DNA of 64,000 nt. It comes from Dehalococcoidia bacterium. GTDB lineage: Bacteria > Chloroflexota > Dehalococcoidia > GIF9 > AB-539-J10. The stretch's first letter is position 1, and every line of letters begins with the position of its first letter. The notes beneath the pieces are model-generated. The model ran no database searches. It was not told the DNA's origin and saw only the letters and a program-made list of their open reading frames with translations. Location: positions 36,831 to 100,830 of the forward strand of contig JBATUN010000034.1 in assembly GCA_049671165.1 (NCBI GenBank), given 5' to 3'. A program made the translations under genes and the position numbers. This document shows positions 1 to 64,000 of the stretch, one piece after another.

Positions 1-521
1 TCTTTGACGTCGTGGACTTCAAAGGTGAAGCCAGAGTGCATATTGGAGGCAATAACCAGCCCAATGGTGTTGAAAGGGTCAGCGAATATCTTATATAGTG
101 GTAAATTCCAGGCGCCAGATGCCGTCTTATCCGCCATAAATATGACTATGGTTTCAGCCTGGCGCTCGGAAAATTGCATCTCAGCCGTACCAGGTCCCAT
201 CCCCTTGACAGTGCCGGAGAACGCATCAGATAGAAGGTCCTGCCCGGCACCATGTAGCTTCAATCTCTTAGCTACATTGGTGCATTCCACAAATGTATCC
301 CAGGCTAACTTGTGGATTTTCTCACTATCCTCGCCATGCTGATGAGTCATTATCAACTGGAGGTCGTCACCACAAACCGTAACGTGATAATCTATGAGCA
401 GCCCCTGGCCTTGGGCATGTTCCAGCTTTTCCTTGGCCTTTTGTATTACGTCGGGGTGACTGGAAGAATGCCCGACATAGCCACCGACGTCTGCTTTGAT
501 AACGCTTAAAGTTAATTCCAT
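1..521 (-). CDS. fbp: fructose-1,6-bisphosphate aldolase/phosphatase (class V FBPase), N-terminal ~173 aa; the gene runs off the left edge
   Basis: Own translation of the minus strand from ATG at 521 gives MELTLSVIKADVGGYVGHSSSHPDVIQKAKEKLEHAQGQGLLIDYHVTVCGDDLQLIMTHQHGEDSEKIHKLAWDTF...FMADKTASGAWNLPLYKIFADPFNTIGLVI. This matches the conserved N-terminus of the archaeal-type FBP aldolase/phosphatase family. An AGGGAGGGTG Shine-Dalgarno lies upstream. The ORF is absent from the track because it has no stop inside the window. Confidence 0.85.
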   Translation of the reverse strand, partial: MELTLSVIKADVGGYVGHSSSHPDVIQKAKEKLEHAQGQGLLIDYHVTVCGDDLQLIMTHQHGEDSEKIHKLAWDTFVECTNVAKRLKLHGAGQDLLSDAFSGTVKGMGPGTAEMQFSERQAETIVIFMADKTASGAWNLPLYKIFADPFNTIGLVIASNMHSGFTFEVHDVK

Positions 522-565
522 TTCACCCTCCCTTGCTGTAGTTTAACAATGGAAAGGGGTGAACG

Positions 566-1210
566 TCAATCTGGGATAGAAATTAGTCCTTCTTCACTGT
601 TACCTAAAGCCTCTGCCCTATTCTGGTGATAGAGTAGAGCAGTGTAAGCTGCCACCGCAGCATCACACAGGTCGTGGTCGAACATGTCTAGATATGGCTC
701 AAGACCAGGTAGGATGTTTCCGAGTTTATCTCTGAGAAAACCTATCCCTTGTTTGGTAGTTTTCCGGGGCATAGTTTTACCAAAGAGGCGGACTTTACTG
801 GCGAAGGGATAGACCTCAATGACTTGAGTAGCTTGTTTCAGCTCATGGCCAATGCTGGTCTTGAGCTCGATACCACGGTAGATCAAGTCCTTGATAAAGG
901 TCTTCTTGCTAGTGGGGTAACAAGGAATTCCTTGTTGCCGCAGCTCTTGGTCACATTGCCTGTACTTCCTTGGGAATTTTGGCTTGCAAGGACAGCTTTC
1001 CTCAAGACAGCATAACCCGGTTGGCAAGCTCAAGGGTGCATCAATGGCTGTTATTTGAGGTGAATAGAAATTTACCAGAGCGACGATATCTCTATTCTTT
1101 GTTAAGAAGCCAAGGTAAACAAGTTGTGATTTACTATCCAATCCTAAACAAGCGCTCGGTTTGGCTTCTGTTGAGGTTAAATCGATGCCCAAAAAAGTAG
1201 GATACTTCAT
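566..1210 (-). CDS. DUF429-like protein (predicted RNase H-fold nuclease)
   Basis: 214-aa ORF. The N-terminal FLGIDLT and AIDAPLSLP motifs are typical of the DUF429 family. It overlaps the upstream gene by 4 nt, consistent with an operon. Confidence 0.55.
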   Translation of the reverse strand: MKYPTFLGIDLTSTEAKPSACLGLDSKSQLVYLGFLTKNRDIVALVNFYSPQITAIDAPLSLPTGLCCLEESCPCKPKFPRKYRQCDQELRQQGIPCYPTSKKTFIKDLIYRGIELKTSIGHELKQATQVIEVYPFASKVRLFGKTMPRKTTKQGIGFLRDKLGNILPGLEPYLDMFDHDLCDAAVAAYTALLYHQNRAEALGNSEEGLISIPD

Positions 1211-2613
1211 GTTGGTGGAGAAGACCTTTTCCCTGACCGTTTTAATATCTCTCTAGCTGCCACTATACCTGAGGCTGAAGCTTGGACTAAACCCCGGCTG
1301 ACACCAGCGCCATCGCCAGCAGCAAACATATTACGGATCTCGGTCTCCAAACATTGGGTCAACTTTAGCCGACTGGAGTAGAACTTGACCTCTATTCCGT
1401 AAAGCAAAGTTTGAGGAGAAGCGACGCCCGGAACTAGTTTGTCCATAGCCTGAAGCATTTCCACTATACTCTTGAGATAGCGATAGGGGAGGGCGAAGCT
1501 CAAATCTCCGGGGGTTGCCGCTTTTAAGCTTGGTTCGATGGGATTATTAAGTAGGCGAGCTTGTGTGGAGCGGCGCCCATCCATTAAGTCCCCGAATCTC
1601 TGCACCAATACACCGCCACTAAGGACGTTAGCTAACCTTGCCAGATACTTACCATAGGCGATAGGTTCGTGGAAAGGCTCAGTGAAGGTGGTGCTTACTA
1701 AAATGGCAAAGTTAGTATTTTTTGTCCGGGGTTGGGTGTAACCAATGCCATTGACTGTAATCACGGGGTCAGAGCCGCCTGTGGACTCCATGATCACCTC
1801 GCCTCCAGGACACATGCAGAATGTTCTGACCCGGTCGTTGAAACTTCGGGAGTAAAACTCGAGTTTTGATTCATACAATGTCGAAGTTAGCTTCTCCATG
1901 GTTGTCATTGGTACTTCGATTCGGCTACCCACATCTACGGGGTTGGAATCAAGGCTTAGTTTAAGTCTCTTGGCTTCATTGCATAGCCATTCTGCCCCTT
2001 CCCTCCCCGGTGCTAAGATTAAGTAGCGACAGCTTAAGCTTTCACCATGGCTAGTTTCAACAGCTTTGACCGCACCATCATCAACTACAATATTCTCAAT
2101 TGTTATTCCCAGCCTTATGTCTAATTTCGGTGACAGATAATTCTGCATAGCCTTCAATGTTTCGTGGCAAAGCTCTGTTCCCAGGTGACGCAATTTAACG
2201 GGGATTAATGTGAGCCCGGCTGAGGCAGCCTCTCGCTCCAGCTCAGCTGTATTTCCTCCCATTCCATAAACCTTGGGAGGGGCGCCAAATTTAAGATAGA
2301 TAGAATCAACATAATCTATGAGTGCTCGGGCTTGAGCAAAACCGACCAATTCCTTGAGCCGGCCGCCTACCTGGGTGGACAAAGTTAGTTTGCCATCACT
2401 GAAAGCTCCAGCACCTCCAAAGCCACTGACTAAATGGCATGGAGAGCAAAGGGCACAGCACCCACTCGTGTTTTGAACGGGACAAACACGATCGTCAATT
2501 TCTCTGCCCTTGTCCAGAAGTAAAACGTCGAGGCCAGCATTACATAATTCCAAGCTAGCGAATATACCTGCAGGACCGGCACCGACTATGGCGACATCAT
2601 AAATTTTGGCCAT
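1207..2613 (-). CDS. FAD/NAD(P)-dependent oxidoreductase (COG2509-like)
   Basis: 468 aa with an N-terminal Rossmann motif DVAIVGAGPAGIFASLEL and a C-terminal AAGDGAG motif. Confidence 0.75.
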   Translation of the reverse strand: MAKIYDVAIVGAGPAGIFASLELCNAGLDVLLLDKGREIDDRVCPVQNTSGCCALCSPCHLVSGFGGAGAFSDGKLTLSTQVGGRLKELVGFAQARALIDYVDSIYLKFGAPPKVYGMGGNTAELEREAASAGLTLIPVKLRHLGTELCHETLKAMQNYLSPKLDIRLGITIENIVVDDGAVKAVETSHGESLSCRYLILAPGREGAEWLCNEAKRLKLSLDSNPVDVGSRIEVPMTTMEKLTSTLYESKLEFYSRSFNDRVRTFCMCPGGEVIMESTGGSDPVITVNGIGYTQPRTKNTNFAILVSTTFTEPFHEPIAYGKYLARLANVLSGGVLVQRFGDLMDGRRSTQARLLNNPIEPSLKAATPGDLSFALPYRYLKSIVEMLQAMDKLVPGVASPQTLLYGIEVKFYSSRLKLTQCLETEIRNMFAAGDGAGVSRGLVQASASGIVAAREILKRSGKRSSPPT

Positions 2614-2643
2614 CGTGATTCATATCGTGATTCATTCTGAGGG

Positions 2644-3615
2644 TTATTGACGCAGCCAATCAGTCAAGAGACTTCCAGATTTGAGGATTTTATCGACTGC
2701 GGAATATGGGTCGAGCTCTCCCTTTTCCACCTTCTCTATGTAGCTACTCAGTTGCCCATCTTGCTCGATTAAATTGAGCAACTTATGAGTGAGTTTTCGT
2801 TCTAGAGTTCTTATGAAATCCTGTTTTCGTTGGAGTTGGCGACGTTGTGAAAGTCTGCCCTCTTTACAGAGGGCTTGGTAGTGTAATTGAATTTGCCTGT
2901 AAAGTACCTCGGTGCCAACGTTGTTAACTGCTTCTGTGGCTACCACAGGTATATCCCACCAGGTCGGCTCACGGAGCTGCAGCATAGCTTGTATATCACG
3001 GACGAAGTTGTCGGCACCAGAATTGTCAGCCTTATTAACTACGAATATGTCAGCGATCTCAAATAGTCCTGCCTTCATCGTCTGGATAGCATCACCAGAT
3101 TCAGGACATAATATGACAAGCACAGTGTCGGTCTTCTCCATAATATCTATCTCGCTTTGCCCTACTCCTACGGTCTCCACGAGGATAGCGTCTTTGCCAG
3201 CGGCGTCAAGCAACTTGATCACAGAGCCTGCGGTTTGTGGTAACCCGCCCAGACCGCCACGAGTCGCCATACTGCGAATGAAAACCCCATCGTCAAGGTA
3301 ATGCTGTTGCATTCTTATCCGGTCACCTAATACTGCCCCTCCTGTGAATGGGCTTGAGGGATCCACGGCAATTATCCCGACTTTTAAGTCTTGTTTGCGC
3401 AGCAACGCTGTCAGCTTGTCCGCTAGGGTGCTCTTTCCTACTCCCGGCGGGCCGGTTATCCCTATGCAGTGTGCCTTACCCAAGTGTGGAGCGATGAGCT
3501 TCATTATTTCGGGCACTTGGCTGCTTTCGTTTTCTACCAGGCTGATGACCCGTGACAGGGAGACATTTTCTCCCTTGAGCATCTGTTCCACTAGCCTCGT
3601 GATCTTGGAAGTCAT
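2644..3615 (-). CDS. meaB: MeaB/ArgK-type G3E GTPase (methylmalonyl-CoA mutase-associated metallochaperone family)
   Basis: 323 aa with a P-loop GPPGVGKST, an ETVGVGQSE switch motif and an NKAD specificity motif. Confidence 0.8.
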   Translation of the reverse strand: MTSKITRLVEQMLKGENVSLSRVISLVENESSQVPEIMKLIAPHLGKAHCIGITGPPGVGKSTLADKLTALLRKQDLKVGIIAVDPSSPFTGGAVLGDRIRMQQHYLDDGVFIRSMATRGGLGGLPQTAGSVIKLLDAAGKDAILVETVGVGQSEIDIMEKTDTVLVILCPESGDAIQTMKAGLFEIADIFVVNKADNSGADNFVRDIQAMLQLREPTWWDIPVVATEAVNNVGTEVLYRQIQLHYQALCKEGRLSQRRQLQRKQDFIRTLERKLTHKLLNLIEQDGQLSSYIEKVEKGELDPYSAVDKILKSGSLLTDWLRQ

Positions 3616-3767
3616 CTATTATGGGGTGAAGCTATTCTATAGCTTTCTGAATTAGCGGTCAAATAGGCCTGCTAATGCGGCAGGAAGGGCTGTGGTTGAA
3701 TTGAATTGTGAGCCAAAGAAGGCTGTACGCAGGCCCGACGAACCTGTTTGGCGATTTGTGTCTTTCT

Positions 3768-4406
3768 TTACACAGGTTTGCCCACAGGCATTATATATAG
3801 GGGCTTAATTTGTTCATCTACCCCGAGGACTGTCCTCACCTCTTCATCATGGAAGGCGCCGACTTCCACTGTGGCTAGTCCTAAAGCCACGGCTTGAAGA
3901 TGGATGTTTTCACCTGCATGTCCCACTTCCATGTGAACATATCTCTCTCCACGTCTGCCATATCTGTAGGAAGTCCTGTGATAAAGAGCACAGATGACAA
4001 TATCCACCGGGGCGTCGATGATAAATTCTTGGTCCAGAGTTGCTCTGGCTAAATCTGGTCTTAAATCGGCCGGTTTGTGTAAGATCAAGGAGTGAGAATC
4101 TACCTCATAGTGGTAGACACCGGCCTGTAATTCTGCGGGAGCTTGGTTTGCCTCGCTGCCAATGACACCCTGTTCGCCAACGACCACAAAGATCTCCAAG
4201 GGATAGGTAGCTCCGGCGCTGGGCGCTGCCCTGAACCCTCTTGTTCCAGTGATGCCCTGAGCCGACCAGAGTATTTGACTCAGTTGAGATAAAGCTAGTG
4301 GCTCCCTACGGTACCTACGAACCGATCTGCGCCTCAGTATCGTTTCCTCTAATGAAACCTTGCCTTTTAACTGAGGAAAAGGAAGCTTGATCGTAGTTTG
4401 TCCCAT
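3768..4406 (-). CDS. SagB/ThcOx-type nitroreductase-family dehydrogenase
   Basis: 212 aa with an RRSVRRY motif near the N-terminus and a nitroreductase-fold pattern. Confidence 0.65.
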   Translation of the reverse strand: MGQTTIKLPFPQLKGKVSLEETILRRRSVRRYRREPLALSQLSQILWSAQGITGTRGFRAAPSAGATYPLEIFVVVGEQGVIGSEANQAPAELQAGVYHYEVDSHSLILHKPADLRPDLARATLDQEFIIDAPVDIVICALYHRTSYRYGRRGERYVHMEVGHAGENIHLQAVALGLATVEVGAFHDEEVRTVLGVDEQIKPLYIMPVGKPV

Positions 4407-4444
4407 GCCGAATCCCTTGCTACACGCAAAGTAACAAATGACGT

Positions 4445-5902
4445 TTAGCCCTTGATAACGCCCATAGGTATAGCCATAGCCACTTTTCTAGAAATACCAG
4501 CCTGGTGAACCACGTCTATAACTTCAGTGATATCTTTGTAAGCTTGGGATGCCTCCTCAGCTAGCGAAGAGATGTTTCCCGCCTTGATGGTAATACCTCT
4601 GCTCTCTAATTCTCGAACTACATCTCTACCCTGCATACTCCGCCTGGCAGCACCGCGACTTAACACTCTCCCGGCACCATGACAAGTGGAGCCAAAGCTC
4701 TCAGACATAGCCCTTTCAGTGCCCACGGCAACAAAAGAACAACGTCCCATGTCTCCGGGCACGAGCACAGGTTGCCCCACCTCCTTGTAGCGTCTGGGAG
4801 TATCCTTATGGCCCGCCGGAAAAGCTCTGGTAGCTCCTTTGCGGTGAACGCAAACCTTAAGCTTGTGACCATCTATTGTATGTTCTTCTATTTTGGCTAT
4901 GTTATGGGCGACATCATAAACCTGCCTCATGCCAAGTTTCTCAGGGCTTTTACCGAAAATTTTAGAAAAACTTTCTCTAACCCAGTGGGCAATGCACTGC
5001 CGGTTAACCCAAGCGTAGTTAGCAGCACATGCCATGGCAGCTAGATAATCTTGGCCTTCCGATGATTCTATGGGAGCGCAGGCGAGCTGCCGGTCGGGGA
5101 GCTTTATCCCGTACTTCGATACCGCCCCCTCCATGACACGCAGATGGTCAGTACATACTTGGTGACCGAAGCCGCGAGAGCCTGTGTGAATCAGGACTAG
5201 TATCTGACCTATCTCAGTGATGCCCATAATGCTAGCTATATGAGGATCGAATATCTCCTTCACCACCTGAATCTCAAGAAAATGATTTCCTGAGCCTAAT
5301 GTCCCGGCCTGAGGTGTGCCCCTTTTTGCCGCTTTATCGCTTATCTTGCTGGGATCGGCACCACTGAGACATCCACCTTCTTCAGTAACATCCAAATCTT
5401 CCTCGGAACCCAGGCCACGCTTCACTGCCCAACGAGCTCCCTCAACCATCAACTGGTTCATCTCTTTTTGACTTACCTTTATCTTCCCTTCAGAGCCAAG
5501 GCCTGATGGCACATTAAGGAATAATGCATTAATGAGCTCATTAATTCTGGGCCGCACTTCAGCTTCACTGAGACTGGTACCTAATAACCTTACACCGCAA
5601 TTAATATCGTAGCCCACTCCCCCCGGGGAAATTACGCCATCCTTAATGTCCATTGCCGCCACTCCGCCTATAGGGAAGCCATAGCCCCAGTGGATATCTG
5701 GCATGGCAAAGGAGTAACCTACTATACCGGGTAGGAACGCAACATTGGCGACTTGCTCTGGCGTTTGGTCCTCGCGTATAGATTCTAGCATTTCCTTACT
5801 GGCATATATTAGACCAGGAACCCTCATGCCAGTTCTGTAATTTTCGGGAATCTTCCAGCGATAATCGTCTATCTTAATAAGCTGTCCTTGCCATTGTGTC
5901 AT
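4445..5902 (-). CDS. rtcB: RNA-splicing ligase RtcB
   Basis: 485 aa carrying conserved RtcB motifs: MPDIHWGYGFPIGGV, GYDINCGVR, GSGNHFLE and HTGSRGFGHQ. Confidence 0.92.
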   Translation of the reverse strand: MTQWQGQLIKIDDYRWKIPENYRTGMRVPGLIYASKEMLESIREDQTPEQVANVAFLPGIVGYSFAMPDIHWGYGFPIGGVAAMDIKDGVISPGGVGYDINCGVRLLGTSLSEAEVRPRINELINALFLNVPSGLGSEGKIKVSQKEMNQLMVEGARWAVKRGLGSEEDLDVTEEGGCLSGADPSKISDKAAKRGTPQAGTLGSGNHFLEIQVVKEIFDPHIASIMGITEIGQILVLIHTGSRGFGHQVCTDHLRVMEGAVSKYGIKLPDRQLACAPIESSEGQDYLAAMACAANYAWVNRQCIAHWVRESFSKIFGKSPEKLGMRQVYDVAHNIAKIEEHTIDGHKLKVCVHRKGATRAFPAGHKDTPRRYKEVGQPVLVPGDMGRCSFVAVGTERAMSESFGSTCHGAGRVLSRGAARRSMQGRDVVRELESRGITIKAGNISSLAEEASQAYKDITEVIDVVHQAGISRKVAMAIPMGVIKG

Positions 5903-5913
5903 ATCATTAACTC

Positions 5914-6348
5914 CTAAATATCGAAAATTACCCGTGCCTTGTAGCCATCATTATTTTTGTCCAGCTTCAGCATATGATATGTGGCTGCTTTTACTCCTCT
6001 CTTTATCTTGTGTTTCATGGGATCAAAACCTTCCCCATGACAGGTAGCCTTAAGTTCATTGTGAGTCAGACTTTCAATATCGAACCGGTTGAATAGGATG
6101 TGTTTGGCATCAAAAAAATAAATGAGTTCGTTAAGCCATTCAACTAGCAAGCTGTCTCTCTCGTCGCTGCTTACTCTCAAATTGAGATGTGATTTCTCTT
6201 GAATGCTTTCAGGTTCAGTAATCAAACTGAACAAAGCTAGAGCAGCGTTGCAGAAAAGCTCCTCGATATCCGTCCCGTAGGCGATGATGCCCACGTCAGC
6301 AGTATGGTCAATTATTTCGAAAGCCCTTTTCATTCCTCTAGTGTCCAT
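5914..6348 (-). CDS. archease (RtcB activator)
   Basis: 144 aa with the N-terminal HTADVG motif. It lies immediately upstream of rtcB on the same strand. Confidence 0.85.
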   Translation of the reverse strand: MDTRGMKRAFEIIDHTADVGIIAYGTDIEELFCNAALALFSLITEPESIQEKSHLNLRVSSDERDSLLVEWLNELIYFFDAKHILFNRFDIESLTHNELKATCHGEGFDPMKHKIKRGVKAATYHMLKLDKNNDGYKARVIFDI

Positions 6349-6652
6349 TATACAAAAACAGCAACGACATCTCCATTCATGCTTGCTCTTTTTTGCACTT
6401 CGCTTAGGCTGCTGCTACAATCAACGCTCAAGACAGTGAAGGTCGTATCTTCTCGACAAGCTGCGCGATTTGGCAAATCATCAATTACCTTGTATCATTA
6501 GGGTAGCAATAGGCAAATGCCTGTATCAAACTTGACTTCCTCGTGTGGAGAGTCATATGGTTCTGGCGATGCGAAGAATAAACGCTAGAGCTAAAGCGAG
6601 CCTCAAGTTAGCAGACCGTGATGAAGGATCTGTCCCCGAGAGGTAGATAGAA

Positions 6653-7771
6653 ATGCCATCCCAGGATTACATGGAATGTGCTCTGTCTCTGGCCAGATTG
6701 GCTATGGGATATACCACTCCTAACCCAGCAGTTGGGGCGGTAGTTGTTAAGGATGGACTTGCTATCGGCATGGGATATACCCAACCTGTTGGCTGTGAAC
6801 ATGCTGAGGTTATGGCGCTCTGTCAAGCTGGGGATAAGGCACAAGGTGCTACCATGTATGTTACCTTGGAGCCTTGCCCTCATTACGGACATACGCCACC
6901 CTGCACTCAAGCCATAATTGATGCCGCTATTTCAGAAGTCCATATAGCCTTACTTGATCCTAACCCTGTGGTTTCTGGACTTGGCGTAAGGAGGCTAAAT
7001 GAGAAGGGCATCAAGACCCATATAGGTATGTGTCAGCAGGAAGCTTATGAGATAAACGAGGCTTATATTAAGCACATTACCACAGGCTTACCATTTGTCG
7101 TGGCCAAATTCGCTATGAGCCTTGACGGCAAGATTGCTACTAAGACTGGTGATTCTAAATGGATAACCAGGGAACAGACGAGAAAGTATGCACATGCCCT
7201 ACGACACACTGCTGATGCCATAATGGTGGGAGTGAACACTATTGTTGCGGATAATCCTCGCCTCACTGCTAAGGGCTGTGGTGGCAGAGGTGGCATGGGG
7301 AAAAAGCAGCCTCTACGTTTGGTCATCGACAGCAAAGGAAAAGTGCCGTTGAACTCTCGTATTTTTGAGCCACCAGGCGAAGTCTTACTCGCTGTGGTGG
7401 CACCTTTTGACTCCGTGAAGAAGGGAAAATTTGTAGATCTGGGTGCTGAGGTGGTGGAATTACCAGCCAGGGGAGATTCAGTAGATATAGTAGAGTTATT
7501 GAAGTTGTTGGGGGGGAGGGAGATTGTTACCGTCTTGGTGGAGGGGGGCGGTAAGCTTCTTGGTTCGCTTTTTGACCACCACTTAGTGGATAAGGTATTA
7601 GCTTTCATTTCGCCGATCATCATTGGGGGTTGCGAGGCTGTAAGTGTGGGGGGGAATGGCGTCGATAATATAGCTAAGGCTTTGCGCCTTACTCGAGTTG
7701 ACATCAAGACTTTCGGCGATGATATATTAGTTAGTGGATATTCCGAGAAACGGTTACCGCAGGAGGCGTAG
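6653..7771 (+). CDS. ribD: bifunctional riboflavin biosynthesis deaminase/reductase RibD
   Basis: 372 aa with the deaminase zinc motifs HAE and PCxxxxxxPPC, followed by a reductase domain. It is the first gene of the rib operon. Confidence 0.92.
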   Translation: MPSQDYMECALSLARLAMGYTTPNPAVGAVVVKDGLAIGMGYTQPVGCEHAEVMALCQAGDKAQGATMYVTLEPCPHYGHTPPCTQAIIDAAISEVHIALLDPNPVVSGLGVRRLNEKGIKTHIGMCQQEAYEINEAYIKHITTGLPFVVAKFAMSLDGKIATKTGDSKWITREQTRKYAHALRHTADAIMVGVNTIVADNPRLTAKGCGGRGGMGKKQPLRLVIDSKGKVPLNSRIFEPPGEVLLAVVAPFDSVKKGKFVDLGAEVVELPARGDSVDIVELLKLLGGREIVTVLVEGGGKLLGSLFDHHLVDKVLAFISPIIIGGCEAVSVGGNGVDNIAKALRLTRVDIKTFGDDILVSGYSEKRLPQEA

Positions 7772-7786
7772 GTTTAGGGGCAGAGT

Positions 7787-8428
7787 ATGTTCACAGGTAT
7801 AGTCGAGGAGATCGGCATAGTCGGGGAGACAAGCGGGGACCACCTGGCGTTCGAAGCCCGTAAGGTGCTCGAAGGAACGAAAGCGGGCGATAGCATAGCT
7901 GTCAATGGTGTTTGCCTGACTGTTGTCTCCTTGGAGAATCATGGCGTCGGTATTAACGTTATGCCCGAGACGCTACGTCGCACTAATCTCGGCAGACTTC
8001 ATCATAGCGACCAGGTAAATTTGGAGAGGGCACTGGTACTGGGGGGGCGCCTGGGTGGCCATTTGGTGTTGGGTCATGTAGATGACACGGGGGAAGTACT
8101 AGATGTAAGTAGCGAAGAAGGCGCGCGTATTGTGAGGATTTCGGCACCAACCGAACTAATGCCTTACATGGTGGATAAAGGCTTTATCGCTGTTGATGGT
8201 GTTAGTCTTACCATAGTAAACGTGGAGGATTTTTCTTTTGTTGTGTCTTTGGTAGGTTACACTATGGAAAATACCACATTAGGAAGGAAGACGCCTGGTG
8301 ACATAGTCAATTTGGAGGTAGACGTCATAGCTAAGTATGTCCAAAATCTTAAGGGGCAAAGAGGACAAAGTCTAAGCATTGAATTCCTTAGGGAATACGG
8401 ATTTGCAGGGGGAATAGATGCTGAGTAG
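7787..8428 (+). CDS. ribE: riboflavin synthase alpha chain
   Basis: 213 aa starting MFTGIVEE, with duplicated lumazine-binding repeats (VNGVCLTV and VDGVSLTI). Confidence 0.92.
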
Positions 8429-9620
8429 CATTTTTGAGGCAATTGAAGATATAAGGGCAGGCAGATTCATCATTATCGTTGATGATGAGTCACGCGAAAA
8501 TGAAGGAGATCTGGCCATCGCTGCCGAGAAGGTTACCCCTGAAGCCATAAATTTCATGGCTAAGCACGGTCGCGGACTGATTTGCCTTCCTATCACTGGA
8601 CAAAGGCTCGACGAATTGGGAATACCACTGATGGTTAGCAATAACACTTCACGCTACTCTACTGCCTTTACAGTTTCCATTGAAGCCAAGGATAAGGTCA
8701 CTACTGGCATCTCTGCTTTTGATCGAGCACAGACCATAAAAACGGTGCTTGATCCCAATACCAAGCCGAGTGACATAGCTCAGCCAGGGCATATATTTCC
8801 TATTCGGGCTAAGGAAGGCGGGGTGTTAGTACGAGCGGGGCACAGCGAAGCTATGACTGATCTGGCTAGACTAGCCGGACTTTATCCTGCTGGCGTTATA
8901 TGCGAGGTCATGGATGAAGATGGCACAATGGCCCGCCTGCCTCAACTTGAAGCCATAGCTTCGAAGTTCGACCTGAAGATAATAACTATAGTCGATTTGA
9001 TTGCCTACCGTCTTCGCCATGAAAAACTGGTGCAAAGAGTAGCTGAGGCTAGGCTGCCTACTGCGTATGGCGAGTTTGCAGCCGTCGCTTACAAAAGCAC
9101 TGTCGATGCCGCTGAACATGTTGCTCTGGTTAAAGGTGATATATCAAATGATGAGCCGATCCTGGTACGTGTTCACAGTGAATGTCTTACCGGGGACGTC
9201 TTTGGTAGTTTGAGATGCGATTGTGGAGCTCAAATCGAAATGGCTTTGGAAAGCATAGCCAAAGAAGACCGAGGCATTTTTCTTTATATGAGACAGGAAG
9301 GAAGGGGCATCGGGTTTCACAACAAGCTTCGCGCCTATGCTCTTCAGGATCAGGGAATGGATACCGTGGAGGCTAACATAGCCTTAGGTTTTGCTGCTGA
9401 TTTGAGAGACTATGGAGTGGGCGCCCAGATCTTAGCTGACTTGGGTTTACATAATATTCGATTGCTTACCAATAATCCCAAGAAGGTGATCGGGCTGGAA
9501 AGCTATGGAATCAAAATAGTAGAGACTGTCCCTCTAATAGCCCCAGCTACCCCTTATAACATTCGTTACTTGGAAGCCAAGCAAAAGAAGTTGGGACATA
9601 CTCTGAATCTAGAAAAATGA
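8418..9620 (+). CDS. ribBA: bifunctional 3,4-dihydroxy-2-butanone-4-phosphate synthase / GTP cyclohydrolase II
   Basis: 400 aa with a DRENEGD-like motif ([11 protein letters not shown]) and the cyclohydrolase II motif [18 protein letters not shown]. Confidence 0.92.
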
Positions 9621-9684
9621 CAAAAGGCCAAGCTCAAATGTCAAAGAAAGATAGTCTGGCGTTTAGGCATTTGAACTTGATTTG
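9621..9684. repeat. family-B A/T-rich interspersed repeat, copy B1 (inverted relative to B2 and B3)
   Basis: The reverse complement of 9629-9646 (TTGACATTTGAGCTTGGCC) matches the B2 core TTGACATTTGAGTTTGCCC. A second arm, GGCATTTGAACTTGATTTG, follows. The element is intergenic between ribBA and ribH. Confidence 0.5.
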
Positions 9685-9708
9685 CAGTTTGTTCATAGGA
9701 GGCTAAGA

Positions 9709-10179
9709 ATGACTAAGCATAAGTACGAAGGTATCCTGATAGGAAAAGGTCTTAAGTTTGCCGTGGTTGTTTCCCGTTTCAATGAGCTAATAACCACAAA
9801 ACTGCTTGAGGGAGCAAAAGATGCTTTGTTGCGCCACGGTGTCGCTGAGGGTGACATCGATGTTGCCTGGACTCCGGGTTGTCTGGAGATCCCGCTTGTA
9901 AGCAAGAAACTAGCGCAGAGTAATAAGTACGATGCGATAGTATGCCTTGGCGCGGTGATTCGCGGTGGCACCCCCCATTCCGAGTATGTTGCTTCCGAGG
10001 TGAATCGGGGAATTAGCAGGGTAAGTTTGGATACTGGCTTACCGGTGATACAAGGCGTAATAACAGCCGATACTTTGGAACAGGCTATTCAAAGAGCAGG
10101 TGCCAAAGAGGGTAATAGAGGCTTTACTGCTGCGGTAAGCGCTATTGAGATGGCCAACTTACTTAAGGCTATTCAGTGA
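9709..10179 (+). CDS. ribH: 6,7-dimethyl-8-ribityllumazine synthase
   Basis: The track ORF starts at 9682. I prefer the ATG at 9709 because it is preceded by AGGAGG. The sequence MTKHKYEG...FAVVVSRFN is typical of RibH. Confidence 0.9.
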
Positions 10180-10423
10180 CTTTGTAGACTTTGTCACCCC
10201 GCCTTACCCTATCAGGAACTTTTATGCCCACAAGGTCGCCGGGCTTGCCATCGGTGATATCGGCGCGATCAATTTGCATGGACTCCACCATAAGTTCCAT
10301 ATCTGTAGTGCTGCCCTTGATATGGATTTTATCACCCGTTTTCAATGTGCCGCTTAGCTCTATACCAGCTACCACAGGATTAGCAAAAAAATCCGTTACC
10401 TTACCGATCTCCACTTCGCCCAT
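10169..10423 (-). CDS. small EF-Tu domain-2-like beta-barrel protein (translation elongation factor-like)
   Basis: 84 aa with a GDKIHIKG....GDLVGIKV pattern resembling the translation-factor domain II fold. AGGAGG lies upstream. It overlaps the ribH 3' end convergently by 11 nt. Confidence 0.5.
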
Positions 10424-10563
10424 CTTCGGATACCTCCTTTTGTAGGGATATTCTACACTTCTGCCGATTAAAAATCAACCTGGAGGACCGGTTACACCTT
10501 GACAAGTCACACTGCTAAGCTTATGATAGTAAATCAAATAAATCTAACGGGAGGTAGTGCACC

Positions 10564-10893
10564 ATGACTGACAGGCCTGAAAGAAAAGCAGGGCAACCGT
10601 ACAGTCCGGAGGAGATCCTTTCTTTTGACCGCATCAGGAGGGCTATGACAAGCAGGGTTTTGGATAGGATAGAAGAATTGTGGCAGGGAAAACAGCCCCT
10701 CAGTGTTGAGCAGGTGAATGAAGTGATTGCGAGTGAATGGCAGAGAGTAAAGGAGGCGGTCAGGTCATCACCAGCAGCGCGGGAAGCCTTCCGTAAATAC
10801 TTGGAACACACCGTCTCTGACCAAATAGAAAAGTTGATGAAAGAGGATAAGACTGAGCTAGAATCATTAGGCGTTGTAGAGAAGGGTCTATAG
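10564..10893 (+). CDS. hypothetical protein
   Basis: 109-aa ORF preceded by GGGAGG. No family recognised. Confidence 0.4.
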   Translation: MTDRPERKAGQPYSPEEILSFDRIRRAMTSRVLDRIEELWQGKQPLSVEQVNEVIASEWQRVKEAVRSSPAAREAFRKYLEHTVSDQIEKLMKEDKTELESLGVVEKGL

Positions 10894-10894
10894 A

Positions 10895-11134
10895 TTGGTT
10901 TCACAGGATAGAGCTAAGCTAGGCAAACAGGTCAGCCAAGACCGAGATATGGGGCAGTTAATTAGGCACCTCGATATGTTGGATGAGAGGCTGGATAATA
11001 TAGATTCTATAGTAACATCTCTTATAGAAAGAGTGATGGGAAGGCCGCTTGTCATAGAAGTAACCTGCCCTAATTGTGGTCAAACTGTACAGATCAATGT
11101 CACCAGTGGTGTGAGGCTGCGGGGAAAAGAATAG
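10895..11134 (+). CDS. hypothetical small protein with one CxxC; start uncertain (alternative ATG at 10949)
   Basis: 79-aa ORF directly after the previous gene. No family recognised. Confidence 0.3.
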   Translation: MVSQDRAKLGKQVSQDRDMGQLIRHLDMLDERLDNIDSIVTSLIERVMGRPLVIEVTCPNCGQTVQINVTSGVRLRGKE

Positions 11135-11222
11135 TCTTGGCATGAATCGTATTCTTTTCAATGTCTAATTTCTAATCCACCCAATGACAAGTGCTCTTCT
11201 ATTTTTGCATGTTTTCAAAGGT

Positions 11223-11251
11223 TTGCCCTGTTTAGCTATGTCTGATAGAAT
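11223..11251 (+). promoter_or_regulatory. candidate sigma70-type promoter for tRNA-Val
   Basis: TTGCCC-N17-TAGAAT ending 8 nt before the tRNA 5' end. Confidence 0.45.
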
Positions 11252-11259
11252 CGTCGGAT

Positions 11260-11332
11260 GGGCGGTTAGCTCAGTGGTTAGAGCGCTGCGTTGACATCGC
11301 AGAGGTCACTGGTTCAAGTCCAGTACTGCCCA
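11260..11332 (+). tRNA. tRNA-Val (GAC)
   Basis: Hand-folded cloverleaf. Acceptor GGGCGGT/ACTGCCC, anticodon stem CTGCG/CGCAG with loop TTGACAT, T-loop GGTTCAAGTCC. No encoded CCA. Confidence 0.9.
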
Positions 11333-11383
11333 TTTTTTGATGGAATTATGAGTGATTTCTAGATTTGGAGTGGAGAGTCTGAG

Positions 11384-13114
11384 ATGAAATCACAAGAAAA
11401 GGATGAGCAAGTGGCGTCGATGCGCCACTCCGCATCTCATATCATGGCTGAGGCGGTACAATGTCTTTTCCCCGAGGCTAAATTTGGCATCGGACCGACC
11501 ATTGAGAATGGCTTCTACTATGACTTTGAGCTGCCACGCCCATTAACACCGGAAGATTTGCCTGTGATTGAGAATAAGATGAGGGAAATTATTAGTCAGG
11601 ATGTGCCATTCATTAGCGAAGAAATGAGTAACGATAAAGCGCGTAGACTCTTTGCTGCCCAGCCCTATAAACTGGAGCTTATAAACGAAATCGCCGATAC
11701 TAGTGTCACTATCTATAAACAAGGTTCCTTCACCGATTTATGCCGGGGTCCTCATATATCTTCTACGGGTGAAATAGAAGCATTTAAGCTTACCCATATA
11801 GCTGGGGCATACTGGCGTGGTGATGAAAAGCGACCCATGCTGCAAAGAATTTATGGCGTAGCTTTTGAGAACCAAGAGGAGCTTGACAATTATTTATCAT
11901 TGCAGGCTGAAGCTGCTAAACGCGACCATAGGAAACTGGGTAAAGAGCTCGACCTCTTCAGTATTCACGAGGAGATTGGTCCAGGCCTAATTTGTTGGCA
12001 TCCCAAAGGTGCTTTGATTCGACGAATCATCGAAGACTTCTGGAAGGCAGAGCACATCAAGCGAGGCTATGACGTCGTTTATACTCCACACATTGCCAAG
12101 CTAGATTTGTGGAAAACTAGCGGCCATTTGGAATTCTATCGAGATTATCTGTTCTCACCGATAGAAATTGAGGGACAGCAATATATGCTCAAGCCCATGA
12201 ATTGCCTGGGCCATATTTTGATCTATAAAAGCCAATTGCATAGTTATCGGAATCTACCGTTGAGATATGCTGAATTAGGCACGGTATATAGGTATGAACG
12301 AACTGGCGTGTTATATGGTCTGGCCAGGGTCAGGGGATTTACTCAAGATGATGCTCACATTTTTTGCCGCCCTGATCAGGTTGAACAGGAAGTGAGAGAA
12401 GTTGTGAACCTGGCACAATTTATGATGTCTAGCTTTGGCTTTGGTGAATATGAGCTGTCGCTATCAACGCGTCCTGAGAAATATGCTGGCACAGTCTCAA
12501 TGTGGGAAGAAGCCACGGAGGCATTGAAACACGTTTTGGAGAAACTTGGCTTGCATTATGAAGTTGACCCTGGCGAGGGAGTTTTCTACGGGCCGAAAAT
12601 CGATATTAAACTTAAGGATGCTGTAGGGCATGTCTGGCAAGGTCCTACCATCCAAGTCGATTTCAATTTGCCACAACGCTTTGATGTCTGTTATATTGGT
12701 GAGGACGGACTGGAGCATAATGTCGTTATGATACACCGCACAGTCCTGGGTAGTATGGAGCGTTTTCTAGCTTGCCTCGTAGAGCACTACGGTGGCGCTT
12801 TTCCGGTATGGTTATCGCCGGTTCAGGCAACGATAGTTCCCATAGCAGACCGCCATGCTGGCTATGCACATGAGATAGAGAGCGATTTTAGAGATGATGG
12901 CATCCGAGTTCGGGTTGACGACCGCTCGGAGAGGATGAATTTGAAAATAAGAGAAGCCCAGCTGGAGAAAGTGCCGTATATGCTTGTAATTGGCGATAAG
13001 GAAATGGCTTCATCCAGTGTGTCGCTCCGCTTAAGGAGCGGCGGGAATCTGGGCTTGGAAAGTGTGGCACAAGTTAAAAGTAGAATAATGGCGGCTGTAG
13101 AGGCCAAGTCCTGA
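11384..13114 (+). CDS. thrS: threonine--tRNA ligase (short form lacking the N-terminal TGS domain)
   Basis: 576 aa. The HSASH editing-domain motif sits at residues ~15-19, followed by the class II core and an anticodon-binding domain. Confidence 0.92.
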   Translation: MKSQEKDEQVASMRHSASHIMAEAVQCLFPEAKFGIGPTIENGFYYDFELPRPLTPEDLPVIENKMREIISQDVPFISEEMSNDKARRLFAAQPYKLELINEIADTSVTIYKQGSFTDLCRGPHISSTGEIEAFKLTHIAGAYWRGDEKRPMLQRIYGVAFENQEELDNYLSLQAEAAKRDHRKLGKELDLFSIHEEIGPGLICWHPKGALIRRIIEDFWKAEHIKRGYDVVYTPHIAKLDLWKTSGHLEFYRDYLFSPIEIEGQQYMLKPMNCLGHILIYKSQLHSYRNLPLRYAELGTVYRYERTGVLYGLARVRGFTQDDAHIFCRPDQVEQEVREVVNLAQFMMSSFGFGEYELSLSTRPEKYAGTVSMWEEATEALKHVLEKLGLHYEVDPGEGVFYGPKIDIKLKDAVGHVWQGPTIQVDFNLPQRFDVCYIGEDGLEHNVVMIHRTVLGSMERFLACLVEHYGGAFPVWLSPVQATIVPIADRHAGYAHEIESDFRDDGIRVRVDDRSERMNLKIREAQLEKVPYMLVIGDKEMASSSVSLRLRSGGNLGLESVAQVKSRIMAAVEAKS

Positions 13115-13140
13115 ATACTGTTTCAGGGGGTAGAAAGAGC

Positions 13141-13695
13141 ATAGTCAAAGAACTAATAACCAATAGGAGAATCAGAGCCAAAGAAGTGCGCCTCATAGGG
13201 GAAGATGGGGAACAGCTGGGCGTGGTGCCTCTACAGAAAGCATTGCAGCTTGCCTATGAGCACGGGCTCGATTTGGTGCAGGTAGCATCAACGGTGGCTC
13301 CGCCAGTATGCCGACTTCTTGACTACGGTAAATATAAGTATGAGCAAACTAAAAAAGAGCGCAAGGCAAAAAGGGGCCAAAGAGTTGGCTTACTCAAGGA
13401 GGTCCGTTTAAGACCCAAGATAGAAGAGCACGATTTACAGGCAAAAATCAAGACCACGAAGAAATTATTGGAGGAGGGTAATAAAGTACGGTTGTTTCTA
13501 AGGTTTAGAGGACGCGAAGTTATTTATCCTGAACTAGGTTGGAATGTGCTGCGTAAAGTGGCCGAAGCCTTGAAAGAATTAGCCGTGGTAAGCGGTTCTG
13601 TTAATAATGATAGGACTATAGCCGTGGTCTTATCCCCGGTTTCCCAAAAGAAGTCTAAGGAGACAAGAACAGATGCCAAAACTGAAAACCCATAA
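13141..13695 (+). CDS. infC: translation initiation factor IF-3, probably with a non-canonical ATA start
   Basis: The track ORF begins at GTG 13186, inside the conserved [17 protein letters not shown] motif. The frame is open upstream, and ATA at 13141 gives (M)[19 protein letters not shown] with GGGGGT 9 nt upstream. The exact start is uncertain. Confidence 0.8.
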
Positions 13696-13870
13696 AGGGG
13701 CCAAGAGCCGTTTTCATATTACGGGTAGCGGCAAGCTGATGCGCACTAAATGCGGCAAGAGCCATTTGAGGCGAAAAAAGGCTCCTAGAACTAAGCGCCT
13801 CTACGATGAAACGATACCGGTCTCCTCAGCGGATAAGAAGAGAGTGAGGAGGCTTTTACCCCACAAATAG
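13673..13870 (+). CDS. rpmI: 50S ribosomal protein L35
   Basis: 65 aa starting [14 protein letters not shown]. It overlaps the infC end. Confidence 0.9.
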
Positions 13871-13943
13871 TGTAGGGAAGGAAAGTAATTCATTGTGTTG
13901 CTGAAGAAAAAAAGATAACGCCCAAGGATTAAAGGAGGAAAAC

Positions 13944-14309
13944 TTGCCACGAGCCAGGAGCGGAAAAACCACCCACAGACGGCACAAGAAGGTACTTGAA
14001 CTGACTAAAGGGCATCGCGCTGCCCGCCATAAGCTTTATACTGTAGCCCATCAGTCCATGCTTCATGCCTTAGATTATTCCTATTGTCATCGTCGTGAGC
14101 GGAAACGTGACTTCAGGAGACTGTGGGTCGCCCGCATCAATGCTGCGGCGCGGGCTAGGGGGCTTACTTACAGTCAGTTTATGGTCGGGCTAAAAAGATC
14201 AAACATAGAAATTGATCGCAAGATGCTAGCCGAGATGGCAGTCAAAGATCCCGACGGCTTTGCTGCATTGGTGGCTTCGGTGAGCGAGACTAACTCGCCT
14301 CGCGTGTAG
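13944..14309 (+). CDS. rplT: 50S ribosomal protein L20
   Basis: 121 aa, [26 protein letters not shown] start after AAAGGAGG. Confidence 0.9.
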
Positions 14310-14368
14310 TGACATCATGCCTGGAAGTACCAGGATCTTTGGGCAGAGATAACACCACTTAGCAGTCA

Positions 14369-15403
14369 ATGCTAGAACAACTCAAAGACCTTCGTGCGCA
14401 AGCTCTCGAAGAGCTGAATAAAGTTGGCAATCCTCGAGAGCTAGAGCTATGGCGCGTTCGCTACCTGGGCAAGAAAAGCAATCTAACTCAGATTCTACGT
14501 TCCTTAGCCACTTTCGCCCTGGAAGAACGGCGTGAGGTGGGCGCCCAAGCTAACGAAATCAAGAGAGCTTTGGAGTCAAGCCTGGAAGAGAAAAGCAAAT
14601 TACTCCAGGAAGCTGTTTTGACCTCTCCTCGAGAATCCCGGATATTGGATGTGACCTTGCCTGGGCGACCCCTCCCGGCAGGGCGACTTCACCCCACCAC
14701 TCAGATACTGAAGGAAATCTGCGACATTTTCCAGAACATGGGCTTCCAGGTAATTGAAGGACCTGATGTGGAATGGGATTACTATAACTTTGAAGCATTG
14801 AATATTCCCCAACATCATCCGGCCCGAGATATGTTTGCTACCCTGTGGATAGATGCGGGTATGGAAGGGGAAGCCAGACTTTTACGGACGCACACTTCCC
14901 CCATGCAGATTAGATTGATGGAAAAGGAACGACCGCCGATAAGAGCGATAGTTCCCGGGCGGGTCTACCGATATGAGGCCACCGATGCTACTCATGAATC
15001 TATGTTTTATCAAGTTGAAGGTTTGGCTGTGGACAAGGGCATCACCCTGGCTGATTTGAAAGGCACCTTGTTTGACTTTTGCCGTTGTGTTTTCGGTGAG
15101 GAAAGAAAAGTGCGATTTCGTTGTGATTACTTTCCTTTTGTGGAACCGGGGGTGGAAGTAGCCATTAGCTGTTTGGCCTGCAACGGGACGGGCTGTCGGC
15201 TGTGTGGCTACAGTGGCTGGATTGAAATACTGGGAGCGGGTATGGTGCATCCCGACGTGCTGGCGCGCGTTGATATCAACCCCAATCTTTACAGTGGTTT
15301 TGCCTTCGGCATGGGAGTTGAGCGTATACCCATGCTGCGCTATGGTATTGATGACATCCGCCTCTTTTATAGCAATGACCTCAGGTTTTTGAGGCAATTC
15401 TAA
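14369..15403 (+). CDS. pheS: phenylalanine--tRNA ligase alpha subunit
   Basis: 344 aa with class II motifs including HPARDM and GMGVERI. Confidence 0.92.
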
Positions 15404-15419
15404 GTTTTAAGGTGACAAT

Positions 15420-17891
15420 ATGAAAGTCTCCCTCAAGTGGCTCAAGGATTATGTTGACATAAAGCTTGCTTCTAAAGAGCTTGCTGAAAAGCTCACCATG
15501 GCTGGCCTGGAAGTCAGGGCCATCGAGACTGTAGGTGGTACATGGGACAATGTGGTGATAGGGGAGGTAATAGCCCTAGATCCTCATCCTAATGCTGACC
15601 GCCTTAAGCTGGCTACGGTTGATTTGGGCACTGAGCAAGTCACCACGGTTTGCGGCGCGCCTAATATCAACCTCGGTCAAAGGGTGACTTTTGCCCATGT
15701 GGGAGCCCGCCTCATGGATCCGCATACTGGGGAAGCTGCGGTACTGAAGCCGGCTAAGATTCGCGGTGTTGTTTCCCAGGGCATGGTCTGCTCAGAGAAA
15801 GAGCTGGGGATTTCTGAAAGTCACGAGGGCATTTTGGTGCTGCCGCCGGAGGCGCCCATGGGTGCACCTCTCAGCGCTTATCTGGGCGATGTATTTTTGG
15901 ATTTAGATATAACACCTAACCGCCCGGATTGTTTATCTGTGATTGGTATTGCCCGAGAAATTGCTGCCCTAACCGATGAATCACTCCGCCTGCCCGAGGT
16001 TCATTACGAGGAAACAGAGAAGTCAATAGATTCCTTGGCCTCTGTTGACATAGTCAATGCAGACCTGTGTCCCAGGTACTGTGCTAGCCTGGTTACCGGA
16101 ATCAGGATAGCCCCATCCCCAGGTTGGCTGCAACAGCGCCTGAATAGCTGCGGAATGCGTCCCATTAACAACGTGGTTGACGTTACTAATTACGTGATGC
16201 TGGAATATGGTCAGCCCCTTCACGCCTTCGACTATGACAAACTTAAGGGGCGGCAGATTATCGTTCGCAGGGCCGGAAATGGGGAAACCATAACTACCCT
16301 CGATGGCTCAAAGCGCACTCTGAATGCAGACATACTGGCTATTGCCGACAAAGAAGAAGTTGTTGCTGTCGCTGGAATCATGGGTGGCCTGGATTCCGAA
16401 GTCACGGACGAAACTGATACTATACTCCTGGAGTCAGCGAATTTTAACCAGGCTGCCATTCGTCGGGGCTGTAGCCATCTTCAATTCCAAAGCGAAGCCT
16501 CGATTCGCTTTGACAAAGGGCTTAATAGCGAGCTGCCGTTACCACCATTGAAGCGGGCCACTCAATTGCTGCTGGAGCTAGCCGGTGGCAAAGCAGCCAG
16601 AGGCATAATTGATGTTTATCCCGGGAAATCAGAACCAAACCTAGTGTCACTTACCACCCGGGAGGTGAAGCGTCTTTCAGGCTTGAAGGCAAACATGGAT
16701 GAGATGCTTGAGGTATTGAAAGCGCTGGGCTTTGAATGCCAGAAAGGCGATTCAAGCTCGCAGATTTTGGTCTCTATACCCTATTGGCGTAGTGATGTTA
16801 AATGCTGTGCTGACCTCGTGGAGGAAGTAGCCCGCATGATCGGTTACGACAAGGTCCCTATGACCAGGCTTAGTTCTCCTTTGCCTCTGCAAGAATCAAG
16901 ACTGTCACCAGCAGCCCGGCAGAGCAGCCTCAGAGAGAAATTGAGCTATCTTCTAACGGGTTTTGGCTTTCAAGAGATATCGACGTATTCCTTAGTCAGC
17001 CTGGAAAAGCTCGAGAAGCTTTCGCCCAAGCTTGAGCTGAAGATTCCCCCGCTAAAGGTCGCTAACCCTATGACGAGGGAGCAGGAATATCTGCGTACCA
17101 GCCTGCGTGCCGGTCTTCTGGCCACCTTGGCCCATAACCAGAAATTCGAGCAAGCTGGCATAAGGCTCTTTGAAATTGGCAAGGTATTCTTGCCTCAGCA
17201 CCCTCGCGTCATTGCGACCCTGAGTGAAACGAAGGGGAAGCAATCTCAAGAAGAAAGGGAGCTACCCCAGGAAAAAGATATGCTCTGTGCAGTGCTCAGC
17301 GGCACAAGAACAGAACTATCCTGGCAAACTGACAAAGAGTCACTCGATTTCTTTGATGCCAAGGGGGTAGTGGAGAGGCTTCTGAGCCAATTGGGGCTGA
17401 AAGCGAGTTTTGAGGATAGCGATGATGAAGGCTTACACCCGGGGAGAGGAGCTAACGTAATCGTCGAAGATGATAAGGTAGGTATTGTGGGAGATCTGTA
17501 TCCCAAGGTAGCGCAAGCCTTTGAACTTTCTAATACTATTTGCCTTATAGAAATTGACCTGGAGAAGCTGTCGACTAAGATTACCGGGACAAGAGGGTAC
17601 CAGTCGATTCCGAGGTTCCCTAGTGTTTCCAGAGACATCGCCCTGGTAATAGATGAGCAAGTGACCTATCGAAGGGTGGAGGAAATAATCCAAAGCTTTC
17701 CGCTAGTGATGAAGGTAACGCTGTTTGACCTTTATCGAGGTGAGCAAATACGCGAGGGCAAGAAATCTTTTGCCATAAGGATTGTGTGCCAATCGCCCAG
17801 CCGTACCTTGACTGATGAGGAGGTCGACCAAACTCAGGAACAGATGCTCGCTAGACTACGTCAGGAACTGGGCGCGACTTTGAGAGCTTAG
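15420..17891 (+). CDS. pheT: phenylalanine--tRNA ligase beta subunit
   Basis: 823 aa starting MKVSLKWLKDYV, with tRNA-binding, B3/4, B5 and FDX-ACB domain order. Confidence 0.92.
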   Translation: MKVSLKWLKDYVDIKLASKELAEKLTMAGLEVRAIETVGGTWDNVVIGEVIALDPHPNADRLKLATVDLGTEQVTTVCGAPNINLGQRVTFAHVGARLMDPHTGEAAVLKPAKIRGVVSQGMVCSEKELGISESHEGILVLPPEAPMGAPLSAYLGDVFLDLDITPNRPDCLSVIGIAREIAALTDESLRLPEVHYEETEKSIDSLASVDIVNADLCPRYCASLVTGIRIAPSPGWLQQRLNSCGMRPINNVVDVTNYVMLEYGQPLHAFDYDKLKGRQIIVRRAGNGETITTLDGSKRTLNADILAIADKEEVVAVAGIMGGLDSEVTDETDTILLESANFNQAAIRRGCSHLQFQSEASIRFDKGLNSELPLPPLKRATQLLLELAGGKAARGIIDVYPGKSEPNLVSLTTREVKRLSGLKANMDEMLEVLKALGFECQKGDSSSQILVSIPYWRSDVKCCADLVEEVARMIGYDKVPMTRLSSPLPLQESRLSPAARQSSLREKLSYLLTGFGFQEISTYSLVSLEKLEKLSPKLELKIPPLKVANPMTREQEYLRTSLRAGLLATLAHNQKFEQAGIRLFEIGKVFLPQHPRVIATLSETKGKQSQEERELPQEKDMLCAVLSGTRTELSWQTDKESLDFFDAKGVVERLLSQLGLKASFEDSDDEGLHPGRGANVIVEDDKVGIVGDLYPKVAQAFELSNTICLIEIDLEKLSTKITGTRGYQSIPRFPSVSRDIALVIDEQVTYRRVEEIIQSFPLVMKVTLFDLYRGEQIREGKKSFAIRIVCQSPSRTLTDEEVDQTQEQMLARLRQELGATLRA

Positions 17892-17911
17892 GTCAAGGGG
17901 GCTAGGGTGGG

Positions 17912-19627
17912 TCAGCGCTGAGCTTTTGCAGCTTCATTCAGAAGCTTGTTTACCTGTGCGGCCAGATTATCTAGAGGCAGAAGCCGGGTCTCCTTCTCCA
18001 TGCGCCATTTCGCCTCTATGCTCTGGCTCTGTAAGGTGCGTGGAGATAATGTCAATCGCAGTGGTATTCCCAGGAGGTCGGCATCGTTGAATTTAACGCC
18101 GGGGGAATCGTCACGGTCATCGAAAAGCACTTCAATGCCTTCTTTTTGTAGTTCTTGATAAAGCTTTTCTGCGGTAGGAGCGACTGCCGATTTGTCCAAC
18201 GACAGAGGGCAAAGGTAGACTTGGTAGGGGGCAACACAGAGCGGCCAGATAATACCTTTGCCGTCGTGGCTTTGCTCTACGATAGCAGCCAGCAACCGCC
18301 CCAGTCCAATGCCATAGCTGCCCATAGCAATAGGGCGGGACTTGCCATCACTGTCCAAAAAGGATGCTCCAAATCTCTCACTGATGAAGGTTCCGAGCTT
18401 GAATACATGCCCCACTTCAATGCCCCGGGACAAAGATAATTTGCCGCGACATTTGGAGCAGCGGTCTCCGGCCCGAGCCAGGGCGATATCGGCTATGAGG
18501 TCAACCTGGAAGTCTCTGGGATAGTTGGTGTTCCTGAAGTGGTATCCCGCCTTATTAGCACCAACCACGAAGTTGGAGCCTAAGGTTATGGAATCATCGG
18601 CTACGACTTTGACTCCCTTTACGCCTATGGGTGAGGCAAAACCAGCCACAAGTCCAGCTCCATTCACTTCGGCTTCCGTAGCCAGGCGAAGCTCAGAGCA
18701 CTTTAAGGCATTTCTCAATTTCGTTTCGTTGACTTCCAGGTCCCCTCGAATAACGACGAAGATAAACTCACCGTCAGAAAAATAGAACACGGCCTTAAGA
18801 GTTTGACTTGACGGTACGCCCACAAAACCCGCTACTTCCTCTATGGTTTTTGTCGTCGGTGTGGCTATCTCCTCTAAAGGAAGCAGGGATTCGGTATTGG
18901 TTCCTGTCTTCACAAATTGAGCCTTCTCGGCATTGGCGGCATAGTCACAGTTGGAACAGCAAATGATTTCGTCCTCACCATCTTCGGTGAGGATCATGAA
19001 CTCGTGGGAATCCTTGCCACCTATGGCACCGCTGTCAGCCTCTATCATCAACGCCGGCAAACTGAGACGAGCATAGATGTTCTTGTAAGCCTGGCACATC
19101 TTCTGGTAACTTTCATGCAGGCCAGCTTCATCGGCATCAAGGCTGTAAAGGTCTTTCATGATAAACTCACGGACTCGTAGCAAGCCGCCGCGAGGTCGGG
19201 GCTCGTCACGAAGCTTGGTCTGTATTTGATAGAGGAGCAAGGGGAGATCCCGGTAGCTCTGCACGTAACGGTGGGCAAGGTCGGCGACAACCTCTTCGTG
19301 AGTGGGCCCCAGAGCCAGTGTATGTTCTTTGCGGTCGGTCAAAGTGAATAGAGATTTGCCAAAAGATACATCTCTGCCTGACTGCTGCCATAATTCAAAA
19401 GGCTGCAACACAGGCAGCATCAATTCCTGCCCGCCAGCCTTATCCATTTCCTGTCTGATAATGTTTTCTATCTTTTTGAGCACCCGCCAGCCCGAAGGCA
19501 GGTAAGAATAGACTCCAGCAGCCTCCTGAGCGATCATGCCGGCTCTGACCAGTAGCTGGTGGCTTGTGTTCTCAGCGTCTGTGGGTGCCTCCCGTAGTGT
19601 CTTGCCGAAAACCTTAGAAAAACGCAT
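17912..19627 (-). CDS. proS: proline--tRNA ligase (bacterial type with insertion/editing domain)
   Basis: 571 aa, MRFSKVFGKTLREAP..., with class II motifs. Confidence 0.92.
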   Translation of the reverse strand: MRFSKVFGKTLREAPTDAENTSHQLLVRAGMIAQEAAGVYSYLPSGWRVLKKIENIIRQEMDKAGGQELMLPVLQPFELWQQSGRDVSFGKSLFTLTDRKEHTLALGPTHEEVVADLAHRYVQSYRDLPLLLYQIQTKLRDEPRPRGGLLRVREFIMKDLYSLDADEAGLHESYQKMCQAYKNIYARLSLPALMIEADSGAIGGKDSHEFMILTEDGEDEIICCSNCDYAANAEKAQFVKTGTNTESLLPLEEIATPTTKTIEEVAGFVGVPSSQTLKAVFYFSDGEFIFVVIRGDLEVNETKLRNALKCSELRLATEAEVNGAGLVAGFASPIGVKGVKVVADDSITLGSNFVVGANKAGYHFRNTNYPRDFQVDLIADIALARAGDRCSKCRGKLSLSRGIEVGHVFKLGTFISERFGASFLDSDGKSRPIAMGSYGIGLGRLLAAIVEQSHDGKGIIWPLCVAPYQVYLCPLSLDKSAVAPTAEKLYQELQKEGIEVLFDDRDDSPGVKFNDADLLGIPLRLTLSPRTLQSQSIEAKWRMEKETRLLPLDNLAAQVNKLLNEAAKAQR

Positions 19628-19635
19628 TATCTTTA

Positions 19636-20694
19636 CTATAATCCTCCCTTATTGAGAGAGTCTATCTCTGCCATAAGGGCTTGTAGAAACCTATCCTCGC
19701 TCACTGTGCCCACTACCTCCCCTTTTCTAAATATAGCACCTTTGCCCTTCCCGCCGGCAACGCCGACATCGGCATCTTTGGCTTCGCCAGGACCATTGAC
19801 TACACAGCCCATAACTGCCACTTTAATAGGCTTGCTGATTTTTCCCAGGCGCTTGTTCACTGCCTCAGCCAGGGCAATGATGTCAACTTCGGCGCGCCCA
19901 CAGGAAGGGCAGCTCACCAGAGTTGGACCCCGTTGACGAAGCCCCAGGCTTTTAAGAATTTCGTAAGCCGCAAACACTTCCTCACGGGGATGAGCGGTGA
20001 GAGAGACGCGTATAGTATCGCCAATCCCCTGATGAAGAAGTACACCAATGCCTATGGCACTGCGTATGGCTCCCGTCCGGGGAAGCCCCGCCTCAGTGAC
20101 ACCCAGATGCAGGGGGTAGGGCATCTTATCGGCAATCATTTGATAAGCGTGAATGGTAGTGGGAACATCAAAGGCTTTGAGGGAGACCTTGATTAAATCG
20201 AAGTCCAGGCTCTCCATAAGCCTAATCTGATCTAATGCCATACTGACCATGCGCTCAGCTAGTGGAGAACCGGGCTGAAAATCAGCCGGTAAACTGCCAG
20301 CATTTACCCCAATACGGATAGGCACCTCTCGTTCTTTAGCAGCGGCTACTACCCGGGCAATCTGGTCCTTGTCCCCTATATTGCCGGGATTGAGGCGGAG
20401 TCCGTCAACACCAGCCTTTAGCGCACCCAGGGCCAAGCGGTAGTCGAAATGTATATCAGCAATAATAGGTAGCGAGACGCTCTTCTTTATAGTTGCCAGG
20501 CTTTCAGCAGCTTCCCTATCAGGAACTGCCACTCGCGCAATTTCACAGCCGGAATCCTCTAGCTCCTTAATCTGGTTTATGGTAGCCGGAATGTCACGGG
20601 TGTCGGTCTTGCTCATGGACTGCACCACGATGGGGGCGTCACCACCGACGGTCACCTTGCCAATTCTCAATTGTCTGGAGGGTCGACGCGTCAT
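19636..20694 (-). CDS. ispG: 4-hydroxy-3-methylbut-2-en-1-yl diphosphate synthase (flavodoxin)
   Basis: 352 aa with the SCPSCGR and GCVVNGPGE cluster motifs. Confidence 0.92.
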   Translation of the reverse strand: MTRRPSRQLRIGKVTVGGDAPIVVQSMSKTDTRDIPATINQIKELEDSGCEIARVAVPDREAAESLATIKKSVSLPIIADIHFDYRLALGALKAGVDGLRLNPGNIGDKDQIARVVAAAKEREVPIRIGVNAGSLPADFQPGSPLAERMVSMALDQIRLMESLDFDLIKVSLKAFDVPTTIHAYQMIADKMPYPLHLGVTEAGLPRTGAIRSAIGIGVLLHQGIGDTIRVSLTAHPREEVFAAYEILKSLGLRQRGPTLVSCPSCGRAEVDIIALAEAVNKRLGKISKPIKVAVMGCVVNGPGEAKDADVGVAGGKGKGAIFRKGEVVGTVSEDRFLQALMAEIDSLNKGGL

Positions 20695-22001
20695 AGTCCA
20701 AAGCCCTCGCCGCTAATCAGGCGATAGACATCGCTGAAGGTTACTAACACCATAACTGCAATTAGAAAAACAGTACCAATAGTGTAAGCTAAACGCACTG
20801 TGCGAGTGGAGAGACGTTTCCCATGCCTGAAGCCCTCGATGAGCGCCACCAGCATGCCTCCTCCATCTAGAGGAGGGACAGGGAAGAGATTGAATATCCC
20901 GAAACCCAGGCTAATTATGGCAGCCATAAACAGTATGTTGCTGAAGCCGGAGGAGCGCACTACCTCTACTGTCAATTGACCGGCACCTATTGGCCCGACC
21001 AAGGCTAGATCAGGAGATTCTATCATCAGAGGGATAGCCTCTATTATGAGCACAGGCATATAAATGATATACCTGGCCCCCGAATAGACTGCCTTCCACA
21101 CGGGAAGTCGCTCTTGTTCGATATGAGTTCCGTCTACCCATTGCAGTTCCGCACCGGGCAAGGTCTCATAGGCGACATTAATCAAAGAGGCTGCAGTCAC
21201 GTTCCCGCCTCGAAGCAAGACCACGTTTATTTTCTCACCTTCCGCAACGGAACGCAGGACACTAGACATGCTCTCATCATTGTATACAGCCTGCTCATTG
21301 ATGCTTAAGATGGTATCACCAGCTCTAATGCCGGCTTCGTAGGCTGGCGAGCCTTCCTCTGTTTGGCTCACCAGATTCCAGCAAAGCGAGACGCCGATTA
21401 TTCGTCGCTGTAATTCTGGATGGAATTTCGGCTTCACCGTGGTCTGTATCTCTTGCCCGTTCCTTTGCAGGAGCAAAGTTATTTCTGTCCCTTCTTCGAC
21501 CGAATTGACCATGTCCTGCATGTCTCCCCACCGATGAACAGGTTGTCCTTCTACCTCCAGGATTATGTCCCCGGGCTCGATTCCTGCTTCCTCTGCAGAA
21601 GAATCTACTGCCACAGAATGCACCATGAGTCCGTTGCCGGAAACGAAGGATACGGGCAGCGCAAGAAAAGCGCTCAGCAGAACAAAGGCCAAAAAGATGT
21701 TGACCAGCGGACCGGCGGCATAGATTCCTAACCTGGTCCACGGTCCTTTGCCAGCCAGGCTCCGGGGTACTGTCGGGTCATTCTCTCCGGCAGCCCTGAC
21801 AAAGGCTCCTATAGGTATGGCATTAACTGAGTATATTGTCTCGCCTCGTTTGATACCAAAAAGGCGTGGAGGAATGCCTATGCCGAACTCTTCGACCTTC
21901 ACTCCAGCACGTCTGGCAGCAATGAAGTGCCCCAATTCGTGAAGACATACTGCAACGAATAGAGCCACGAGGAAAAGGACAATGATTATGACCACGCTCA
22001 T
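20691..22001 (-). CDS. rseP: RIP site-2 metalloprotease (M50 family)
   Basis: 436 aa with an HELGH zinc motif in the first TM segment, PDZ domains and a C-terminal LPxPxLDGG-like motif. Confidence 0.88.
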   Translation of the reverse strand: MSVVIIIVLFLVALFVAVCLHELGHFIAARRAGVKVEEFGIGIPPRLFGIKRGETIYSVNAIPIGAFVRAAGENDPTVPRSLAGKGPWTRLGIYAAGPLVNIFLAFVLLSAFLALPVSFVSGNGLMVHSVAVDSSAEEAGIEPGDIILEVEGQPVHRWGDMQDMVNSVEEGTEITLLLQRNGQEIQTTVKPKFHPELQRRIIGVSLCWNLVSQTEEGSPAYEAGIRAGDTILSINEQAVYNDESMSSVLRSVAEGEKINVVLLRGGNVTAASLINVAYETLPGAELQWVDGTHIEQERLPVWKAVYSGARYIIYMPVLIIEAIPLMIESPDLALVGPIGAGQLTVEVVRSSGFSNILFMAAIISLGFGIFNLFPVPPLDGGGMLVALIEGFRHGKRLSTRTVRLAYTIGTVFLIAVMVLVTFSDVYRLISGEGFGL

Positions 22002-22004
22002 CTC

Positions 22005-23174
22005 TTATCTCTGTGTCCGGGGATTGTCTCTGCGCTCCTGTTTTCTGCTCTGATCCAAGGAAAGCCGCGTAGCGCATTCTCTCGCCCAGTTGTCGGCAGC
22101 CAGTATTTCCTCCAGGGACGGCTGGCTTATGCTCCGATGTTGCTCAAGTGTTTCTTGCACAATTCTGGCTATGCCGGTGAAACCTATTCTGTGGCTGAGA
22201 AAAAGCTCTACGGCTACCTCATCTGCGCCGCACAGCACCGCTGGATAAGTGCCTCCCGATTTGCCGGCCTCCACGGCCAGTTTGAGACAGGGAAATCTAT
22301 TATAGTCTGCGGGCTCAAAGTCCAGAGAGTTGACCTTATCCCAATCCAGGCGGGGCAGTTCCGGATTAGGCCACCTTTGGGGGTAAGAAAGAGCATATTG
22401 AATGGGCAGCCTCATATCAGGCCAGCTAAGCTGAGCTTTCAGGGAACCATCCATAAACTCCACCATGGAATGAACGATAGACTGGGGATGAATTAGTATT
22501 TCAATACTATCAAAGGGGAAAGAGAAAAGCCAATGAGCCTCGATGACTTCCAATCCCTTGTTCATAAGTGTTGCGGAGTCTATGGTTACCTTCTTTCCCA
22601 TCCTCCAGACGGGGTGTTGGAGAGCTTGCTCCGGGGTTACCTCAGCTAATTGTGCCTGTGGATACTGATAAAAGGGTCCCCCGGAGGCAGTGAGAAAAAG
22701 CCTCTGCGGGTTGGTTTCTTCCCCCTGCAGACATTGCCAGATGGCACTATGCTCGCTATCAATAGGCAGAATTTGAGCGTGATGGATGCTGGCTTCACGA
22801 ACAATAATTTCACCGGCCATCACCAATGCTTCCTTGTTAGCCAGGGCAACTGCCTTGCTTGCCCGTAAAGCTGCGAGTGTCGCGCTCAGTCCGGCCTTAC
22901 CCACAGTGGCAACGATAACCAAGTCGACCTCGGGATGGCTGGCTATTTCTTCTACAGGCAGGAATTGCCCGCCGCAACTGACGTCAGACTTGGCTGAGGA
23001 GCAGAACATTTTTGGTCGCAATTCCTTGATCTGCTCCTCCAAGAGCTTAAGATTCTTATTCCCTGTCAGAGCTACTATTTTTAGCTTGTCAGGCAGGGCA
23101 CGGATTACATCCAGAGCCTGCCGTCCTATGGAACCTGTTGAGCCGAGGACAGCTATTCTCTTTACGCCACCCAT
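22005..23174 (-). CDS. dxr: 1-deoxy-D-xylulose 5-phosphate reductoisomerase
   Basis: 389 aa with LGSTGSIG, LANKE and PIDSEHSA motifs. Confidence 0.92.
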   Translation of the reverse strand: MGGVKRIAVLGSTGSIGRQALDVIRALPDKLKIVALTGNKNLKLLEEQIKELRPKMFCSSAKSDVSCGGQFLPVEEIASHPEVDLVIVATVGKAGLSATLAALRASKAVALANKEALVMAGEIIVREASIHHAQILPIDSEHSAIWQCLQGEETNPQRLFLTASGGPFYQYPQAQLAEVTPEQALQHPVWRMGKKVTIDSATLMNKGLEVIEAHWLFSFPFDSIEILIHPQSIVHSMVEFMDGSLKAQLSWPDMRLPIQYALSYPQRWPNPELPRLDWDKVNSLDFEPADYNRFPCLKLAVEAGKSGGTYPAVLCGADEVAVELFLSHRIGFTGIARIVQETLEQHRSISQPSLEEILAADNWARECATRLSLDQSRKQERRDNPRTQR

Positions 23175-23980
23175 ATTACGTAATAGTATACCACTGCCCC
23201 GACAAATATAAGGCTGTCGAAACGGTCGAGGACACCACCATGTCCCGGCAGCAAATTACCTGATTCTTTCACTCCCATGCTGCGCTTGAGCAAGGATTCA
23301 ACCAAATCACCAAGCTGAGCAAAGAGGCCGACGAGAAAGCCCAGGATTATGATTTGCCAGTATCTAAAAGCAAAAGGAGCCCCCAGTTCAACAGAAATTA
23401 GCTTAAGAACCATCGCTATTACAATGGCAGCCAGAGCGGCGCTCACCAGTCCCCCTATCGCGCCTTCCCAGGTTTTGGCTGGACTTATGGCAGGAGCCAG
23501 CTTGTGCTTACCTCTTGCCCGTCCGATAAAAAAGGCACCCGTATCGTTGGCAAACGTGGTCAGCATGGCCAGGTAAACCCAGTTTCGGCCATCCTCCAAA
23601 CCGCGCAAATTCAGCCAGTAGCCGAGCATCCAACCTACATAGAGAGCTCCGACGATTGTCCATGCCCAGTTGTGGAATGCCTTTTCTCTCGACGGTCGGA
23701 GTAGTAGGCAAATCAAGGAAACTAACATTGCGGCGGTAACAACTAGGGGCAAAAGATCGGGATTCCTGTAATGAGGGCTTAAGACAAGGGCCAACGTCCA
23801 TAGCAAACCGAAATAAAGCAAGGGCTCTCTCCTGTCGAAACTAGCTATCTGGTAGAACTCGTAGGTCCCGGCCAATGCCGCTGCAGCTATGAGAAGAGAA
23901 AACCAAGGGTCGCCAAACCAGATGGCAAGAATAATGAGGGGCACGCCCACGGCGGCGGTGACAACTCTGTGCTTGAGCAT
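23162..23980 (-). CDS. cdsA: phosphatidate cytidylyltransferase
   Basis: 272 aa, polytopic, with the C-terminal signature KRSMGVKESGNLLPGHGGVLDRFDS. Confidence 0.9.
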   Translation of the reverse strand: MLKHRVVTAAVGVPLIILAIWFGDPWFSLLIAAAALAGTYEFYQIASFDRREPLLYFGLLWTLALVLSPHYRNPDLLPLVVTAAMLVSLICLLLRPSREKAFHNWAWTIVGALYVGWMLGYWLNLRGLEDGRNWVYLAMLTTFANDTGAFFIGRARGKHKLAPAISPAKTWEGAIGGLVSAALAAIVIAMVLKLISVELGAPFAFRYWQIIILGFLVGLFAQLGDLVESLLKRSMGVKESGNLLPGHGGVLDRFDSLIFVGAVVYYYVIWVA

Positions 23981-24136
23981 GGATCTATTCTAGCAGCTTT
24001 TAAGTGGTCACAGGCTGGCCAGTGTCCAGGCTCGTGAACGGACGATTTGAGGGCAGAGTAACAACTGGTGGATAACTGAGATTAGAGCAGGTCCAGCGAG
24101 GTCCCCAAAAAGGGCGAAAGATTTTCCGGGCTTATA

Positions 24137-24694
24137 CTATATCTCCTGTATTTCCTTTTCCTTGTGCTCCCCCAATTCACTTACCTTTCCCACACAAGCC
24201 TCTGTAAGTTGGTCGATTTTCTTGGTATTGTTCTTGAGTTCGTCTTCCGATATTTCTTTGCTTTTCTCCATCTCTCTTAGTTTCTCAATGCCGTCCCTCC
24301 TTATGTTGCGTATGGCAATCCGCCGCTCCTCCACTTTCTTGGAGACGGACTTCACCAGCTCCTTGCGCCGCTCCTCGCTAAGAGGCGGTATGACCACCCG
24401 AATTAGATTACCATCATTTGCAGGGTTAAGGCCGATATTGGCTGTGAGAATAGCTCTTTCAATGTCTCGTAACGATGTCCGATCCCAAGGCTGAATGATA
24501 ATTAAATTAGCCTCTGGTACAGAAATGGTAGCGAGTTGATTTAGCGGGATAGTGGTACCCTGATAGTTAACCAGGATACGGTCAAGCAAGGCTGGAGTAG
24601 CACGACCGGCCCGCAGCGTAGCTAATTCTTTAGCCAGGCCATCTGTGGCCTTCTGCATTCGGGAGTTCAGTTCAGAGAATAATTCATCTAGCAT
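24137..24694 (-). CDS. frr: ribosome recycling factor
   Basis: 185 aa with the typical RRF sequence (LRAGRATPALLD, RRDG). Confidence 0.92.
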   Translation of the reverse strand: MLDELFSELNSRMQKATDGLAKELATLRAGRATPALLDRILVNYQGTTIPLNQLATISVPEANLIIIQPWDRTSLRDIERAILTANIGLNPANDGNLIRVVIPPLSEERRKELVKSVSKKVEERRIAIRNIRRDGIEKLREMEKSKEISEDELKNNTKKIDQLTEACVGKVSELGEHKEKEIQEI

Positions 24695-24697
24695 GGC

Positions 24698-25207
24698 TTA
24701 GTGATCAACACCAAGCTCGAATCTAGCAAACCTGCGTACTTTTATGTTTTCACCCACTTTAGCAATTGTTTCAGCCATAATTTCCTGTACTGTTCTGGTA
24801 GGATCCTTGATAAAAGGCTGGGTGAGAAGACAAGCTACTTGAGGGTCTGTTTCTTCCTTCGGTGGCATCTCTTCACCAGTAAGAAATTGCGGGGAAGTAG
24901 CAGCTACCTGCATGGCTAAGTCATGAGCAAGTTCCTTAAACTCAGCGGTGCGAGCGACAAAATCGGTTTCGCAATTTAGCTCCACCAATGCTCCTATGTG
25001 CTTCGTGTGGTGAACGTAAGCTTCGATTACGCCTTCGGTCACAGCTGCATCCTTCTTCTTTTCAGCAATTGCTGCTCCGCGTTCTTTCAAGAATTCGATT
25101 GCCTTCTCTATATCACCACCCACCTCTAGCAAAGCCTTGTTGCAGTCAGCTATGCCCACATTGGTTCTGTTTCTTAACTTCTTCACTGCTTCAACTGGTA
25201 TTTTCAT
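24698..25207 (-). CDS. tsf: elongation factor Ts (short 169-aa form)
   Basis: The N-terminal UBA-like sequence VKKLRNRTNVGIADCNKAL and a TDFVART motif are present. The protein is much shorter than the ~280-aa E. coli type. Confidence 0.9.
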   Translation of the reverse strand: MKIPVEAVKKLRNRTNVGIADCNKALLEVGGDIEKAIEFLKERGAAIAEKKKDAAVTEGVIEAYVHHTKHIGALVELNCETDFVARTAEFKELAHDLAMQVAATSPQFLTGEEMPPKEETDPQVACLLTQPFIKDPTRTVQEIMAETIAKVGENIKVRRFARFELGVDH

Positions 25208-26040
25208 TGAGATGCAGTCTCTCCTTGCGGTTCCTTCGCTTCCTCTGGTTCACCTGGCTTCTCTGGTTCAAATGTATAAGAACCCAGAATTTCAATGGCC
25301 TCTTCGCGCTCTTTTTCAGCAGCTGATTTGACCAATTCCGCCTCCCCAGAAAACGCTTCGGTTTTGCCTTTGATTATGGCATCGGCTATTTTGCCACAAA
25401 TTAATTTAATCGTCTTAACGGCGTCATCATTGGCGGGGATAGGATAATCGATGCCGTCGGGATTGCAGTTGGTGTCCGCAATGGCAACCACAGGCATGCT
25501 TAGTCTTCTAGCTTCAGCAAAGGCAATTTTGTCTTTGATAGGATCAGCGATGAAGAGGGCTCCCGGAAGGGTGGTCATTTCCTTAAAGCCACCCATTTGA
25601 GTATTCAGGTGGGAAATTTCCTTTTCTATCTTCACCCGTTCTTTTTTAGGCAAGCGGTCAAGCTCACCTTTATCCTTCTTATTCTCCAAACGAACCAAGT
25701 GATCAATCCGAGCTTGTATGACGGTGAAATTTGTTAACATACCGCCTAGCCATCTTTGATTAACGTAGCTCATACCGCATCTCACAGCCTCTTCTTCTAT
25801 GGTCTGCTGAGCCTGTTTCTTTGTGCCGACAAAAAGAATACTCTGCCCTCGAGCTGCCAAATCTTGGGCAAAGGCGCTCGCCTTTTCTAACATGGTGACT
25901 GTCTGCTCCAAATCGATGATATGGATACTGTTGCGCTGGGTAAAAATATATTTCTTCGCCTTGGGATGCCAGTAGCTCGTGTGGTGACCAAAGTGAGCAC
26001 CGGCCTCCAGTAATTGTTTTAGTAAAGCATTCTCTATCAT
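25204..26040 (-). CDS. rpsB: 30S ribosomal protein S2
   Basis: 278 aa, LLEAGAHFGHHTSYWHPK, with an acidic C-terminal tail. Its stop overlaps the tsf start (ATGA). Confidence 0.92.
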   Translation of the reverse strand: MIENALLKQLLEAGAHFGHHTSYWHPKAKKYIFTQRNSIHIIDLEQTVTMLEKASAFAQDLAARGQSILFVGTKKQAQQTIEEEAVRCGMSYVNQRWLGGMLTNFTVIQARIDHLVRLENKKDKGELDRLPKKERVKIEKEISHLNTQMGGFKEMTTLPGALFIADPIKDKIAFAEARRLSMPVVAIADTNCNPDGIDYPIPANDDAVKTIKLICGKIADAIIKGKTEAFSGEAELVKSAAEKEREEAIEILGSYTFEPEKPGEPEEAKEPQGETASQ

Positions 26041-26138
26041 GTCTGCAATTTCAAATGATGTTGGTCAATAAAACCAGTATAATGTAGCATGATTGGTCTG
26101 GATAATGCAACAAGAGATTATCTCCGACTGTCTCCGAG

Positions 26139-26167
26139 TTGACATAGAATTCGCCCTTATCTATACT
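26139..26167 (+). promoter_or_regulatory. candidate sigma70-type promoter for the tRNA-Thr/tRNA-Tyr pair
   Basis: TTGACA-N17-TATACT, 27 nt upstream of the tRNA-Thr 5' end. Confidence 0.6.
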
Positions 26168-26194
26168 AATGAGCCAAAATTGTAGCTAGAAGTC

Positions 26195-26267
26195 GCCCGA
26201 GTAGCTCAATGGTAGAGCAACCGATTTGTAATCGGTAGGTTAGTGGGTTCGAATCCCCTCTCGGGCT
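26195..26267 (+). tRNA. tRNA-Thr (TGT)
   Basis: Hand-folded. Acceptor GCCCGAG/CTCGGGC, anticodon stem ACCGA/TCGGT with loop TTTGTAA, T-loop GGTTCGAATCC. There is one T-stem mismatch. Confidence 0.8.
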
Positions 26268-26303
26268 AGGTTCGTCAAATACTTTATGGTAAACTTACGT
26301 CAG

Positions 26304-26388
26304 GGAGGGGTGCCGGAGTGGTTAATCGGAGCAGACTGTAAATCTGCCGCCCTTACGGGCTGCGTGGGTTCGAATCCTACCCCCTCCA
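26304..26388 (+). tRNA. tRNA-Tyr (GTA), long variable arm
   Basis: Acceptor GGAGGGG/CCCCTCC, anticodon stem GCAGA/TCTGC with loop CTGTAAA, variable-arm stem GCCC/GGGC, T-loop GGTTCGAATCC. Confidence 0.88.
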
Positions 26389-26405
26389 CTTTGCATCCCC
26401 TTTTT

Positions 26406-26804
26406 TTATTTCTCTGCTTCAAATTCTTTCTTTGACAGAGCTACAAAAATGATTGCCAGTATCCCCAGAATGGCTGAGGGCAGTGCACAGATAGCCCCGG
26501 CTAACGACAGACCAAAACTCTTCCTTCTTACGGCCGAGACGCCACCCACTATGGCTACTATACCCAAGACCAGACCAATCACCACAATACCTAGCAAAAT
26601 TGGCCCGACAAATATGACACGCTCAGACCATTCCCCAGGGAGAAATGGCACCCCTTGAAAAGGCCGCAGGCACCTCCCTATAAAAGCGCTCACGACTAAA
26701 GCCGTCCCTATGCCTCCACCAATTACCTGAAATGCCCCACTTATTATGCTCAATACTCCGCCAGCGGTAAGCAACCCGCTCCTATGACTACCACTAGATG
26801 CCAT
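26406..26804 (-). CDS. small polytopic membrane protein, function unknown
   Basis: The track ORF is 26406..26840. I prefer the ATG at 26804 (MASSGSH...) because it follows AAGGAGG. The protein is Gly/Ile/Val-rich with about 4 TM segments. Confidence 0.55.
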   Translation of the reverse strand: MASSGSHRSGLLTAGGVLSIISGAFQVIGGGIGTALVVSAFIGRCLRPFQGVPFLPGEWSERVIFVGPILLGIVVIGLVLGIVAIVGGVSAVRRKSFGLSLAGAICALPSAILGILAIIFVALSKKEFEAEK

Positions 26805-26935
26805 GTTCGTTCCTCCTTGTTCTATGCTAAAACTCCTCACAGCTGTGTGTTTACGGCTGTTCTTGGTGAGAATAGACCTGAACTACCGCCACACGCACCA
26901 TAGTCTATTCCCACATTCTAGCTAGTAATTCTCTC

Positions 26936-27853
26936 CTACACTTTTCCATGTTCAGTTGCACCAGTAGCCTTACTAGTCTCAATAGATGCTATAATCTGTT
27001 TTTGAAGTTCACCAACTGCACCGGGAGTGTGAGGAAGCATTATTGTGTTAGTCCGAGAATTCTTCCCAACATCAGTAAGCATGTCATAATACTGCGTCAT
27101 AAGAACCAATGTCATTACACCCTCTGCATTAACCCCAAGTGCATCACTGGCATCCTTAACTGATTCTCTGAGTCCAGCAACGATCGCTATCCTCTGCTTG
27201 GCAATACCCTCACCAGACAACTCCTTACTCCTAGCATCAGCCTCTGCCTCCTTAATTACAATAATTTTCTTAGCTTCTCCTTCATGCTCAGCAGCAACTC
27301 TAAGACGCTGTTGCCTATTAATCTCATTCATAGCATCTGCAACACCCTTATCTGGCTGGATGTCATTAACAAGAGCACGAACCAATTTATATCCATACTC
27401 ACTCAGCCTGGCACTAAGACTCTCCTCAATTTCTTTAGCAATCTCTTCCTTATTTTCAAACACAGAGTCTAAAATCATCCCAGGAACCTTTGCCCTTACA
27501 TTATCAAATATCCAAGATTCCATCTGAGCTTTTGGATTCGTAAGTCTATAAAATGCATCCCAAACCTTATCCTCCCCATCAACAAAGTACTGAACCGCAA
27601 TAAGTAAGTCTACAAAAACATTATCGTTGGTTTTGGTTTTGATACTCACATTTAGTTCCTGTACTCTAATAGAAACTTTACCAGCCACTCTGTCCATTAT
27701 AGGAACTTTAACATGAATACCAGGACCAACGACCCTGGTAAACTTTCCCCATCGCTCAATAATGGCAAATGTCTGCTGCCTAACCATATAAATCGCCAAA
27801 ACTAGAATAATCACACCAAAAACTATACCCAAAACAATTCCAAAAACATTCAT
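26936..27853 (-). CDS. SPFH/band 7 (stomatin/prohibitin-like) membrane protein
   Basis: 305 aa with an N-terminal TM helix, an SPFH core (RWGKFTRVVGPGIHVKVPIMD) and a coiled-coil tail. AAGGAGG lies upstream. Confidence 0.85.
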   Translation of the reverse strand: MNVFGIVLGIVFGVIILVLAIYMVRQQTFAIIERWGKFTRVVGPGIHVKVPIMDRVAGKVSIRVQELNVSIKTKTNDNVFVDLLIAVQYFVDGEDKVWDAFYRLTNPKAQMESWIFDNVRAKVPGMILDSVFENKEEIAKEIEESLSARLSEYGYKLVRALVNDIQPDKGVADAMNEINRQQRLRVAAEHEGEAKKIIVIKEAEADARSKELSGEGIAKQRIAIVAGLRESVKDASDALGVNAEGVMTLVLMTQYYDMLTDVGKNSRTNTIMLPHTPGAVGELQKQIIASIETSKATGATEHGKV

Positions 27854-28084
27854 TACGAATTACTCCTCCTTAATCTTTCTACTATTCTAATCTATCTTTC
27901 TCCGCCAGTTTTACCATCAATGCTTAATAACACCTCCTACTTTATTATATCTTGACAAAACTACTTGTCAATTCCCCCCGTTCCAGATAAGAACGTGGCA
28001 TAACCATCACCAGATGCATTAACATATCCTCATCCAAACTATGTCTAAGATTCGGAACTTTGAACATCCGATTTTTCGCTCACA

Positions 28085-28495
28085 CTAATCTAGTAATTTA
28101 GCCAGTATACGAAGCAAATCGGTATTCGTAAGAATTCCCACTAAGTTACCATTGGCATCCACTACAGGGAAAGTGCCGATTCGATGCTTCTCACTTATGG
28201 CAACTACTTCTTTAATTGTGTCATCAGGGTGGACCACAATGACATCAGTTATCATTACATCCCTTACCTTCATGCAAGACAATTGATAGTGAAGCCCCCA
28301 TAAAGTCAACGCTGTGGGTGGCGATGGTGCTGCCTCTATTATTATGTTCCGTGTCACTAGGCCTACTAACTTTCCGTTTTCTACAACAGGTAAGCGGCGG
28401 ACATGCTTTTCGCGCATCGTTTCTATAGCATTATCTATTAGAGTGTCAGGAGTTACCGTAATAACTGGGCTTTTCATACAATGGCGGACGTTCAT
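28085..28495 (-). CDS. CBS domain pair protein
   Basis: 136 aa with two CBS repeats (HVRRLPVVENGKLVGLVT and HRIGTFPVVDANGNLVGILT). Confidence 0.85.
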   Translation of the reverse strand: MNVRHCMKSPVITVTPDTLIDNAIETMREKHVRRLPVVENGKLVGLVTRNIIIEAAPSPPTALTLWGLHYQLSCMKVRDVMITDVIVVHPDDTIKEVVAISEKHRIGTFPVVDANGNLVGILTNTDLLRILAKLLD

Positions 28496-28773
28496 TGTTT
28501 TCCTCCTTAATCAAGCTGACAACTATTATAGTATGCGATTCCACTTTATACTTTGCTAGCATAAGCGACACCTCTACCATGGGGCTACTCAAGTGGCTCG
28601 ATCACTTTATTCTCAATTCAAAGCCGGGGTGAGACTATTTGAACCTCCGACCACCTGAACCCCATATATCTAGTAGAAAAGGCAGCGACCGCTTGCCTCC
28701 TTTTCAAAGCTTATTATATCATCTTTTGGCGATTCAGTTGACTTGGAGCGTTTGGGGTTTGTACACTGGTATT

Positions 28774-28965
28774 ATGAGAAGTAAGATAGTTCTTATGTGT
28801 CTTGTTGTCTTTGAGGTACTAGCGTTCATCTGGGCAGCCACAGTCGCCGAGCTACCGCTTTTTGAAGGCTTGTCGCCAATCCGCAATATATTGTTTGTCT
28901 CAGATATAGTTGCCCTTGTTGTTGCGTTACTAGCAGCTTTGCCTGGGCGCGCTTATCACTATTAG
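28774..28965 (+). CDS. possible small two-TM membrane protein; start uncertain (the track ORF begins at 28639)
   Basis: The hydrophobic segment is MRSKIVLMCLVVFEVLAFIWAA...IVALVVALLAAL. There is no clear RBS. Confidence 0.3.
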   Translation: MRSKIVLMCLVVFEVLAFIWAATVAELPLFEGLSPIRNILFVSDIVALVVALLAALPGRAYHY

Positions 28966-29011
28966 GGGAGGGCATGGGCTAAGTTCTTCACAGTGCATAG
29001 GGACACAGTAC

Positions 29012-29743
29012 ATGGAAGTCTATGAATCTACACCGTTTGTGTCTATCGCCGATGTTGGGTTATCCGACGACCCGCAAGTCAATGGAGACCTTTTTTTGGC
29101 GGCCCGCTCTGCCACAGCAGAATTCAGCACCCTGTTTTCATTACCTCCTCCGGCAGGAATACGTCCACTTAGCATCCTATACTGCTCCGAGGGTCCCCGC
29201 ACAGTCTCGACTCCAGATACCACCCGATATAAAGTCTATCTGTCCGTGAAGCATTGGTATCCCGAGCAGCTTGTCTACCAACTCGGACATGAGCTATGTC
29301 ACATTTTCACTGACCCCAGGCGAACAAACTGGTTTGTCGAATCCTGTTGCGCGATGGCGTCAACGGTCCTTCTCTGTCGCATGTCTAAACTCTGGGCCAA
29401 TAATCCTCCCCCTGTTAATTGCAGTCACACTCCGAAGTTTCAACAGTATGCGCAAGACGTCATTCAACGTGCAAAAAAGCCTGAGCACCCCGACCACAGG
29501 CAAGGACAGGTGCTCAATGCTCAAATTCTATGCCCACTATTTGAGGAATCCTTAGAGAGCTGGAACGCCTTGTGTTTTCTTGGACAAGCGTCTACTTGTC
29601 CACCCGTCGACCTCACTGATTGGAACCCGCGCCAAGTAGGCTTTAGCTTCGATAGATGGTTGCAGGCGGTTCCCCATTATTTGAACGGTATAGTCCGAAG
29701 AATATCCAACACCCCTGAAAAGCGTTGGGATTACCGATTGTAG
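29012..29743 (+). CDS. hypothetical protein with an HExxH motif (putative zinc metallopeptidase-like)
   Basis: 243 aa, cysteine-rich, with a single QLGHELCHIF motif. No family recognised. Confidence 0.45.
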   Translation: MEVYESTPFVSIADVGLSDDPQVNGDLFLAARSATAEFSTLFSLPPPAGIRPLSILYCSEGPRTVSTPDTTRYKVYLSVKHWYPEQLVYQLGHELCHIFTDPRRTNWFVESCCAMASTVLLCRMSKLWANNPPPVNCSHTPKFQQYAQDVIQRAKKPEHPDHRQGQVLNAQILCPLFEESLESWNALCFLGQASTCPPVDLTDWNPRQVGFSFDRWLQAVPHYLNGIVRRISNTPEKRWDYRL

Positions 29744-29760
29744 CCCGAACTTAATAGACC

Positions 29761-30386
29761 TTAGCTATCTTTCTTCTCCCACAAATAGAGCCTAAACAAC
29801 ACATTCTCCTCGCGCTCCGCCTTGCTCATCTTCCCCAATTCAACCAACATCTCTCTTTTAGGGTAACCGCCAAATTCATGCTTTATCCATTGAGAAAAGC
29901 CTATCCAGCCGGGGAAAACCCAACCGCCACTAAAGTGATACCTTTCAAAATCTTCTTTGCTCAAATACTTACTTAAATACCAAGCCTGACCTTTAACATT
30001 CCTTACTACCCCCATCTTAGACCTGTGGCTCGCATAATTCTTCCACCACCAATTCTCAATCACCTGCTGAGGGATATAAGGCCCGAAGTATACGACATGC
30101 AGGTTAATTCTCTTCTTATCCCCTTGCCTATGCCTAACAGAACAATACTCAAAGCTCCCGTAATGACGCCTCAGATACCTGACCAGCTCGTTGAACTTCC
30201 CTATCACATCTAGCCCTTTAGCTATTGCCTCATTACTTTCCGTTAACACAAACCATCGCGCTGTCTCTCCATTGTGTGCATCAAACCCTGTGTAAAACCT
30301 CTGTCTAAATCTACGCCCTCTATAATCAATACAATGACTGACATCTGAAGCTCCATTAACAAGTCCATGTATACCTTTTCAGACAT
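29761..30386 (-). pseudogene. rolling-circle replication initiator (HUH/Rep)-like gene, apparently frameshifted
   Basis: The track ORF 29761..30249 contains a double-tyrosine motif AWYLSKYLSKE (compare the YxxKYxxK active site of phiX174-type Rep). Candidate motif II is RHRQG or NLHVVYF. The same frame stays open upstream of the GTG start (..RFYTGFDAHNGETARWFVLTES, motif I-like) but has no start codon. An RBS-preceded ATG at 30386 (MSEKVYMDLL...) lies in a neighbouring frame, and the total span of 626 nt is not a multiple of 3. Confidence 0.4.
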
Positions 30387-30500
30387 GTTCTCCGTCTTCT
30401 ACACCTCCTGCTTGACTTTCATAAACCCTTCCTTTACAATCCCTCCATTAATTTGCCCGAACATGTACATCACGTTCCAAAGTAGAAACTGCATACTTTA

Positions 30501-30529
30501 TTGACTGTTTGTCCATGTTGACTTAGAAT
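30501..30529 (+). promoter_or_regulatory. candidate sigma70-type promoter for the tRNA-Thr(GGT)-tuf unit
   Basis: TTGACT-N17-TAGAAT, with the -10 ending 17 nt before the tRNA 5' end. Confidence 0.55.
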
Positions 30530-30546
30530 ATAGATTCGTGCATAAT

Positions 30547-30619
30547 GCCCACATAGCTCAGTAGGTAGAGCACGTTCTTGGTAAGAACGGGGTCACCAGT
30601 TCGAATCTGGTTGTGGGCT
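30547..30619 (+). tRNA. tRNA-Thr (GGT)
   Basis: Acceptor GCCCACA/TGTGGGC, anticodon stem CGTTC/GAACG with loop TTGGTAA, T arm ACCAG-TTCGAAT-CTGGT. Confidence 0.9.
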
Positions 30620-30640
30620 TTGAAATAAAAGGAGGTTAAG

Positions 30641-31843
30641 ATGGCTAAGAAAGTTTATGAGCGTGTTAAACCACATATCAATGTGGGCACCATAGGGCAT
30701 GTTGATCATGGGAAGACCACACTGACTGCAGCCATGACCCAGGTATTAGCCAAGGCAGGCCCTACGCAATTCCGCGCCTTTGATTCCATAGATAACGCTC
30801 CCGAAGAAAAAGCTCGTGGGCTAACGATTGCCATTTCCCATATCGAGTATGAGACTGATAAGCGCCATTATTGCCATGTTGACTGTCCCGGGCATGCTGA
30901 CTATATCAAGAACATGATAACAGGAGCTGCTCAGATGGATGGAGCTGTTTTGGTGGTTGCTGCCGATGACGGTCCTATGCCACAGACCAGGGAGCACATC
31001 CTTCTAGCCCGACAGGTAGAAGTCCCACGCATAATAATGGCTCTCAACAAGGTGGACCTAGTGGACGACCCAGAGCTGCTGGACCTGGTGGAGATGGAGG
31101 TAAGAGACTTGCTGAAGAAGTACAACTTCCCTGGGGACGAAATTCCTATCGTGCGAGTAAGTGCTCTCAAGTCTCTGGAGTGTGGCTGTGGCAAAAGAGA
31201 TTGCCAATGGTGCGGACCAATATGGAAATTGTTGGATGCCATAGATGAGTATATTCCCCTACCCAAGAGGGAAAGGGATAAACCATTCTTGATGCCGGTA
31301 GAAGACGTATTCAGTATCAAGGGACGAGGTACTGTGCCTACAGGCCGAGTGGAACGTGGTGTAGTCAAAGGCGGTGACGATGTAGAGATAATAGGATTGA
31401 AGGAGACAAGGAAAACGGTAGTGACTAGCCTGGAAATGTTCCACAAGACTATGAATGAGGCGGAGCCAGGCGATGCCGTCGGGCTCCTATTGCGGGGCGT
31501 GGAACGGGATGACATAGAACGGGGTCAGGTTCTAGCAGCGCCAGGGTCAGTCAAGCCTCATACGGAAGCCGAGGTTGAGGTATATATTTTGACCAAGGAA
31601 GAAGGCGGCCGGCACACACCTTTCTTCAATGGTTATAAGCCCCAGTTTTTTATCAGAACTCTGGACGTTACAGGGGAAATAAGTCTTCCCGAGGGCGTAG
31701 AGATGGCTATGCCCGGTGATAGCCTGGCTCACATGAAGATTAAGACCATTTATCCTGTAGCTATGGAGCAAGGGTTACGCTTTGCTATCAGGGAAGGCGG
31801 CAGAACAGTTGGGGCTGGTGTGATTAGTAAGATTATCGCATAA
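30641..31843 (+). CDS. tuf: elongation factor Tu
   Basis: 400 aa with [18 protein letters not shown] and NKVD motifs. AAAGGAGG lies upstream. The G domain carries a [11 protein letters not shown] cysteine cluster. Confidence 0.95.
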
Positions 31844-31882
31844 GTATTGACTTTTACTCATTTTGCAGACTTCTGAATAGAC

Positions 31883-32053
31883 GTGGCTAAAAAGAAGGGC
31901 GATTTACGCGTAATCATCCATCTAGCCTGCAATCAATGCTCGCGGAGAACATATACTACGACGAAGAACAAGAAGAATGATTCGCAACGGTTGGAGTTGA
32001 ATAAGTATTGTCCTCATTGTCGTGGCTATACTGTTCATAAAGAAACAAAGTAA
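31883..32053 (+). CDS. rpmG: 50S ribosomal protein L33 (56 aa; below the ORF-track size cutoff)
   Basis: Own translation from GTG 31883 gives [56 protein letters not shown]. It has two CxxC pairs and the conserved position between tuf and secE. Confidence 0.85.
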
Positions 32054-32056
32054 CTC

Positions 32057-32284
32057 ATGACAACTCGCGCCAATAAAGCAGTCACCAAATCCGGTCCAGA
32101 AAAGAAATCGAGGTTCCATTTCTTTGTTGAGGTGGTAGCTGAACTGCGGAAAGCACACTGGCCAACAAGGCAGGAGGCTTTGAGGTTAAGTATTATGGTG
32201 CTGGCTGTGTGTGTTGCTGTGGGGCTCATCTTGGGTGCTTTGGACCTGGCTTTTACAAACTTATTCTTGCTTCTAGGTGATTAG
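32057..32284 (+). CDS. secE: preprotein translocase subunit SecE
   Basis: 75 aa with FFVEVVAELRKAHWPTRQE followed by a single TM helix. Confidence 0.88.
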   Translation: MTTRANKAVTKSGPEKKSRFHFFVEVVAELRKAHWPTRQEALRLSIMVLAVCVAVGLILGALDLAFTNLFLLLGD

Positions 32285-32289
32285 TATAA

Positions 32290-32817
32290 ATGCTTGATGG
32301 GGAATGGTATCTATTATATGTCTCTTCGGGTCACGAAGAGCAAGCCCGAAGGAACCTGGAGCAACGTATCAAGTATATGGATGCGGGAGACAAGATATTT
32401 GATGTGGTGATACCCACAACCAAAGAGATAGAAATCAAAGCTGGAAAGCGGCATACGATGACCAAGAAGGCCTTCCCGGGTTATATCATGGTGAATATGA
32501 AGCTAGATGAGCACAGCTGGGACATGGTACGCAATACGCCGGGGGTCGCTGGGTTCGTGAGCGCTGGTACCAAACCTGTTCCTTTACCTGAACAAGAGGC
32601 GAATGTCATCTTACAACGTATGGACGAAGCTCCTACTGAGGTTAAAATGACTTTTAAGGAAGGTGACAGCGTGCGGGTGACGAGTGGGCCTTTTATTGAT
32701 TTCATCGGCAAAGTGGAGCAAGTCAATCTGAACAAAGGTAAGGCGATAGTCTTGCTATCGCTGTTCGGGCGAGAGACACCTGTAGAATTGGACCTCCTCG
32801 GCATAGAAAGGATATGA
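32290..32817 (+). CDS. nusG: transcription termination/antitermination factor NusG
   Basis: 175 aa with an NGN domain (WYLLYVSSGHE) and a KOW motif (GDSVRVTSGPF). Confidence 0.92.
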   Translation: MLDGEWYLLYVSSGHEEQARRNLEQRIKYMDAGDKIFDVVIPTTKEIEIKAGKRHTMTKKAFPGYIMVNMKLDEHSWDMVRNTPGVAGFVSAGTKPVPLPEQEANVILQRMDEAPTEVKMTFKEGDSVRVTSGPFIDFIGKVEQVNLNKGKAIVLLSLFGRETPVELDLLGIERI

Positions 32818-32864
32818 CACGGCTTGACTAGAAACGCACAGTGCAATGAAAGAGAGAAGCAGTA

Positions 32865-33287
32865 ATGGCTAAGAAGGTTAAAGCAATCATTAAGCTGCAG
32901 ATACAGGCGGGTAAAGCTACTCCGGCACCGCCTGTGGGGCCGGCTTTAGGGCAACATGGTATTAATATCATGGCTTTCTGCAAGGAATATAATGAAAGAA
33001 CAGCGTCTCAAGAAGGTTCTATTATCCCTGCTGAGATAACTGTATATGAAGATCGCTCCTTCATCTTTGCGACCAAGATGCCGCCAGTTTCTGACTTATT
33101 GCGGCGTGCTTTGGGAGTAGAAAAGGGCAGTGGTAAATCCGGGACCGAGACAATAGGCAAGATAAGCAAAGATAAACTCTATGAGATCGCGCGGAACAAA
33201 ATGAAGGACCTCAATACAACTGATGTTGATAAGGCGGCGAAGATTATCGCCGGCGCCGCTCGGAGCATGGGAGTTGAGGTAGAATAA
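32865..33287 (+). CDS. rplK: 50S ribosomal protein L11
   Basis: 140 aa, [34 protein letters not shown]. Confidence 0.93.
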
Positions 33288-33330
33288 ATTCAGATTCTCG
33301 ATACTTCGCAGAATTTTGAGGTACAAATAA

Positions 33331-34053
33331 GTGGCAAAGCACGGTAAGAAATATCAGGAAGCGAGCAAACTCGTAGAGAAGTCAAGGGCATATTCTCCTG
33401 AGGAAGCAGTTGAGCTAGCTAAGAAGGCTGTCTACGCCAAGTTTGACCAGACCGTTGAGCTCCATTTGAAGATGGGAGTTGATCCTCGCAGTGCTGACCA
33501 ACAAGTGCGTGGTGTAGTTCTATTGCCTAGTGGACTGGGGAAGAAGACACGTGTGCTCGTCTTCACCCAGGGTGAGGGGGTAAAGTTGGCTCAGGAAGCA
33601 GGTGCTGACTATGCAGGAGCGGAAGAGCTTATCACGCAGATTGAAGGCGGCTGGCTTGAGTTTGATGTGTCTATTGCTACCCCTGATGTGATGCCCAAGG
33701 TGGCCAAGCTCGGTCGTATCTTAGGGCGGCGAGGCCTAATGCCCAATCCCAAGTCTGGCACTGTGGTACAGCCTCAAGACCTGGCTCGGGTTATAGGCGA
33801 AGCTCGCAAAGGCCGGGCAGAATTTCGTTTGGACAGGACAGCTATTATCCACTTGCCCATTGGCAAGATCAGTTTTGACAAGGATAAGCTCTTGGAGAAC
33901 TTGGCAGCAGCGATCGAAGCTATTGTTAGGGCAAAGCCCAGTGGATCCAAAGGGCAATATATCAGAAGCGCGTCTCTGTCCACCGCCATGGGGCCAGGAT
34001 TCAAACTGGATATTTCGTCTGTACTTGCAGTGTCAAGTCTTTTGAACCGGTAA
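33331..34053 (+). CDS. rplA: 50S ribosomal protein L1
   Basis: 240 aa with a GTG start. The typical L1 sequence is present ([14 protein letters not shown]). Confidence 0.92.
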
Positions 34054-34183
34054 CCTAGTGGCAGGCCGGCAAGTTCCATAAGCCCATGTATTGAAAGAAG
34101 CTGTTGTATTGATGCCTGTGCCTCCCAGCAGTGGCACAAACGGTATTCGTCATATCGATGTGAATCCAAACAAAGCTCAATAA

Positions 34184-34681
34184 ATGAAACCTCTGATGAT
34201 CTATATCTCCGTGCACCACGGCAATACTGAAAAAGTTGCCAAGACCATGGCGAATATCCTCGATGCCGACTTGGTGCAGGTGAAGCAAGCGGCTGCCATT
34301 ATGCTTGAGCGGTATGGCTTGATTGGTTTTGGCTCAGGGATTTATTTTGGCAAACATCATGAAAGCCTTTTAGATTTTGTCGACAAGCTGCCCGTGGTCA
34401 GAAACAAGAAGGCATTCATTTTTTCAACAAGTGGACTAAGGAAAATACCGCTTGTCCACGATTTCGATAAGCCGCTGAGGAAGAAGCTGCAACGGAAAGG
34501 CTTCGATATTGTCGCTGAATTTTCTTGCCGGGGACTTGACACGTACAGGGCAACTGGGCTTGTTGGTGGAGTAAACAAGGGCAGGCCTAATGCCGACGAC
34601 TTGAAACAAGCAGAAGATTTCGCCAGACGCCTCAAAGATTCTCTGCACTCATATCTCAATTGGACATTGCCGTCCAACTAA
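34184..34681 (+). CDS. flavodoxin-domain protein
   Basis: 165 aa, MIYISVHHGNTEKVAKTMA....GFGSGIY, a flavodoxin-like pattern. Confidence 0.65.
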   Translation: MKPLMIYISVHHGNTEKVAKTMANILDADLVQVKQAAAIMLERYGLIGFGSGIYFGKHHESLLDFVDKLPVVRNKKAFIFSTSGLRKIPLVHDFDKPLRKKLQRKGFDIVAEFSCRGLDTYRATGLVGGVNKGRPNADDLKQAEDFARRLKDSLHSYLNWTLPSN

Positions 34682-35259
34682 CGGCTCACCAACCGTTTCC
34701 CCAGTTCTTCAGCTTCCCGCATCAATGCTTTATTATCTGCAATCTCACCGGCCTCTGTTGCACTGCCGTACACCATACCAACAATCTTTGAGCCTGTGTA
34801 ACGGAAGGCATCTTGAAATGTTCGCAACGCGTTCACGCACCCGGATCTGACCGGATCAGCATCCCCGTAACTCATTGCGATAGCGATTCGTTTGCCCGCA
34901 AAAGGATTCTCTGCATAAGCAGTGAGTGCGTAACAGCGATCCATAAATATCTTTGTCTGAGCGGACATGGTAAACCAATAAACCGGGCTGGCAATTACCC
35001 AGGCGTCCGCCCTTATTAACTTCGGGTATATTTCCTGCATGTCATCTTTGATCGCACATCCTTTGCCATCCTGTTTTTTGCAGGTATCACAGCCCCGGCA
35101 GGGACTGATTTTCAGGCCATGAAGAAACACCGTGTCTACTTCTGCGCCAGCGGATTTTGCTCCCCGCGAAATCCGGGCTGCTAAGGTAGAGCTGTTCCCT
35201 TTCCTCCTCGGACTACCTAAAATGACCAGTACCTGCTTAGTCTTTGCTTTGTTTGCCAA
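34678..35259 (-). CDS. iron-sulfur flavoprotein / NADPH-dependent FMN reductase family
   Basis: 193 aa with LVILGSPRRKGNS and a compact cysteine motif CRGCDTCKKQDGKGC. Confidence 0.7.
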   Translation of the reverse strand: MANKAKTKQVLVILGSPRRKGNSSTLAARISRGAKSAGAEVDTVFLHGLKISPCRGCDTCKKQDGKGCAIKDDMQEIYPKLIRADAWVIASPVYWFTMSAQTKIFMDRCYALTAYAENPFAGKRIAIAMSYGDADPVRSGCVNALRTFQDAFRYTGSKIVGMVYGSATEAGEIADNKALMREAEELGKRLVSR

Positions 35260-35290
35260 TGTTCTTGCCTCCTAAATGATATTCACAAAA

Positions 35291-35665
35291 CTATTCCCGG
35301 TTCCTGACTGTGATTTTCGTTCCTGTGGCTACCTTTTTGAATATTGTGGCATCGCCGATGACTTTGCCGAACACGGTAACCGGGCTGGCCGGGCGAATTT
35401 CATCTCTCTGACTTACAGGGGTGGGACCGAAGAAGATACAAAACGCATTGCCGTCAGGCCAGTAACCTAAATCTCCGATGCTTACCACTTCTTGTCCGGC
35501 CTCTAACTGAAGGCTGAGGGGAATCGAGAAGTATATTTCGTCTCCCCAAAGATTGACACGGCTTTTGATAGGCAACGCTTCCCAGATTTCCTGAGCCGTC
35601 CTGGTATTATTTAGCTCAGCCTCTGTCTCGATCGCTCCTGCTGTTATCCGAATTTTGTTTCCCAT
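35291..35665 (-). CDS. cyclophilin-like fold protein (DUF3830-like)
   Basis: 124 aa with LWGDEIYF and GDLGYWPDGNAFCIFFGPTP motifs typical of the cyclophilin-like superfamily. Confidence 0.55.
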   Translation of the reverse strand: MGNKIRITAGAIETEAELNNTRTAQEIWEALPIKSRVNLWGDEIYFSIPLSLQLEAGQEVVSIGDLGYWPDGNAFCIFFGPTPVSQRDEIRPASPVTVFGKVIGDATIFKKVATGTKITVRNRE

Positions 35666-35739
35666 ATTTGCCGACCGCTTGCAAGCTTATGACTGAGCCT
35701 GTAGGAGATCGTATCGCCGGAAAAAACGAGCTAATAATC

Positions 35740-36237
35740 TCAGTCCATCTTTTTGAACATCTTGCCCTTGGTTCCACACACAGGGCAGCTATCAGGTGGT
35801 TCTTTTTCCGAGGTGTAGCCGCAGACGGGACACACGTAATAAGCATAGCTCTCTTTGCTGGCGCCACGATTATCAAGGAGCTTCTGGTAAAGCTGTGCGT
35901 GAATCTTTTCTACCTCATTGGCATAATGAAATGACCGTTCTGCCTCTTTGTTTCCTTCAGCTTTGGCAGCCTCCAGCATCTTGGGATACATGTCCTTGAA
36001 TTCATGGGTCTCACCTGTTATAGCTTCCAGCAGGTTCTCTTTGGTACTCTTGATCCCCTTGAGCGCTTTAAGATGATTATGGGCATGAATAGTCTCAGCT
36101 TCAGCAGCGGCTCGAAATAGCTTCGCTACCTGTGGATGACCCTCCTTGTCAGCAGCGGCAGCAAAGGCAAGATACTTGCGGTTTGCCTGTGATTCTCCGG
36201 CAAAGGCGTCTCTCAAGTTTTGTTCAGTTCTAAGCAT
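35740..36237 (-). CDS. rubrerythrin
   Basis: 165 aa with a ferritin-like diiron domain (two ExxH) and a C-terminal rubredoxin CPVCG...CPVCG. Confidence 0.9.
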   Translation of the reverse strand: MLRTEQNLRDAFAGESQANRKYLAFAAAADKEGHPQVAKLFRAAAEAETIHAHNHLKALKGIKSTKENLLEAITGETHEFKDMYPKMLEAAKAEGNKEAERSFHYANEVEKIHAQLYQKLLDNRGASKESYAYYVCPVCGYTSEKEPPDSCPVCGTKGKMFKKMD

Positions 36238-36494
36238 AGCTACTTTTCCTCCTCTCGATACTAGGCCTTACTGGGCGAATGGGCTTATTATACTATCGGC
36301 AACGAGCAGCCGCCAGTTTTCAGGTGGGATAGGGCGGGGTAGTAAAATCACTTGTTTGAGGATAGTGGTATATCTGCAGGGTTGCGTGTCACCCTTGTGC
36401 TTTCTGTCAAGAGTGAGGTACCATTCTAGTTGAGTACTTTATGTGGCATACTTAAATGCGAACTTCGAGCCAGTTTCTGGCAAGGGGGGCAACC

Positions 36495-38069
36495 ATGAAC
36501 GTAGCTAAAGCGGACGAAATGAAAGATCTGGACAGGCGTGCTGGGGAAGAGTTTGGCATCTCGGAAGATCTTCTGATGGAAAACGCCGGTCAGGCAGTGT
36601 ACTTCGTCATATCACAGGAATTCGGTATAAAGGACAACAAATTCGTGGTCTTTTGTGGTGGTGGTAATAATGGTGGGGACGGGCTCGTTGTGGCTCGGAA
36701 GATTCACTCCAATGGGGGGGAAGTAAAGGTCTTTCTTCTCGACGATGAAGCCAAATTTAGAGGGGCAGCAAAAAAGAACTTTGAAATAGTGTCGAGGATG
36801 CCAATAGAGATGTCCAGGGTCAGCTCTATTGACTCCGTGGTACCTGAGCTCCTTGATTGTGATGCCATCGTGGATGCCATATTCGGCACGGGTCTTGCTC
36901 GCAAGGTCAGCGGTATATACAAAGGTATAATCCAACTGGTAAATGAAAGCCAAAGCACAGTATTCAGTGTGGATATTCCTTCAGGCATAAATGGCGATAC
37001 CGGAGAGGTGATGGGTGTGGCAGTAGAGGCAGATTGTACCGTGACATTTGGGCTTCCCAAGCTGGGGAATATGCTTTATCCCGGGTATGAGCACTGCGGA
37101 AAGCTGTATGTTTCACATATATCTTTCCCACCTGCCCTCTATAATTCCCACGACATAAAGGTGGCAATTAATAATCCTGTAGAGCTTCCCGAAAGGGCCA
37201 GAGATACTCATAAGGGCAGCTATGGAAAGGCTCTTTTTATTGCCGGCTCTGCTAGTTACCTCGGTGCGCCATACTTCTCCGCCCTCTCTTTTCTCAAAGC
37301 CGGAGGCGGGCTCTCCTACCTGGCAACACCCAAATCTATTTCGCCATTCCTGGCAAGCAAAGGAAGCGAGATTGTCTTTGTTCCTCAAAAAGAGACGCCT
37401 TCAGGAAGCATAGCACTGGAAAACAAAGATGACCTTTTGGAATTTTCCCAAACAATGGATATCGTGATTTTGGGTCCCGGTCTTTCTCTGGCCAGGGAGA
37501 CACAGGAGCTGGTGCGGAAGCTAGCCCCCAAAATCGACAAGCCTCTGCTCATAGACGGCGATGGAATTACTGCCATTGCTGGAGACTTGGGAAAGATAAG
37601 AAAGAGGGAAGCACCGACGATACTTACGCCTCATCTGGGAGAGATGTCCCGAATTACCAAAATGGAGATAGGCGAGATAAACAAAAACAAGATAGATGTT
37701 TTGCAACACACGGCACGGGAACTCAATGCCATAATTATCTTAAAGGGAGCCCATTCGCTAATAGGTTATCCCGATGGGACTGTCTTCATCAACGTAAGCG
37801 GCAACTCGGGCATGGCCACAGCCGGGAGCGGTGATGTCCTGACGGGAACAATGGCCGCCATGTACGGTTTGGGATTAACTCTCGAGGATGCAGTAAGGAT
37901 GGGCGTGTTTATCCACGGATTTTCCGGCGATGTTGCCGCCGTAGACAAAGGCGAGGACGGGATAACGGCGCAGGACATACTGGACTGTCTCCCCGAAACC
38001 GTGAAGCTTTATAGAGATAACTTTGCCGAAATTTCGGAAAATCTCTATGAAAGTATCTTCGTGGTATGA
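36495..38069 (+). CDS. nnr: bifunctional NAD(P)H-hydrate epimerase / ADP-dependent dehydratase
   Basis: The track ORF starts at 36456. I prefer the ATG at 36495 after AAGGGGGG. The YjeF_N motif CGGGNNGGDG and the C-terminal kinase-like GSGDVLTG are present. Confidence 0.88.
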   Translation: MNVAKADEMKDLDRRAGEEFGISEDLLMENAGQAVYFVISQEFGIKDNKFVVFCGGGNNGGDGLVVARKIHSNGGEVKVFLLDDEAKFRGAAKKNFEIVSRMPIEMSRVSSIDSVVPELLDCDAIVDAIFGTGLARKVSGIYKGIIQLVNESQSTVFSVDIPSGINGDTGEVMGVAVEADCTVTFGLPKLGNMLYPGYEHCGKLYVSHISFPPALYNSHDIKVAINNPVELPERARDTHKGSYGKALFIAGSASYLGAPYFSALSFLKAGGGLSYLATPKSISPFLASKGSEIVFVPQKETPSGSIALENKDDLLEFSQTMDIVILGPGLSLARETQELVRKLAPKIDKPLLIDGDGITAIAGDLGKIRKREAPTILTPHLGEMSRITKMEIGEINKNKIDVLQHTARELNAIIILKGAHSLIGYPDGTVFINVSGNSGMATAGSGDVLTGTMAAMYGLGLTLEDAVRMGVFIHGFSGDVAAVDKGEDGITAQDILDCLPETVKLYRDNFAEISENLYESIFVV

Positions 38070-38158
38070 GGAAGTATCGGGACTGCTTAACGCGCGCTGC
38101 TAGTATGACACAAAACCAGCTTGATGTTTTGCTGCCTAAGGGGAAGGAAGGTGGAACA

Positions 38159-39178
38159 ATGAAGGCGATGGTGCTGGAGAAAATCTCCTCGGTCGAGGAA
38201 AAACCTTTGAGGCTGGTGGATTTGTCCCAACCTGTTCCCGGGCGACGCCAAATTTTGGTCAAGGTGTCTGCGTGCGGAGTCTGTCACACCGAGCTTGACG
38301 AAATTGAAGGCCGTGTTGCTCCTTCGCGATTTCCCATGATTCTGGGTCATGAAATTGTGGGTGGGGTGGAAGGCTTGGGGCGGGAGGCAGGCAAATTCAA
38401 AAAAGGCGATAGAGTAGGTATTGCTTGGATTAACTGGGCTTGTGGTCGTTGTTCCTTTTGTGTCAAAGACGAGGAGAATCTCTGTGACAAGGCAAAATGG
38501 ACGGGGAAAGATGCCTACGGAGGCTATGCCCAATATACCGTAGTATCAGAGGACTTTGCCTATCCGATTCCCGAAAAGTTTACCGATGTGAAAGCTGCTC
38601 CGCTTTTGTGTGCCGGAGTGATTGGCTACCGGGCCTTAAGACTCTCAGGGATGGAAGACGGCAGAGTACTTGGACTTTATGGCTTTGGAGCCTCCGCCCA
38701 TATTGTGATTCAAGTTGCCAAACATAAGTATCCGAATGGCAGAGTTTTCGTTTTTACACGGCCCCACCAGAAAGAGCACCAGGATTTAGCCAGGAAATTG
38801 GGAGCGGACTGGATTGGAGCCGCCGGTGACACACCTCCGGAAAAGCTTGACTGCGCCATTGACTTTACTCCTGTGGGAGGGCCGGTGCGCGAAGCTCTGA
38901 GGAATCTACAGAAGGGAGGAAGGGTGGTCATAAATGCCATCCGCAAGACGACGCCTATTCCGGAATTAGACTACACCGAACATCTCTGGTATGAGAAAGA
39001 AGTGAAAAGTGTGGCCAATGTGACCAGAGAGGATGCTCAAGAGTTTCTTCCCCTGGCTGCGGAAATTCCCATTGTCCCGGAAACCCAGCAATTTAAGTTG
39101 GAAGAAGCCAATGAAGCCTTGGTTTTGCTCAAGGAAGGAAAAATCCACGGGGCCGGAGTATTGAAGATAGCCGAATGA
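38159..39178 (+). CDS. zinc-dependent alcohol dehydrogenase family protein
   Basis: The track ORF starts at 38066. I prefer the ATG at 38159 after AAGGAAGGTGG (MKAMVLEK...). GVCHTE, GHEIVG and the structural-zinc CGRCSFC motifs are present. Confidence 0.85.
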   Translation: MKAMVLEKISSVEEKPLRLVDLSQPVPGRRQILVKVSACGVCHTELDEIEGRVAPSRFPMILGHEIVGGVEGLGREAGKFKKGDRVGIAWINWACGRCSFCVKDEENLCDKAKWTGKDAYGGYAQYTVVSEDFAYPIPEKFTDVKAAPLLCAGVIGYRALRLSGMEDGRVLGLYGFGASAHIVIQVAKHKYPNGRVFVFTRPHQKEHQDLARKLGADWIGAAGDTPPEKLDCAIDFTPVGGPVREALRNLQKGGRVVINAIRKTTPIPELDYTEHLWYEKEVKSVANVTREDAQEFLPLAAEIPIVPETQQFKLEEANEALVLLKEGKIHGAGVLKIAE

Positions 39179-39222
39179 CAAAAGGCAAAGGCCTGGCAAT
39201 GACAGGAAAAGGAGTGCCCGAG

Positions 39223-39792
39223 ATGCTACGAGATTTAATATTAAGGAACAGAAGCTATCGGCGGTTTTATGAAGAAGTTGACATAAAACTTGAGACCTTG
39301 AAAGAATTTGTTGACCTTACCCGGCTCTCGGCATCGGCGATGAATGCACAACCGCTTAAATATATCCTTTCCAGCGAGCCTCAGAGAAATTCGTTGATAT
39401 TTCCACATCTGGCCTGGGCTACTTCTTTGAAGACCTGGCCTGGTCCTGCTGACGGGGAAAGACCGTCGGCCTACATTATTGTTCTCGGGGACACAGAGAT
39501 AAGCAGGTTTTGGGACTACGACGCCGGTATAGCGGCACAAAGTATCTTGCTGGGCGCTACTGAGAGAAGCCTGGGCGGCTGTATGATTGCCAATATACGA
39601 AAGGAAGGACTTCGTAAGGCTTTGAAGATACCGCCACGATATGAGATACTACTTGTCCTGGCTCTGGGCAAGCCCAAAGAAAAGGTGGTGGTAGAAACGG
39701 TAGGCCCCGATGGGAATACTAGGTACTGGCGCGATAGTGAAGAAGTGCATCATGTGCCCAAGCGCCCCCTCGGTGAAATAATCATCGGTTAG
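39223..39792 (+). CDS. nitroreductase family protein
   Basis: The track ORF starts at 39175. I prefer the ATG at 39223 after AAAGGAG. RSYRRF is near the N-terminus. Confidence 0.75.
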   Translation: MLRDLILRNRSYRRFYEEVDIKLETLKEFVDLTRLSASAMNAQPLKYILSSEPQRNSLIFPHLAWATSLKTWPGPADGERPSAYIIVLGDTEISRFWDYDAGIAAQSILLGATERSLGGCMIANIRKEGLRKALKIPPRYEILLVLALGKPKEKVVVETVGPDGNTRYWRDSEEVHHVPKRPLGEIIIG

Positions 39793-40060
39793 CTGACGCC
39801 AAGCAACACCATCTTGTGCACAGATACGAAAACTAAAACATCACTGAACCGAGCGCTGAGCCACCGAGCCGGGAGCAGGTGTATAATACACTATCCACAA
39901 CAAATCTTCGGGCCACTCTGCCCCAGGAATTCCGCGGATATTAGTTACAAACAGGAGAAGGAAGGCGATGCGTCACCAAGTATTGAAACGGGGACATCTT
40001 ATTCCAGTCTGAACCGCCGTCTCTGAAGTGAAGAAAGCTTTGTCCGGAAGGAGATAGCTT

Positions 40061-40909
40061 ATGGAGATTAGGCTTAATACACATGGGCGGAACTCGTTAG
40101 CCACAAAAGTCTTCTTCAGCGACGAAAGTGGTTTCGAAGTTGCCTCCGTAATCGTGACAGGTAAAACTGATGCTGTTCTCATCGATGCACAGTGGACCTT
40201 GTCAAATGCACACCGAGTAATCGCAGAAATACTGGAAACAGGCAAATACCTTAGAACGATTTACATTACCCATGCGCATCCCGACCATTACTTTGGATTG
40301 GGCACTATTGCAGAAGCCTTCCCGGAGGCCCGCGTTGTAGCGCTCCCTTCGGTAGCCCGTGTTATCAACAAACAGTTTTTTGGCAAGATAGAGCACTGGG
40401 AAAAAGTGATAGGAGTTATAAACGTACCCAGAAAAACCGCCAAGATTGAGTCTCTCACCGAGAACTACTTCGAACTGGAAGGGGAACGTATCGAGATTAT
40501 CCCCGAAGTGATGGGGGACATGAAATATAACACAGCAGTCTGGATTCCTTCGATACGGACTCTGGTCGGCAGCGATGTTCTTTTCAACCAAGCACATCCT
40601 TTTACGTGCGAGCTTACTGCCGAAGAAAGGGAGCAATGGATACGGGACATTGAGCGCCTGGAGAAACTGGATGCTGAGGTAATAATTCCTGGCCATCAGA
40701 AACGGGGAATGCCCTTCGACTCCAGTTCATTCGATTTCACCAAGGACTATCTTGTCGCTACTGAAGAAGAACTGGCAAGAACAAAGGAGGTAGCCAGTTT
40801 CTATTACGCCATGGTTAAACGCTTCCCGGAAGCCAATCTCTTCATCAGTAATGAAATGAACGCAAATGTGTTCAAAGGGGGAATGAGCTGGAATTGGCGA
40901 GAATATTAG
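40061..40909 (+). CDS. MBL-fold metallo-hydrolase
   Basis: 282 aa with the THAHPDH motif. GGAAGGAG lies upstream. Confidence 0.8.
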   Translation: MEIRLNTHGRNSLATKVFFSDESGFEVASVIVTGKTDAVLIDAQWTLSNAHRVIAEILETGKYLRTIYITHAHPDHYFGLGTIAEAFPEARVVALPSVARVINKQFFGKIEHWEKVIGVINVPRKTAKIESLTENYFELEGERIEIIPEVMGDMKYNTAVWIPSIRTLVGSDVLFNQAHPFTCELTAEEREQWIRDIERLEKLDAEVIIPGHQKRGMPFDSSSFDFTKDYLVATEEELARTKEVASFYYAMVKRFPEANLFISNEMNANVFKGGMSWNWREY

Positions 40910-40954
40910 GGTATGGTCATTGAGCATTGAAAACAACTGAGGAGGATGGAACCT

Positions 40955-41755
40955 ATGAAACTAAAGGATAAGGTAGCTATTATCACCGGTGGGGGGACTG
41001 GCATAGGGAAGGCCATTAGCCTGGCCTTGGCTAACGAAGGAGCGACCGTGGTCATAGCCGCGCGTAACCTCTCCAGATTGGAACAGGCAGCCGAAGACGT
41101 CAAATCTAGAGGCGGTAAGGCAAGGGCGATACAAACCGATATTTCTGACCATGAGCAGGTAAAGCGGATGGTAGCTCAGACCATCAAAGACTTTGGACAG
41201 ATTGATATATTGGTGAATAATGCTGCCAGGGGTACCTTTAATAACGCTGATGTGGTCGATATGAATCTAAAGGAGTGGCATGATAGTCTGGCGATAAACC
41301 TGACCGGGATTATGTTTTGCTCTCGAGAGGCGCTTAAATATATGATTCCCCGCAAAAGTGGTAATATTATCAACATTAGCAGCGTGGCGGGAATATCCGG
41401 AGTTCCCAAAGAAAGCCCGTATGCCGCTAGCAAATGGGGTGTAATCGGTTTTACGGAAACGGTAGCCATCGAAGTCGGTAGATTCGGTATTCGTGTTAAC
41501 TGCATCAGCCCTGGCGCTACCCGGACTCAGGAGTTTGAGGACTGGGTGAGGGTTTCGGCTGCTGACGCCGGTATCTCCTACGGCGAAATGATGAGCAAGA
41601 TCACGGACAATAATGCCCTGAAGAGAATAGCCGAACCGTCTGAAATAGCGGCTTGTGTTGTGTTTCTGGCTTCCGATGATTCCAGCGCTATGACCGGACA
41701 CAACCTCGTCGTCAGTTGTGGCTTTCACTTGATTCACCCAAACATGATTCACTGA
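40955..41755 (+). CDS. SDR-family oxidoreductase (FabG-like)
   Basis: TGGGTGIG cofactor motif, NNAA, and YxxxK (YAASK). The start was moved to the second ATG because GAGGAGG abuts the first. Confidence 0.85.
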   Translation: MKLKDKVAIITGGGTGIGKAISLALANEGATVVIAARNLSRLEQAAEDVKSRGGKARAIQTDISDHEQVKRMVAQTIKDFGQIDILVNNAARGTFNNADVVDMNLKEWHDSLAINLTGIMFCSREALKYMIPRKSGNIINISSVAGISGVPKESPYAASKWGVIGFTETVAIEVGRFGIRVNCISPGATRTQEFEDWVRVSAADAGISYGEMMSKITDNNALKRIAEPSEIAACVVFLASDDSSAMTGHNLVVSCGFHLIHPNMIH

Positions 41756-41827
41756 GCACGTGTCGAATCGACCTCTGAATGATATAATCATCAGACAAAC
41801 ACAGGCCGAAGGGAAGGCAAGAGCATT

Positions 41828-43123
41828 ATGCCGCGCTATTTTATTTGGACCATCGGCTGCCAGATGAATAAGGCAGAATCGCAGCAAATAGCTGGCTATC
41901 TGGATTCTGCCGGCTATCAGGCAGCGACTTCTTTTTCCCATGCCGATTTAGTGGTTCTCAACACCTGCGTGGTAAGACAAAGCGCTGAGGATAAGATCTT
42001 AGGCACCCTGGGTTTATTGAAAGGTTTAAAGAGCAAACGCCCTAGTCTCCAGATACTTGTTACCGGCTGCTTTGTCAACTCCCACCCCCAGGAATTGCAG
42101 AGACGACTTCCTCACGTTGATTTACTATTTAAGCCCGGCGATTACCCTGAGCTAATTGCCTGGGGGCAACAGCAAGGCATGCCCGCTGAGCAGAGATTGC
42201 TTCGCTACGCTCGCAACGACAGCCAGTCGGCTCCCTCGCCATGTGCTCTCATCCCCATCATACAGGGCTGTGACAATTTCTGCTCATACTGCATTGTCCC
42301 CTACAGGAGGGGAAGGGAGGTGAGTCGTCCTGCGGAGGAAATAGTCTGTGAAGTGGCAGAGCTGGTAAGACGAGGCATAAAAGAAGTCACTTTGCTGGGG
42401 CAGAACGTTGATTCCTACGGACACGATTTGCCCGGACATCCCGATCTTGCTGATTTGCTGAAGGAATTAAGCAACATAGAGGAGCTTGTCAGGATTCGCT
42501 TTCTGACGAATCATCCCAAGGATATTAGCGTGAAGCTGATTGAGACTATGGCTTCTGTGAACAAGGTCTGTGAGCATCTGGAGTTGCCGGTGCAATCAGG
42601 AGATAATGATATATTGAAGGCTATGAGGCGAGAATATACCGTGAGACAATATCGAGACCTTGTCCACACCATTCGCCGCAAGATTCTTCACATATCTCTG
42701 AGCACAGACTTAATCGTAGGCTTTCCTGGAGAAATCGAGGAGCAATTTGAACGCAGCCTGTCTCTGGTTAAGGAAATGAGGTTTGATGTCGTTCATGTGG
42801 CAGCTTATTCTCCTCGTCAGGGCACCATTGCCTGGCGGGAATATCAAGATAATATTCCTGCGGAAGTCAAGAAGGAAAGGCTGGATAAGATTGAGGAGCT
42901 TCAAACAACTATAGCTAGCAAGATCAATTCGCAACTTCAGGGCAAAGAAATGGAGGTGCTGGTAGAAGGTAAGAAGAAAGGGAAATGGTTTGGGCGCACC
43001 CGGGGCAACAAGCTGGTATTCTTTGAAGATGCCGGTGACTGGCTGGGCCAACTAGCAATAATCCAGATTGAGAAAGCGAGTCCCTGGTCGCTGGGAGGCC
43101 AGGCTAAAAAAATAACTAATTAA
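41828..43123 (+). CDS. miaB: tRNA-2-methylthio-N6-dimethylallyladenosine synthase (radical SAM MTTase)
   Basis: 431 aa with an N-terminal GCQMN cysteine domain, the radical-SAM motif CDNFCSYC and a C-terminal TRAM domain. Confidence 0.88.
   Translation: MPRYFIWTIGCQMNKAESQQIAGYLDSAGYQAATSFSHADLVVLNTCVVRQSAEDKILGTLGLLKGLKSKRPSLQILVTGCFVNSHPQELQRRLPHVDLLFKPGDYPELIAWGQQQGMPAEQRLLRYARNDSQSAPSPCALIPIIQGCDNFCSYCIVPYRRGREVSRPAEEIVCEVAELVRRGIKEVTLLGQNVDSYGHDLPGHPDLADLLKELSNIEELVRIRFLTNHPKDISVKLIETMASVNKVCEHLELPVQSGDNDILKAMRREYTVRQYRDLVHTIRRKILHISLSTDLIVGFPGEIEEQFERSLSLVKEMRFDVVHVAAYSPRQGTIAWREYQDNIPAEVKKERLDKIEELQTTIASKINSQLQGKEMEVLVEGKKKGKWFGRTRGNKLVFFEDAGDWLGQLAIIQIEKASPWSLGGQAKKITN
42193..42220 (-). 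repeat. family-A short interspersed repeat, copy A1 (inside miaB, in frame)
   Basis: GAGATTGCTTCGCTACGCTCGCAACGAC is close to the reverse complement of copy A2 (GAGATTGCTTCGTCGCTTCGCTCCTCGCAATGAC). It is translated as LLRYARND in the linker between the MTTase N-domain and the radical-SAM core. Confidence 0.6.
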
Positions 43124-43136
43124 AGGAGGATACATT

Positions 43137-43421
43137 ATGGAAACGTGGGGAATGCTTATCTTTTTGGTAGCAATTTTTGCCGTTATGTATTTACTGATGA
43201 TCAGGCCGAGGCAAAAGCAACAAAAACAACAGCAGGAAATGATGCAGGAACTGAAATCGGGGGATAGGGTGATTATAGCCGGCGGGATTTATGGCCAAAT
43301 TGAAAGTCTCAGTGAAGAGACTGCAATTCTGAGGATAGAATCGGGAGCAACAATGAAGGTTGCCCGAAACAGTATACTGGGCAAACAAGAAGTTGAGGAA
43401 AGTGGTAAGGGAATATTCTGA
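43137..43421 (+). CDS. yajC: preprotein translocase subunit YajC
   Basis: 94 aa with one TM helix, RPRQKQQK and GDRVIIAGGIYG. Confidence 0.85.
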   Translation: METWGMLIFLVAIFAVMYLLMIRPRQKQQKQQQEMMQELKSGDRVIIAGGIYGQIESLSEETAILRIESGATMKVARNSILGKQEVEESGKGIF

Positions 43422-43426
43422 CGTTT

Positions 43427-44872
43427 ATGCCTGAGGGATTTTCTCTAGGCCGCCTTTTTTCTCCCAGCAGCGTTGCTATTGTGGGGGCTTCTTTAAACCC
43501 TTTTTCCGGGGGATATCAATTCACGCGTTTCCTTATAGACCATGGCTTCCAGGGCAAACTTTATCCGGTGAACTCGGCATCAGGCGAGATTCTCGGGCTC
43601 AAAGTCTATCCCAGGCTAACAGAAGTCCCTGAGTCAAGCGTTGACTATGTGATCTCCTGTATACCTGCCGATGGTGTCCTGTCTTTGCTCGATGATTGCG
43701 GCAAAAAAAATGTCAAGCTTGTCCACCTATTTACAGCCAGGCTGAAGGAGACAGGAAGAGATAAAGAGACAAAGCTTCAAGGTGAAATCCTGGAAAAGGC
43801 AAGAAAACTGGGCGTTAGAATCCTCGGGCCGAATTGTATGGGAATCTATTACCCCAGGTTAGGTTTGTCTTTTAACCACGAGTTGCCTCGGGAAAGTGGA
43901 CCGGTGGGCGGATTCTTTCAGAGTGGTGGGGGAGCTGGAGAGTTTGTCCGCTACGCTGCTTTAAGAGGAGTCCGTTTCAGCAAAGTTATAAGCTATGGCA
44001 ATGGCTCGGACATTGACGAGGTTGAGTTATTAGACTATTTCGCCTCCGATAGTGAAACAAAGGTGATTGCTTCCTATATTGAGGGAGTCAAAGATGGCAA
44101 GAGATTCGTTGAGTCCTTAGCCCTGGCTGCGAAAAAGAAGCCGATCATAGTTCTGAAGGGAGGGAGGGGCAGAACAGGGGCAAGATTGGCGCTCTCCCAT
44201 ACTGCATCACTGGCTGGCTCTATCAATGTTTGGCAAGCAGCGCTAAAGCAATATGGAGCTGTCATGGTCAGTAATTTTCAAGAGCTAATAGACCAGGTTG
44301 TTGCATTCACTTTTCTGGCGCCCATTACAGGCAGGAAGGTAATCGTTGCTGGAGGTGGGGGTGGCAAGAGTATGGTCTCGGCCGATGTCTGGGAAGAGGA
44401 GGGCTTCGAGCTACCGGAATTGACTGCGGAGTTCAGAATGAAGCTTAAGGAGCAAGTCCCCGAACTGTGGGATTGGGTTAGAAACCCCATAGATGCCTCT
44501 CTATTTCAAGGCACACCTGTGGTGGATGTAAACGTGCTGGAATGGCTTAGTAACGAAGACGGATTTCATATTTTTGTTGCCAACTTGACTCAGGACGACC
44601 CTTTGCCTAACGATATATGGGAGAAGGTGCTGGCACCCAATTTCTTGAACAGCGTAATGGCAATTAAGAAAAATGGTAAGCCGGTAGTCTGTGTTATTGA
44701 AACGGGAGAAATTGGTTTAGATGAGATGGAAAGCTGGAAGTGGAGAGCCATCGCTGAGACGAGAAGGCAGATTATTGATCAAGGTCTGGCGGTTTTCCCT
44801 TCTCCGGAGAGGGCGGCCAAAGCAACGAGGAGATTAGTGGATTACTGGGCATGGCGGGAAAGTGAAAGCTAA
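43427..44872 (+). CDS. CoA-binding, ADP-forming acyl-CoA synthetase alpha-like protein
   Basis: 481 aa with an N-terminal CoA-binding Rossmann motif (VAIVGAS...), GPNCMG, and a succinyl-CoA-synthetase-like flavodoxin domain. Confidence 0.7.
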   Translation: MPEGFSLGRLFSPSSVAIVGASLNPFSGGYQFTRFLIDHGFQGKLYPVNSASGEILGLKVYPRLTEVPESSVDYVISCIPADGVLSLLDDCGKKNVKLVHLFTARLKETGRDKETKLQGEILEKARKLGVRILGPNCMGIYYPRLGLSFNHELPRESGPVGGFFQSGGGAGEFVRYAALRGVRFSKVISYGNGSDIDEVELLDYFASDSETKVIASYIEGVKDGKRFVESLALAAKKKPIIVLKGGRGRTGARLALSHTASLAGSINVWQAALKQYGAVMVSNFQELIDQVVAFTFLAPITGRKVIVAGGGGGKSMVSADVWEEEGFELPELTAEFRMKLKEQVPELWDWVRNPIDASLFQGTPVVDVNVLEWLSNEDGFHIFVANLTQDDPLPNDIWEKVLAPNFLNSVMAIKKNGKPVVCVIETGEIGLDEMESWKWRAIAETRRQIIDQGLAVFPSPERAAKATRRLVDYWAWRESES

Positions 44873-46421
44873 TTATTGTGATTATATTATAGTGGGCAGT
44901 GGCATTGCCGGGCTTTATATTGCCTTGCTGGCTATAGAACGCGGCAGTGTCCTCATACTGACTAAGGGCAGTATAGATGATTGCAACACGAAATATGCTC
45001 AGGGCGGCATTGCTGTGGCCATGGGCAAGGATGATTCTCCTGACCTACACTACAAAGACACCATAGCTGCTGCAGACGGCCTATCTGATGCAGAGGCCGT
45101 GCGTATTCTGACTGAAGAGGCTGCTGATTGTATAGCTGATCTAATCAAATTTGGGGTGCCTTTTGACACTTTGGATGGTGAAATTACCCTGACCAGAGAG
45201 GCAGCCCATAGTGTGCCCCGGGTTATGCATGCTGGCGGAGATGCTACCGGGGAGTATATCGAGGTTACCTTGAGTCGCCAGGTGCGCTCTACTCCTATCA
45301 AAGTCTTGGAAGATTGCCTGGCGAGCGAGATTTTAGTCCGAAATGGAAAGGTGAGTGGTGTGAGAGCCCTCGATTGCCGCACTGGCTCTGTAGAAGAGTA
45401 TAGTTGCCAATTCCTTATCTTAGCTACCGGGGGAGCTGGGAAGTTGTTTAAATATACCAGTAACTCCGATGTGGTAACTGGCGATGGGATAGCATTGGCC
45501 TTTGAAACCGGCGCCGAAATAAGCGATATGGAATTCTTCCAGTTTCATCCCACTGTTCTGCGCCTGCCTGGGGTAGCTCCTTTTCTCATCTCTGAAGCGG
45601 TCAGAGGGGAGGGTGGCATATTGAGAAATGTGGAAGGCCGCCGTTTCATGCCGGATTATGCTGCTGAAGCTGAACTGGCGACCAGAGATGTAGTGGCTCG
45701 CAGCATTGTCTATGAAATGAAGAAGACCCACAGCGATAGAGTTTTTCTGGATGTTACCCATTTGCCATCCCGGTTAATTACCACGCGCTTTCCCCACATA
45801 TATCGTTTTTGTCGGGACCATGGCCTGGATATCACCAAGGGGCTTATTCCGGTTGCCCCAGCCGCCCATTACCTTATGGGAGGGGTGAAGGTCAACATTT
45901 GGGGAGAGACGAATCTTCGAGGGTTATTCGCTGCTGGCGAGACTGCTTGCACCGAAGTACATGGTGCTAACAGACTGGCATCAAATTCCTTGCTCGAGTC
46001 GGTTGTTTTCAGCAAGAGGATAGTGCAGAGGACTGCAATGGCTAGACCACCTCGTCATCGCAAGAAGCGAAGCAACGAAGCAGTCTTCTGTTGCCTGCCC
46101 CGTAGAGATGTGCTGCCCAAGGTACCGCGGCTTAATCTGCCTAACCTGCAGTCCGTTATGTGGGACAAAGTGGGAATCATCCGTTCTGGTAAGAGTCTTA
46201 AGGAGGCGGCGATTATTCTGGCTACCTGGGAAAGCCTCATGCCTCAACCGAGTGACCGCCCATCCTATGAACTGAATAGTCTGGTATTGTGCGCAAGGCT
46301 AGTGACTGAGGCTGCCTTGCTCCGCGAGGAAAGTCGCGGCGCTCACTTTCGCACAGATTTCCCACAGACTTCGCCGGAATGGCAAAGACATATCGTTTTC
46401 AAGAAAAATGTCACCGGATAA
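44862..46421 (+). CDS. nadB: L-aspartate oxidase
   Basis: 519 aa with DYIIVGSGIAGL, HYLMGG and RLASNSLLE motifs. Confidence 0.9.
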   Translation: MKANYCDYIIVGSGIAGLYIALLAIERGSVLILTKGSIDDCNTKYAQGGIAVAMGKDDSPDLHYKDTIAAADGLSDAEAVRILTEEAADCIADLIKFGVPFDTLDGEITLTREAAHSVPRVMHAGGDATGEYIEVTLSRQVRSTPIKVLEDCLASEILVRNGKVSGVRALDCRTGSVEEYSCQFLILATGGAGKLFKYTSNSDVVTGDGIALAFETGAEISDMEFFQFHPTVLRLPGVAPFLISEAVRGEGGILRNVEGRRFMPDYAAEAELATRDVVARSIVYEMKKTHSDRVFLDVTHLPSRLITTRFPHIYRFCRDHGLDITKGLIPVAPAAHYLMGGVKVNIWGETNLRGLFAAGETACTEVHGANRLASNSLLESVVFSKRIVQRTAMARPPRHRKKRSNEAVFCCLPRRDVLPKVPRLNLPNLQSVMWDKVGIIRSGKSLKEAAIILATWESLMPQPSDRPSYELNSLVLCARLVTEAALLREESRGAHFRTDFPQTSPEWQRHIVFKKNVTG

Positions 46422-47310
46422 TCTGCAGATTGAAGAAATTATCGACCGCGCCTTAACTGAGGACCTCGGCAGAGGCGACGTCACTACTCAGGCCCTAATA
46501 TCCAGTGACCGGCAGGGAACTGGCTTCGTCGTGGTCAAGAAGGAAGGCATCCTGGCCGGTGCAAACGTAGCTGAGCAGGTTTTCCATCGGGTTGACCCGG
46601 AATTGAAAGTGGAGATCCTTCTCGAGGACGGCGATAGAGTTGAGCCAGGCAGTAGAATAGCCAGAGTGTCGGGCAGCATCGCCAGCATTCTCAAGGGGGA
46701 GAGGGTAGCCCTGAATTTCATCCAGCGCCTGAGCGGCATTGCCTCGGAGACCAATCGCTATGTCGAAGCGGTCAAGGGATTGCCGGTGCGCATTATGGAT
46801 ACCAGGAAAACCACCCCCGGCTTGAGGTTGGTGGAAAAGCATGCGGTGAAGGCGGGTGGCGGTGAAAATCACCGTATGAGTCTAGGCGACGGCATCCTAA
46901 TTAAAGACAATCATCTGGCAGCGCTCCGCAGCCAGGGATTAGATATGAAAGAGATTATAGCCAAAGCAAGACAAAATGCTCCATTGTCATTGCGAGGAGC
47001 GAAGCGACGAAGCAATCTCCAGGCAGGGCAGGCTCAGGTCGAGGTCGAGGTGGAGGTCGGGACCGTGTCAGAAGCTTTGGAGGCCGTGGAAGCCGGGGCA
47101 GATATCGTGATGCTCGACAATATGGGTCTCGATGACATGCGTAGGGCGGTAAAATCTATTCATGGGCATGCTTTGATTGAAGCCTCGGGTGGAATTACGC
47201 TGGGCAACGTTCGGGCCGTAGCTGAAACCGGCGTTGATTTCATTTCCGTTGGCGCCCTTACCCACTCCGCCACGGCTTTAGACATCAGCCTTGAGCTTGA
47301 AGCTCAATAA
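46408..47310 (+). CDS. nadC: nicotinate-nucleotide diphosphorylase (carboxylating), carrying an in-frame repeat insertion
   Basis: 300 aa with DTRKTTPGLR, GADIVMLDNM and EASGGIT motifs. An extra segment LSLRGAKRRSNLQAGQAQ precedes the conserved VEVEV strand. Confidence 0.9.
   Translation: MSPDNLQIEEIIDRALTEDLGRGDVTTQALISSDRQGTGFVVVKKEGILAGANVAEQVFHRVDPELKVEILLEDGDRVEPGSRIARVSGSIASILKGERVALNFIQRLSGIASETNRYVEAVKGLPVRIMDTRKTTPGLRLVEKHAVKAGGGENHRMSLGDGILIKDNHLAALRSQGLDMKEIIAKARQNAPLSLRGAKRRSNLQAGQAQVEVEVEVGTVSEALEAVEAGADIVMLDNMGLDDMRRAVKSIHGHALIEASGGITLGNVRAVAETGVDFISVGALTHSATALDISLELEAQ
46987..47019 (+). repeat. family-A short interspersed repeat, copy A2 (inside nadC, in frame)
   Basis: GTCATTGCGAGGAGCGAAGCGACGAAGCAATCTC has terminal inverted ATTGC/GCAAT. 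It is related to A1 and A3. Confidence 0.6.
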
Positions 47311-47342
47311 TCAGGGCGTCACAGGTAACGATTACTTAAATA

Positions 47343-47972
47343 TTAGCGGCCGCTCTTCTCAACAATAACCAGGTATCGTTCCGAGCTGTCCTCGAAGTGG
47401 GTTATTTTCAATCCCGCCTGTTTTATCAGCCTTCTGAGCTGAAATTCATCTGGCAGAAGGTCATTGGCGACTGCGCCACCAATGGATTGATGAAGTCGGT
47501 TAAGCATCTCCCGGCTCATGGTGTGGCAGATGACCATACGGCCATTATTTCTGAGCACCCTGGCTATTTCCTTTAATGCCCTGACCTTGTCGCTAAAATG
47601 GGGAAAGGCACTGTTGCATATGGCTAAGTGCACAGAGTTATCAGGCAAGGGAATGGTGAGAACGTCGGCCTGGGCGAATCCAACTATGGGAGGGAAGTCT
47701 TTGGCTTGCGCCTGAACTAGCATCTCCATGGAAAAATCGAGGGCCACAATTTTTCCTTCATTATCCAGCTCTGCGATTAGAAAGGGTAAGAGGACGCCTG
47801 TGCCGCTGCCGATATCCAACACATAATATCCAGGTTTGATGCCTAATTCCTTGACGATTTTGCCGAGACACTTCAACCTCTCCTGGGTAAGCTCTTTGTC
47901 CCAGGTTGGGGCTAGCTGGTCGAAATATTCTTGAAGTTGCATATCTAACCTGCTAACGGAACTTGCTGCCAT
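47343..47972 (-). CDS. class I SAM-dependent methyltransferase
   Basis: 209 aa with motif I VLDIGSGTG. It overlaps the permease gene end by 28 nt. Confidence 0.8.
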   Translation of the reverse strand: MAASSVSRLDMQLQEYFDQLAPTWDKELTQERLKCLGKIVKELGIKPGYYVLDIGSGTGVLLPFLIAELDNEGKIVALDFSMEMLVQAQAKDFPPIVGFAQADVLTIPLPDNSVHLAICNSAFPHFSDKVRALKEIARVLRNNGRMVICHTMSREMLNRLHQSIGGAVANDLLPDEFQLRRLIKQAGLKITHFEDSSERYLVIVEKSGR

Positions 47973-48778
47973 CTCTTCACCTTTCTCTTAGGAGAGAATG
48001 CCGTTGCCAGGCCGAAGATAATAGCAGAAGTTATTACTATGGCGGCGCCTGAGGGAATGTCAAGCAAATACGAGGCTGCGAGTCCAGCCCAGCAAGAAAC
48101 AACACCAAAAGCAACAGCGATAAGGAGCATCCGCTTCAAGCTATAAGTAAGTTGATAGGCAGCAGCTGCAGGATTGAGAATCAGGCTGTAAATAAGCAAG
48201 CCACCTATGCTTTGCAGTGAAGCAGTAATGGTTATTCCAGTAGAGAATAGCAGGCCATAGAAAATAAGAGTTGCTGGTATGCCCACCGCCAGAGCGACTT
48301 CTCGATGGCAAATTACTGCTTGAATTTCCTTATAGAAAACGGCCACCAGCCCAACTATGGCGCCTGTGATAGCGGCTAAAAAGATGATGTCCGGTTGCGT
48401 AACGGTCAATATACTCCCCCAGAATAGGTTTAAGGCTTCAGTCCTGGCTCCCGGCATCAGGCCCATGAAAAGGAAAGCAAGTCCCAGCATCAGGGAGAAA
48501 ACAATGCCTATGGAAGTATCGGGATTTAACTCCCCTCGGTCAGCCACGGGTCCGATAATGGCTGCTGAGGCCAGACTGAAGAGCAAGGCACCAATCAAGG
48601 GATTAAACCCCAGCCAGAGGCCAAGGAGCGCTCCGGCAAAAGCAGCATGGGCAATGCATACCCCGATAAAGGAAAGGTGCATGGTGACTACGAAGACGCC
48701 CACCACAGAACAGGTTATGCCGCCGAGTAGCCCGGCCAGAATGGCATTCTGCATGAAATGGTACTGAAAAATAGACAA
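47945..48778 (-). CDS. metal ABC transporter permease (ZnuB/MntB/TroC family)
   Basis: 277 aa, polytopic, with a family-typical hydrophobic pattern. Confidence 0.85.
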   Translation of the reverse strand: MSIFQYHFMQNAILAGLLGGITCSVVGVFVVTMHLSFIGVCIAHAAFAGALLGLWLGFNPLIGALLFSLASAAIIGPVADRGELNPDTSIGIVFSLMLGLAFLFMGLMPGARTEALNLFWGSILTVTQPDIIFLAAITGAIVGLVAVFYKEIQAVICHREVALAVGIPATLIFYGLLFSTGITITASLQSIGGLLIYSLILNPAAAAYQLTYSLKRMLLIAVAFGVVSCWAGLAASYLLDIPSGAAIVITSAIIFGLATAFSPKRKVKRWQQVPLAG

Positions 48779-48823
48779 ACCCTTAGCCCTTTCTTGTTTT
48801 ATACATATAGGTCCTGAGCAATA

Positions 48824-48953
48824 TCAAAACTCAAAGATAAAAAATCAAACCTACAAATCAAAGTTCAAAACTAGAATTGTGGGCGCTCTCGTCTAGCCAT
48901 TTTGAGTTTTGCTCTGTCATTTTTCCTTTTGCATTTTGACATTTGAGTTTGCC
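48824..48953. repeat. family-B A/T-rich palindromic repeat, copy B2, between the ABC ATPase and permease genes
   Basis: There is an exact 11-bp inverted repeat, CAAAACTCAAA (48825-48835) against TTTGAGTTTTG (48901-48911). The core GTCATTTTTCCTTTTGCATTTTGACATTTGAG is near-identical to B3. Confidence 0.6.
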
Positions 48954-48996
48954 CGTATCCTTTCTTGTACGCAGATATTTGCGTTGGCACACGTAG

Positions 48997-49767
48997 CTAA
49001 GAGTAAAGCGAGGCGATCTCGCTTGGTACTGAGACCGGGGCCCCGTAGAGCTCATTTAGCACATCTTTCCGAAGCATTGACTCCGGGCTGCCTTGCTGCC
49101 ATATCTTGCCATCCTTCATTAGAATCAATCGCTGACAAGTAGAGGGCAACGTTCTGAGGTCATGGGTGACAAATAGAGTGGTCGTATGATATTCCCTGTG
49201 AATGAGCTGTATCAGACTTAAGATTTCGCCTTGAGCCTTTTTATCTATTGAAGCTGTAGGCTCATCGAGGAGAAATATCTCAGGCTGCTGAACCAAAGCT
49301 CGGGCAATGGCTGCCCTCTGGTATTCGCCCCCCGATAGATGACCTATCGGGCGCTGGGATAAATGGGCCATGCCCACCATTTCCAATACCTCATCTACTG
49401 TTTTCCACTGAGCCCGTGTCGGCCGACGGAATAGTCCCAGGCGGCCATAGCAGCCCACCATTACCGTCTCTCTAACATTGATAGGCAACCTGGGGTCGAT
49501 GCGCTCTACCTGGGCCACATAGCCTATGCGCTTCCTCAAATTACTGCCATTTCTCCCATTTAGCCGCGCCCCCAATACCCGGACTTGTCCGTGAACCAGC
49601 TTGCCCAGGCCATTAATCACTGTGAGCAGGGTAGTTTTGCCGGCGCCGTTAGGTCCGATAATGCCGATGAATTCTCCTTTCCTGACCTCCAGAGACACCC
49701 CCTGTAAAGCCACATCTTCCCTGTAGGAAACTACAGCGTCTTGAATCTTTATGACTGTGTTATCCAT
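48997..49767 (-). CDS. metal ABC transporter ATP-binding protein (ZnuC family)
   Basis: Walker A GPNGAGKTT, signature LSGGEYQR, Walker B FLLDEP. The start was moved to ATG 49767 after GGGAGGAA. The C-terminal ..SEIASLYS is encoded by repeat-like sequence. Confidence 0.85.
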   Translation of the reverse strand: MDNTVIKIQDAVVSYREDVALQGVSLEVRKGEFIGIIGPNGAGKTTLLTVINGLGKLVHGQVRVLGARLNGRNGSNLRKRIGYVAQVERIDPRLPINVRETVMVGCYGRLGLFRRPTRAQWKTVDEVLEMVGMAHLSQRPIGHLSGGEYQRAAIARALVQQPEIFLLDEPTASIDKKAQGEILSLIQLIHREYHTTTLFVTHDLRTLPSTCQRLILMKDGKIWQQGSPESMLRKDVLNELYGAPVSVPSEIASLYS

Positions 49768-50617
49768 ACTGTTCCTCCCATTCATTCAAAGCTTCCAGCA
49801 GTAAATCAACGTTCTTATCTATCGTCTTTTCCCAGGTTTCGGTGTTTTCGAAGCCGCCAGGGAAGTTGGATATGGTTACCTGGACGGCTCCAATATCCTG
49901 TGCCATAGTCTCACTTGCCGCCGTGGCACCGCTCTGGAGATTGTCGATGACTACAGCTACCCCAGCTTCTATGGCGTCGGTTACTAATTGCTCCACATCG
50001 GCCAGACTTAAGTCTTCAGGTCTACCATAGATAGCCGTGGTATTAAACCCGGCCCAAATTACGAATCCTGCTTGCATGTCAGCGCAGATTACTTTTACTC
50101 CCTCTACTCCGGCTTCCGATAATCTATCTTCTACTTCCTCTCCCTTAGCTAAAATAGCTTGCGCCCTTTCTGCAGCTTTCCCTTCATAATACGCGGCGTT
50201 GTCAGGGTCTATCTCGCCCAGGGCTTGAGCAATTTTGTCTACTGCCTCAGCCTGGACCGCGGGCACCATCCAGTTGCCTGTAACATTAAGAACGGTGATA
50301 ACAAGGTCGGGATTTTCTGCAGCTTCAATCGCTCCAGCGATATTTTGGAAATACTCCTGGTAATCATGGATGAAAAGGGCTTTGCTATTAGCCAGTGCCT
50401 CGATATCGCTTGGCTTTACATCATAGTGCCCCGGACACACGCCCGGCGGTATAAGGGTGCGCGTTTCCACTTTGTCACCAGCTACATCCTGAATAATGTT
50501 GGTGATAAGCGAGCTCCCGGCCATGATGTCAGTTGATTGTTGGGTACAGGATAAGGGCGTAAATAAAATTGCCAAAAAAAGTACTGCTAGAATGCCTGCT
50601 ACAAGCTTTCTCTTCAT
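49760..50617 (-). CDS. metal ABC transporter substrate-binding lipoprotein (ZnuA/TroA family)
   Basis: 285 aa with a signal peptide and lipobox-like LSCTQ. GAGGAGG lies upstream. Confidence 0.8.
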   Translation of the reverse strand: MKRKLVAGILAVLFLAILFTPLSCTQQSTDIMAGSSLITNIIQDVAGDKVETRTLIPPGVCPGHYDVKPSDIEALANSKALFIHDYQEYFQNIAGAIEAAENPDLVITVLNVTGNWMVPAVQAEAVDKIAQALGEIDPDNAAYYEGKAAERAQAILAKGEEVEDRLSEAGVEGVKVICADMQAGFVIWAGFNTTAIYGRPEDLSLADVEQLVTDAIEAGVAVVIDNLQSGATAASETMAQDIGAVQVTISNFPGGFENTETWEKTIDKNVDLLLEALNEWEEQYG

Positions 50618-50642
50618 AGAACCTCCTCAATCACTCAATAGT

Positions 50643-51161
50643 TTAGTGCTTGTTTTCTGAAGCCTGGGCAAATTCCCTCTCTATTTGTTCCATCCATTTG
50701 CTTACTTTCACTTCCTTTATGGTATAGTAGCTAGGGGTATACGGCTTGATATCAATCACAGGACTGCCATCAATAGCATCCAAGCATTTTACCTTCAGAA
50801 GATTCCCGTTTCGCTCAAGCAAGGGAACTGCCGACACACAGATGGGGTTAGGTCGGATAGGGCTACAAGCAGCAAAAATGCCTACCTCTGGCAGGTCCTT
50901 TCTGCCCATAGGATGAGCCTTGATAAGAGAACGGTCTTCTTCTGAAGCCAAATGAGCCCAGTAGAGGACAAGAATGTGAGAGAAATCCTCTATCCCATCA
51001 AGAATACCGGTGAAGTCATCAGAGATCAAAATCTCCGATATCACGCTTTGCTCTTTCTTCGCATCCTCTAATACTCCCTTCCACTCTAAGTCACGCCATT
51101 TAACAACCAAGCTAGGCTCTTTTATCTGGCTTTTCACTATCCCCACAGGCCTTATCTTCAT
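50643..51161 (-). CDS. TsaA/TrmO (YaeB, UPF0066) family protein
   Basis: MKIRPVGIVKS start with conserved RPNPI and DGSPVIDIKPY motifs. The track ORF starts at 51194. Confidence 0.75.
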   Translation of the reverse strand: MKIRPVGIVKSQIKEPSLVVKWRDLEWKGVLEDAKKEQSVISEILISDDFTGILDGIEDFSHILVLYWAHLASEEDRSLIKAHPMGRKDLPEVGIFAACSPIRPNPICVSAVPLLERNGNLLKVKCLDAIDGSPVIDIKPYTPSYYTIKEVKVSKWMEQIEREFAQASENKH

Positions 51162-51211
51162 TCTGTGCAAATCTTTACCACCCTTTCCTGTCATCTTAAC
51201 GCTCCGTTTTC

Positions 51212-51225
51212 TGCAATTAATTGCA
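51212..51225. promoter_or_regulatory. perfect 14-bp palindrome TGCAATTAATTGCA; candidate operator inside the metal operon
   Basis: It lies in the gap between cooT and the tsaA-like gene. It shares the TTGCAA half-site with the palindrome upstream of the Fur-family gene. Confidence 0.35.
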
Positions 51226-51242
51226 ATTATCGGGCAAAAAAA

Positions 51243-51428
51243 TTAATCCTTTTCCAGTTGTATTTGAGACTTTAAGAAGTCTATCTGCCGCACCTTGCCC
51301 CGGAAAACCCTCTTTTCTCCAAAGAGGGTCTCTACTTCTACTTGCCGGTCATCAATTATCAGGCGTGCGATATCCTCCAGAATTGGCTTGTCACCTTCTT
51401 TAGCCTCATAAAGTTTCGCCATACACAT
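51243..51428 (-). CDS. cooT: CooT-family nickel-binding protein
   Basis: 61 aa starting with MCMAK, characteristic of CooT. Confidence 0.7.
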   Translation of the reverse strand: MCMAKLYEAKEGDKPILEDIARLIIDDRQVEVETLFGEKRVFRGKVRQIDFLKSQIQLEKD

Positions 51429-51429
51429 C

Positions 51430-51648
51430 CTAATGCCTCCCCTTGCTCTTCGGTAGAGCCTGTTTTGCTTTCATTAGTTCGTCGCTAGCCGCAGCCATCT
51501 TGCTGGCTGCCTTTTGCAACTGTTTTGCTACCTCAGTGGATAGCGAGCCAACTTTGTCAGCCCAGTCACGGAACTCTTTCTCGTGCTCGCTGTTATGTTC
51601 AATCCAGTAGTTAAGGAGAATTTGTAGTTTTTCTTGAACGTCATCCAT
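51430..51648 (-). CDS. hypothetical small helical protein
   Basis: 72 aa, His/Glu-rich N-terminal part (WIEHNSEHEKE). It is tightly packed between the fur-family gene and cooT. Confidence 0.5.
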   Translation of the reverse strand: MDDVQEKLQILLNYWIEHNSEHEKEFRDWADKVGSLSTEVAKQLQKAASKMAAASDELMKAKQALPKSKGRH

Positions 51649-51654
51649 GGTCGG

Positions 51655-52083
51655 TTAAGCTTTGTTTCCTTTCCTTCTGCGGCATCCCCGGCACTCTCCT
51701 GAAATAGCCAGGTGCCTTAAATCAGCGTTAAAGCCGTATTTCTGAAGGAGGGTATCTTTTAGCGGACGCAGCGCAAACTCCTCCAGGTCTATCACCTTGC
51801 CACAGCTATGGCAAACGAGGTGATGGTGATGCCCCTTCTCAGCAACATGATAGCGGACGTATCCTTCGCCGAAGTCAGTTTCCGTGACTAAATTTAGTTC
51901 CTTCAGCAATTCTAGAGTGCGATAGACAGTGGATATATTGGCGTAGGGATAACGACTGTGTAACTGCTTGTAGAGCTCCTCAGCGCTGATGTGCCTGTCG
52001 GCATTATGAAGTGCCTCTATGACCAGCATGCGCTGGGGAGTTAAACGGTGCCCCGTTTCGCGGAGAATTTCGTGGCAGCTCAT
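51655..52083 (-). CDS. Fur-family metalloregulator (Zur/Nur-like)
   Basis: 142 aa with a wHTH, an HHHH metal site, and CxxC...CxxC (CHSCG, CRGC). Confidence 0.85.
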   Translation of the reverse strand: MSCHEILRETGHRLTPQRMLVIEALHNADRHISAEELYKQLHSRYPYANISTVYRTLELLKELNLVTETDFGEGYVRYHVAEKGHHHHLVCHSCGKVIDLEEFALRPLKDTLLQKYGFNADLRHLAISGECRGCRRRKGNKA

Positions 52084-52093
52084 TGGCGGGGGT

Positions 52094-52132
52094 ATTATAG
52101 CAAGAAAGGAAAATTATTGCAACGAGTTGCAA
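52094..52132 (-). promoter_or_regulatory. candidate promoter (TTGCAA-N17-TATAAT) with an overlapping palindromic operator TTGCAACTCGTTGCAA
   Basis: Read on the minus strand, the -10 is at 52094-52099 and the -35 at 52117-52122. A 7-2-7 inverted repeat at 52117-52132 overlaps the -35. Confidence 0.5.
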
Positions 52133-52154
52133 ATGCCATCACAACCCCACCCTA

Positions 52155-52210
52155 TCATTGCGAGGAGCGAGCTTCCTCGCTTACGCTTCGGAACAGGCTC
52201 CGCAATCTCG
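52155..52210 (+). repeat. family-A short interspersed repeat, copy A3 (intergenic, extended)
   Basis: TCATTGCGAGGAGCGAGCTTCCTCGCTTACGCTTCGGAACAGGCTCCGCAATCTCG contains the hairpin GCGAGGA/TCCTCGC. It shares the CATTGCGAGGAGCGA start and the GCAATCTC end with A2. Confidence 0.55.
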
Positions 52211-52299
52211 CAGAGTTCCGCACGAGAGGATCTATTCCTTGCTGGAATAAGGTGACATGAGGAGTGACGCCCTTGCATAATTTAGATATCTTCGCACCT

Positions 52300-52360
52300 G
52301 GAATTTGGATTTTTTACTTTTGATGTGTCATTTTGCCTTTTGCATTCTGACTTTTGACTT
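52300..52360 (+). repeat. family-B A/T-rich repeat, copy B3
   Basis: GTCATTTTGCCTTTTGCATTCTGACTTTTGAC compares closely with the B2 core GTCATTTTTCCTTTTGCATTTTGACATTTGAG. It abuts the dtd stop codon. Confidence 0.55.
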
Positions 52361-52807
52361 CTATTTGTTCCTGCTTTCCAGCGAGATGGTGACCGGCCCA
52401 TCATTATAGATTTCCACCAGCATATGCTCCTGGAAAAGCCCTGTTTCTACCTTGAGCCCTGTGGTGCCGACTTGCTCCACAAAAAACTCATATAATTCCT
52501 CAGCCAGGTCCGGCGGGGCTGCCTCGGTGAAGCTGGGTCGTCTCCCCTTGCGTGAATCAGCCAGGAGGGTGAACTGGCTTACAACTAAAATATCTCCCCT
52601 TGTTTCCAGCGCTGAGAGGGCAAACTTGCTTGCCTCATCGGCAAAAATACGCAGGTTGACCACTTTGTTTGCCAGGTAGCTGGCATCTTCCTTCGAATCA
52701 CCTTGAGCCACGCCGAGAAAAACCACCAACCCCCGGCCAATCTCGCCTACTATCTTGTCATTCACACTCACTGAGGCTCGGGAAACCCGCTGCACTAATG
52801 CTTTCAT
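52361..52807 (-). CDS. dtd: D-aminoacyl-tRNA deacylase
   Basis: 148 aa, MKALVQRVSRASVSV..., with an SQFTL motif. Confidence 0.9.
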   Translation of the reverse strand: MKALVQRVSRASVSVNDKIVGEIGRGLVVFLGVAQGDSKEDASYLANKVVNLRIFADEASKFALSALETRGDILVVSQFTLLADSRKGRRPSFTEAAPPDLAEELYEFFVEQVGTTGLKVETGLFQEHMLVEIYNDGPVTISLESRNK

Positions 52808-52877
52808 CTCGATTTAGCTTATATAATTATGCCACCTTCTCAGATTTATTTCCGCTTGTGTCCAGCTTCTCGTGAGT

Positions 52878-52936
52878 ATTCTGGTGACATAACACCTGAT
52901 TTGTAGTAGGCCGAATTGGGATGGTGTCCCTAGAAT
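52878..52936 (+). repeat. structured ~59-nt array repeat, copy R1
   Basis: ATTCTGGTGACATAACACCTGATTTGTAGTAGGCCGAATTGGGATGGTGTCCCTAGAAT. Confidence 0.85.
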
Positions 52937-52973
52937 TTGCCAGGTTAACTTTTGGTAGCTTGTTTATATAGCC

Positions 52974-53663
52974 CTAGGCAACAATACTAAGAACAACAGT
53001 TAGCACTAGCAAAATAAATGCTATCACCGAACCTGCTGTAATTATCCACCCCTGATTTCTGTCCCACCGACTGGTGATTTGGAACTCAACCTTATCATAT
53101 GCCTGTTTAACAATACTGCCGTATTTGTATGTAAAAACAAGGTCTACAGAGTAATAACCAGGTTGAGCCGTGCTCAAGGTTCTTAGAGAAATGGAAATTG
53201 GGTAACGACCATCTGTTTGTGTCTCAGCTACGTTTATAGGCAAGTCTGATTGTGTTCTCTGTGGTGGGGGAGGTACTGGAGCAGGCAAGAAGTTGCCATT
53301 ATTCAGATTAAGCATGACGCCATTTTCATGCAACTTCACACGGAATAACTCGCCACTGATTATGGGGAAAGATATATCTCTGCCGTCTATTTTTTCATAA
53401 TATACCCCAGCACACCCAACACAATCCCCTTCTTTTGAGGAATCAATGACATTAGGCGATGACCACAAACAGATAAGCTTGTTTCCATCTGGAATACCTG
53501 TTCCTGTTAGATGTATATCAATTACAATATCGTCCCCGCCCTTAATTCTGTGACTTCTTGCACGAGCAACGATGGAGTAAATCGGTTCTAAATTCTGAAC
53601 TAGAGGTAATATTTCATTATTGTATTTAATCATGTCGTCTTTCGTGAATCCCTTTTTTACCAT
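52974..53663 (-). CDS. hypothetical tail-anchored protein (two beta-rich halves joined by a PVPPPP linker; C-terminal TM helix)
   Basis: The track ORF is 52974..53684. I prefer the ATG at 53663 after GGAGGTG. The gene is AT-rich and no family was recognised. Confidence 0.55.
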   Translation of the reverse strand: MVKKGFTKDDMIKYNNEILPLVQNLEPIYSIVARARSHRIKGGDDIVIDIHLTGTGIPDGNKLICLWSSPNVIDSSKEGDCVGCAGVYYEKIDGRDISFPIISGELFRVKLHENGVMLNLNNGNFLPAPVPPPPQRTQSDLPINVAETQTDGRYPISISLRTLSTAQPGYYSVDLVFTYKYGSIVKQAYDKVEFQITSRWDRNQGWIITAGSVIAFILLVLTVVLSIVA

Positions 53664-53777
53664 AGACACCTCCACGTGCGACAAGCTTTTGTTTAAGGTT
53701 TATTCTAGTATTAAAAGATGGGAAAATAAAGAGGGTTAGCGGAATTCTCAAAATTTACCTCTGTAGAATGCCAGATT

Positions 53778-53836
53778 ATCCTGGGGAGATAATACCTAAT
53801 TGGTAGTGGGCCTGATTGATATGGTGTCCCTGGAAT
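53778..53836 (+). repeat. structured ~59-nt array repeat, copy R2
   Basis: ATCCTGGGGAGATAATACCTAATTGGTAGTGGGCCTGATTGATATGGTGTCCCTGGAAT. Confidence 0.85.
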
Positions 53837-53887
53837 TCTGGTGGGGGCGACAATCGGGGGGCACTGCGCCCCAGACAGAAGGCGGAC

Positions 53888-54889
53888 ATGGGCGCAGTAA
53901 GCATACGGTTGACTTCGATTGACCGCAACACTATGATTGTGGTTGTGGGCAGAGCTAAGTTGCCTGTGCATCCCGGCATAAACTTGGGAGACTTTGGAGT
54001 GGACGCCTCTTTACGGCAGCGAGGTTTTGTAATTGCAGCCCGCGGCGACTATGCACAAACCATTGCTCCAGCTGACATGCAACCAATCAAGATGCTAAGT
54101 AGTGGAGCATGCATGCCTGATTGGAATGATGATTTTTACAGAAGTATGTCCAAGATATCACAGCGCAAGATGTTTAGGTTCATGTTGACTCGTCCGCGGG
54201 GTGTTTCAGAAGTGGAGCTGAATAATGAACTCCACCAAGAAAGCACCACTATACACAAGAGAGTTCTGTACCTTGAGAAGACTGGAGTTATCCGAAAGTG
54301 TGCTGAGAACCGATGGTGTTTGTCCCAGGCAGTTGACAACTTCGGCCCAACATATGAACGTTATGTGAAATCTATTTTTGAGAGGGAATTCCATTGGTCT
54401 ACTGAATGGGGCATAGAACTCGAGCATTTTAAATACGGAGACTTCGATGTTCTCGCAACAATTGCATCCACACTCTGCTATGTGGAATGCAAAACCTCCC
54501 GACCAGAAGATGTAGGCGAAATGCAACTCAGGTATTTCTTACAGCGCAGCCAAGACTTAGCCCCCGAAATCGCCATTCTCCTCTTAGACACGGAGGACCC
54601 ACTAGACAAACCTCTTGAACAACTAGAGAATATTCTGACGGTGATTAAGCAGAAAGCAATGAAGGAACCAAACTATAAGCCAGAAAAACCGTTTTTCAGA
54701 GAATCGGCCAGATTTGCTGGAGTCTATTTCGGTTGTCGCAGAATATTCGTAACCAATGCCAGGCCAAACGTCGTGCACAATCTGCGATTATGTCTACAAT
54801 TCTACTGGACATGGCTGAAGTTCCAGTCGTTTTTGGGTGGCCCCCAATACAACTACGTTACCGAAGAGGTGTTTCCGTTCCCGCTCTGA
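53888..54889 (+). CDS. winged-helix DNA-binding domain fused to a PD-(D/E)xK nuclease-like domain; start uncertain
   Basis: The track ORF starts at 53816, inside repeat R2. The first ATG after the repeat is 53888. The wHTH-like segment is MFRFMLTRPRGVSEVELNNELHQESTTIHKRVLYLEKTGVI. The nuclease-like motif is E..(GIELEH)..GDFDVLA..x12..YVECK. Confidence 0.55.
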   Translation: MGAVSIRLTSIDRNTMIVVVGRAKLPVHPGINLGDFGVDASLRQRGFVIAARGDYAQTIAPADMQPIKMLSSGACMPDWNDDFYRSMSKISQRKMFRFMLTRPRGVSEVELNNELHQESTTIHKRVLYLEKTGVIRKCAENRWCLSQAVDNFGPTYERYVKSIFEREFHWSTEWGIELEHFKYGDFDVLATIASTLCYVECKTSRPEDVGEMQLRYFLQRSQDLAPEIAILLLDTEDPLDKPLEQLENILTVIKQKAMKEPNYKPEKPFFRESARFAGVYFGCRRIFVTNARPNVVHNLRLCLQFYWTWLKFQSFLGGPQYNYVTEEVFPFPL

Positions 54890-54905
54890 ACTATCGCTGC
54901 CAGGT

Positions 54906-54964
54906 ATTCTGGGGACATAATACCTGATTTATAGTAGGCCTAATTGATATGGTCTCCCTGGAGC
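54906..54964 (+). repeat. structured ~59-nt array repeat, copy R3
   Basis: ATTCTGGGGACATAATACCTGATTTATAGTAGGCCTAATTGATATGGTCTCCCTGGAGC. It begins 17 nt after the stop at 54889. Confidence 0.85.
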
Positions 54965-55027
54965 TTGCGGTATTGACTGTTCTTCTTAATTCTCATATGA
55001 TGTATCAAAAGGAGAGGAGGTGAAGCT

Positions 55028-55468
55028 ATGCCATTTTGTCCAAAATGTGGAAAAGAAGTAAGCGAGGGTGATTCGTTTTGCCCTGGGTGTGGACAGAGGC
55101 TTAAGGTTGGGGTAACGCCGGAGAATACATCGAGACAAGGTGAATTAGCCACAGTACCAGAGGAAGTTAAGGGGTGGAGCTGGGGAGCATTCGCCTTAAC
55201 CTGGATATGGGGAGTCTTTAATAGTGTTTGGATATCGCTACTTTGTCTTATTCCCTTTTTTAATATTGTGTGGGCTTTCGTTCTTGGCGTAAAGGGAAAT
55301 GAGTGGGCATGGCGGAATAAGAAATGGGACAGCATCGAGCAGTTCAAGAGTACGCAGAGGGGCTGGAATATTGCCGGCATAGTAGTATTTGCCATATCAA
55401 TAGTAGTTGTACCAGTTGTAATCATCTTTGCAGTTGTTGTTCCTTTAGCCCTGTATGGTTCTATATGA
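55028..55468 (+). CDS. zinc-ribbon domain membrane protein
   Basis: 146 aa with N-terminal CPKCG...CPGCG followed by Trp-rich TM segments. A strong GGAGAGGAGGTG RBS is present. Confidence 0.75.
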   Translation: MPFCPKCGKEVSEGDSFCPGCGQRLKVGVTPENTSRQGELATVPEEVKGWSWGAFALTWIWGVFNSVWISLLCLIPFFNIVWAFVLGVKGNEWAWRNKKWDSIEQFKSTQRGWNIAGIVVFAISIVVVPVVIIFAVVVPLALYGSI

Positions 55469-55489
55469 AGTCTCATTAGCATCTATCCT

Positions 55490-55548
55490 ATTCTGGGGAC
55501 ATAATACCTGATTTATGCTAGGCCTAATTGGTATGGTGTCCCTGACGG
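55490..55548 (+). repeat. structured ~59-nt array repeat, copy R4
   Basis: ATTCTGGGGACATAATACCTGATTTATGCTAGGCCTAATTGGTATGGTGTCCCTGACGG. It is identical to R3 over the first 27 nt and begins 22 nt after the stop at 55468. Confidence 0.85.
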
Positions 55549-55731
55549 ATTCAGGACATCCCGGCACCCCTCAGAAAACCTATGGATGATGCCGAATATC
55601 ATCCAGGGGACTTCTTACCGGCTTTCTCAAAAGATTAGCTTTGGTGTTGGACGGGCGGAAGGATTTCTCCGCCCTTGTTATAATTCTTCCTGTCAACAGC
55701 TATAATCACGAGATGGAGGGGGGTGCCACAC

Positions 55732-57369
55732 ATGAAAAAATCCAAGAGCAAAGACGAGGTGAAGGCAGGGAAGAACTCTAAATCACGGGATAGACAAGTT
55801 AATCAGGAGCCGATGCGCGCTGACCTCAAGGAGGTGATAGGGAGGCATTCCCGGGGCCTCGACGAGCAACGCCCCGAGGCGGTGGCGCGACGGCGGAAGA
55901 CAAACCAGCGCATGGTCCGTGAAAACATAAAGGACCTCTGCGACGGGCACTTCATGGAATACGGTCCTCTGGCGGTCGCCGCCCAGCGCCAGCGTCGAAC
56001 CATGAAGGACCTCACGAGCAGAACCCCGGCCGATGGGGTGATTGCCGGCATCGGACAGGTCAACGGATCGTTGTTTGGAGAAGACAAAGCCCGCTGCATG
56101 ATAATAGCCTACGATTATACGGTTCTGGCCGGTACCCAGGGATTTTTCGGCCACAAGAAAAAGGACCGTATGCTGAGACTGGCGCACGAACAGCGTCTGC
56201 CCGTGGTGCTTTTTGCCGAAGGCGGCGGTGGGAGGCCGGGTGACGTCGATGCGGATGGTGTGGTGGTGGCGGGTCTGGACCTGGCGACCTTTGCCATGTT
56301 TGCAAGATTGAGCGGAAAAATTCCGGTCGTAGGCATCGTATCGGGCCGCTGTTTTGCCGGCAACGCTGTCTTGCTGGGATGTTGTGATGTGATTATCGCT
56401 GCCCCAAATGCCAATATCGGGATGGCCGGCCCGGTTATGATCGAAGGCGGGGGACTGGGTGCTTTCAAACCGGAGGATATCGGACCCATGGATGTGCAAA
56501 CGAATAACGGCGTTGTGGACATTGCCGTGGCTGATGACACAGAAGCGGTGGCAGTCGCCAGGAAATATCTTTCATATTTTCAGGGAGCGATTCCCCAATG
56601 GGAGGCTGCCGACCAGCACCTTCTTCGCCGCATGATTCCTGAGCAACGAAGATACGTTTATGACGTGCGGGCTGTCATAAAAACGATAGCCGATACGGAC
56701 TCATTTCTTGAGTTAAGACCCAAGTTCGGCCCGGAGATGATTACGGGTCTTATACGCATCGAGGGCAAGCCTTTTGGCGTCATAGCCAATAACTGCAAAC
56801 ACCAGGCCGGGGCTATTGAAGCGGAAGGCGCGGACAAGGCAGCACGCCTCATGCAGCTTTGCAATGCCCATGGTCTGCCCATGGTGTCCCTGGTAGATAC
56901 GCCGGGATTCATGGTGGGGCCGGAGGTCGAACGCCGCGCTCAGGTCCGCCACGTTTGCCGTATGTTTGTGGTCGGCTCGCATTTAATGGTGCCTTTCTTT
57001 ACAGTCTTTTTGCGCAGGGGATACGGACTGGGAGCGCAGGCTATGGCCAAGGGAGGCTTCCACGAGCCTTTTTTTGCGATTGCCTGGCCAACCGGGGAAT
57101 TTGGCGGCATGGGATTGGAGGGCGCAGTCAGGGCTGGTTTCAGGAAAGAACTTGAATCAGTGAAAGACCCGCAGGAACGTGAAGCCCTATACGAGAAACT
57201 GGTTGCCCTGGCATATGAGAGAGGGAAAGCCATCAATATGGCCTCTTACCTCGAAATCGACGCGGTTATTGACCCGGCGGATACACGCAGATGGATTGTG
57301 GAAGGCTTGAAAGCCGTTCCCGCTGAACGCACCGAGAGAACAGGTCATGATTTTGTCGATACCTGGTAG
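55732..57369 (+). CDS. acyl-CoA carboxylase carboxyltransferase (beta) subunit family protein
   Basis: The track ORF starts at 55723. I prefer the ATG at 55732 after GGAGGGGGG. It has duplicated crotonase-like carboxyltransferase halves (AYDYTVLAGTQG...; DTPGFMVGPEVE...). The gene is visibly GC-rich compared with its neighbours. Confidence 0.85.
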   Translation: MKKSKSKDEVKAGKNSKSRDRQVNQEPMRADLKEVIGRHSRGLDEQRPEAVARRRKTNQRMVRENIKDLCDGHFMEYGPLAVAAQRQRRTMKDLTSRTPADGVIAGIGQVNGSLFGEDKARCMIIAYDYTVLAGTQGFFGHKKKDRMLRLAHEQRLPVVLFAEGGGGRPGDVDADGVVVAGLDLATFAMFARLSGKIPVVGIVSGRCFAGNAVLLGCCDVIIAAPNANIGMAGPVMIEGGGLGAFKPEDIGPMDVQTNNGVVDIAVADDTEAVAVARKYLSYFQGAIPQWEAADQHLLRRMIPEQRRYVYDVRAVIKTIADTDSFLELRPKFGPEMITGLIRIEGKPFGVIANNCKHQAGAIEAEGADKAARLMQLCNAHGLPMVSLVDTPGFMVGPEVERRAQVRHVCRMFVVGSHLMVPFFTVFLRRGYGLGAQAMAKGGFHEPFFAIAWPTGEFGGMGLEGAVRAGFRKELESVKDPQEREALYEKLVALAYERGKAINMASYLEIDAVIDPADTRRWIVEGLKAVPAERTERTGHDFVDTW

Positions 57370-57682
57370 ATTGATATTTCTTGCATAGCCAAATAATGGC
57401 TGCCCCCCACTCTCCGCTCCTCAGAGTATGGTCTATCGTAAACTTAAGGGTCCCGGCTGGGCTGACCGGGACCCCGACGCGGAAAGGAGGTTGAAGTTTG
57501 AACACAATAGCAGAGGAAACCTCGCTACGGTGCAGTTATATGCTAGCACTACCGTCATGAACCATCCGTGAAGTCTCCATGAACGCTAGATGAATTCTCC
57601 CCTATTCCCGAAGACTCAATACCGGTCAGCTGGCAAAAGGCTCTGGGACCCCGGGATTGGGCGACGGACTGGCTGTCGCATT

Positions 57683-57743
57683 ACTTACGGGGACAGGATA
57701 CTTGATTCGTAGCAGGCCTAACTGGTATGGTATCCACGAAATT
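57683..57743 (+). repeat. structured array repeat, diverged copy R5
   Basis: ACTTACGGGGACAGGATACTTGATTCGTAGCAGGCCTAACTGGTATGGTATCCACGAAAT. Confidence 0.65.
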
Positions 57744-57840
57744 TGCTTGTTTGGATTTGTTCAGGATTCTAAGAGAGGGCAGAACCTTTTTTTAGCCAAC
57801 AGGGCGATTTTACCAGTCATTCGGAGCATAATACTTCCAT

Positions 57841-58086
57841 CTACTTCCATGACCTATCCAACCACATCCCTTCAATTTCTCCACTTCTCACATCAGCGAT
57901 GAAAGACCCTATCTTTCTAATACCACCACTGGCAAAGCCACCAGAATGCTCATACTCAAAGCTTACTTTCCATTTTCCTTCAGTCTTTTGTGCGTATGTA
58001 ATTCGCAACTCGCGATAATCGATAACATTGGATATATCTAGAACTTTCTGAGCTATTCTTTTTAATTCTCCTACTTGTACGGCCAT
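57841..58086 (-). CDS. hypothetical small protein
   Basis: 81-aa ORF. No family recognised. Confidence 0.45.
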   Translation of the reverse strand: MAVQVGELKRIAQKVLDISNVIDYRELRITYAQKTEGKWKVSFEYEHSGGFASGGIRKIGSFIADVRSGEIEGMWLDRSWK

Positions 58087-58177
58087 AGTCTCTAACTACC
58101 CCCAGCGACGATTTATTATCCATCTTACCACAAAATTCATTGTCATCATACATATTTTTGTTCCCTTTTGAACAGAT

Positions 58178-58235
58178 ATTCCGGGAAATAATACCTAGTT
58201 TATAGCAGGCCTAGTTGACATGATGTGCCTAGAAT
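58178..58235 (+). repeat. structured array repeat, diverged copy R6
   Basis: ATTCCGGGAAATAATACCTAGTTTATAGCAGGCCTAGTTGACATGATGTGCCTAGAAT. Confidence 0.65.
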
Positions 58236-58531
58236 TGCGCGGCAAGTATCTTGCGCTTGCTCTGACAATGTCCGTATCAAGATAGCAGCCCCAGGCATCA
58301 GGCGAGGAAGGATATGACAATACAATCTGGGATTACGCAAGTTGCTAAAAAGCGGGAAGGGTTCATTAGGTGGCTCTCTCTCGTATGTGCAGTACGACCT
58401 CTACTATCTGACAGCAGAATCGTTTCGTGCCGCGATACTACCATTACAAGCTTCCAAGTAGAGGGTAGATAATGGACATTATCTCTGGGTATGTTGAGCG
58501 CAAATGTCAGGTAAAGTTAAGATAAGTCATG

Positions 58532-58560
58532 TTGACAAAGCCAGTGGAAAGAAATATAAT
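58532..58560 (+). promoter_or_regulatory. perfect-consensus sigma70-type promoter TTGACA-N17-TATAAT
   Basis: The -35 is at 58532-58537, the spacer is exactly 17 nt, and the -10 is at 58555-58560. Confidence 0.65.
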
Positions 58561-58566
58561 TCGTGG

Positions 58567-58739
58567 TTTCTGCTGCAAGGGATTTTCGGGATTTCTGCGA
58601 CTAATATAAGCAAGGAGCAGCACAAAAACGACATAGTATCAAAAAATCAGGGGGCATTGACCTGCCATCTGTAATTGGTCACCTGGATGGCAGCGAGCTA
58701 ATGGTGAAACCGGCCTAAACGGTCGGTTTTTTTGTTTTT
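58567..58739 (+). ncRNA. candidate ~170-nt small RNA or terminated leader of unknown class
   Basis: It is bounded by the consensus promoter and an intrinsic terminator. Internal hairpin CTGCCATC...GATGGCAG. The ends are complementary (GGTTTC near the 5' end, GAAACC near the 3' end). There is no convincing ORF. Confidence 0.35.
58708..58739 (+). terminator. Rho-independent terminator
   Basis: An 8-bp stem AACCGGCC/GGTCGGTT (one G-T pair) with loop TAAAC, followed by TTTTTTTGTTTTT. Confidence 0.7.
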
Positions 58740-58946
58740 GAAAGGCGCTGAGGGCGCTGCGCACGTGAGAATGAAGGGGAGGTCGCTTGATAAGTGAGGT
58801 GGCATTGAACTGTCACCCGTACATGAGCAGCTGGATGACTGGGAGCCAGTAAGGGAAGTGACTGCAGAGAGGTCGGTTCTGTTTGTGAGAGATTCAAGTC
58901 AAAAACAAGAGGTTATGGATCACCAAGTAACCGAAGCGGGAATGCT

Positions 58947-60731
58947 ATGTGTGGCATAGTGGGTTATATTGGTAACAAGCCGGCTCAGACAGTATTAGTC
59001 AGAGCTCTTAAGAAACTGGAGTATCGTGGATATGACTCGGCCGGAATAGCGGTACTCGACAAAGGTATTAGTATCCATAAGGATACCGGCAGGGTAGAAA
59101 TATTAGAGCGATCTGCGCCTACTTTCTCGGGGGTTATTGGAATTGGGCATACTCGCTGGGCTACCCATGGTGAGCCCTCGAAGGTCAATGCCCATCCCCA
59201 GGTAGATTGCACCGGGAAATTGGCCGTGGTGCACAACGGAGTCATCAACAATTGCCAGCAGTTAAAGGAAGAACTCATTCGTGAAGGGCACGAATTTCTC
59301 TCGGAGACTGACACCGAAGTCATTCCCCATCTGATAGAGAAGTATTATGAAGGGGATCTGGAAATGGCGGTAACGGAAGCTTTGAGCCGGCTCAAAGGCT
59401 CATATGCCATCGCGGTCATTGCCGAAACTGAAAACAGAATGATTGTAGCCAAAAACGGCAGTCCTTTAGTGATCGGATTGGGGACAAATGAAAACATTAT
59501 TGCTTCGGATATCCCTCCTTTGCTGGAACATACCAACCGTGTAATTCACTTAGATGACGGCGAGATCGGAATCATCACCAAAGACACTGTGAGAATTAGT
59601 AAATCCGGGGCAGAAACTACTAAGTCAGTATTAGCAGTTGATTGGAGTATAGATGACATTCAGAAGGGCGGCTATGATCACTTTATGCTAAAAGAAATCC
59701 ATGAACAACCCAACGTAATTCGCAAAGCCCTTATCGGTTATGATCCGTCTCTAAGGGCGATGGCAGAGGGGGATTCTTGGGGGAATGATGCTGGCAAAGG
59801 GCTCTTAATTTTAGCTTGCGGTACATCCTATCATGCTGCATTAGTGGCAAAATATGTAATCGAAGAACTGCTGGCTTTTCCCGTCCGCGTTGAGCTCGCT
59901 TCTGAGGTAAATCATCGTGAACGTGTCCTTCCGATAAGCAACGCCATCGTGTTAACTCAGTCTGGAGAAACCGCGGATGTGCTGGTGTCAATGAAGAAGT
60001 TGATAGCGGCTAATTGCTCCATATTAGCTATCACCAATGTCAGGGGGAGTTCGGCGAGCCGGTTAGCGAATAGGACACTGTATACCGAGGCCGGACCGGA
60101 GTTAAGTGTAGCGGCCACCAAGACCTTCATTGCCCAGCTGATGGAATTATATAAGTTGACGTTGCAGCAGCCGGTCGTGAATGAAGAACTTAGAAAGCAA
60201 CTGATTACCAATCTCAAGGCAATGCCAGACTGTGCCCAGCGGATCTTGGATGGTGAGAGTCGCATAAGCGGTTGCGCCAGGTATTTGTCGCAATACTCAA
60301 ATGTATTCTATATTGGTAGAGGCGTTAACTATGGGATAGCCCTGGAAGGGGCTCTGAAAACAAAGGAGATCAGTTATATCCATGCTGAAGCGTACGCTGC
60401 CGGTGAATTGAAACATGGGCCGTTTGCACTCTTGCAAAGGGATACCCCGGTGGTGGCGATAGTTAGTCAAGATTCCACCTATGACGCGATGCTAACCAAT
60501 ATCAAGGAGGTGAAGGCCCGAAAATCTCCGGTAATGGCATTAATCAGAGAAGACGATCACGAAACGGAAAAGCTGGTAGACATGGTTATCAGAGTTCCTA
60601 ATACACACAGTATATTGTCTCCAATAGTCAACACTATCACGTTGCAGTTGCTGGCGTATTATGCGGCCAAATACAGAGGTTGTCCGATTGATTTCCCAAG
60701 GAATTTGGCCAAGAGTGTGACCGTGGAGTAA
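58947..60731 (+). CDS. glmS: glutamine--fructose-6-phosphate aminotransferase (isomerizing)
   Basis: 594 aa with the N-terminal MCGIVGY nucleophile, two SIS domains and a C-terminal ...KSVTVE. Confidence 0.95.
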   Translation: MCGIVGYIGNKPAQTVLVRALKKLEYRGYDSAGIAVLDKGISIHKDTGRVEILERSAPTFSGVIGIGHTRWATHGEPSKVNAHPQVDCTGKLAVVHNGVINNCQQLKEELIREGHEFLSETDTEVIPHLIEKYYEGDLEMAVTEALSRLKGSYAIAVIAETENRMIVAKNGSPLVIGLGTNENIIASDIPPLLEHTNRVIHLDDGEIGIITKDTVRISKSGAETTKSVLAVDWSIDDIQKGGYDHFMLKEIHEQPNVIRKALIGYDPSLRAMAEGDSWGNDAGKGLLILACGTSYHAALVAKYVIEELLAFPVRVELASEVNHRERVLPISNAIVLTQSGETADVLVSMKKLIAANCSILAITNVRGSSASRLANRTLYTEAGPELSVAATKTFIAQLMELYKLTLQQPVVNEELRKQLITNLKAMPDCAQRILDGESRISGCARYLSQYSNVFYIGRGVNYGIALEGALKTKEISYIHAEAYAAGELKHGPFALLQRDTPVVAIVSQDSTYDAMLTNIKEVKARKSPVMALIREDDHETEKLVDMVIRVPNTHSILSPIVNTITLQLLAYYAAKYRGCPIDFPRNLAKSVTVE

Positions 60732-60795
60732 TTGGCGGCATGCCATTGATATGAGAATCTTCGTTTCATAATCGCTGTTCGCTATAGGAGTTGAA

Positions 60796-63591
60796 ATGAG
60801 TCACTTTTCGGAAAAGATACAATCGCTAAAAAGAAGAGTATTATCCCTGCGGCTGACCGCATCTGGACACATGCAACCGATGAGAATACTGGTGTCGTTG
60901 TTGCTGGCAGCGGCAGTGACTATCGCGTTGGGTGTTTCCCTGCCGTCGCGCATTGAGGCGTTCAACGATTCTGTGTTCGGCAAAGTGACGATCTTGGACA
61001 AACCTGAACTGGTTGAGGCGCTGAAGACTGCCCAAGATAAGGGTGTCATAATGGCGGTTCACGGGTACCATCACGAGGACTATCGCCTTCTGGATGCGGA
61101 AACAACCAAAAGACTGGTGGGAAAAGGAGTGGCCATTTTCGAAGAAGCCGGTTTGACTCCTGTAGTCTGGTACAATCCTTACGTTGGTTTGAGGCAACTG
61201 CCAGAACCAGTACAGGAGGCGATTGGAAGCGTATTACCAACAAATTTGTCCCGCTTGAACATCGTTGATGAAGTGGGCGATGGAGACGATCTGCTGGAAG
61301 CCGGTGAAGTCTGGGTCTATACGGGCACCTACAACATTACGCAGGCCATGATCGACTCCAATGGCAACGGTGACCCGATTGATGGCCAGATCCATAACAC
61401 GGTCATGGTCGACTCGGATCAAACCGGAGTAGCTACCGCTGATACCGCAGTAGCTATTAACCGGACCAGGGAGGGCCCGTCACTTGAAGTCACCATAGTA
61501 GCTAATCCCATAAACATGATGGTGGTCGCCCCTAACGACCGTATCGACTCAGGGGACATTATCCCCTATACCGTCGAGGTCATCAATACCGGAAGCCAGA
61601 ACCTGACGCATGTGACGGTAAGGGACTCGCTGCGGACCAGACTGGCGCGTTCTAGCTACAGCAGCGATGAAGATAGTAGCCTGGAGGTGGGCGACGACTG
61701 GAGCTACACCGGCACCTATACCATTACCCAGGCCATGATTGACTCCAATGGCAACGGTGACCCCGTTGACGGCAAGATCCACAACACGGTCATCGTCGAC
61801 TCCGATCAGACCGAAGTGGTTACCGCCAGTACCGCAATAGCTATTGTCGAGGGCCCGTTCCTGAATGTCGTCCCGACGGTCGACGATATAGACATGAGGG
61901 TGGTCGCGCCTAATGATCGCATTGACGCAGGGGACACCATCTCCTATGAAATCATGATATACAACACGGGGACCGAGACTTTGACGAATGTGACGGTCGA
62001 CAGCTCGCTGCTGGACACACTGGAACGTGGCACCACAATGAGAGGAAGCTATGGGCCGGAATATACCTTTGGATGGCGCGATATGGAGAGCTTCGATGAT
62101 CCGCGGTACACGGCCGCAAGAACACAGATAATAACGGATCAGCCCGAGTCTATTATGGCTCACTTCTATGACTGGAATTCCTTCTCAAAACAGTTGATCA
62201 CTGACTACCTGGCAGTAACCAGACACACCAATGTCTCGATTAGAGTTGATGATGTTGAATACAACACGCCTGCGTGGAAAGTCCCGGATCTTGCGGAGTT
62301 GCTGGATAATGACAAGGTGGTACGGGTATCATTCGGCGTTATTCCGGAAGGGACCTGGCTGGGAGGAGATCCCCATATCTTTGGTATTAGCGTTACCGAT
62401 ATCTTCAAATCTTACTGGATCTTCTTCCTGGCACTCGCCTTCTTCCCTCTTTCATTCCTGTTGTTCTGGAGGATACTGACAAGGAAAGGTAAGAACCGGG
62501 GCTCCAAGGGCAGTTCCTTCGTCAACGAGCCGGAAGGTGGCAAGAAACCAAGTGTTTCAGTCGTTGTCCCAGCCTATAACGAGGAGGCCCACATAGCCTC
62601 CTGCTTAGAAGCGATTCAGAAGCAGGACTATAAGGGTGATATGGAAGTCATCGTGGTTGATGACGGCTCAACTGACCGAACGGCTGAGATAGCCTCGAAA
62701 TATCCGATAAATCTGGTGAGCCTTAAGACCAATGTGGGCAAAGCTAATGCCCTAAACGTCGGGATAGAACGTTCAAAAGGAGACATTCTCGTCTTCTCTG
62801 ATTCAGATTCGGAATTAGCGAGCGACGCAGTGAGCCTGCTTGTCAACTCCTTGGAAGAGCACGGTGATGCAGGAGCAGTTGCCGGCAACATCTATATCAA
62901 CGACATAGGAAGAAACAATAGCTTTCTAAAGCGGTTTCAAATGATAGAGTATTACACCGACCAAGAAATCAGCCGTCACCTCCAGAGTTTAAGTGGTAAG
63001 GTCCTTGTATGCCCCGGCCCCCTCTTCGCCGTTAGACGGGAGATAGCTGAGAAAACGATGTTCAACGATCGATCAGTTATAGAGGATGCTGACTTCACCA
63101 TCGGCATCCTTAAACACAATAAGAAGGTACTGCGTGAGCCTCAAGCCAAAGCCTACACAGATGCCCCTCTATCACTGAAAAGTTGGTTTAATCAACGAAA
63201 ACGGTGGTGGTATGGGAATCTTCAATTGTGGCGAATACACAACGGCTGGGCACGGAAGAACCCATGGATGATTTTCACTTATTTGGGCTTTGTCACGGGT
63301 TTGATTTCCTTAATCCTCTTACTGCTTCTGCCCTATTTGTTCTCGACGTATGATAATATCGGGCTTATTCTACTTCGCGGAATGGCCTGGGCCGCCACTC
63401 CAATACTACTGTTTACCTTACTGATTGTGGCCTTTTTCGTGAAGAACCGGAGGTTACTGTTGACACTCATTCCCTATGCCCTGGTTTACGGCACAATCAA
63501 AGCGGTAACATTGAGCTATATTTACGTTCGGTATATCTTCAGACGTGGCATGAAGGTGACATTCGGTCCACGTACAGTGTTAGCGAGGTGA
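60796..63591 (+). CDS. multidomain membrane protein: DUF2334/polysaccharide-deacetylase-like domain interrupted by duplicated Ig-like repeats, fused to a processive family-2 glycosyltransferase
   Basis: 931 aa. Order: N-terminal TM anchor; VHGYHHED deacetylase-like motif; two ~125-aa repeats; a TM segment; a GT2 core VVVPAYNEE...VVDDGSTD...DSDS...QRKRWWYG (the Q(R/Q)xRW motif of processive beta-glycan synthases); C-terminal TM helices. Confidence 0.8.
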   Translation: MSHFSEKIQSLKRRVLSLRLTASGHMQPMRILVSLLLAAAVTIALGVSLPSRIEAFNDSVFGKVTILDKPELVEALKTAQDKGVIMAVHGYHHEDYRLLDAETTKRLVGKGVAIFEEAGLTPVVWYNPYVGLRQLPEPVQEAIGSVLPTNLSRLNIVDEVGDGDDLLEAGEVWVYTGTYNITQAMIDSNGNGDPIDGQIHNTVMVDSDQTGVATADTAVAINRTREGPSLEVTIVANPINMMVVAPNDRIDSGDIIPYTVEVINTGSQNLTHVTVRDSLRTRLARSSYSSDEDSSLEVGDDWSYTGTYTITQAMIDSNGNGDPVDGKIHNTVIVDSDQTEVVTASTAIAIVEGPFLNVVPTVDDIDMRVVAPNDRIDAGDTISYEIMIYNTGTETLTNVTVDSSLLDTLERGTTMRGSYGPEYTFGWRDMESFDDPRYTAARTQIITDQPESIMAHFYDWNSFSKQLITDYLAVTRHTNVSIRVDDVEYNTPAWKVPDLAELLDNDKVVRVSFGVIPEGTWLGGDPHIFGISVTDIFKSYWIFFLALAFFPLSFLLFWRILTRKGKNRGSKGSSFVNEPEGGKKPSVSVVVPAYNEEAHIASCLEAIQKQDYKGDMEVIVVDDGSTDRTAEIASKYPINLVSLKTNVGKANALNVGIERSKGDILVFSDSDSELASDAVSLLVNSLEEHGDAGAVAGNIYINDIGRNNSFLKRFQMIEYYTDQEISRHLQSLSGKVLVCPGPLFAVRREIAEKTMFNDRSVIEDADFTIGILKHNKKVLREPQAKAYTDAPLSLKSWFNQRKRWWYGNLQLWRIHNGWARKNPWMIFTYLGFVTGLISLILLLLLPYLFSTYDNIGLILLRGMAWAATPILLFTLLIVAFFVKNRRLLLTLIPYALVYGTIKAVTLSYIYVRYIFRRGMKVTFGPRTVLAR
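61275..62030 (+). repeat. internal tandem duplication (2 x ~380 nt) within the 931-aa gene
   Basis: Unit 1 reads ..GEVWVYTGTYNITQAMIDSNGNGDPIDGQIHNTVMVDSDQT..VVAPNDRIDSGDIIPYTVEVINTGSQNLTHVTV. Unit 2 reads ..GDDWSYTGTYTITQAMIDSNGNGDPVDGKIHNTVIVDSDQT..VVAPNDRIDAGDTISYEIMIYNTGTETLTNVTV. Confidence 0.85.
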
Positions 63592-63593
63592 AA

Positions 63594-64000
63594 TTGAACA
63601 AGAAGATCATCGCTGTAGTACTTGTTGTTGTGATCATTGCAGTTGTGTTAGTAGTGACACAATTGCCAGGAGACAATCCATCATCGGATTATGTCGTGGG
63701 GATCTGGAACAATGCTGAGTTCTCAAAGCCAGCTGAAGAGTGGTCGGATGCAGCCATAAGTCTCGGGGGTGAGGATGGTGTGATTGATCTGGTTGTTGCG
63801 CAAGCACACTCAAACGGACTTGTCTATTTGCCGTTCCCCTTCCAAAACACCGGTTTCTTATACAGTACTACTACCACGGATCTTGTCGAAGTGTACCTCA
63901 GTGAGTTTGAGGCGGCCGGATTAGGAGTGATACTATCTGTCCAACCCTTGGAGGCAGATATCAAACAGCTCATCGGAATCATCCTGTCACGGTACGGTAA
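63594..64000 (+). CDS. hypothetical membrane-anchored protein, 5' partial (continues past the window end)
   Basis: TTG start at 63594, 10 nt after GAGG, immediately after the GT2 gene stop. An N-terminal TM helix KKIIAVVLVVVIIAVVLVV is followed by a soluble domain. Function unknown. Confidence 0.5.
   Translation, partial: MNKKIIAVVLVVVIIAVVLVVTQLPGDNPSSDYVVGIWNNAEFSKPAEEWSDAAISLGGEDGVIDLVVAQAHSNGLVYLPFPFQNTGFLYSTTTTDLVEVYLSEFEAAGLGVILSVQPLEADIKQLIGIILSRYG

Follow-up and report, generated by a model that had tools for sequence, protein, structure and literature searches.

Between dtd and glmS of a Dehalococcoidia bacterium lie five gene units bracketed by six copies of one palindromic repeat, which raises the question of whether these repeats are the joints of a cassette array, a selfish element or signals acting on RNA. 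The copies belong to a repeat family carried by the window (the whole 64,000-nt stretch of DNA analysed here) and by its relatives, and its consensus is a 64-bp imperfect palindrome, GGTATTCTGGGGACATAATACCTGATTTGTAGTAGGCCTAATTGGTATGGTGTCCCTGGAATTC. We consider it probable (about 0.6) that the locus consists of five mobile gene cassettes with one 64-bp recombination site at each junction. We read the array as working like an integron or a CALIN, with a new, sequence-conserved site and a recombinase encoded elsewhere.

Repeat finding and alignment confirm six copies on one strand, from 52875 to 58237 (Table 1). A degenerate pattern allowing up to three mismatches gives six matches in the window against none expected, and a covariance model run without filters over all 64 kb recovers the same six copies only, at 66-86 bits. 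Both searches leave the remaining 58.6 kb empty and find no copy between R6 and glmS; an earlier sequence-only reading of this DNA had likewise seen no clear copy in the other ~58 kb. Much of its description of the repeat holds as well: terminal inverted repeats and a central AGGCCT are present, the first 27 nt of R3 and R4 are the same, R5 and R6 are the most diverged copies, all six copies are intergenic, and R3 and R4 begin 17 and 22 nt after the preceding stop codons, where about 20 nt had been given. Its repeat length of ~59 nt, by contrast, has to be revised, as the conserved unit measures 64 nt in an alignment of at least ~600 relatives, in which conservation drops to background level at either end. 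The ends of the repeat read GGTATTC and GGAATTC. No published description of the repeat was found in the literature, also when the literal sequence was used. On inspection, a tRNA-derived repeat, a CRISPR, a dif-like core and a likeness to the E. coli REP sequence (GTAGGCCTGAT) were each set aside as either absent or of insignificant length.

Table 1. Repeat copies (R1-R6), gene units and upstream anchor of the array, in positions of the window
Feature	Position	Strand	Remarks
dtd	52361-52807	-	Pfam Tyr_Deacylase; conserved chromosomal anchor, upstream side of array
R1	52875-52938	+	79.7 bits; 68 nt upstream of divergent dtd start codon
Unit 1	52939-53774	-	single ORF 52974-53663/53684, ~230 aa, AT-rich DNA
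R2	53775-53838	+	77.2 bits
Unit 2	53839-54902	+	single ORF ~53879-54889, ~336 aa
R3	54903-54966	+	85.6 bits; nearest to family consensus
Unit 3	54967-55486	+	zinc-ribbon membrane protein 55028-55468, 146 aa; Pfam Zn_Ribbon_1
R4	55487-55550	+	final six bases ACGGAT, not GAATTC
Unit 4	55551-57680	+	carboxyltransferase 55732-57369; Pfam Carboxyl_trans 9e-74
R5	57681-57744	+	diverged; 69.1 bits
Unit 5	57745-58174	-	81-aa ORF 57841-58086
R6	58175-58237	+	most diverged; 1-nt deletion; 66.6 bits; last site of array

The five units differ in composition and in their relatives. The change in base composition noticed earlier is confirmed, GC content being 38-43% in unit 1 and 52-60% in unit 4. Pfam supports the labels previously given to dtd, the zinc-ribbon protein and the carboxyltransferase, and its matches also include FUR; the three cassette ORFs of units 1, 2 and 5 have no Pfam match, so that "wHTH-nuclease-like" is a tentative label for the ORF of unit 2. 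The ORF of unit 1 carries a hydrophobic tail at its C-terminus. No homologous unit was found among the other loci for unit 1 or unit 2. Homologues of unit 3 occur in L078, L007, L033, L091 and L237, beside different neighbours, those of unit 4 (~91% identical) in L096, L106, L047 and L041, again in differing contexts, and those of unit 5 in L078, L103, L038 and L106. The window's own Dtd and GlmS matched no database record.

The repeat is not a local feature. At least ~600 copies are present in at least ~230 DNA stretches from Dehalococcoidia MAGs and sediment metagenomes: the genome set holds at least ~310 copies in at least 114 tiles, none with mixed orientation, and the metagenome set at least 292 copies on at least 120 contigs, two of which are mixed. 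Co-orientation is thereby strict in ~230 of the 232 loci listed. The spacing between copies has a median of 1063 nt, and co-oriented runs reach eight copies per 8-kb tile. One contig carries at least 16 copies over three adjacent tiles, and contigs of 0.4-0.7 Mb have one or two positive tiles each among the matches listed; figures for copy number and clustering across whole genomes are minimum values. The repeat is clustered and not scattered, as a cassette array had been expected to be, with six copies within 5.4 kb of the window and none in the rest. Plasmids (searched by BLAST) and viral contigs (scanned) yielded no repeat.

Identity between copies is ~86% in the core, compared to ~60-70% in the adjacent non-coding flanks of shared units, a difference that speaks for selection acting on the sequence of the site. 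Site identity within individual MAGs ranges from 0.74 to 0.94, which is consistent with both maintained and decaying systems, and repeat identity within one array is not above that between arrays. A single ORF fills at least half of the unit in 123 of the 171 units listed, with short non-coding edges, and the unit gene lies on the minus strand relative to the repeat in 73 cases and on the plus strand in 50. Non-coding DNA of ~75-100 nt precedes the starts of unit genes, and some copies sit between divergent gene starts. Cargo of the kind usual in cassettes comprises nucleotidyltransferase/HEPN proteins, GNAT proteins, methyltransferases, small proteins of no assigned function and Fic-like and MazF-like proteins (called by eye from sequence). 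Heliorhodopsin, carboxyltransferase and a common non-coding unit occur as well, and the cargo suggests ecological relevance.

At least 27 unit families are common to several MAGs, with 88-97% identity from repeat to repeat, and their orders differ. L014 reads F13-F23-F3-F0-F4, L049 reads F4-F3-F13 and L050 reads F22-F13-F18; the window, with its first two units outside these families, reads F5-F15-F16 from unit 3 onwards and L078 reads F25-F5-F16. Compared to the window, L078 is without the carboxyltransferase unit only, and a single repeat separates units 3 and 5. Flank identity is high on the shared side of a site and at background on the non-shared side, and homology ends at the repeat edges. 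In at least 27 loci the array begins at the same point upstream of dtd and contains different units; the dtd-side flank is conserved in those 27 loci, and homology reaches the first copy in most of them. The expectation that the gene content next to dtd should vary among relatives, with gains and losses falling at repeats, is thus confirmed. Dtd is the commonest protein flanking arrays (at least 22 loci, always upstream and divergent), and array heads are formed by dtd, mutS2-like or arg genes. Close Dtd homologues number more than 120, most of them on contigs a few kb long. We propose that several conserved landing places exist in the chromosome, the DNA upstream of dtd being one. Since modules flanked by this repeat are found reshuffled in many Dehalococcoidia genomes, the arrangement looks like an undescribed, integron-like form of gene capture.

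The boundary between units appears to lie inside the repeat. On the left, linkage to the flank sets in at positions 1-3 (z = 3-6), and on the right at 65-68 (z = 4-8). The ACGGAT hexamer precedes the carboxyltransferase unit in the window, L106, L096 and L047, each time with a different neighbour upstream. Among sites upstream of one same unit, the sharing of derived bases is 0.38 at positions 60-64, compared to 0.01-0.10 at positions 42-59 and 0.06 for sites downstream of one same unit. Variant end hexamers therefore move together with the unit that follows them, the boundary between units falls at CCCTG/GAATTC, and we infer 59/60 as the exact crossover point. The derived-state analysis and the variant hexamers are the only data informative for this boundary. 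Right-half-only sites (at least 14, with left-half-only sites nearly absent) would match the attI-like partner expected under a right-edge crossover. These half-sites break around positions 32-37 and not at 59/60, breakpoints with which a central crossover may also agree. A linkage signal for a central crossover vanished with equal family weighting and was likewise missing in near-identical unit pairs and in a permutation test. Polymorphisms at positions 4-59 are unlinked to either neighbouring unit; we attribute them to recent private decay of the sites, and they also fit frequent homologous exchange or gene conversion inside the repeat.

In the mechanism proposed for these cassettes, a recombinase encoded elsewhere in the genome, most likely a tyrosine recombinase, would recombine two directly repeated sites. 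The circle released would consist of one gene unit and one site, and it would re-insert at a resident site in the same array, in another array or in other Dehalococcoidia. With a unit boundary near the right edge of the site (positions 59/60), the last six bases of the site would move with the next unit, and units with their own expression signals would tolerate either orientation. We infer that the exchange is site-specific recombination, and with it the enzyme class, the strand-exchange chemistry and the circular intermediate. Decay has gone further in the window copies than on average in the family, and the window array may therefore no longer be active.

The search for the enzyme covered the window and 234 loci, all translated in six frames (tblastn, phmmer, jackhmmer), with approximate sequences of IntI1, XerD, gamma-delta resolvase, Hin and IS608 TnpA as queries that served as leads only, and with the integrase of L081 added in a jackhmmer round. 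No recombinase linked to any array was found in ~1.4 Mb around at least ~600 copies, the neighbourhoods of other copies, to which the sequence-only reading had pointed, included. Complete arrays with core genes on both sides have no recombinase inside, and the window holds no IntI-like gene by six-frame phmmer and jackhmmer searches with these approximate queries, in line with the earlier remark that it lacks an integrase. A phage-type integrase with an excisionase-like neighbour (L081:5896-7086) lies 3.9 kb from a solitary copy, and a similar integrase fragment in L113 ~5 kb from another. The recombinase at L007:7596-8000 seemed promising because it is located ~300 nt past the last site of a dtd array, but was rejected as an ordinary tRNA-island integrase, as it directly adjoins a tRNA-Leu gene. 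It has four database homologues in all, each partial; tRNA-Leu is present in the region upstream of one of them (L235), and the repeat is absent from L235 and L236, contigs carrying such homologues. No RAYT or IS200-type gene was detected, the one weak match (E = 0.02) lying ~7 kb from any copy. All of the top 45 protein clusters that recur inside or beside the arrays represent cargo or core genes, and none is a recombinase (by sequence inspection, with Pfam for unclear cases).

The pairing-preserving changes reported earlier for the repeat are not borne out by 150-217 copies: paired cells amount to 94.1% compared to 94.0% in shuffles, and the covariation score of 0.104, against 0.101 in shuffled data, is matched by 72 of 500 shuffles. 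Covariation lends no support to a hairpin maintained by selection. Among the window copies folded as ssDNA, the minus strand of R4 alone clearly beats shuffles (z = -3.5; plus strand z = -2.0). The family consensus folds as DNA at -9.9 (plus) and -9.0 kcal/mol (minus) with z of about -3.5, into three helices with internal loops between them; as RNA the plus strand reaches -25.1 and the minus strand -17.3 kcal/mol, the better fold of the former being due to two conserved G-U pairs. The left outer arm is missing in several whole cassette families. Terminator-like sites overlap no repeat, Rfam gave no match at gathering score or at E <= 1, and there is no excess of identical flanking k-mers, as target-site duplications would leave, for any boundary or k.

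These observations bear on three other explanations. The array could be a true integron array, a CALIN with a homogeneous, lineage-specific attC variant that is folded as ssDNA and recognised by a distant IntI-type integrase. The attC-like length and imperfect palindrome, the consensus ssDNA fold, the co-oriented arrays of single-gene units and the last six bases that move with the next unit, comparable to G/TTRRRY at attC, all agree with this, CALINs often lack an intI in their vicinity, and integrons have been reported in Chloroflexi (PMC4889954). We nevertheless regard it as unlikely: the attC cores RYYYAAC and GTTRRRY are absent from the six window copies (0/6), as had been remarked before, and from the family consensus on either strand; sequence and not structure is conserved across species, without covariation; the left outer arm of the R-box-like stem is lost in whole cassette families; gene orientation is mixed (73:50); and no IntI-like gene accompanies the copies in the window or in the ~1.4 Mb surveyed. 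An RNA or transcription element (terminator, insulator, processing site or stabilising stem-loop), with modularity as a secondary effect, is very improbable. It would account for the stronger plus-strand RNA fold and for the position of R3 and R4 shortly after stop codons, but genes lie on both strands and copies also between divergent starts, terminators, Rfam matches and covariation are all absent, and the shuffled order of units between genomes would be left unexplained.

A selfish repeat of the REP/REPIN or MITE kind, spread into intergenic parts of accessory islands, is no more likely than a true integron. The units would then be shuffled by ordinary homologous recombination between copies without a dedicated recombinase, for example when foreign DNA is taken up and its flanking repeats act as homology arms. 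The palindromic architecture and size correspond to those of REPINs, no recombinase is linked, internal polymorphisms are unlinked to both flanks as if exchange occurred anywhere in the repeat, and identity within arrays is no higher than between them. However, neither target-site duplications nor a RAYT or IS200-type gene were found, the co-orientation of ~230 of the 232 loci listed and the clustering of copies are unlike random insertion and scatter, and 64 bp at ~86% identity make a poor RecA substrate. This explanation also accounts neither for the flanking copy that comes with every new gene nor for the right-half sites and the boundary at the right edge. The MITE, REP-like and RNA 3' element interpretations, which the sequence-only reading had kept as fallbacks, consequently all fare poorly. 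Its cassette-array or CALIN-like interpretation stands in the clustering and in the variation of content at repeats, but not in the selected hairpin, nor in any link to integrons beyond their logic.

Among known integron systems, CALINs and sedentary chromosomal integrons with their homogeneous attC arrays come closest to the arrays described here. Features in common are co-oriented, imperfectly palindromic sites of ~60 nt, at least two of them within a few kb, mostly single-gene cassettes that are individually mobile and shared in different orders, a boundary inside the site with the last six bases belonging to the next unit, the occurrence of arrays with no adjoining integrase, and a cargo rich in toxin-antitoxin-like genes and small genes of no known function. 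A complete integron has, heading its array, the attI site and intI, the gene for a tyrosine recombinase with an IntI-specific insertion, and the ORFs of its cassettes are mostly promoterless and co-oriented with the array. By contrast, the site found here lacks both attC cores and is conserved at the sequence level (~86%) across species without covariation, its units occur in both orientations, seemingly with their own promoters, many arrays are present per genome with no IntI found near at least ~600 copies, and partner-like sites keep the whole right half (~28 bp) instead of a 7-bp core.

The pdif modules of Acinetobacter plasmids (XerC/XerD) are likewise bounded by short sites without an adjacent recombinase, but pdif sites are 28 bp long (11-6-11) and alternate in orientation, whereas the repeat here is 64 bp long, chromosomal and, apart from the two mixed contigs, always co-oriented; by eye, it contains no convincing dif-like core in comparison with the dif sites of E. 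coli and B. subtilis. RAYT-mobilised REPs and REPINs share the short intergenic palindrome, a high genomic copy number and an enzyme whose gene lies elsewhere. REPINs, however, occur in both orientations between core genes all over the genome and delimit no exchangeable units, and no RAYT-like gene was detected here. Terminal inverted repeats as in MITEs are present, but target-site duplications are not, and orientation is uniform within loci. In Tycheposon-type arrays of Prochlorococcus, cargo modules lie between repeated attachment sites at tRNA genes. Tandem small modules at a fixed hot spot, many without their own recombinase, are a common trait, but the Tycheposon repeat consists of part of a tRNA gene and members with an integrase are easily found, whereas the present repeat is a free-standing palindrome and no such member was seen.

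Among systems that store single genes as cassettes and reshuffle them, only integrons are, to our knowledge, well understood; their definition rests on IntI and on attC sites recognised by structure. Tentatively, and at somewhat less than even odds, we go further and suggest that the arrays represent an independent gene-capture system parallel to integrons, with a sequence-specific, double-stranded 64-bp site, self-expressing cassettes in either orientation, many arrays per genome at fixed landing places, and a dedicated distant recombinase moving units within and between species. If true, a second system with integron logic and a different, sequence-conserved site would be new, and cassette-based gene capture would have arisen more than once. 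Tools keyed to attC and intI are expected to miss such arrays. With the 64-bp consensus, the recombinase could be sought directly by co-occurrence and cassette pools could be amplified from environmental DNA, and a new site-specific recombination tool may be within reach. The host lineage is abundant and mostly uncultured in sediments and aquifers and has small genomes, and cassette exchange would, if true, explain part of the fine-scale diversity and of the assembly fragmentation of its populations.

Repeat finding and alignment recovered one element six times between dtd and glmS, always on the plus strand, as the sequence-only reading had described. The length of about 59 nt proposed there has to be corrected to 64 nt once relatives are compared. 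The rest of the window is indeed devoid of copies: a degenerate core pattern with up to three mismatches occurs at six places in the 64 kb, where shuffled sequences lead one to expect 0, and a covariance model of the six copies, run with filters off, yielded no additional match in the window. The five units between the copies contain one main ORF apiece, and GC content changes from unit to unit as claimed. Pfam supports the identities of the carboxyltransferase, the zinc-ribbon protein and, beside the array, Dtd and Fur; it has no match for any of the three remaining unit ORFs.

Copies of the repeat between dtd and glmS (window positions)
Feature	Position	Strand	Description
R1 copy	52875-52938	+	repeat, 64-nt unit
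R2 copy	53775-53838	+	repeat, 64-nt unit
R3 copy	54903-54966	+	repeat, 64-nt unit
R4 copy	55487-55550	+	repeat, 64-nt unit
R5 copy	57681-57744	+	repeat, 64-nt unit
R6 copy	58175-58237	+	repeat

The repeat belongs to a large family, with the consensus GGTATTCTGGGGACATAATACCTGATTTGTAGTAGGCCTAATTGGTATGGTGTCCCTGGAATTC, whose conservation falls to background exactly at both ends. A scan of species-representative genomes, in which loci are 8-kb tiles, returned at least 114 tiles with the core pattern, nearly all from Dehalococcoidia MAGs and from several contigs per MAG; a profile search counted at least 310 copies in the genome tiles and 0 loci with copies on both strands. The metagenome scan added at least 120 contigs with at least 292 copies, mostly from sediment and subsurface samples, and two of these contigs have copies in mixed orientation. 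Copy totals from both collections are lower bounds. Single MAGs hold at least 20-27 copies spread over many contigs, and at least 16 lie across three neighbouring tiles of one contig, with a median copy-to-copy spacing of 1063 nt. A scan of viral contigs and a BLAST search against plasmids gave no match. Six repeat-bearing contigs (L012, L031, L034, L055, L107, L109) are binned as WOR-3, Stahlbacteria, Brocadiaceae, Desulfobacteraceae and Bathyarchaeia. Since the dtd-side flank of the window has a match in L012, located at the end of a "WOR-3" contig of 96 kb, mis-binning seems likelier here than transfer across phyla.

The behaviour of the units is that of mobile cassettes. Twenty-seven unit families occur in more than one MAG, with a nucleotide identity of 88-97% that typically extends from repeat to repeat, and their order and neighbours vary between MAGs. 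Three window units (zinc-ribbon, carboxyltransferase, 81-aa ORF) recur in other combinations at seven loci (L078, L096, L106, L047, L041, L103, L237). At L078, the zinc-ribbon and 81-aa units are separated by one site; the window differs from this locus by exactly the carboxyltransferase unit and one further site. The dtd flank of the window is common to 27 loci, in most as far as the first site, and the units behind it differ; judged by this comparison, arrays have a conserved landing place next to dtd. Where a long contig contains a complete array, core genes stand at both ends, with Dtd-Fur opposite an acyl-CoA dehydrogenase/DUF169 cluster. The glmS flank of the window is absent from all other loci compared. 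Public metagenomes contain more than 120 distinct Dtd proteins 90-95% identical to that of the window, most on contigs of 1-5 kb, as would be expected of a highly abundant population with much fine-scale diversity, in which assemblies tend to break beside arrays.

Unit genes lie on both strands (73 minus, 50 plus) and have non-coding edges of about 75-100 nt before starts and 35-60 nt past stops; units thus appear to carry their own expression. All proteins that recur within or next to arrays come from cargo or core genes: methyltransferase, nucleotidyltransferase/HEPN, Fic-like, MazF-like, GNAT, alpha/beta hydrolase, radical SAM, RpoD-like sigma factor, DUF169, heliorhodopsin, acVLRF1 and P-type ATPases. 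A heliorhodopsin gene (L193:5074-5913, Pfam 9e-97) and six related ORFs lie inside or beside arrays, and this light-sensing membrane protein may move as a cassette. The commonest unit family, F0, is about 355 nt long and occupies 15 places, occasionally two per array (L059:1794-2148 and 5869-6222; also L105, L039, L027, L064, L070, L013). It lacks any ORF reaching 50 aa and has a promoter-like TTGACA...TAGTAT and a terminal hairpin with a T-run; Rfam returned no match to it. From these features F0 looks like a small RNA gene carried as a cassette.

When common units are compared, flank identity is high on the side of the site facing the shared unit and at background on the other side. On the left, linkage to the neighbouring unit sets in at positions 1-3, and on the right at 65-68 (permutation test, 35 and 34 families); polymorphisms at positions 4-59 show no linkage to either neighbour. 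Sites of the same array are no more alike (identity 0.862) than sites of different loci (0.857), and MAGs differ in site identity, from 0.74 to 0.94, with the window at 0.76. We read this as purifying selection about one consensus, plus recent private decay of sites; sites seem to be maintained in some genomes and left to decay in others, including that of the window. Upstream of the carboxyltransferase unit the site ends in ACGGAT, not GAATTC, and it does so in four different contexts. Sites that lie upstream of one and the same unit share derived bases at positions 60-64 at a level of 0.38; at positions 42-59 the figure is 0.01-0.10, and sites downstream of a common unit reach 0.06. These end variants put the putative boundary of a unit at CCCTG|GAATTC, between positions 59 and 60, a geometry shared with the G|TTRRRY of integron attC.

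At least 14 sites consist of the right half only, with the break near positions 32-37; left-half sites are nearly absent. Such half-sites could be attI-like partner sites if crossover occurs at the right edge; it may instead be central. The right half, GCCTGATTGGTATGGTGTCCCTGGAATTC, is recurrently fused to unrelated left sequence (L037:3908-3938, L050:3322-3356, L075, L082, L004, L181, L183, L132, L192, L201 and others), and some cases are orthologous across genomes, e.g., beside a mutS2-like gene in L050, L029 and L181. Some copies have a small additional hairpin, inserted at one and the same place in the right arm (near position 44-47) and differing in sequence between variants: TCCTTCACnnnnGTGAAGGA in L061, L070, L053 and L017, CCCCGATTAAATCGGGG in L008 and L075.

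In several unit families the sites have no left outer arm, or have a direct copy of the right end in its place. In one, with the copy GGTGTCCCTGGAATTCGAGAA..., the outer stem cannot form (L001, L016 with two copies, L040, L052, L167, L171, L197, L228); in another the arm is simply absent (L129, L143, L150, L170, L198, L222). The consensus folds well, at -25.1 (plus) and -17.3 kcal/mol (minus strand) as RNA, and at -9.9 and -9.0 kcal/mol as DNA. Pairing over 150-217 copies nevertheless equals the shuffled level (94.1% vs 94.0%), 72 of 500 shuffles reach the covariation score, and few changes are compensatory. The hairpin is thus unsupported as a selected structure, and the pairing-preserving changes noted in the sequence-only reading are anecdotal. 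With pairing at shuffled level and a dispensable left arm, we regard the dyad symmetry as a property of the conserved sequence, as in protein-binding recombination sites.

An RNA-level role of the repeat is unlikely; no terminator-like site overlaps it, and Rfam gave no family match even at E <= 1. A MITE is opposed by uniform orientation together with the absence of target-site duplications at every boundary and length tried. One of the main rival readings, a REP-like repeat with copies that act only as homology arms, is considered improbable.

The earlier comparison with an integron or CALIN holds for cassette behaviour and fails for integron membership. A true integron, with very divergent attC sites and a distant intI, is a doubtful reading: attC core motifs are absent from the window copies and the family consensus, sequence rather than structure is conserved, unit genes are in mixed orientation, and no IntI was found in about 1.4 Mb around the copies. 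The locus would therefore be a variant of the integron-like kind. The same 1.4 Mb, around some 600 copies, contains no linked recombinase. The only clear integrase (L081) is phage-type, has an excisionase-like neighbour and lies 3.9 kb from a solitary copy. Just past one dtd array, directly after its last site, a tRNA-Leu gene is followed by a small Xer-like tyrosine recombinase (L007:7330-8000). Both contigs examined with homologues of it lack the repeat, and one, L235 (positions 1-976), has the tRNA-Leu/recombinase pair again; the gene was therefore set aside as a usual integrase of a tRNA island.

The leader of glmS, beside the array, contains a perfect sigma-70-type promoter (TTGACA-17-TATAAT, 58532-58560) and, after it, an aptamer of the c-di-GMP-II riboswitch class (58641-58724, 62.4 bits), whose 3' end overlaps a terminator-like hairpin with T-run (58706-58730), as well as a weak second aptamer-like match (58789-58872, 25.9 bits, under the gathering score); together they occupy 58532-58946, directly upstream of glmS (58947). 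To our knowledge, it is unusual for glmS to have a c-di-GMP-II leader, here possibly a tandem one.

Integrons with canonical attC have been reported from Chloroflexi (PMC4889954); the literature search found no description of this repeat or of integron-like arrays in Dehalococcoidia. On the comparative patterns we give a probability of roughly 0.6 to the locus being a cassette array with integron- or CALIN-like behaviour. Single-gene units would be delimited by sites in direct repeat, a recombinase acting in trans would excise and re-insert them, and related species would exchange them.
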